Shown here piece by piece: positions 1 through 12,309 of a stretch of 12,309 nt of DNA (positions within the stretch are counted from its first letter, which is position 1; each line of letters begins with the position of its first letter). This stretch comes from an uncultured Clostridia bacterium (GTDB lineage Bacteria; Bacillota; Clostridia; Oscillospirales; Oscillospiraceae), in contig CAMWQV010000019.1 in assembly GCA_947176425.1 (NCBI GenBank), positions 1 to 12,309 on the forward strand, in the 5' to 3' direction. Below the pieces are notes generated by a model. The model saw only the letters and a list, made by a program, of their open reading frames with translations. It had not been told where the DNA came from and did not search any database. The translations under genes were made by a program, and so were the position numbers.

Positions 1-123
1 GATCTGGCCAAGCGCACCTATGATCTGGAAAGCCGCACTGACCGCCAGGAGGAGAAGATCAAAGCAGCCAACCACAGGATCACGGATCTGGAGGACCATC
101 ACAAGGGAGGCGGCGGGGGATGA
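1..123 (+). CDS. 3' end of a late phage protein (coiled-coil-like C-terminus), function unknown
   Basis: Frame 1 is open from the window edge. The TGA at 121-123 overlaps the next start as ATGA. The translation is DLAKRTYDLESRTDRQEEKIKAANHRITDLEDHHKGGGGG. Confidence 0.5.
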   Translation, partial: DLAKRTYDLESRTDRQEEKIKAANHRITDLEDHHKGGGGG

Positions 124-509
124 AGACAGTCCTGACCGTCTCCGCCGCATTGACTGTTGGTTTTGTTTTGGGGTTTGCACTCAGCTGGGCAACGATCTGG
201 TATCTGCGCCGCAGGGTCAGAGAGCCGCGGAGTGCGGCTCAGGTATGGCGGGAGCCTGCGAAGCCGGAGACCATGAAGCGGGTGATCTGGGTGTGCCTGG
301 GAATGGGGTTTGCCTGGGTCTGGTGCAGCTACATACTGGCCTACCTGGACAAGCCCCAGATTGCGGAGAGCTTATCCCAGGTGGCTGTTACCGAGATCAT
401 CGGCGTGGTGCTGGCCTACAGCATCAAGTCGGCGGTGGAGAATTTGAGCAAAAATAACCGCTGGCCGGATAAGGACCCGCCCAAGGATGAAGGAGGAAAA
501 ATGTCATGA
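120..509 (+). CDS. Three-TM membrane protein in the lysis cassette (holin/antiholin-like, family not recognised)
   Basis: ORF track 120..509. SD AGGGAGG lies about 9 nt upstream. Three hydrophobic segments are present: VLTVSAALTVGFVLGFALSWATIWYL, VIWVCLGMGFAWVWCSYILAYL and VAVTEIIGVVLAYSI. It is translationally coupled (ATGA) on both sides. Confidence 0.6.
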   Translation: MKTVLTVSAALTVGFVLGFALSWATIWYLRRRVREPRSAAQVWREPAKPETMKRVIWVCLGMGFAWVWCSYILAYLDKPQIAESLSQVAVTEIIGVVLAYSIKSAVENLSKNNRWPDKDPPKDEGGKMS

Positions 510-925
510 AAAAGTACATCGGAACAAAGCTGATTGAAGCGGAGCCTGCCACGAAGGACGGTGTGGACGGCTACCGCGTCCGTTACGCCGACGGCTACGA
601 GAGCTGGTCGCCCAAGGATGTGTTTGAACGAGCCTACTTGCCAGTGACGGTCAATCCGAACCTGCGGATTGACGCGCCCAGTATCAGTCAGGAAATGGTT
701 GACGGTTTCATTTCGGAGGTACACACGGAGACAATGGGCGACAAATGCACTGTCGTTCGGGCCGTGTTGCGCAATGGCTTTGAGATTGTGGAATCTTCCG
801 CCTGTGTCAGCGCAGAGAACTATGATGAGAAGCTGGGAGAAAAAATCTGCCTCGAAAAAATCAAGGACAAGGTTTGGATGCTGCTTGGCTTCCTGCTTCA
901 GACTGCGGTAAACGGCATTCGTTGA
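506..925 (+). CDS. Gp49-like phage protein (N4 Gp49 / Sf6 gp66 family, PF13876-like)
   Basis: ORF track 506..925. SD AAGGAGG lies 9 nt upstream. The C-terminal block KCTVVRAVLRNGFEIVESSACVSAENYDEKLGEKICLEKIKDKVWMLLGFLLQ matches the family signature as I remember it (NGF.v.ESsaCV.p.NyD...G..ia......K.W.leGy.L). Confidence 0.7.
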   Translation: MKKYIGTKLIEAEPATKDGVDGYRVRYADGYESWSPKDVFERAYLPVTVNPNLRIDAPSISQEMVDGFISEVHTETMGDKCTVVRAVLRNGFEIVESSACVSAENYDEKLGEKICLEKIKDKVWMLLGFLLQTAVNGIR

Positions 926-937
926 AGGAGACTGTAC

Positions 938-1159
938 ATGAAAACACAGATTGATTGGAAGCGCAAACTGTCCAGCCGAAAGCTGTGGGCCGCCGTGGCG
1001 GGAATCGTCGCGGGGCTGGCCATGGTATTTGGGTTGGACGGCGATACCATCTCCAATGTGGCCGGGGCCGTAGTGTCTGTGGCCTCGCTGGTGACGTACA
1101 TCATTGCAGAGGGCCGCGTGGATGCGGCCTGGGCCAAGAAGGAGGAAACAGGAGTATGA
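938..1159 (+). CDS. Small two-TM phage holin
   Basis: ORF track 938..1159, 73 aa. SD AAGGAG lies 7 nt upstream. Two TM helices (LWAAVAGIVAGLAMVFGL and VAGAVVSVASLVTYIIA) are followed by a charged C-terminus. The stop overlaps the endolysin start (ATGA at 1156-1159). Confidence 0.65.
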   Translation: MKTQIDWKRKLSSRKLWAAVAGIVAGLAMVFGLDGDTISNVAGAVVSVASLVTYIIAEGRVDAAWAKKEETGV

Positions 1160-1935
1160 CCGCACAGGAACGCTTGATTGCCACCGCAGAGAAGCAGGTG
1201 GGCTATATCGGCAAGAAATCCAACGCACAGCTGGACAGTGCTGCCGCCAACGCGGGCGGCAAGTATAACAAGTTCGCCCGCGATCTGGATGCGCTGAAGG
1301 ACTTCTATAACGGTCCGAAAAACGGCTACGACTGGTGCGATGTGTTTGTGGATTGGTGCTTTGTAACCACCTTTGGCCGGGAGCTGGCTCAAAAGCTGCT
1401 CTGCCAGCCTAACCGCTCCTGCGGAGCCGGGACAGGCTATTCTTTGGCCTACTACAAGTCCAATGGGCGGTTCTTCTCCACTCCACAGGTGGGTGACCAA
1501 ATCTTTTTCGGGGACTCTAAGTCCACCTGGCACACTGGCATTGTCACCCGTGTAACTGCCGGACTGGTTTACACTGTGGAGGGAAACGCAGGTTCTCCTC
1601 TCGGAGTCCATGCGTTCAGTTACCCCATCAACAGCAAAACCATCAAGGGTTACGGGCGCCCCAACTGGGCGCTGGTGCCCGCTGCGGAGTCCGCGCCGAC
1701 TGCGTCGGCTGCCGGCGCGCAGCCCGCCGGCGTCAAGGTAGGGGATATCGTGGACTTCAGAGGCTCGACGCACTACGCCAGCAGCAGCGCTGCCAAGGGC
1801 TCCGCCTGTAAGCCGGGGAAGGCCAAGGTGACGGCGGTGGCAAAGAACGCCGCCCACCCGTACCATCTGGTTAGGGAGAGCGGCGGCGGATCTACCGTCT
1901 ATGGATGGGTGGACGCGAAGGACATTCTGCGCTGA
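1156..1935 (+). CDS. Endolysin: N-terminal CHAP/NlpC-P60-type amidase-peptidase plus C-terminal SH3-like cell-wall-binding domain
   Basis: This is an in-frame ATG at 1156 inside track ORF 955..1935, coupled to the holin stop. The candidate catalytic Cys is in GYDWCDVFVDWCF and the His in STWHTGIV. An Ala/Pro linker follows. The tail GDIVDFRGSTHYASS...HPYHLVRESGGGSTVYGWVDAKDI is typical of clostridial endolysin binding modules. Confidence 0.85.
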   Translation: MTAQERLIATAEKQVGYIGKKSNAQLDSAAANAGGKYNKFARDLDALKDFYNGPKNGYDWCDVFVDWCFVTTFGRELAQKLLCQPNRSCGAGTGYSLAYYKSNGRFFSTPQVGDQIFFGDSKSTWHTGIVTRVTAGLVYTVEGNAGSPLGVHAFSYPINSKTIKGYGRPNWALVPAAESAPTASAAGAQPAGVKVGDIVDFRGSTHYASSSAAKGSACKPGKAKVTAVAKNAAHPYHLVRESGGGSTVYGWVDAKDILR

Positions 1936-1940
1936 TATAT

Positions 1941-1982
1941 GGGGGAAACCGGGACGACCGGCTTCCCCCATTTTTGCTTTTT
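1941..1982 (+). terminator. Rho-independent terminator of the late/lysis operon
   Basis: The stem GGGGGAAACCGG/CCGGCTTCCCCC (1941-1952 / 1958-1969) pairs at 11 of 12 positions with loop GACGA. It is followed by TTTTTGCTTTTT. Confidence 0.85.
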
Positions 1983-1992
1983 CAACGTTGAA
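1981..1992. promoter_or_regulatory. Perfect 12-bp palindrome TTCAACGTTGAA, same half-sites as the immunity-region operators
   Basis: TTCAAC/GTTGAA are the exact half-sites of the operators at 8473-8487 and 8534-8552. Here they abut with zero spacer instead of N3. Confidence 0.35.
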
Positions 1993-2270
1993 TTAATTTG
2001 GCAGTAATATGCAATTAACGCACGATTAACGCAACAGCAACACACGAAAAATACAACATTAACAATCGAGCAACTTGTTTTCAATACCTGCATCTTTTCC
2101 AAATTTATGCGGGTATGGCCGTGTTCAGTTCTCAAGGTGCCTATATAAAAGGGGCGGCGGTTGACTCCCCCTGTGCCGATGGGGTATACCCATGAGCGCC
2201 CCCGCTTCTGTTCAAGCGGGACCGGGCTTGCACCGGTGGCGGCCTGGGGCCGTCGGCCTTGCGGGTCGAT

Positions 2271-2507
2271 TTACATTTTGGGGAGCTTTGCCAGAGCGGT
2301 CTCACGGGTTTTCCCAAACCAGGGCTTCTGGAGTACACCAGGAGCCGGAAGGAACGCCCAAGTTTCAGGAGAATAGTCAGCATATTCAAAAATGCCCTCC
2401 TGGAGCAGATCGCCAACAGTACCTACGACACCGAAGCACACCTCTTTGTCATCGCTCCACACTTTTCGGATGCTGCCAGTGTAGTCACGCTTTTTAGTGA
2501 ATTTCAT
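2271..2507 (-). CDS. Hypothetical 78-aa protein
   Basis: This is the internal ATG at 2507 of track ORF 2271..2594, with SD GAAAGGA 8 nt upstream. The earlier in-frame starts would overlap the upstream gene and lack an SD. The sequence begins MKFTKKRDYTGSIRKVWSDDKEVCFGVVG. No family was recognised. Confidence 0.5.
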   Translation of the reverse strand: MKFTKKRDYTGSIRKVWSDDKEVCFGVVGTVGDLLQEGIFEYADYSPETWAFLPAPGVLQKPWFGKTRETALAKLPKM

Positions 2508-2550
2508 TTCAATCGTCCTTTCTACCCTCATAACCTCTGGGGTGGTATTG

Positions 2551-2724
2551 TCAGTCGGTTTTGTCCATGCTCTCGATAAGTTCGATGCATTCATTGACTG
2601 CGGCGGCTTTCGCCTTTGCTACGGCAGCGTCAAGCGCGGTAATGCGCCCACCCCTGCCCGCCTCTGTCATATAAGCATCAGCGAGGTGTGCGAGCGCGGA
2701 TATTATTCTGTCGATCTTTCCCAC
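2551..2724 (-). CDS. Hypothetical 57-aa helical protein (GTG start)
   Basis: Not in the ORF track, being under 60 aa. SD AAGGAGG lies 8 nt upstream of the GTG at 2724. The translation is VGKIDRIISALAHLADAYMTEAGRGGRITALDAAVAKAKAAAVNECIELIESMDKTD, with the stop at 2551-2553. Confidence 0.5.
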   Translation of the reverse strand: MGKIDRIISALAHLADAYMTEAGRGGRITALDAAVAKAKAAAVNECIELIESMDKTD

Positions 2725-2767
2725 TTTGAAAAGCCTCCTTGATTTTTCTGCTTTGCTCTGTTATCAT

Positions 2768-2801
2768 GGAGGCGGTCGGGGTAAGGCTCCCGACCGCCTC
2801 C
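2768..2801. other. 13-bp perfect GC-rich hairpin between minus-strand cistrons
   Basis: GGAGGCGGTCGGG (2768-2780) pairs with CCCGACCGCCTCC (2789-2801) around loop GTAAGGCT. There is no U-tract on either strand, so this could be an intercistronic stabiliser, a processing element or a U-less terminator. Confidence 0.5.
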
Positions 2802-2861
2802 GTTTGGCCTGCTGTAGGTCCCTGTGGTTTGTCAGGCCGGGGGCCTACTTTTACGTTTACC

Positions 2862-2942
2862 TCACCTCTTAATTTTCCGAATGACCCACCGCACCAGCAG
2901 AAAGACCGGCACAAAGATAATCACAAACAATAAATATTTCAT
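2862..2942 (-). CDS. 26-aa hydrophobic peptide with basic C-terminus (MKYLLFVIIFVPVFLLVRWVIRKIKR)
   Basis: Hand-translated and too short for the track. SD AAGGGGGG lies about 5 nt upstream of the ATG at 2942, and the TGA is at 2862-2864. It has a single TM helix plus an RKIKR tail. Confidence 0.4.
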   Translation of the reverse strand: MKYLLFVIIFVPVFLLVRWVIRKIKR

Positions 2943-3018
2943 GTTTACCCCCCTTGACGATTTTGTTGAAATCTTTTATATTTGGGGTGCGGGGGTTGAG
3001 GCCCCGCACCCCTGGCCC

Positions 3019-3159
3019 TTACCAGCCCAGCAATTTGAGGATTGCCGCTGTGATTAGGCCGGAAATGATGCCCGCCAGGATGTTGTCTTGGAACGATTCC
3101 TTCCTATCGGGCCGCGCCGCAGGTTTCGGCTTGCGGCGCTTTTTCTTTTGCTTTGCCAT
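3019..3159 (-). CDS. 46-aa tail-anchored membrane peptide with poly-basic N-terminus
   Basis: Hand-translated as MAKQKKKRRKPKPAARPDRKESFQDNILAGIISGLITAAILKLLGW. SD GAGGAGGTGAG lies about 6 nt upstream of the ATG at 3159, and the TAA is at 3019-3021. Confidence 0.55.
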   Translation of the reverse strand: MAKQKKKRRKPKPAARPDRKESFQDNILAGIISGLITAAILKLLGW

Positions 3160-3185
3160 TGCTCTCACCTCCTCTCTATGTTTTT

Positions 3186-3214
3186 ATTATACGCTTACTT
3201 GCGCAAGTAATCAA
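3186..3214 (-). promoter_or_regulatory. Sigma-70-type promoter for the minus-strand small-gene operon
   Basis: The minus strand reads TTGATT (3209-3214), a 17-nt spacer, then TATAAT (3186-3191). The 16-bp palindrome fills the spacer. Confidence 0.5.
3195..3210. promoter_or_regulatory. Perfect 16-bp palindromic operator TTACTTGCGCAAGTAA
   Basis: The palindrome is seen directly. A 14-nt direct copy of GCTTACTTGCGCAA occurs at 3193-3206 and again at 3259-3272, where it overlaps the -35 of the divergent RHH gene promoter. Confidence 0.6.
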
Positions 3215-3264
3215 TATGGGATATTTCACAAATATTTGACACTTAAATTGTTTATTTTGCTTAC

Positions 3265-3293
3265 TTGCGCAATATATATTTCCAGGTTATAAT
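3265..3293 (+). promoter_or_regulatory. Promoter of the RHH gene
   Basis: TTGCGC (3265-3270), a 17-nt spacer, then TATAAT (3288-3293). The -35 lies inside the second copy of the operator motif. Confidence 0.5.
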
Positions 3294-3316
3294 AGCACCT
3301 GGAGGGGAGTGATAGC

Positions 3317-3550
3317 ATGGGAGGCCGCGCTAGTTCCGCAAGTAAAAACAAGTGGATCGCTAAAGCGTATGACCGAATAAATCTGACTGTGCCAAAGGGC
3401 GATAAGGACAGGCTCCAAGCCCACGCAGAGGCCCGTGGGGAGTCCGTCAACGGCTTTATCAAGCGGGCCATATCTGAGACCATGGAACGGGACAACGCCG
3501 ATCTTGGGGCCGCTGAGGGCCGCGCAGAGGCAAAAGAGGAGGGCACCTGA
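3317..3550 (+). CDS. Ribbon-helix-helix (Arc/CopG-type) DNA-binding protein
   Basis: ORF track 3317..3550, with SD GGAGGGG upstream. The pattern AYDRINLTVPKGDKDRLQAHAEARGESVNGFIKRAISE is a beta-strand followed by two helices, typical of the RHH fold. It sits divergent from an operator-bearing promoter. Confidence 0.7.
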   Translation: MGGRASSASKNKWIAKAYDRINLTVPKGDKDRLQAHAEARGESVNGFIKRAISETMERDNADLGAAEGRAEAKEEGT

Positions 3551-3552
3551 TT

Positions 3553-3720
3553 TCAGGTGTCCTCCAATTCTATTTTATCGACCTTTTCCTCAAACTCCTT
3601 CACCCATTCCTTACAAGCCCATTCGATTTCTTTGATTCTGGAGCGTCCGTAGTATTTCCCGATATAGCTCATCTTCTGAGCAAGTTCCTTGTCCATGACC
3701 ATTGTGAATTTTATATCCAT
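3553..3720 (-). CDS. 55-aa RHH-like small protein
   Basis: Hand-translated as MDIKFTMVMDKELAQKMSYIGKYYGRSRIKEIEWACKEWVKEFEEKVDKIELEDT. SD GAGGTGA lies 5 nt upstream of the ATG at 3720, and the stop is at 3553-3555. The strand-helix-helix pattern resembles CopG/antitoxin-type proteins. Confidence 0.55.
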   Translation of the reverse strand: MDIKFTMVMDKELAQKMSYIGKYYGRSRIKEIEWACKEWVKEFEEKVDKIELEDT

Positions 3721-3801
3721 TGCAATCACCTCACCAGTATTCTACCTGTCAGGCATTGCTTTGGGGCGAATCCAGTATTGATTTCATACTGCAAATGTGT
3801 T

Positions 3802-3843
3802 AAAATAAAGCCGCCGACCAGGAGCGGTAACTCCTGGTCGGCG
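3802..3843 (-). terminator. Rho-independent terminator of the Spo0A_C-like gene
   Basis: A 13-bp stem pairs 3812-3824 with 3831-3843 (CGCCGACCAGGAG / CTCCTGGTCGGCG) around loop CGGTAA. The minus strand then reads TTTATTTTA. Confidence 0.8.
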
Positions 3844-3851
3844 ACAGGGCC

Positions 3852-4193
3852 TTATGTTTGATTACGGCGGATGTACTCCGCTACAGCCGAAATGAATTCT
3901 GTGGGCCAGGGACGCTCGGCGAGGTGGTATCCGACAACCTCGTCGAGCTTTTCTCTTCCACCCCGTTCCCAGCATGTATTTATTGCGGTTCGATTGGCAC
4001 GGTCAACGGCTTTCCACGTTGTACCGTAGTGCCTTGCTGCCTCCGGGTAGAGGTCTTTGGTGATCCCCTGGATACGCATTGGCTCAGCGACGATCCGCTC
4101 TATGCTGTACGTCAAGTATTGGTATCCGCATAGCCTCATGGGGATGTGTAATTCATTTAATGTCTGCTGTACGACCACAGTAATGCTATCCAT
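3852..4193 (-). CDS. Stand-alone Spo0A C-terminal (Spo0A_C, PF08769-like) DNA-binding domain protein, no receiver domain
   Basis: ORF track 3852..4193, with SD AAAGGAG 8 nt upstream. The stretch LHIPMRLCGYQYLTYSIERIVAEPMRIQGITKDLYPEAARHYGTTWKAVDRANRTAINTCWERGG...PTEFISAVAEYIR aligns by eye to B. subtilis Spo0A IGVPAHIKGYLYLREAI...[36 protein letters not shown]...PTNSEFIAMVADKLR. Confidence 0.85.
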   Translation of the reverse strand: MDSITVVVQQTLNELHIPMRLCGYQYLTYSIERIVAEPMRIQGITKDLYPEAARHYGTTWKAVDRANRTAINTCWERGGREKLDEVVGYHLAERPWPTEFISAVAEYIRRNQT

Positions 4194-4284
4194 AACGCAT
4201 CTCCTTTGTCTTTTCTGTGGATTGCGCTACAGAGCAAGGAGGTCCACGGTTACGCGGAGGGGGTCCCCTCCCCTTTGACCACAT

Positions 4285-4326
4285 AAAAATGCAACTCCGT
4301 TCACTAAGAATAGAGTTGCATTTTTT
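4285..4326 (-). terminator. Bidirectional intrinsic terminator downstream of the recombinase gene
   Basis: The stem ATGCAACTC (4289-4297) / GAGTTGCAT (4313-4321) has an A-run on the left and a T-run (4321-4326) on the right. A U-tract therefore follows the hairpin on either strand. Confidence 0.7.
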
Positions 4327-4375
4327 ACTACATAGATTTAATTAGCCGGTCGGTTTATTAAATCTGTGTAGTAAA
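4324..4375. repeat. 52-bp imperfect inverted repeat (19-nt arms, 1 mismatch, 14-nt spacer TAGCCGGTCGGTTT)
   Basis: Arms 4324-4342 and 4357-4375 have the core ACTACATAGATTTAAT / ATTAAATCTGTGTAGT. The repeat starts 13 nt past the recombinase stop, with no U-tract on either strand. Confidence 0.7.
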
Positions 4376-4387
4376 TTCCTTGAAAAA

Positions 4388-5779
4388 TTAAGGCCGAAAA
4401 GATATTGAAATTTGGCGGGAGGGATAAATGTATATTTTGTCAATTACCATTCGCCAAAAAGCCTGTTTGCCAAGACGGTCGAGCCCACTATACATTTCCT
4501 GCCACCCGAGTGTGAAAATCGACAACAGCCTGTCTCCGTGCGGGAGTGAGGGAGATATACTATGTTCCTCAATGTCCAGGGCATCCATTTGGGCTGTGAG
4601 TGCTTCAAAATCTTTCCGGTACAACTCCAAGTCGATTATATCATCAACGTACAGATCTTTCAAGCGGGAAAATTTCTTGCGCAGCTTAGCGCGCTCCTCC
4701 TGGAAATTCTTCACGGGCGGCGCGGAAGATCTGAGCTGCTCGAGTTCGGCAACATATTTCTCTAATTCTGAGTCAATATTCTCCAGCAAGTATTCTTCAA
4801 TCACGATTTCACGTATATTAACGCCGTTGGTGCAATTGCCCTTAATATATTTACCGTGGCAGTTATAAGAAGTTGTATAGGTCTTCCCTCCGGACTTCAA
4901 AATATGTGAATAGGTGCGGCCACCAAAACGATGGCCGCACTGTGGACAATAGATCAGCCCCGTAAATAGGTACACCCGGTTTCCGTCGGTTTTCCGCTCT
5001 GTTCTGCGGCGATTTGCCTTAATGTCGTCATACTGCTCTTTTGTGATATAAGCAGGGCACATTTTGTCTATACCGCCAAAACGACCGTAATATGCTTCGT
5101 TATTCAACATATTCAATGTAAGATGGTAAGAAAAAAGAATACCATATCGTTCCTGTACCGCTGACCGTGCTTTTTGAACAGATCGGCTGGTCAAAAAAGT
5201 TTCAAAGAAACAGGACATAGGGCCCTCCATCTCGGGGTCCTTCACAATTTTCTTTCCCTCGATTTTATAGCCGGTCGGAACGCTTCCTGTGCACGGCTCC
5301 TTACGCTCCTTCTTGGCATCAAACACAGCCCTGATTCGCTCGCTGGTGCGGTCAGCCTCGTCCTGCGCTACCGATAACATGATGTTGATCTTCAGGCGGC
5401 CCGAAGCGGTAGAGGTGTCGTAGTCCTCATGGATCGTCTTCCAGTTGACCTTATGGGTCTCTAAGACTTCCTGCACCTTGTAGTATTCGGATATGTTCCG
5501 AAACCACCTATCCAGCTTTGTGAAGACGATCAAGTCGATTTTTCCGCTGCGCACATCCTCCAGGAGCCGCTGCAGCTCCGGCCGCTTCGTGGCGGGCTTC
5601 CGGGCAGAGATGCCTGCGTCCACATAGTAGCCCGCGATCTTCACGTGGTTCTCCGCCGCCCAGGCATCCAGTGCCTCGCGCTGCGCCCCGATGGACAGGC
5701 CATGGATGGCCTGTTCCTCGGTTGACACTCTCAGATAAGCTGCGACTTTGGTCAGTACGGGAAATTCTTTTGACTTCAT
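4388..5779 (-). CDS. Large serine recombinase (phage integrase type)
   Basis: ORF track 4388..5779, 463 aa, with SD AGGAGG 8 nt upstream. The N-terminal resolvase catalytic motif is AAYLRVSTEEQ...GLSIGAQ. It also has a recombinase domain, a zinc ribbon (CPQCGH...YNCHGKYIKGNC) and a C-terminal coiled coil. Confidence 0.95.
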   Translation of the reverse strand: MKSKEFPVLTKVAAYLRVSTEEQAIHGLSIGAQREALDAWAAENHVKIAGYYVDAGISARKPATKRPELQRLLEDVRSGKIDLIVFTKLDRWFRNISEYYKVQEVLETHKVNWKTIHEDYDTSTASGRLKINIMLSVAQDEADRTSERIRAVFDAKKERKEPCTGSVPTGYKIEGKKIVKDPEMEGPMSCFFETFLTSRSVQKARSAVQERYGILFSYHLTLNMLNNEAYYGRFGGIDKMCPAYITKEQYDDIKANRRRTERKTDGNRVYLFTGLIYCPQCGHRFGGRTYSHILKSGGKTYTTSYNCHGKYIKGNCTNGVNIREIVIEEYLLENIDSELEKYVAELEQLRSSAPPVKNFQEERAKLRKKFSRLKDLYVDDIIDLELYRKDFEALTAQMDALDIEEHSISPSLPHGDRLLSIFTLGWQEMYSGLDRLGKQAFWRMVIDKIYIYPSRQISISFRP

Positions 5780-5811
5780 CTTGTTTTCCTCCTGTTACCA
5801 TGATATTATAG

Positions 5812-5844
5812 GAGGGCAGATGGCTTGCCAAAGTATCTGCCCTC
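5812..5844. repeat. 10-bp perfect inverted repeat upstream of the recombinase start
   Basis: GAGGGCAGAT (5812-5821) pairs with ATCTGCCCTC (5835-5844) across a 13-nt spacer. On the minus strand it abuts a TATAAT (5804-5809), with a TTGGCA-like -35 inside the loop at a short 15-nt spacing. This is a possible operator or int promoter. Confidence 0.4.
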
Positions 5845-5998
5845 ATAACCGTCCTCAGTGTTCCCGCACTGGGGGCGGCTTTTATTTGGTGGTTGTACCC
5901 AAATAGGAAACCTTTCTCTCTTGTGTGCGTATTGTTATAGTGGGAACGATGCCAGTGTGGCAGAAAATAAAACTAATGTTTCATCCCACTAAAAACCA

Positions 5999-6027
5999 TT
6001 GACAAAACACAGTCGATGAGGTATACT
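5999..6027 (+). promoter_or_regulatory. Near-consensus sigma-70 promoter with no downstream plus-strand ORF
   Basis: TTGACA (5999-6004), a 17-nt spacer, then TATACT (6022-6027). It points antisense into the 3' end of the 6110..7108 gene. Confidence 0.55.
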
Positions 6028-6030
6028 AAT

Positions 6031-6127
6031 GAAGCTAACTCGTGAAGGGTGAAAGCTGGGTTCCCGAATGGGAGTAGGTGTTTGCACCAAGAATCCCAAG
6101 CTCCTGGGGTTAGCTTCTCTTTTTCTT
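6031..6127 (+). ncRNA. Candidate roughly 90-nt structured small RNA (promoter-proximal, closed by a 9-bp helix and a U-tract)
   Basis: GAAGCTAAC (6031-6039) pairs perfectly with GTTAGCTTC (6108-6116) and is followed by TCTTTTTCTTT. Inner helices are GCTGGG/CCCAAGC (6055-6060 / 6095-6101, one bulge), TCCC/GGGA (6062-6065 / 6070-6073) and GGTG/CACC (6077-6080 / 6085-6088). The 3' arm overlaps the stop codon of the opposite-strand gene. Confidence 0.35.
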
Positions 6128-7108
6128 TAAATGATCTTTGAGGCATTGAATAATGTTTTCAGGGTCTTTTTTTATTTCTTCAACAATGAAATCAATAGCC
6201 TGCGCAGAATAGCTATATGTTGGTGCGGCGTTAATTCTGTACGTGAAGCAAAGTTTTGCGTTTGACTTTATATCATAGTACCGAACGAAAAGATTGAAAT
6301 GGTACGAATTGAATACAGCAGGGTTTCCCTGATAGAGCAATTGAACTTTTGCCCGAAAGAGCCGATTGTTTATCTCTTTAATGCATTTCTTAGCAGTGTA
6401 TTTGAAAGAGTCATTTGGGTCTTTTAATTCTTTGATAATTTGAACTTTAGAATCTGCGTCTTTTGAAACGGCCAAAATTTCTGTTGCTTCACTTTTGTTT
6501 TTTGTGATGTAATGCCTGTGGTCTATACGAATGGCAAAATCACTGTTGCTTTGCGCAATCTCTGCGTTGATATTATCTGTAACAGTTAAAAATCTTTCCG
6601 CAATTTCTTTTGGATACTTTGCTCTGATTTCTGTCGCCGTTAATGTTCGTATGCTGGCGGCAAGTGTTAAGAAATTCTCTGGGACAACACAAGTCATATC
6701 AACACTGTGGAATTCCATCATTTTTTCATTGAAGTTGAATACACAAGCCTGAAAAAGAGGAATGTAAACCATCTCATATTCTTCTACGATAAAATGCGTA
6801 CTGGTATTGCGCAATTCTACAATTTTTTCTAGATTTTTTCGGATGGGTGCGTGCTCATTTGTAAAAATTGCTTTAATGCAATTTTCGAGAGAAATGGTTC
6901 TGCTTGGATTATCCCTATAATAAATTGCAGATTCGCCAGAAGTTTGGATAATTCTTGCTTTCAGCATTAACTCCCAAGCATTACAGATAAAAAAGCTGAA
7001 CCCTTCCACTCTGTAGCGGATGGAAGGTTTGTTATAGACCTCAAGCGCCATTAAGAAGGCCTCTTTAGCTTTGTCTATAAGTTTAGCCCTTAATGAAGGA
7101 TTGTCCAT
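6110..7108 (-). CDS. 332-aa protein with an HEPN-like RNxxxH motif; N-terminus resembles DUF3644 (PF12358); candidate abortive-infection/defence effector
   Basis: ORF track 6110..7108. The N-terminal helices are KAKEAFLMALEVYNKPSIRYRVEGFSFFICNAWELMLKA. ELRNTSTH (R100-x4-H105, nt 6794-6811) fits the HEPN Rx4-6H signature. The gene is AT-rich: sampled 60-nt lines give 25-38% GC, against 58% in a sampled ImmA line. Confidence 0.6.
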   Translation of the reverse strand: MDNPSLRAKLIDKAKEAFLMALEVYNKPSIRYRVEGFSFFICNAWELMLKARIIQTSGESAIYYRDNPSRTISLENCIKAIFTNEHAPIRKNLEKIVELRNTSTHFIVEEYEMVYIPLFQACVFNFNEKMMEFHSVDMTCVVPENFLTLAASIRTLTATEIRAKYPKEIAERFLTVTDNINAEIAQSNSDFAIRIDHRHYITKNKSEATEILAVSKDADSKVQIIKELKDPNDSFKYTAKKCIKEINNRLFRAKVQLLYQGNPAVFNSYHFNLFVRYYDIKSNAKLCFTYRINAAPTYSYSAQAIDFIVEEIKKDPENIIQCLKDHLKKKRS

Positions 7109-7164
7109 ATTAATCCTGCTTTCTGCTTATTTCTTTCCCTGCCCCACTTGGGGCGACGCTATAT

Positions 7165-7204
7165 CCGCTTCCGGTGTTGGTAGCACCGGGGCGGTTTTTG
7201 TTTT
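7165..7204 (+). terminator. Plus-strand intrinsic terminator with no plus-strand gene upstream
   Basis: CCGC-tt-CCGGTG (7165-7176) pairs with CACCGG-g-GCGG (7184-7194) around loop TTGGTAG. TTTTTGTTTT (7195-7204) follows immediately. The U-tract exists only in the plus orientation. Confidence 0.6.
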
Positions 7205-7207
7205 ATA

Positions 7208-7236
7208 GTGACATAGCACCTCGAAATCTATACAAT
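7208..7236 (+). promoter_or_regulatory. Promoter of the ImmA-like gene
   Basis: GTGACA (7208-7213), a 17-nt spacer, then TACAAT (7231-7236). SD GGAGGTG lies 7 nt before the ATG at 7257. Confidence 0.45.
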
Positions 7237-7256
7237 ACCCGCGGAGGTGCTTTTAT

Positions 7257-7880
7257 ATGAGCTACAAAGATTATCAAAACGCAAGAGACTCAGCCTGGAG
7301 GATTCTTTTGGACTGCGGGATCGACCGGCTCCCGGTGGACCTCAACCCAATCTGTAAACACTTAGGTGTCAGGGTTGTTCGGTACTCTAAAGCAGGCCCG
7401 CTCCTCGATCTGCCCAATTTGTCAAAAGCCATGAGGTGGTACGATGGCCTGGCGTTTTATGCAGACGAGCTGCCTGTCATCCTGTACAACGACGCTTGTT
7501 CCCCTGAGCGCATCCGGTTTACAGTCGCCCATGAGTTGGGCCACATCATTCTCGCGCATGTGAAGCCGGAGCAGGGCACGACAGCGAATCGGGAGCCACC
7601 GAAAAGAAACGATCCCATAGAAGTGGCAGCAAACCAATTTGCGGCCCGCCTTCTGGCCCCGGCCTGCGTGCTTTGGGGTATGCAGCTACATACCGCTGAG
7701 GAAATTGCCTCGGCCTGCTTTATCTCGAAACAAGCGGCAGAGTTCCGGGCAGCAAGAATGGAGGACCTGTACCGGCGGAATCGGTTTCTGACCTCACCCC
7801 TGGAGCAGGAAGTGTTTCAACGGTTTAAGCCGTTTATCAAGGAAGAGACACATCATCATCCGGTACATCGTCTGCGCTAA
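7257..7880 (+). CDS. ImmA/IrrE-family (COG2856) zinc metallopeptidase, anti-repressor protease
   Basis: ORF track 7257..7880. The HEXXH motif is in FTVAHELGHIILAH, with downstream EVAANQFAARLLAP, typical of the family. It sits adjacent to the XRE repressor. Confidence 0.9.
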   Translation: MSYKDYQNARDSAWRILLDCGIDRLPVDLNPICKHLGVRVVRYSKAGPLLDLPNLSKAMRWYDGLAFYADELPVILYNDACSPERIRFTVAHELGHIILAHVKPEQGTTANREPPKRNDPIEVAANQFAARLLAPACVLWGMQLHTAEEIASACFISKQAAEFRAARMEDLYRRNRFLTSPLEQEVFQRFKPFIKEETHHHPVHRLR

Positions 7881-8412
7881 TTCTCTCCGCCTGAACAGAA
7901 CTGTTTTTAATTGCAGCGGCCTGATGCAAGGGCCGCTGCTCTTTTTCTGCCGGCACTTCCGAAGACGGGAACGATACAAGGCGGTTTTCGCCTTCGTCAA
8001 TTTCATCCACACCTTTCGATTTGGTAGTGGCCTCAGTATCCTCCTTGAACACGCTTTTGAACTTCTCCAGTATCTGCGAGCGGACATCCTGTGGAAGGTC
8101 AAAGTAAGCCTTGGCAATGGCAAGCTCCAGGGGTGACGCTCCGCGATCTTTTGCATACTGGTCGAGGCTGAATGTGGCCGGTTCAATAAATATGGGGCCA
8201 TCGCCCCCAGTCCCATTGATAAGCCAATCTTCATCTACATGAAATTCATGGCAAATACGGTTAATGATAAGTTTGCTTGGACGGCATTTTTCTGGTTGTT
8301 TTCCCATTTTCGAGATATAAGCCGGGGTTACATCAATTTTTCGAGCAAATTCGCTCATATTTCCGCCAACTGCGTCTACAACCTTCATGATTCGTATAGC
8401 TATGGCTCCCAT
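7837..8412 (-). CDS. XRE-family HTH repressor (ImmR/CI-like, no S24 peptidase domain)
   Basis: ORF track 7837..8412, with SD AAGGAGG 8 nt upstream. The N-terminal HTH is MSEFARKIDVTPAYISKMGK...INRICHEFHVDEDWLINGTG, and the C-terminal half is acidic and low in complexity. It is divergent from a consensus early promoter that carries palindromic operators. Confidence 0.85.
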   Translation of the reverse strand: MGAIAIRIMKVVDAVGGNMSEFARKIDVTPAYISKMGKQPEKCRPSKLIINRICHEFHVDEDWLINGTGGDGPIFIEPATFSLDQYAKDRGASPLELAIAKAYFDLPQDVRSQILEKFKSVFKEDTEATTKSKGVDEIDEGENRLVSFPSSEVPAEKEQRPLHQAAAIKNSSVQAERISADDVPDDDVSLP

Positions 8413-8435
8413 AACGCTTGCCTCCTTTCACAAAC

Positions 8436-8464
8436 AGTATACATCGTGCTGACAAGTATTGCAA
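8436..8464 (-). promoter_or_regulatory. Repressor (maintenance) promoter
   Basis: The minus strand reads TTGCAA (8459-8464), a 17-nt spacer, then TATACT (8436-8441). Operator O1 lies 9 nt upstream of the -35. Confidence 0.5.
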
Positions 8465-8472
8465 GAGGGAAA

Positions 8473-8487
8473 TTCAACTCCGTTGAA
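8473..8487. promoter_or_regulatory. Operator O1: TTCAAC-TCC-GTTGAA
   Basis: A perfect 6-bp inverted half-site pair with a 3-nt spacer lies between the two divergent promoters. Confidence 0.6.
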
Positions 8488-8506
8488 AATTTTTGTAAAT
8501 CAGCCC

Positions 8507-8535
8507 TTGACACATCAACCTAGTTATAGTATAAT
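8507..8535 (+). promoter_or_regulatory. Early (lytic) promoter, perfect consensus
   Basis: TTGACA (8507-8512), exactly 17 nt, then TATAAT (8530-8535). Confidence 0.75.
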
Positions 8536-8552
8536 TTCAACAGTGTTGAAAT
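8534..8552. promoter_or_regulatory. Operator O2: 19-bp perfect palindrome ATTTCAACAGTGTTGAAAT
   Basis: It contains TTCAAC-AGT-GTTGAA and overlaps the last 2 nt of the -10 and the expected start site of the early promoter. The centre-to-centre distance to O1 is 63 bp, about six helical turns. Confidence 0.65.
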
Positions 8553-8555
8553 GCT

Positions 8556-8596
8556 GTAAGAAAACCGCTCCCTCATGAGTGACCATGAAAGAGCGG
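8556..8596 (-). terminator. Strand-specific intrinsic terminator of the 94-aa gene
   Basis: The minus RNA CCGCTCTTTCATG-gtcact-CATGAGGGAGCGG forms 13 contiguous pairs (11 Watson-Crick plus 2 G-U) and is followed by TTTTCTT. In the plus RNA the two G-U pairs become C/A mismatches and no U-tract follows. Confidence 0.75.
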
Positions 8597-8619
8597 CAGA
8601 AAGCAGACTTTCACCGAAT

Positions 8620-8904
8620 TTACGGAGTACAGACCGCCCATTGCTGGGCGGCAGGGCGATGATTCACCTCGTGATTGAAAATGAGTGCGGGGGATGTAAA
8701 GGCCGCGGAGCCGATCTCAGGAGCAAGGGCCCCCAGTTCAGCAATCTCGGAGAGATAAGCCTGATTGAGCTCGTTAGCTTCACGCAGCAGGCCGTTCATG
8801 TCGTCATCGATAGGCATCCAAATTTGTTGCTCCGCCGTATGGCGTGGGCGGGCTGTTTCCACCCGCCTCTTACGGTCACCCGTAAGTTCAGACTGTGCCT
8901 TCAT
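8620..8904 (-). CDS. Hypothetical 94-aa protein, monocistronic cassette antisense to the early transcript
   Basis: ORF track 8620..8904. It has its own promoter and terminator. Its sequence (..IWMPIDDDMNGLLREANELNQAYLSEIAELGAL..) looks more protein-like than the Cys/Arg-rich plus-strand shadow frame. The SD is weak (ACGGAG, 14 nt upstream). Confidence 0.5.
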   Translation of the reverse strand: MKAQSELTGDRKRRVETARPRHTAEQQIWMPIDDDMNGLLREANELNQAYLSEIAELGALAPEIGSAAFTSPALIFNHEVNHRPAAQQWAVCTP

Positions 8905-8979
8905 CCCAGAGGGATGCTCCGTGTCCAGTCGTTACACCTTCCCCAAATGGGGCTTGGCTCGGCGTTATCTGCCAAAAAG

Positions 8980-9008
8980 ATTCTACAAGAAATTATGACA
9001 AAGGTCAA
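8980..9008 (-). promoter_or_regulatory. Promoter of the 94-aa gene, facing the early promoter
   Basis: The minus strand reads TTGACC (9003-9008), a 17-nt spacer, then TAGAAT (8980-8985). Confidence 0.55.
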
Positions 9009-9078
9009 CAAGATTCTCGCAGTCCAACGCAAGGGAAAGCTGTCCGCCACATTAAGCAGTAGAAGGGAGGTCACTTCA

Positions 9079-9273
9079 ATGGTACATCAGACGGAAACCT
9101 TTATGCCACGTGAGGCTATGCCGGAGGCCGAAGAGCTGTTCGACGTTACGGCAATGATTCCGCAGGAAATGCAGCACGACGTGGTCAAGTTTTTGCTCGG
9201 CGTCAACTTTGGCCTGGGTTTGGCCGCCAGTAGGCAGACGGCTGATCAGATGGCGCGGCAGAGCAGCGCTTAG
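9079..9273 (+). CDS. Hypothetical 64-aa protein (first SD-led plus-strand CDS after the early promoter)
   Basis: This is an in-frame ATG at 9079 inside track ORF 8575..9273, with SD AAGGGAGG 8 nt upstream. The sequence begins MVHQTETFMPREAMPEAEELFDVTAMIPQEMQHDVVKFLLGVNFGLGLAAS. Confidence 0.55.
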   Translation: MVHQTETFMPREAMPEAEELFDVTAMIPQEMQHDVVKFLLGVNFGLGLAASRQTADQMARQSSA

Positions 9274-9311
9274 ACCCCGCCAGCGGCGGGGCTTGAGAGG
9301 AGGTGAGAGCT

Positions 9312-9479
9312 ATGGAAGTGATCATTCGCGGCGAACCCAACGAAATCGCCGCCCTCGTACTGGCAGTACAAGGGCGGCAGACGCTGGTGGAGGAAGTCGG
9401 TGCTGATTTGGCTAAGGGCATTCATCAGGAGCTCCAGGCGCGGCTGGCAGAATACCGAGCCGGTCGAGAATCTCAGTGA
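9312..9479 (+). CDS. Hypothetical 55-aa protein (MEVIIRGEPNEIAALVLAVQGRQ...)
   Basis: Hand-translated. SD GAGGAGGTGAG lies 5-6 nt upstream of the ATG at 9312, and the TGA is at 9477-9479. Its 3' end overlaps the convergent 9412..9651 gene by 68 nt. Confidence 0.5.
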   Translation: MEVIIRGEPNEIAALVLAVQGRQTLVEEVGADLAKGIHQELQARLAEYRAGRESQ

Positions 9480-9651
9480 CGATGTGGGCAGTCACGGCTG
9501 GCTGGGTCTCCACGGCCTTGGCAACCATATGACACAGCACTTCCACGCTGTGTCCCTCCCGAGCAAACACGGCGTTGAGAGATTCGGCCAGCTGTTCCCG
9601 TTCCCTAGTCACCAGTTCATCTACAAACTTGTCGTATTCGGTTCGTGTCAT
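9412..9651 (-). CDS. Hypothetical 79-aa helical protein, second minus-strand cassette
   Basis: This is track ORF 9412..9660 trimmed to the ATG at 9651, with SD GGGAGG 8 nt upstream. The sequence begins MTRTEYDKFVDELVTREREQLAESLNAVFAREGHSVEVLCHMVAKAVE. Confidence 0.5.
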   Translation of the reverse strand: MTRTEYDKFVDELVTREREQLAESLNAVFAREGHSVEVLCHMVAKAVETQPAVTAHIVTEILDRLGILPAAPGAPDECP

Positions 9652-9662
9652 TACGAACACCT

Positions 9663-9703
9663 CCCATCCCCCTCATTCTATCACATTGACGGGGATGGGG
9701 CAA
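9663..9703 (-). promoter_or_regulatory. Extended -10 promoter of the 79-aa gene, embraced by a 9-bp inverted repeat
   Basis: The minus strand reads TTGCCC (9698-9703), a 17-nt spacer, then TGaTAGAAT (-10 at 9675-9680). CCCATCCCC (9663-9671) and GGGGATGGG (9691-9699) flank the -10 and the spacer. Confidence 0.45.
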
Positions 9704-9732
9704 GACAGAGAGAGGAGGATGTGAGTCTTAAT

Positions 9733-10467
9733 ATGAACGAACTTGCAGCATATCAGCAAAGTGATCTCCCCGCTCAACCGGCAGACCTCGCGCGGTTTAT
9801 GATCGTGGCGCAGGAGAAGGTCAAGGCTGTGAAAGCTGAAATCCGGGCGATCCAAAAGTTAAAGCTAGCCAAAGAGGTCTATGCCCAAAAGATGGAGGAG
9901 CAGCGGCGGCTTCAGGAGGTGATTCTGTTGGCCTATCAGCGGATGGGCGAGATCACGCGGGAAATGCCCAAGAGTAGTGGCAACCAGTACACAAGTGCTT
10001 TTTCGCATAAGCGCGAAGAAGCACAGCCAAAGAGCAAAGCCATTCGAGAGCTCGGTTTCTCTAAGGACCAAGTCAGCCGCATGGAGCAGATGGCCGCCCA
10101 CCCTGAAATCGTGGAAGAGGTGATAGCGGAATCCCAGGCTGGGCAGACCGAGGCCACCCAGGGGGAGGTCCTGCGCCGTATCAAGGAACGGGAAAACATT
10201 ATTGACTTGGCTGACGTGCGCAAGGAACAGTTTGACCAGAACCGTGCTCAAATTGAGGCAGACGCCAAATTAGCGAGGGCCTTTGTAAAGGCCACCCATG
10301 CGCCCTTAGAACTTGCGGAGGATTTGGATTCGGTGGCCGCTGCAATCTGGCGTAATGCGGATGGGGCTGTACAGTCGGATATCGAGGACATTGATCTGGC
10401 GGTCCAGGCACTTAGTACCATCAAAACAAAACTCATAAATGGGAGGCGATTGTATGGGAGCCTCTAA
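9733..10467 (+). CDS. Hypothetical 244-aa early protein, coiled-coil N-half with a possible HTH (IRELGFSKDQVSRMEQMAAHPEIVEE)
   Basis: This is an in-frame ATG at 9733 inside track ORF 9400..10467, with SD GAGGAGG 14 nt upstream. The upstream part of the track ORF overlaps the minus-strand gene and promoter. The start is somewhat uncertain because an in-frame GTG occurs at 9721. Confidence 0.65.
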   Translation: MNELAAYQQSDLPAQPADLARFMIVAQEKVKAVKAEIRAIQKLKLAKEVYAQKMEEQRRLQEVILLAYQRMGEITREMPKSSGNQYTSAFSHKREEAQPKSKAIRELGFSKDQVSRMEQMAAHPEIVEEVIAESQAGQTEATQGEVLRRIKERENIIDLADVRKEQFDQNRAQIEADAKLARAFVKATHAPLELAEDLDSVAAAIWRNADGAVQSDIEDIDLAVQALSTIKTKLINGRRLYGSL

Positions 10468-10852
10468 ACTGATTACAAAAGAGGCGAGAGCACTCATCAT
10501 CAACGAAATTCACGACCGGGGGCAAATGAGTAAAAGCGAAATTGCGGCCCTAATTCGGCCCCACTGCTCCTTTGACCCAGTGACGTTGCAGGAACAGGCC
10601 ATTAACCGGCTTGTTGGGAGAATCTGCCGGAGCATCCGGGATGAGTCTGGGGTTCGAACAGTGTTCATCGCAAAGGGCCGAGACACGATCGTAAATGTAG
10701 AAACCAGTACCTCTATCACTCTTGTGACGGTGGTGGATGAACAGCTCAAAGCAAACATTAAGGGGCTAGCCGCGTCAGAAAAAAAGACATCCCTGCGGAA
10801 ACAGGAGCTTTCTGGACAGATGAGCTTGCTTGAGGTATCGCAATTGGAATAA
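10454..10852 (+). CDS. Hypothetical 132-aa protein
   Basis: This is the ATG at 10454 within track ORF 10439..10852, with SD GGGAGG 7 nt upstream. It overlaps the preceding stop by 14 nt, indicating coupling. No family was recognised. Confidence 0.6.
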   Translation: MGASKLITKEARALIINEIHDRGQMSKSEIAALIRPHCSFDPVTLQEQAINRLVGRICRSIRDESGVRTVFIAKGRDTIVNVETSTSITLVTVVDEQLKANIKGLAASEKKTSLRKQELSGQMSLLEVSQLE

Positions 10853-10972
10853 AAGACGCCCCATCAGGTGATGACGACACCTGACAGGGCAAGCAACCCT
10901 TAAAAAACCACAAAAAGGTCACAGTGGAATTATAACACATCCCCCTGCTGACCTGCAAGAGGAGAAATCATT

Positions 10973-11218
10973 ATGAATTTACCAGATGTGAAATATGCCA
11001 TCCCTGATGAAATCCTGGCCGATACCATCAAGACGCTGGAGTTTGCCCAGTCCCGGTATGAGCAGGAGGCCGCGGCCCTGATCGGCGCGGCCCTGATCGG
11101 CGCGGCCAGGCATGAGCAGGATGAAGTGCTCACTAGCCTGGGCAGGAAGCTGGGCCGGGAACGGCTGATGCAGTCCGACCGGGCGGCGGAGCTGGTCGCC
11201 TTCTACTTGAACCTGTAG
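10973..11218 (+). CDS. Hypothetical 81-aa protein carrying an in-frame 15-bp tandem duplication
   Basis: ORF track 10973..11218, with SD GAGGAG 8 nt upstream. Confidence 0.6.
   Translation: MNLPDVKYAIPDEILADTIKTLEFAQSRYEQEAAALIGAALIGAARHEQDEVLTSLGRKLGRERLMQSDRAAELVAFYLNL
11072..11107 (+). repeat. 15-bp tandem repeat GCGGCCCTGATCGGC, two full copies plus 6 nt
   Basis: Copies lie at 11072-11086 and 11087-11101, with a partial copy at 11102-11107. Together they encode AALIG-AALIG-AA in frame. Confidence 0.9.
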
Positions 11219-11230
11219 GAGGTGGACAGC

Positions 11231-11431
11231 ATGGCAAAGTCAAAAGGGATCACCGGCTGCACCATTTTAAATCCGCTCACCCCCTCAGCAGCGGAGATGG
11301 CAATCCGCTGGCTCACAGAGCAGAGTCTCAAGAATGCCGGTCTGGCGGCGGACATCACCACCCGGGAGAGAAAGCCAGGAGAAACCGGGACGGCGGTTCT
11401 GAAGGACAGTTCCGAGAAAAGCGCCGTTTAA
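11231..11431 (+). CDS. Hypothetical 66-aa protein
   Basis: This is the ATG at 11231 within track ORF 11222..11431, with SD AGGAGG 8 nt upstream. Confidence 0.55.
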   Translation: MAKSKGITGCTILNPLTPSAAEMAIRWLTEQSLKNAGLAADITTRERKPGETGTAVLKDSSEKSAV

Positions 11432-11459
11432 GAGCGATGCACATGACATAGAACAGAAG

Positions 11460-12080
11460 GTGTACACCATAAAAAAGTACATATTTTTGAAGAATAATCT
11501 TTTGACCCTCGCCCTTTTCGCAGCCATCAGCGCCGTGTTTACTTCGGCTCTGTGCGTATCCTACGAGCTGGGTCGGGCGGCTGAGGGCAGTGAATGGACT
11601 GAGCAGCTGATCAGCGAAACGCAGGAGGCCATGGAACGCAGGCAGATCGTGACCATAGCCCCGCAGGATATCCCAATGGTGGCAGTGTCGGCGGTACCAC
11701 TGCCGCTCCAGATTCCCTATCGGGAGGATGTGCCCCTGAGCCAGGAACTGCAAGCCGTCCTCCTGGAAGCCTGCGAGGAGACTGGTGTGGAGTACGCCGT
11801 GGCCCTCGGTGTGATCGAAGTCGAAAGCGACTTTCACGAGGACGCCTATAACGGCTGCTCCGGCTGCTACGGCTTAATGCAGCTAAACCCGGCCTACTTT
11901 CCGGACAACCTCTCCCCAGCGGACAACATCCGGGTAGGGGTGGCTTACCTGGCAGACTGCATTGCGCGGTACAACGACCTGGAGGCTGGGCTGACCACCT
12001 ACAACGCAGGATATGACACAGGCAGCCGCTGGTACGCCGAGGCTGTGCTGGAGGCAGCGGAGCGGTGGGAGGGCGCATAG
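11460..12080 (+). CDS. Membrane-anchored SLT-domain lytic transglycosylase
   Basis: ORF track 11460..12080. The N-terminal TM segment is LLTLALFAAISAVFTSALCV. SLT motifs present are VIEVESDF (catalytic Glu), GLMQL and TYNAGY. The start is uncertain, as the GTG at 11460 lacks a well-spaced SD. Confidence 0.8.
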   Translation: MYTIKKYIFLKNNLLTLALFAAISAVFTSALCVSYELGRAAEGSEWTEQLISETQEAMERRQIVTIAPQDIPMVAVSAVPLPLQIPYREDVPLSQELQAVLLEACEETGVEYAVALGVIEVESDFHEDAYNGCSGCYGLMQLNPAYFPDNLSPADNIRVGVAYLADCIARYNDLEAGLTTYNAGYDTGSRWYAEAVLEAAERWEGA

Positions 12081-12133
12081 TCCCTAAGCAACCACGATTT
12101 GACACCCTAAAAAAATCATTGGAGGTTATACAA

Positions 12134-12309
12134 ATGAACGACATCAACATCAACATCAATGTCAAAGCCCCGGAACTGGTGGACGCAGTCAAGCAACTGT
12201 TCACAGTAATCATTCGTGGCGCCAGCCCTGCGGCCCCGGTCATGGAGGCCCCGACTGCCCCCGCGCCTATCACCACGACTGCCACTCCGCCCCTGGCGGT
12301 TCCCATGGC
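12134..12309 (+). CDS. 5' part of a protein with a short N-terminal domain and an Ala/Pro/Thr-rich linker (runs off the window)
   Basis: SD GGAGG lies 8 nt upstream of the ATG at 12134. The sequence is MNDININININVKAPELVDAVKQLFTVIIRGASPAAPVMEAPTAPAPITTTATPPLAVPM, and the frame is open to the window end. Confidence 0.6.
   Translation, partial: MNDINININVKAPELVDAVKQLFTVIIRGASPAAPVMEAPTAPAPITTTATPPLAVPM

What the first reader, a model, noticed from the sequence alone, without database searches (positions are those of the whole stretch)
3852..4193. Phage-borne, receiver-less Spo0A DNA-binding domain
The 113-aa protein is essentially only the Spo0A C-terminal effector domain, and its similarity to the B. 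subtilis Spo0A helix-turn-helix region is clear by eye. The phospho-receiver domain is absent. Receiver-less Spo0A fragments are known to bind DNA and act without phosphorylation. An element-encoded copy could therefore activate, mimic or compete at 0A boxes and rewire the host sporulation or stationary-phase decision. It could also have been co-opted as a phage regulator. The recognition-helix residues differ (DRANRTAINTCW versus [12 protein letters not shown]), so its target specificity may differ from the host protein. It has its own terminator but no obvious sigma-A promoter, so it may be read through from int or use another sigma factor.
Basis: partly seen in the sequence, partly recalled or inferred. 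Interest (0 to 1): 0.65.

Follow-up and report, generated by a model that had tools for sequence, protein, structure and literature searches.

The report
Receiver-less Spo0A domain on a phage
A temperate phage of gut Clostridia carries a small, well-conserved gene for only the DNA-binding half of Spo0A, the master switch of spore formation; such phage copies have been reported before, but nobody has shown what they do.

Summary
ORF 3852..4193 (-) encodes a 113-aa protein that is a complete Spo0A effector domain and nothing else. Pfam PF08769 matches end to end (E=3e-28). The AlphaFold model (pLDDT 96) superposes on Spo0A structures 1FC3/1LQ1 (TM 0.89). dN/dS is about 0.1.

The idea is not new. 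Schwartz et al. 2023 (mBio) reported receiver-less spo0A homologs in gut phages and made the same proposal.

It is not a recently truncated host spo0A. It belongs to a deep receiver-less clade, and only 22 of the 150 nearest cluster representatives carry a receiver. In this clade, positions invariant in genuine Spo0A are replaced (R211A, H218T, S210K).

The gene sits next to attP, a 52-bp palindrome at 4324-4375, shown by comparison with integrated relatives. In the lysogen, int and this gene therefore lie at opposite prophage ends.

The same slot (integrase, attP, Spo0A_C, small ribbon-helix-helix-type gene, lysis genes) recurs in phages with unrelated integrases. So does a conserved leader hairpin that sequesters the Shine-Dalgarno sequence and the AUG.

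Most likely it is a phosphorylation-independent, host-directed transcription factor with specificity shifted from the 0A box. Its targets and phenotype are untested.

The parts
3852..4193 (-). Gene for a 113-aa stand-alone Spo0A effector (DNA-binding) domain
   Evidence: ORF. PF08769 full length, E=3.4e-28. PDB 1fc3/1lq1 hits. AF2 pLDDT 96.2. Foldseek TM 0.89. dN/dS 0.09-0.17.
4191..4229 (-). Leader hairpin in which 5'-UAGCGCAAUCC pairs with GGAGAUGCGUUA(UG). It sequesters the Shine-Dalgarno sequence (4201-4204) and the start codon (4191-4193).
   Evidence: RNAalifold on 6 and on 9 loci. A covariance model hits only directly upstream of solo Spo0A_C genes: 10 hits in 217 kb, 3 of them not used to build it. 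92% of cells are paired against 28-46% in slid controls, and 6 of 13 pairs show compensatory changes. No Rfam family covers it.
4238..4249 (-). Conserved leader box CCGTGGACCTCC (consensus CCGYGGNCCYCC). It contains an anti-Shine-Dalgarno-like CCUCC. Its role is unexplained.
   Evidence: Conserved in the window, L001, L021, L023, L018, L112, L007, L116 and L115. It is not repeated elsewhere in the window beyond chance.
4256..4273 (.). G+C-rich palindrome GGGGAGGGGACCCCCTCC between the terminator-like hairpin and the leader
   Evidence: Sequence. L001 keeps it with paired changes, GGGGCGGGGGCCCCCGCC. Its function is not established.
4285..4325 (.). Hairpin flanked by A-run and T-run, a likely bidirectional terminator separating int/attP from the Spo0A_C gene
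   Evidence: Inverted repeat I3, 18-nt arms. Conserved in L001, L021 and L023-L026. The simple terminator scan did not call it, because of mismatches next to the loop.
4324..4375 (.). attP: a 52-bp imperfect palindrome (25-nt arms, 2-nt centre) that starts 12 nt after the int stop codon
   Evidence: Inverted repeat I1, conserved in L001 and L021. In contigs L023-L026, homology to the phage runs through the Spo0A_C-proximal arm and stops at the palindrome centre. Beyond the centre lies the 3' end of a VirB4-like ICE ATPase gene, NF045971, E=8e-42.
4388..5779 (-). Large serine integrase, 463 aa
   Evidence: Resolvase and Zn_ribbon_recom domains. phrog_95 integrase, E=1e-100. Relatives are mostly in Oscillospiraceae genomes.
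3810..3845 (-). Intrinsic terminator of the Spo0A_C gene
   Evidence: 16-bp stem, 11 G-C pairs, T-run. Inverted repeat I7.
3553..3729 (-). 58-aa protein (p58) directly downstream. It is 75-85% identical across phage lineages in which Spo0A_C is only 45-48% identical.
   Evidence: Homologs sit in the same position in L018/L019 and L116-L118. No Pfam, PHROG or PDB match. The single-sequence AF2 model has low confidence, pLDDT 70. A ribbon-helix-helix fold is only my reading of the sequence.
3317..3550 (+). 77-aa Arc/CopG-like ribbon-helix-helix protein, convergent with p58. They share a hairpin at 3538-3565.
   Evidence: RHH_1 at 22.9 bits (cut-off 20.5) and RHH_5. phrog_13890, E=2e-22. Weak RelB/Arc/HicB similarity. 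Homologs lie next to Spo0A_C in L001, L021, L023, L018, L108 and L115.

Best explanation
The gene encodes a functional transcription factor of the Spo0A effector-domain family that needs no phosphorylation. It has the six-helix domain with its helix-turn-helix but no receiver to hold it inactive.

It is not a recently truncated host spo0A. It belongs to an old, large, receiver-less clade whose recognition helix and neighbouring surfaces differ from genuine Spo0A. Its DNA sites are therefore probably related to, but not the same as, the 0A box (inferred).

It occupies the accessory slot between attP and the lysis genes. After integration it is the first gene inside one prophage end, pointing inward, with int at the other end (shown by comparison).

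The gene travels with its own roughly 70-nt leader and usually with a small ribbon-helix-helix-type gene, among phages whose integrases and lysins are unrelated. The leader hairpin hides the ribosome-binding site and start codon, so translation is probably gated (inferred).

The only DNA that consistently travels with the gene is this small cassette. Its operators are therefore more likely in the host chromosome, or in rival mobile elements, than in the phage backbone. I commit to a host-directed, lysogenic-conversion-type regulator that alters stationary-phase or sporulation-related transcription in a spore-forming Oscillospiraceae/Clostridia host (inferred, untested).
For: Domain identity and fold.

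Purifying selection: dN/dS 0.09-0.17.

Receiver-less clade: there are 5383 clusters with E<=1e-3. Only 22 of the 150 nearest representatives have a Response_reg domain. In a neighbour-joining tree the query falls in a 69-leaf clade with 62 solo proteins, and every receiver-bearing sequence falls in a separate clade.

Kept and lost residues: T194, K195, Y198, T207, T208, V212, R214, R217, W224, G227, P247 and F252 are kept. R211, H218, S210, E221, A223, T248 and N249 are changed, and 3 residues at 241-243 are deleted.

attP position.

Same slot with other recombinases: a 43%-identical serine integrase (L018/L019); a 567-aa TndX-like serine recombinase (L116); and a tyrosine integrase with a tRNA-fragment attP (L112).

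Leader.

Terminator on each side, as for a moron.

The isolated Spo0A DNA-binding domain binds legitimate targets without phosphorylation: PMC3485338.

Likely host family has canonical spo0A: integrase relatives are mostly in Oscillospiraceae, and Oscillibacter genomes carry canonical spo0A.
Against: No promoter was identified for the gene, so expression in the lysogen is unproven. The leader hairpin argues that translation is normally off.

The DNA target is unknown. The window holds no 0A box, and no repeated candidate operator was found.

R214 is His in most close relatives, so even within the family the specificity is not fixed.

The host is inferred only from integrase relatives at 64-69% identity or less.

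The slot argument does not exclude a phage-directed role. The tree is neighbour-joining without support values and uses cluster representatives only.
Confidence: 0.5

Rival explanations
1. It is a canonical Spo0A mimic or competitor. The protein binds the same 0A boxes (TGTCGAA) as host Spo0A~P. It either switches the Spo0A regulon on constitutively or blocks it, and so directly forces or prevents sporulation. 2023.
For: Same fold and helix-turn-helix. R214, R217, E/D213, V212, T207 and T208 of the recognition region are kept in the window protein. The isolated Spo0A DNA-binding domain is active without phosphorylation (PMC3485338). The proposal is published for phage homologs (PMC10294663).
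Against: S210, R211, H218 and I216 are 89-100% conserved in 19 receiver-bearing Spo0A sequences from cluster representatives plus Bacillus and Geobacillus. Here they are K, A, T and N, and the replacements are clade-wide: A/S at 211, T at 218 in 73% of solo proteins. R214 is His in 5 of 8 close relatives. The helix E surface is different and is invariant within the close family (GGREKLDEVVGYHL; F236->V, T239->H). From my own recollection of the literature, helix E contacts sigma-A in B. subtilis. NCBIfam Spo0A equivalog TIGR02875 scores 75 bits against a cut-off of 200. The protein is only 37% identical to Spo0A of the likely host family.
Confidence: 0.2
2. It is a phage-internal regulator. 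With the neighbouring small ribbon-helix-helix-type proteins it forms a secondary control region, comparable in logic to P22 immI. This region would regulate phage genes such as integrase/excision, an antirepressor or late genes, rather than host genes.
For: Constant adjacency to attP/int and to small DNA-binding-type genes in several lineages. The conserved leader could contain an auto-operator (the CCGYGGNCCYCC box). Host Spo0A is known to repress phage phi29 development (my own knowledge), so a Spo0A-type domain acting on phage promoters has a precedent.
Against: The cassette occurs with unrelated integrases (two serine types and a tyrosine type) and unrelated lysins (CHAP, Amidase_2). No phage backbone sequence is therefore co-inherited that could carry cognate operators. 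The leader box is not repeated elsewhere in the 12.3-kb window beyond chance. The gene lies outside the ImmA/repressor switch region at 7257-8412.
Confidence: 0.2
3. It is a recombination directionality factor, or integrase accessory factor, for the adjacent large serine integrase.
For: It is immediately next to int and attP in the circular form, and this arrangement is conserved in L001-L004, L021, L018 and L116.
Against: The same gene and leader sit next to a tyrosine integrase with a tRNA-derived attP in L112/L109. The integrases range from 31 to 80% identity to the window's. The domain is a DNA-binding transcription-factor fold and is not like any directionality factor of a serine integrase that I know of (own knowledge).
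Confidence: 0.05
4. It is a non-DNA decoy or a decaying remnant. Either the free effector domain titrates a partner of host Spo0A (its receiver domain, sigma-A or sigma-H), or the gene is a non-functional leftover of captured host DNA.
For: The surfaces of helices E and F differ from Spo0A but are strongly conserved within the close family, which would fit a protein-protein interface.
Against: A remnant is excluded by dN/dS of about 0.1 at saturating dS, the intact full-length domain and the conserved expression signals. A pure decoy would not need to keep the DNA-facing Arg/Thr/Lys residues of the helix-turn-helix.
Confidence: 0.05

Closest known systems
Spo0A effector (C-terminal) domain of Bacillus/Geobacillus (PDB 1LQ1, 1FC3; Pfam PF08769)
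   Same: It has the same six-helix fold with a helix-turn-helix (TM 0.89, rmsd 1.4 A). The Pfam match is full length. Many helix-turn-helix positions are kept: T194, K195, Y198, T207, T208, V212, R214, R217 and W224.
   Different: There is no receiver domain and no linker. Identity is about 30-37%. Changes are R211A, S210K, I216N, H218T, E221N, A223C, F236V, T239H, T248W and N249P, plus a 3-residue deletion in the loop between helices E and F. It fails the NCBIfam Spo0A equivalog cut-off. It is encoded on a phage next to attP, not in the host spoIVB-spo0A neighbourhood.
Phage-carried truncated spo0A homologs described by Schwartz et al. 2023, mBio ('Human-Gut Phages Harbor Sporulation Genes', PMC10294663)
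   Same: It is the same kind of object: effector-domain-only Spo0A homologs on phages of gut Firmicutes. The paper proposes that they act without the host phosphorelay. PHROG phrog_24603 (111-aa profile, function unknown) and six BFVD viral proteins of 98-163 aa named 'Spo0A C terminal' are further instances.
   Different: This particular protein has no close relative in the annotated phage collection, IMG/VR or GTDB genomes at more than about 50% identity. The passages I read do not mention the attP-adjacent slot, the leader hairpin, the small partner genes or the clade-specific recognition-helix changes. I did not read the whole paper or its supplements.
Phage-encoded sporulation sigma factors (Schwartz et al. 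2022, mSphere, PMC9429907)
   Same: They share the general logic: a phage copy of a host sporulation regulator could reprogram dormancy. According to the 2023 paper, ectopic expression of phage sigF/sigG homologs reduced spore yield.
   Different: The protein family and mechanism differ: a sigma subunit of RNA polymerase versus a DNA-binding activator/repressor domain. No experiment exists for the Spo0A-type phage genes as far as my searches show.
Lysogenic-conversion 'moron' genes between the lysis module and the attachment site of Gram-positive temperate phages
   Same: The position is the same: between the endolysin and attP, and first inside one prophage end. The gene is flanked by terminators on both sides and is exchanged among otherwise unrelated phages.
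   Different: No autonomous promoter could be recognised. The gene carries a leader that sequesters the translation start, which is not a typical moron feature. The product is a regulator rather than a toxin or surface protein.

Membership tests
Spo0A_C domain family (Pfam PF08769) | Profile match above the curated gathering score over the whole domain | tested here: met
   98.1 bits against a cut-off of 25, E=3.4e-28, profile 1-104/104.
Spo0A_C domain family (Pfam PF08769) | Six-helix fold with an internal helix-turn-helix, as in 1FC3/1LQ1 | tested here: met
   AF2 pLDDT 96.2 with six helices. Foldseek TM 0.89 and rmsd 1.4 A to 1fc3_A. The next unrelated fold has E>0.6.
Spo0A, master regulator of sporulation (NCBIfam TIGR02875 equivalog) | N-terminal phospho-accepting receiver domain | tested here: not met
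   The protein is 113 aa and the only domain found is Spo0A_C. The ORF is bounded upstream by the leader, a hairpin and attP.
Spo0A, master regulator of sporulation (NCBIfam TIGR02875 equivalog) | Score at or above the curated equivalog cut-off | tested here: not met
   75.2 bits against a cut-off of 200.
Spo0A, master regulator of sporulation (NCBIfam TIGR02875 equivalog) | Invariant recognition-helix signature [15 protein letters not shown] | tested here: not met
   The window protein has K-A-V-D-R-A-N-R-T-A-I-N-T-C-W. The canonical residues are 84-100% conserved in 19 receiver-bearing sequences.
Spo0A, master regulator of sporulation (NCBIfam TIGR02875 equivalog) | Binds the 0A box TGTCGAA and controls sporulation initiation | not testable with these tools
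   The only indirect result is that the window contains no TGTCGAA, where 1.2 would be expected by chance.
Receiver-less phage-carried spo0A homologs (Schwartz et al. 2023) | Effector domain only, encoded on a phage genome | tested here: met
   Effector only. The window carries holin/endolysin, integrase and an ImmA/repressor pair, plus an intact attP.
Prophage accessory ('moron', lysogenic-conversion) gene | Located between the lysis module and the attachment site, bracketed by terminators, and exchanged independently of the phage backbone | tested here: met
   Terminator at 3810-3845 and hairpin at 4285-4325. attP at 4324-4375. The same slot occurs with unrelated integrases and lysins.
Prophage accessory ('moron', lysogenic-conversion) gene | Own promoter and expression from the repressed prophage | tested here: inconclusive
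   There is no sigma-70 consensus between the hairpin and the start codon. Expression cannot be measured here. In integrated relatives the flanking host gene points away from the gene.
Recombination directionality factor of a large serine integrase | Specific partnership with one integrase family | tested here: not met
   The same gene and leader are found next to a tyrosine integrase (L112) and next to serine recombinases of 31-80% identity.

The most novel reading that the evidence does not exclude
The solo Spo0A_C genes are not Spo0A mimics. They are a distinct, old family of transcription factors borne by mobile elements, with their own DNA specificity. They move as a small portable cassette: a previously undescribed leader RNA that locks the Shine-Dalgarno sequence and AUG, the gene, and a small ribbon-helix-helix-type partner. 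The cassette inserts at the attP-proximal end of temperate phages with unrelated integrases. Because attP separates the gene from int and from a conserved promoter-like site inside int (TTGAAA-17-TATAAT, window 4635-4663), its expression could differ between the circular and the integrated genome. It would then act as an integration-state-dependent switch on host development.
Probability: 0.3. Interest if true: 0.6.

Novelty: new member of a known kind. Interest (0 to 1): 0.4.

Why it matters
Spore formation governs persistence and transmission of many gut Firmicutes, and Spo0A is the single decision point. If these genes really re-wire Spo0A-type regulation, a phage-encoded, always-active Spo0A-type DNA-binding domain would give temperate phages a direct handle on that decision. 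The family is large (thousands of sequence clusters), so such genes could be a widespread influence on dormancy in the gut.

The value added here is practical:
- The phage copies form their own clade with a changed recognition helix, so experiments should not assume 0A-box binding.
- The gene comes with a conserved translational-control leader, which must be removed or mutated in any expression test.
- The gene sits at a prophage end created by integration, so its regulation should be examined in both the integrated and the excised state.

Tried and rejected
1. Close relatives in reference collections. A profile of the 8 closest proteins found nothing in GTDB genomes or IMG/VR. Wider alignments were too diverse for the tool. 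I used hand-made degenerate DNA patterns instead.

2. Annotated phage genomes. The 13 tblastn hits are unannotated 'Bacteriophage sp.' faecal contigs. The three tested are full-length receiver-plus-effector Spo0A, so they are not the same kind of gene and may be bacterial DNA.

3. Plasmids. Only six records matched, four of them annotated as full-length spo0A, on large replicons.

4. 0A boxes. There are none in the window.

5. The leader box CCGTGGACCTCCT as a repeated operator. It is not enriched.

6. Alternative promoters. Checking by eye against my recollection of the consensus for sigma-H, -E, -F, -G, -K, ECF and sigma-54, I saw no convincing fit. A TGG...TGC pair has the wrong spacing for sigma-54.

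7. Directionality-factor idea. Rejected because the cassette also accompanies a tyrosine integrase.

8. A second, upstream leader hairpin (GAGG...CCTC). Support is too weak, because its pairs are mostly invariant.

9. virB4 as the integration target of the nearest GTDB integrase relatives. Not found: L029 lies near glnA and L030 next to a sigma-70-like gene.

10. Residue-level DNA contacts from the 1LQ1 paper. The paper is not held, and the papers that are held give no residue list. I therefore used conservation in receiver-bearing Spo0A as a proxy.

11. Fold of p58. There is no sequence match, and the single-sequence model is too weak to search with.
Full report
OBSERVATION

The ORF is there as described: 3852..4193 on the minus strand, ATG start, 113 aa, with an AGGAG Shine-Dalgarno sequence 7 nt upstream. 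Pfam PF08769 (Spo0A_C) matches residues 8-108 over the entire 104-position profile, at 98 bits against a cut-off of 25 and E=3.4e-28. Nothing else matches.

An AlphaFold2 model built on 59 relatives is very confident (pLDDT 96.2) and has six helices. It superposes on 1FC3/1LQ1 with TM 0.85-0.89 and rmsd 1.4-2.1 A, and no unrelated fold comes close.

The gene is under purifying selection. dN/dS is 0.09-0.17 at dS 1.1-2.2 against three relatives of 67-72% identity. The strong terminator after the gene (3845..3810, 16-bp stem) and the absence of a sigma-70-type promoter on the minus strand between 4194 and 4486 are also confirmed.

SURROUNDINGS

The window is a piece of a temperate phage genome. 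It holds a gp49-like gene, a holin and a CHAP endolysin (506-1935). A 1.3-kb mostly non-coding stretch follows, containing a twister-sister ribozyme. Next come a 77-aa Arc/CopG-like RHH gene (3317-3550, +), a 58-aa gene (p58; 3553-3729, -), the Spo0A_C gene, and a 463-aa large serine integrase (4388-5779, -). Beyond the integrase lie a low-G+C DUF3644/EC042_2821 gene that matches the PADLOC candidate defence family PDC-S19, an ImmA/IrrE protease with a divergent HTH repressor-like gene, and early genes.

THE ATTACHMENT SITE LIES BETWEEN int AND THE Spo0A_C GENE

Twelve nucleotides after the int stop codon there is a 52-bp imperfect palindrome (4324-4375; 25-nt arms, 2-nt centre). This is the architecture expected of a serine-integrase attP (my own knowledge). 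It is conserved in related contigs L001 and L021.

Contigs L023-L026 carry a 69%-identical Spo0A_C. In them, homology to the phage runs from the gene upstream through the hairpin and the gene-proximal palindrome arm, and stops exactly at the palindrome centre (...GATG|CCGGTCGGTTTCTTAAATTTATGTAAC...). Beyond that point the DNA encodes the last 91 profile positions of a VirB4-like conjugal-transfer ATPase of the CD1110 family (NF045971, E=8e-42).

Those contigs are therefore prophage-host junctions. The relative is integrated in a virB4-like gene of an integrative conjugative element, and the palindrome is attP. The window, which holds the intact palindrome, represents the excised, replicating or packaged form.

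It follows that in a lysogen the Spo0A_C gene is the first gene inside one prophage end, pointing inward, and int is at the other end. Read-through from int is impossible in the lysogen. In the circular form it would have to pass a conserved hairpin with a U-run (4285-4325). In the integrated relatives the flanking host gene points away from the Spo0A_C gene.

WHAT KIND OF Spo0A_C PROTEIN IS IT

A full HMMER search of 1.84 billion cluster representatives finds 5383 clusters with E<=1e-3. Among the 150 best, only 22 carry a receiver domain. The rest fall into three groups: single domains of about 105-135 aa, domains with short N-terminal extensions, and tandem arrays of two to four Spo0A_C domains.

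In a neighbour-joining tree of 196 domain copies, the window protein lies in a 69-leaf clade of which 62 are solo proteins. All receiver-bearing Spo0A sequences lie in a separate clade. The tree has no support values.

I compared the groups column by column, using B. subtilis numbering that I derived from the 1LQ1 alignment. The solo clade keeps T194, K195, Y198, T207, T208, V212, E/D213, R217, W224, G227, P247 and F252. It replaces residues that are 84-100% conserved in receiver-bearing Spo0A: R211->A/S, H218->T, S210->K/Q, A223->C and E221->N. It also has F236->A/V, T239->H and a 3-residue deletion at 241-243. In the close family, T248->W and N249->A/P as well. R214 is Arg in the window protein but His in 5 of its 8 closest relatives.

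The protein is 37% identical to the effector domain of an Oscillibacter Spo0A and about 30-33% identical to Bacillus Spo0A. It is therefore not a recent capture from a host of the likely family. It fails the NCBIfam Spo0A equivalog cut-off, 75 bits against 200.

A RECURRING CASSETTE IN A RECURRING SLOT

Seven proteins of 67-74% identity exist in public assemblies, all effector-only. Wherever enough DNA is available, their contigs show one of two arrangements. Either the order is integrase, Spo0A_C, a 60-aa RHH gene, then lysis and tail genes on the opposite strand; or the contig is the integrated junction.

More distant members show the same order with different recombinases:
- IMG/VR L018/L019: the serine integrase is 43% identical, Spo0A_C 48%, p58 85% and the RHH protein 46%.
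- L116-L118: a 567-aa TndX-like serine recombinase, Spo0A_C 45% identical, p58 75% identical.
- IMG/VR L112/L109: a tyrosine integrase, then a tRNA 3'-end fragment that is the likely attP, then Spo0A_C (44% identical), and further on an Amidase_2 lysin on the opposite strand.
- L108 and L115: Spo0A_C followed by RHH genes.

The gene is thus not tied to one integrase, which argues against a directionality factor. It occupies the attP-to-lysis accessory slot, where Gram-positive temperate phages usually keep lysogenic-conversion genes (my own knowledge).

A CONSERVED LEADER

About 70 nt upstream of the start codon are conserved at the nucleotide level across these lineages, although the proteins are only about 45% identical. 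The 3' part forms a hairpin in which (U)AGCGCAAUCC pairs with GGAGAUGCGUUA. This buries both the Shine-Dalgarno sequence and the AUG (window 4191-4229).

A covariance model built from six loci finds ten matches in 217 kb, all immediately upstream of solo Spo0A_C genes. Three of them were not used for building: L007 at 50 bits, L116 at 40 bits and L115 at 31 bits. On the resulting alignment, 92% of cells are paired against 28-46% in slid controls. Six of 13 pairs show compensatory double changes, and no shuffle reaches the covariation score. A caveat is that the alignment is fitted to the model.

No Rfam family matches this region. A 5' box, CCGYGGNCCYCC, contains an anti-Shine-Dalgarno-like CCUCC. 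It is conserved but unexplained, and a second upstream helix is not supported.

I infer translational gating of the gene. The trigger is unknown.

MECHANISM

Shown: the gene is intact, selected and phage-borne. It encodes a receiver-less Spo0A-fold helix-turn-helix domain. It sits at attP, and it has a conserved SD/AUG-sequestering leader.

From established knowledge: the isolated Spo0A DNA-binding domain binds its targets without phosphorylation, because the inhibitory receiver contacts are absent (PMC3485338).

Inferred: the protein is a constitutively DNA-binding transcription factor whose specificity has moved away from the 0A box. The only DNA that consistently travels with it is its leader and a small partner gene, so its operators are more probably in the host chromosome, or in other resident elements, than in the phage backbone. 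It is therefore a lysogenic-conversion-type regulator, plausibly acting on stationary-phase or sporulation genes.

The likely host is an Oscillospiraceae or related clostridial bacterium. The best integrase relatives, at 64-69% identity, are in Oscillospiraceae and uncultured Clostridia MAGs, and Oscillibacter genomes carry canonical spo0A.

I put about 0.5 on this composite and about 0.9 on the molecular identity alone. The rivals are a canonical 0A-box mimic or competitor (0.2), a phage-internal regulator acting with the RHH proteins (0.2), a directionality factor (0.05), and a decoy or remnant (0.05).

COMPARISON WITH WHAT IS KNOWN, AND NOVELTY

Schwartz et al. [quoted passage not shown] They proposed that these homologs may act without host signals. 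PHROGs already holds a 111-aa family of unknown function (phrog_24603). BFVD lists six viral proteins of 98-163 aa named after the Spo0A C-terminal domain.

I found no experimental study of such a protein.

As far as the passages I read go, the following points are not in that paper:
- the separate deep clade with its recognition-helix signature;
- the attP-adjacent slot shared by phages with unrelated integrases;
- the small partner genes;
- the leader hairpin.

VERDICT

The finding is of moderate interest, 0.4.

Noticed in passing
window 2183-2269 (-): A twister-sister self-cleaving ribozyme (RF02681, 77.8 bits against gathering score 34, full model) lies in a roughly 1.3-kb mostly non-coding stretch between the endolysin and the RHH gene. 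A second copy sits in the analogous region of the related prophage contig L023 (2235-2315, 78.9 bits).
   Followed up: partly
window 6110-7108 (-): A low-G+C gene (36-40% against about 52% for the window) encodes a DUF3644 plus EC042_2821 restriction-endonuclease-like protein. It matches the PADLOC candidate defence family PDC-S19 (E=2e-141) and phrog_9605. It lies between int and the ImmA/repressor pair and is probably a prophage-borne defence gene.
   Followed up: partly
L023-L026 (junction at L025 ~1277-1284); window 4324-4375: Relatives of this phage are integrated inside the 3' part of a VirB4-like conjugal-transfer ATPase gene (CD1110 family) of an integrative conjugative element. The prophage therefore splits the element's transfer gene. 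The centre of attP differs between relatives: CCGACCGG in the window, CCGGTCGG in L001 and L023, and CCGGTAGG in L021.
   Followed up: partly
L075 (JAJQCH010000028.1, Oscillospiraceae MAG) 10001-12091: A large serine recombinase, 42% identical to the window integrase, abuts a full-length host spo0A in convergent orientation. That gene's effector domain is cut after '...LQKFFGYTVSN' (Pfam positions 1-86 of 104) and continues into unrelated read-through. The junction lies about 25 nt after the recombinase stop codon. This looks like a mobile element inserted inside spo0A itself. The missing 3' piece is not in the 16.5 kb held.
   Followed up: partly
L033, L034, L035, L036, L054 (Oscillibacter and Oscillospiraceae MAGs): Integrase relatives of 51-53% identity lie only 5-7 kb from an intact full-length spo0A (256-281 aa). 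I did not work out what they are integrated in.
   Followed up: no
P0009-P0011, P0014 and others; L009 6001-7287: Many relatives are tandem arrays of two to four Spo0A_C domains in one protein (243-454 aa) with no receiver. One three-domain protein sits in a core chromosomal neighbourhood with an asparagine synthase gene, rpmF, der/engA and plsY.
   Followed up: no
L011-L013 (GenBank MT835737, MT835504, MT835718, 'UNVERIFIED: Bacteriophage sp.'): The Spo0A hits in these faecal 'phage' records are full-length receiver-plus-effector Spo0A proteins (255-286 aa). The contigs may be bacterial rather than viral.
   Followed up: partly
window 4635-4663 (-), inside int: A near-consensus sigma-70 promoter-like site with an extended -10 (TTGAAA-17-TATAAT, preceded by TG) points towards attP. 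Its hexamers are invariant in L001 and L021, while the spacer varies at synonymous positions. It overlaps the conserved peptide LKDLYVDDIID, so protein constraint may explain the conservation.
   Followed up: partly
window 3553-3729 (-): The 58-aa protein downstream of Spo0A_C is far better conserved between phage lineages (75-85% identity) than Spo0A_C (45-48%) or the integrase (31-43%). It matches no family or structure.
   Followed up: partly
L112 168-308 (+): A skipping-rope RNA (RF02924, 67.6 bits) lies upstream of the tyrosine integrase in the IMG/VR phage that carries a solo Spo0A_C.
   Followed up: no
window 3019-3168 (-): A 49-aa ORF has a very basic N-terminal half and a hydrophobic C-terminal segment (MRAMAKQKKKRRKPKP...ILAGIISGLITAAILKLLGW). 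It is followed by a terminator-like hairpin on the opposite strand at 3114-3139. It could be a small membrane peptide or toxin-like gene. It has no family match.
   Followed up: no

Follow-up and report, generated by a model that had tools for sequence, protein, structure and literature searches.

The HEPN-family gene in the window (the whole stretch of DNA analyzed, 12,309 nt from an uncultured Clostridia bacterium) codes for a protein of the EC042_2821/DUF3644 HEPN family, and it belongs to a phage-borne DUF3644 branch whose genes are constantly coupled, in physical terms, to a convergent small RNA (sRNA) gene which has its own promoter and terminator. The RNA, which is structured and about 95 nt long, is apparently undescribed, and the protein alone is a new prophage-borne member of a family that was predicted in 2013 and that PADLOC lists as the candidate PDC-S19. 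We see an even chance that the two form a cassette carried by the prophage, in which a HEPN RNase is coupled to an RNA with a regulatory or antitoxin-like role, the functional link between them being one that we infer. The features of the cassette and its surroundings are listed in Table 1.

Table 1. Positions of the HEPN gene, the sRNA gene, and neighboring features in the window
Feature	Position	Strand	Details
Large serine recombinase (integrase)	4388..5779	minus	Pfam Resolvase and Zn_ribbon_recom; context, outside the cassette
GC-rich terminator-like hairpin	5849..5878	plus	Upstream of the sRNA promoter
sRNA promoter	5999..6027	plus	TTGACA-17-TATACT, 11/12 matches (promoter scan)
Structured sRNA gene, ~95 nt	6030..6127	plus	Convergent with the HEPN gene; covariance model R1
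P1 3' half and U-run (sRNA terminator)	6092..6127	plus	Terminator-like site at 6092-6111
HEPN-family gene	6110..7108	minus	332 aa, ATG start; DUF3644 and EC042_2821 REase-like product
EC042_2821-like REase-like C-terminal domain	6137..6421	minus	Residues 230-324; PF18740
HEPN domain (DUF3644), all-helical	6560..7084	minus	Residues 9-183; Pfam match and AF2 model
Rx4H catalytic motif (predicted)	6794..6811	minus	R100-N-T-S-T-H105
GC-rich terminator-like hairpin	7169..7191	plus	Just past the HEPN gene 5' end; predicted function
ImmA/IrrE metalloprotease	7257..7880	plus	Pfam Peptidase_M78; immunity module, context only
HTH repressor	7837..8412	minus	Pfam HTH_3; immunity module, context only

The first-pass annotation had placed the open reading frame exactly, including its strand, length, and start codon, and had described it as an AT-rich, foreign, single-gene island between integrase and immunity genes. 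The difference in composition is real, the GC content of the gene being 36.4% (36.6% for GC3) against 52.9% across the remaining window, which makes the gene the minimum for any 999-nt stretch of the contig. The figures given in that annotation were, however, exaggerated, as 60-nt lines of the gene were found to have 30 to 47% GC rather than 25 to 38%, and the neighbors 46 to 55% (integrase, 49%; ImmA, 54.5%) rather than about 58%. Homologues of the HEPN gene in four other prophages likewise lie 12 to 20 GC points under their flanks. The location was also as described, with the serine recombinase on one side and, on the other, the ImmA/IrrE and HTH repressor pair, both of which fall into PHROG transcriptional regulator and repressor families. 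The description as single-gene foreign cargo was upheld by the recurrence of the HEPN gene in this same repressor/ImmA-X-integrase slot in unrelated prophages and satellites, where its neighbors are serine or tyrosine integrases and its carriers include different phages, streptococcal satellites, and one Listeria phage. When the window was compared with deposited phages, the sole nucleotide similarity lay in the HEPN gene and the RNA. A promoter scan of positions 7109-7256 identified no promoter belonging to the HEPN gene itself, and an exact-sequence lookup found no exact copy of the window's HEPN protein among the contigs on record.

A profile search showed that the resemblance to DUF3644, which the first-pass annotation had proposed, is a real Pfam match: PF12358 aligned with residues 9-183 over profile positions 1-182 of 183 (E value of 3.8e-60), and it also matched 75 of 75 aligned homologues. 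The C-terminal ~200 aa had been left unassigned, whereas residues 230-324 correspond to a named Pfam domain, the EC042_2821-like REase-like domain PF18740 (E value of 4e-32), which was found in 73 of the 75 family members. The proposal that the gene is a defense candidate agreed with PADLOC, in which the PDC-S19 model PDLC04952 matched residues 6-330 over profile positions 4-328 of 328 (E value of 2.4e-141). A second PDC-S19 model was matched full-length at 9e-128 and seven more were matched more weakly, and PHROG 9605 was matched with an E value of 1e-125. Homologues of the protein comprised 3219 clusters, and clustering at 50% left 1456 representatives. In the PDB, neither the protein sequence nor a profile found a significant sequence match, and a BFVD fold search returned one fragmentary homologue and nothing else.

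The gene had further been put forward as part of an undescribed system. Since the searchable literature yielded no characterized system with exactly this HEPN protein, "uncharacterized" stands, but "undescribed" does not, given the family description of 2013 and the PADLOC models. No experiment on PDC-S19, or on the architecture combining DUF3644 with the EC042_2821 REase-like domain, was found in the searchable literature; PDC-S19 was named in no paper found and was absent from the candidates tested in two studies. Defense, toxicity, and RNase activity are therefore treated here as predicted properties of the HEPN protein.

The HEPN motif IVELRNTSTHF, noted earlier from the letters of the gene, was confirmed as residues 96-106, holding R100, N101, and H105. 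Both R100 and H105 are invariant, together with N26, W45, and K50, across 75 homologues with identities as low as 25%, and both are 99% conserved in 95 representatives, with N101 conserved at 76%. The AF2 model (pLDDT of 90.9) was helical across residues 4-186, with helices at 4-26, 33-57, 74-81, 88-102, and 111-134, and the linker/beta-rich segment at 187-229 was modeled at lower confidence. The best specific Foldseek matches in the PDB were HEPN proteins, namely, HepT/MntA (7bxo, 6m6u, and 6m6w), SO_3166 (5yep), AF_0298 (2hsb), sacsin (3o10), and AbiV (9bj7), and these matches were weak (E values of 0.2 to 2, probability of at most 0.97, target-normalized TM scores of 0.47 to 0.67).

In the C-terminal domain, the window's protein has T, F, and K in place of the family-conserved residues D209, H235, and P236. 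D209 is the best-conserved acidic residue of the family (70 of 95 representatives), and T209 was present in all 120 clusters at 60% identity or more. Homologues at this level of identity have a near-universal K236 and a variable residue at the H235 position. No clear conserved PD-(D/E)xK signature was seen in the family, and PDB fold and sequence searches gave no match for the REase-like domain and no REase structure. An active PD-(D/E)xK nuclease was thus unsupported, and in this clade, which is without D209, H235, and P236, the domain is more likely to be a nucleic acid-binding, sensor, or oligomerization module than a second nuclease.

The EC042_2821 HEPN family, which overlaps DUF3644 and is fused to a novel REase-fold C-terminal domain, was described by Anantharaman et al. 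in 2013 (PMC3710099). The window's protein shares with it both Pfam domains, in the same order, and the conserved Rx4H motif. In the EC042_2821 type protein there is an additional wHTH at the N terminus, and R-M operons were noted as its setting (PMC3710099), whereas the window's protein has no wHTH, is prophage cargo, and has lost the three C-terminal residues discussed above; coupling to an sRNA is not mentioned for EC042_2821 in that paper. PDC-S19 is a single-gene computational candidate, and although the window's protein matches it over the full length, the PADLOC model has no RNA component, unlike the window's cassette. For HEC-08, which is also a DUF3644 protein, mutation of the motif histidine abolished defense (Payne et al. 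2024, bioRxiv 10.1101/2024.01.29.577857). The likeness to HEC-08 lies in the N-terminal DUF3644 HEPN domain, but the C-terminal domains of HEC-08 are zinc-ribbon-like rather than REase-like, it is embedded in Proteobacteria Hma systems, and the window's protein matched none of the PADLOC HEC models at an E value of 1 or lower.

The likeness to Ishtar bears on what the protein might target. In the presence of Ishtar proteins, plasmid RP4 is lost (Poire et al. 2026, bioRxiv 10.64898/2026.07.06.735840), and these proteins consist of an N-terminal HEPN domain (DUF4145 or DUF3644) and a C-terminal domain with five to seven strands and three helices (bioRxiv 10.64898/2026.07.06.735840). Their layout is similar in being monogenic, with an N-terminal HEPN and a C-terminal alpha/beta domain, and in being carried on mobile elements, including satellites and integrons, and satellites such as SpyCI/Javan, competitors of other elements, carry the HEPN-gene family in abundance. 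The window's protein might, like Ishtar, be directed not at phages but at plasmids or at rival mobile elements. We consider this improbable, as no sequence relationship to Ishtar was found, and the Ishtar proteins read from the table have 164 to 261 aa rather than about 330. In the membership search, the HEPN-family motifs were absent from the Ishtar homologue Table S3, three proteins of the Ishtar table had no Pfam match, BLAST E values exceeded 1, and hhalign gave probabilities of 0.4 to 0.7%, with alignment only at the RN..H motif.

The first-pass annotation had also placed the gene within an antisense RNA bracket. What was found instead is a structured sRNA gene converging on the 3' end of the open reading frame, the last 18 nt of the sRNA overlapping the HEPN stop codon and final five codons. 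The covariance model matched the window sRNA at 100.2 bits (E value of 1e-25). RNAalifold gave five helices, in which 97.8% of the structure cells were paired, compared with 39 to 59% in slid controls, and there were 100 double-compensatory cells, compared with at most 16 in those controls. The closing stem, P1, covaries, one pair for example being CG:18/UA:16/UG:5/AU:2, and conservation of the sRNA is higher than that of the HEPN coding sequence.

The sRNA promoter site recurs in L001, L006, L008, and L012. Across 83 distinct loci, a promoter match of at least 9/12 was present in 58, of which 49 had it at a fixed distance, and 41 had a perfect TTGACA. A run of at least four T residues follows P1 in 72 of the 83, and in the window the strand opposite the Lys-rich codons for the HEPN C terminus supplies the U-run. 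Because the sRNA has its own conserved terminator, a gene-long antisense transcript covering 5999-7191 is unlikely. The hairpin upstream of the sRNA promoter has counterparts in L008 (9161..9132) and L012 (6156..6126) and may possibly act as an insulator. The hairpin past the HEPN 5' end, which forms the distal limit of the supposed antisense bracket, has a counterpart in L008 (7965..7942), and its stem, CCGGTGTTGGTAGCACCGG, occurs again in L012, there at the opposite side of the cassette.

The functional strand of the sRNA was assigned as that opposite to the HEPN gene because of the G.U pairs, the sense-strand C.A mismatches, the promoter, and the U-tail, and on the same grounds the HEPN sense strand was rejected as a functional RNA; single-sequence folding favored the sense strand (z of -2.7 versus -0.3). 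A protein-coding element was rejected, since the shifts in length of the variable hairpin are not multiples of three and the paired columns covary. The covariance models of Rfam 15 gave no relevant match at an E value of 10 or lower when 1.6 kb and 126 nt were searched, and ARAGORN found no tRNA or tmRNA in the element, so that known RNA families (abiF motif, C4, ribozymes, and tRNA/tmRNA) were rejected. An integron attC site was also considered and rejected. The closing stem resembles the R''/R' boxes (RYYYAAC...GTTRRRY) at 6/7 positions only, the center is invariant in the sRNA and variable in attC, and the sRNA comes with a promoter and a U-tail of its own; in addition, no IntI-type integrase was seen, the adjacent integrases being of the ordinary phage serine or tyrosine type. 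The sole paper found to contain the sRNA sequence does not recognize an RNA in it.

The sRNA was present at the 3' end of the HEPN gene, on the opposite strand, in 80 of 83 sources, which comprised 80 viral DUF3644 loci (78 with the sRNA), the window, Javan495, and the Listeria phage. The three sources without it are viral loci that end within about 100 nt of the HEPN gene, and all sources with enough flank (80/80) carry it. This coupling spans 48 to 100% protein identity and unrelated phage backbones, and in Corynebacterium and S. epidermidis the sRNA was likewise observed beside DUF3644 genes whose products are 35 to 43% identical. It is missing beside the most distant DUF3644 homologues (23% identity, on actinobacterial plasmids), indicating that the DUF3644 family can function without it.

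The sRNA extends well beyond this protein family. An exact 27-nt core is common to Clostridia, Negativicutes, Actinobacteria, Desulfovibrio, Gammaproteobacteria, Bacteroidota, and Planctomycetes, and about 35% of the loci with the exact 27-mer have no DUF3644. Roughly half of the viral loci found with a shorter core lack DUF3644 as the convergent neighbor, and many of them adjoin other genes. Convergent neighbors other than DUF3644 were type I R-M methylase, PglX/type IIG enzymes, and AbiD; the candidate systems PDC-S48, PDC-S13, PDC-S25, PDC-M04B, PDC-M24B, and PDC-M68B; and HNH, SfsA, and CapA-family genes. Among genomic and viral sRNA loci beside such genes, 35 of 36 were without any DUF3644 gene. 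Sequence variants of the sRNA did not group by cargo type. The genes on the promoter side were commonly, though not universally, integrases, according to a crude classification limited by spurious open reading frames. As it serves other defense cassettes too, the sRNA is a common module and not peculiar to HEPN, and its presence beside many other genes argues against a dedicated antitoxin. Within the phage-borne branch, where there is enough flank, the protein never occurs without the sRNA and the sRNA often occurs without the protein, which is the pattern expected if the sRNA is an indispensable, nontoxic partner.

These distributions are also what must be weighed if the HEPN protein is instead a stand-alone, single-gene system and the sRNA an independent phage element with no specific tie to it, an explanation we regard as possible but on the unlikely side. 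The sRNA would then be a generic module at the boundary of accessory ("moron") or defense cassettes, whether a terminator or insulator shielding the integrase from read-through, a lysogeny regulator, or an anti-defense decoy. PADLOC's treatment of PDC-S19 as a single gene, the same convergent layout beside R-M, PglX, AbiD, PDC candidates, and other genes with almost no DUF3644 at those loci, the sRNA-free distant DUF3644 proteins, the failure of the variants to sort by cargo, and the terminator-like hairpins on both sides of the unit are all in its favor. The unbroken coupling in the phage-borne DUF3644 clade, over such a range of identity and of unrelated backbones, is against it, as is the fact that the gene and sRNA are the only segment that the window shares with phage Chenonceau; moreover, invariant loops and junctions and an exact 27-mer shared across phyla would be needless for a mere terminator. 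An extension of the cassette reading, to which we give only tentative credence, is that the sRNA represents a new and widespread structured RNA class that is a working part of prophage defense cassettes, as a shared antitoxin, cofactor, or infection sensor. The DUF3644-REase-like protein would be its principal, dependent partner, phage PDC-S19 would have two components, and the sRNA would control a hotspot of interchangeable defense genes across phyla.

In the cassette model, the HEPN protein made in the lysogen would be an endoribonuclease that is latent and independent of metal. Dimerization is normal for HEPN enzymes, two Rx4-6H motifs forming one active site. Once a superinfecting phage or other invading element was sensed, the protein would cut RNA, and this cutting would stop the infection via abortive infection or exclusion. 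The sRNA, as the sole conserved neighbor, would most likely restrain or regulate the cassette. The HEPN protein might bind it as an RNA antitoxin or cofactor, in a type III-like manner comparable to RCd22/AbiF, or the sRNA might act through convergent transcription and overlap with the 3' end of the mRNA, in a type I or lambda-OOP-like manner. The short sRNA-mRNA overlap (18 nt only), the weakness of the Foldseek matches, and the failure to identify a promoter for the HEPN gene count against the cassette model.

For the first of these options, the closest parallel is AbiF/RCd22 of C. difficile, where a HEPN-type toxin is neutralized by an adjacent ncRNA (PMC12373285). Both are prophage-borne HEPN-type proteins with a tightly linked, structured ncRNA, and by analogy the window's cassette may work as AbiF/RCd22 does. 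RCd22, however, has the Rfam abiF motif, whereas the window's sRNA matches no Rfam family, lies downstream of the gene in convergent orientation, and occurs with non-HEPN cargo as well. As in type III toxin-antitoxin systems, the putative toxin gene of the phage-borne branch is invariably linked to a conserved ncRNA. Type III RNAs are dedicated, upstream, and on the same strand, and often consist of repeats processed by the toxin, while the window's sRNA is a single-copy, convergent, downstream RNA that is not dedicated to DUF3644.

For the second option, type I systems involve an antisense RNA that pairs with the mRNA of a toxin which is a small membrane peptide, in contrast to the soluble enzyme and short 3' overlap in the window; no conserved complementarity was found between the sRNA and the HEPN translation initiation region. 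Lambda OOP and the B. subtilis prophage type I pairs txpA/RatA and bsrG/SR4 provide convergent antisense sRNAs which are short, have their own promoter and terminator, and overlap the 3' end of a prophage gene. Such sRNAs are target specific and overlap the target gene extensively, whereas the window's sRNA has little overlap and a sequence that is conserved whatever the neighboring gene.

A toxin and RNA antitoxin could also serve chiefly as an addiction or maintenance module that stabilizes the prophage or satellite rather than as a defense system. The toxin-like HEPN protein is always found with its RNA partner while orphan RNAs are tolerated, the cassette adjoins the integrase, and in L031, where the HEPN gene is missing, the sRNA is a relic with a broken closing stem, all of which fit such a role. 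The same sRNA is, however, found beside nontoxic genes such as methylases, and PADLOC derived PDC-S19 from its association with defense islands, and we judge addiction as the chief function to be very improbable. It overlaps the defense cassette explanation, because HEPN toxins often serve both roles.

The new part of the cassette is the sRNA, a promoter-to-terminator gene with strong covariation and no Rfam match, which is found at the 3' border of many other defense genes, known or candidate. If it regulates or neutralizes these genes, this would account for the ability of prophages to harbor a potentially toxic HEPN RNase when no protein antitoxin is present, and PDC-S19 would become directly testable in tractable natural carriers, which include Listeria phage LP-HM00113468, S. 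pyogenes SpyCIM5, and Flavonifractor phage Chenonceau. The covariance model would, in the same case, provide a sequence handle for defense cargo in temperate phages and satellites.

The HEPN gene was confirmed as a 332-aa ORF with exactly the boundaries first proposed for it. Pfam profile searches assigned residues 9 to 183 to DUF3644 (E value of 3.8e-60) and residues 230 to 324 to an EC042_2821-like REase-like domain (E value of 4e-32), and the PADLOC candidate defence system PDC-S19 matched the whole protein (E value of 2.4e-141). PHROG 9605, of unknown function, also matched, and searches of NCBIfam and of PDB sequences with the protein gave no match. The first-pass annotation was borne out in its observation of the gene, in its HEPN/DUF3644 assignment and in its proposal of a defence candidate, but not in describing the C terminus as unassigned and the architecture as undescribed. 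The EC042_2821 HEPN family, which overlaps DUF3644, was defined by Anantharaman et al. 2013 (PMC3710099) as carrying a fused novel REase-fold C-terminal domain and occurring in R-M operons, and the architecture was therefore described more than 10 years ago. The family comprised 3219 clusters in a word-indexed search, and clustering at 50% gave 1456 representatives; 73 of 75 diverse members retained both domains. No mention of PDC-S19, PF18740 or PF12358 was found in the searchable literature, and PDC-S19 was not among the candidates tested in two studies of PADLOC systems. The protein thus adds a member to an already known family of defence candidates. On a Dietzia plasmid (L187), a DUF3644 homologue of 23% identity, found without the sRNA, adjoined a DUF262 protein and an EcoRI-family methyltransferase, in agreement with the R-M association given for the EC042_2821 family in 2013 (PMC3710099).

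Features of the window and of comparison loci
Locus	Feature	Position	Strand	Remark
Window	CHAP endolysin (lysis gene)	955-1935	plus	
Window	No confident gene	1971-3850		
Window	Spo0A C-terminal domain protein	3852-4193	minus	just past integrase
Window	Large serine recombinase (integrase)	4388-5779	minus	flanks HEPN gene on one side
Window	GC-rich terminator-like hairpin	5849-5878	plus	one side of gene and RNA unit
Window	TTGACA-17-TATACT	5999-6027	plus	promoter-like
Window	sRNA gene	6030-6127	plus	covariance model, 100 bits
Window	Similarity to deposited phages	6032-7044		gene and 3′ flank
Window	HEPN gene	6110-7108	minus	
Window	D209T, H235F, P236K	~6400-6484		
Window	GC-rich terminator-like hairpin	7169-7191	plus	other side of unit
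Window	ImmA/IrrE protease	7257-7880	plus	flanks HEPN gene on other side
Window	HTH repressor	7837-8412	minus	
Window	ImmA-repressor overlap	7837-7880		44 nt
Window	Terminator-like hairpin	7913-7939	plus	within 3′ end of HTH repressor gene
L001	RNase_T(DEDDh)-BRCT protein	6014-7390		PDC-S48
L008	Counterpart hairpins	9161..9132 and 7965..7942		
L012	Counterpart hairpin	6156..6126		
L013	Diverged sRNA copy	4478-4575	minus	79 bits
L031	sRNA copy with break in homology	1835-1852 region		
L082	RNase_T(DEDDh)-BRCT protein	226-1407		PDC-S48
L185	sRNA copies	637-735 and 2464-2560	minus	1.7 kb apart
L187	DUF3644 homologue and neighbours	2974-6433		

Across 75 homologues with identities down to 25%, the only invariant columns were N26, W45, K50, R100 and H105, and among 95 representatives R100 and H105 were conserved in 99% and N101 in 76%, in agreement with the Rx4-6H motif predicted at the outset. 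Membership of the family, with conserved HEPN residues, is shown. A confident AlphaFold2 model built on a diverse alignment (pLDDT 90.9) was helical through residue 186. The structural comparison suggested earlier returned only HEPN proteins as specific PDB fold matches (HepT/MntA, SO_3166, AF_0298, the sacsin HEPN and AbiV), but the Foldseek E values were weak (0.2 to 2). Another DUF3644 protein, HEC-08, protects E. coli from phages and loses this activity upon mutation of the motif histidine (bioRxiv 10.1101/2024.01.29.577857). Sequence and published work thus support the HEPN reading well, and the structure search supports it weakly.

The C-terminal half was much less conserved than the HEPN half. 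The wider family conserves K203, D209, D230, H235, P236, K281, Y300 and S301 in this region, and the window protein carries T209, F235 and K236. Within the gut-Clostridia phage clade (120 clusters at identities of at least 60%), T209 was universal, K236 near-universal and H235 variable, and the HEPN residues were invariant. No PD-(D/E)xK signature was evident in the C-terminal half, and no REase structure was retrieved by PDB fold or sequence searches, which points to a probable role of this domain in nucleic-acid binding, sensing or oligomerisation and away from a second nuclease.

Ishtar proteins, described in a 2026 preprint (bioRxiv 10.64898/2026.07.06.735840), act against plasmids as single-gene systems and combine an N-terminal HEPN domain (labelled DUF4145 or DUF3644) with a C-terminal alpha/beta domain. 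The Ishtar homologues examined were 164 to 261 aa long, against 332 aa here; the family motifs of the window protein were absent from the Ishtar homologue table, and three proteins sampled from that table had no Pfam match. BLAST and profile-profile comparisons of the two groups were insignificant, the RN..H motif being the only stretch aligned in the latter, at 0.4% probability. Membership of Ishtar was rejected on these grounds, the likeness being at the level of superfamily and layout only.

The gene was found where it had been placed, between the serine recombinase and the ImmA/IrrE protease with its HTH repressor. Its GC content is 36.4% (GC3, 36.6%) compared with 52.9% for the remainder of the 12.3-kb window, and it is the lowest-GC 999-nt stretch of the contig. 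The first estimate of this contrast was correct in direction but not in size, with 25 to 38% against 58% claimed and 30 to 47% (60-nt lines) against 46 to 55% (neighbours) found. Homologues in four other prophages were 12 to 20 points below their own flanks. Also encoded in the window are a CHAP endolysin, an SLT lysozyme and a Spo0A_C-domain protein, and the stretch therefore belongs to a temperate phage with a Clostridia-like host.

Homologues both near and remote filled the same type of slot in unrelated elements. With X as the cargo gene, mouse-gut phages had the order [RNase_T-BRCT][177 aa][X][serine recombinase] at 82% identity; [HTH][X][serine recombinase] occurred at 75%, and [HTH repressor][X][tyrosine integrase] with host genes beyond it at 63 to 64%. 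Flavonifractor phage Chenonceau, which carries the closest deposited relative, had [ImmA metalloprotease][X]...[integrase], the S. pyogenes satellite Javan495 (SpyCIM5) had [DNA-binding][DNA-binding][X][integrase], and Listeria phage LP-HM00113468 had [holin][lysin][X]. All records annotate the gene as hypothetical or DUF3644. Nucleotide similarity of the window to deposited phages was confined to the gene and its 3′ flank and, together with the recurrent slot, shows that the HEPN gene has the behaviour of a mobile cargo cassette of the lysogeny module.

Elsewhere in the window, the ImmA and HTH repressor genes converge and overlap. The Spo0A C-terminal DNA-binding domain (Pfam E value of 3e-28) forms a stand-alone protein, with which the phage may imitate the host sporulation regulator or compete with it. 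Approximately 2.4 kb separate the lysis gene from the integrase. The stretch lacking a confident gene is the probable location of the attachment site, and the contig may represent a phage genome in excised or circularly permuted form.

An antisense bracket had also been proposed for the gene. A promoter-like site on the plus strand was indeed directed into its 3′ end, but the feature is better described as a compact sRNA gene with its own terminator, which overlaps the HEPN stop codon and last five codons. The promoter-like site and a small hairpin were repeated in four homologous loci, and in aligned 3′ flanks the approximately 110 nt past the stop codon were better conserved than the coding sequence, with compensatory changes in one hairpin. 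An exact 27-mer of this flank occurred in 26 IMG/VR contigs and 64 GTDB species genomes, covering Clostridia, Negativicutes, Corynebacterium, Coriobacteriia, Desulfovibrio, Ruminobacter, Bacteroidaceae and one planctomycete. Alignment of 41 diverse copies gave a consensus of five helices: a 10-bp closing stem with double compensatory changes in six pairs, two conserved short helices, an invariant hairpin (UUCCC-GAAU-GGGAG) and a covarying variable hairpin. Paired cells amounted to 97.8%, versus 90.4% in shuffles and 39 to 59% with slid partners, and double-compensatory cells numbered 100, a count reached by none of 500 shuffles, versus 27 in shuffles and at most 16 in slid controls. Read from the other strand, the many G.U pairs would turn into C.A mismatches, and this assigns the sRNA to the strand opposite the cargo gene. 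A sigma-70-type promoter was present at 58 of 83 distinct loci (49 at a fixed distance, 41 with perfect TTGACA), those without it being mostly from Actinobacteria, and a T-run followed the closing stem at 72. These data show that the sRNA is a real, conserved gene.

The sRNA had no match in Rfam 15 or to tRNA and tmRNA models, and its core sequence was found in one paper only, as a PCR primer in SpyCIM5 with the RNA unrecognised (Scott et al. 2012, PMC3430984); it appears to be undescribed so far. In that element (L013), a diverged copy lies between the DUF3644 gene and an integrase pseudogene. Primer M5int5 falls within it, so the longest reporter construct of that study (PMC3430984) started inside the RNA gene.

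A family-profile scan of IMG/VR identified 282 contigs encoding a relative, 80 of which were retrieved (50 to 71% identity) and combined with the window and two phage loci. The covariance model matched 80 of these 83 sources. Without exception the match lay at the 3′ end of the DUF3644 gene and on the strand opposite to it, and all three misses were loci ending at most ~100 nt past the gene. The sRNA also accompanied DUF3644 homologues of 35 to 40% identity in Corynebacterium and of 43% on an S. epidermidis plasmid, and was absent next to two actinobacterial plasmid homologues of 23% identity. Conversely, 36 of 103 loci with the exact 27-mer had no upstream DUF3644 gene, and a DUF3644 profile search of these whole loci found one small fragment only. 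With a shorter core, the convergent neighbour in 86 non-redundant viral loci was DUF3644 in 44 and another ORF in 32, with none in 6 and too short a flank in 4; approximately half of the sRNA copies (window, L015-L104 and L188-L280) did not have DUF3644 in this position. The alternative neighbours were mostly known or candidate defence genes, including type I R-M methylases (recurrent), PglX/type IIG, type IIG R-M, AbiD (twice), a type III REase fragment and the PADLOC candidates PDC-S48 (RNase_T-BRCT), PDC-S13, PDC-S25, PDC-M04B, PDC-M24B and PDC-M68B, with PADLOC family matches for 12 of 19 tested. The sRNA is therefore a constant companion of the phage-borne DUF3644 branch that flanks other defence genes too, and as such it marks a defence-cargo hotspot in prophages of several phyla.

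Individual loci illustrated several arrangements. S. epidermidis plasmid pSep6-3 (L185) carries two sRNA copies, one following an unrelated CapA-family gene and the other a DUF3644 ORF unannotated in the record, with a 'sporulation protein' gene between them. In mouse-gut phages the RNase_T(DEDDh)-BRCT protein is encoded two genes upstream of DUF3644, and elsewhere its own gene converges on the sRNA (L001, L082). In an IMG/VR contig without the DUF3644 gene (L031), the sRNA equals the Chenonceau copy as far as the closing stem, in whose 3′ half homology stops. This copy appears to be left over from a lost cargo, with the breakpoint within the RNA terminator.

The GC-rich hairpins on either side of the gene and RNA unit, on the sRNA strand, are alike (CCG...CCGGTGTTGGTAGCACCGG...CGG, then T-rich sequence), and a near-identical stem occurs on opposite sides of the unit in different phages. 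They may insulate the cassette or mark its borders, and are compatible with an insulated cassette with or without a functional link between gene and RNA.

The protein would act, probably as a latent HEPN endoRNase, in abortive infection or in exclusion. Because no conserved protein antitoxin adjoins the gene, the sRNA is the sole conserved candidate for its restraint or regulation. In the phage-borne branch the protein was never without the RNA and the RNA often without the protein, the pattern expected of a toxin and an indispensable partner, and AbiF/RCd22, an HEPN-type toxin neutralised by a neighbouring ncRNA (PMC12373285), provides a precedent. Against a dedicated antitoxin, the sRNA also lies beside non-toxic cargo such as methylases, its variants are not sorted by cargo, it overlaps the mRNA by just 18 nt, and no conserved pairing with the initiation region of the HEPN gene was found. 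The main rival, in view of these four points, is that the sRNA serves prophage defence cassettes generically, as a boundary or regulatory element, and that the HEPN protein works alone; a functional tie between the two is a proposal made from genomic sequence. As a partner of the HEPN toxin, the RNA would make the locus a variant of the HEPN-toxin-plus-RNA theme, in which the novelty is the RNA, the protein family being already known.
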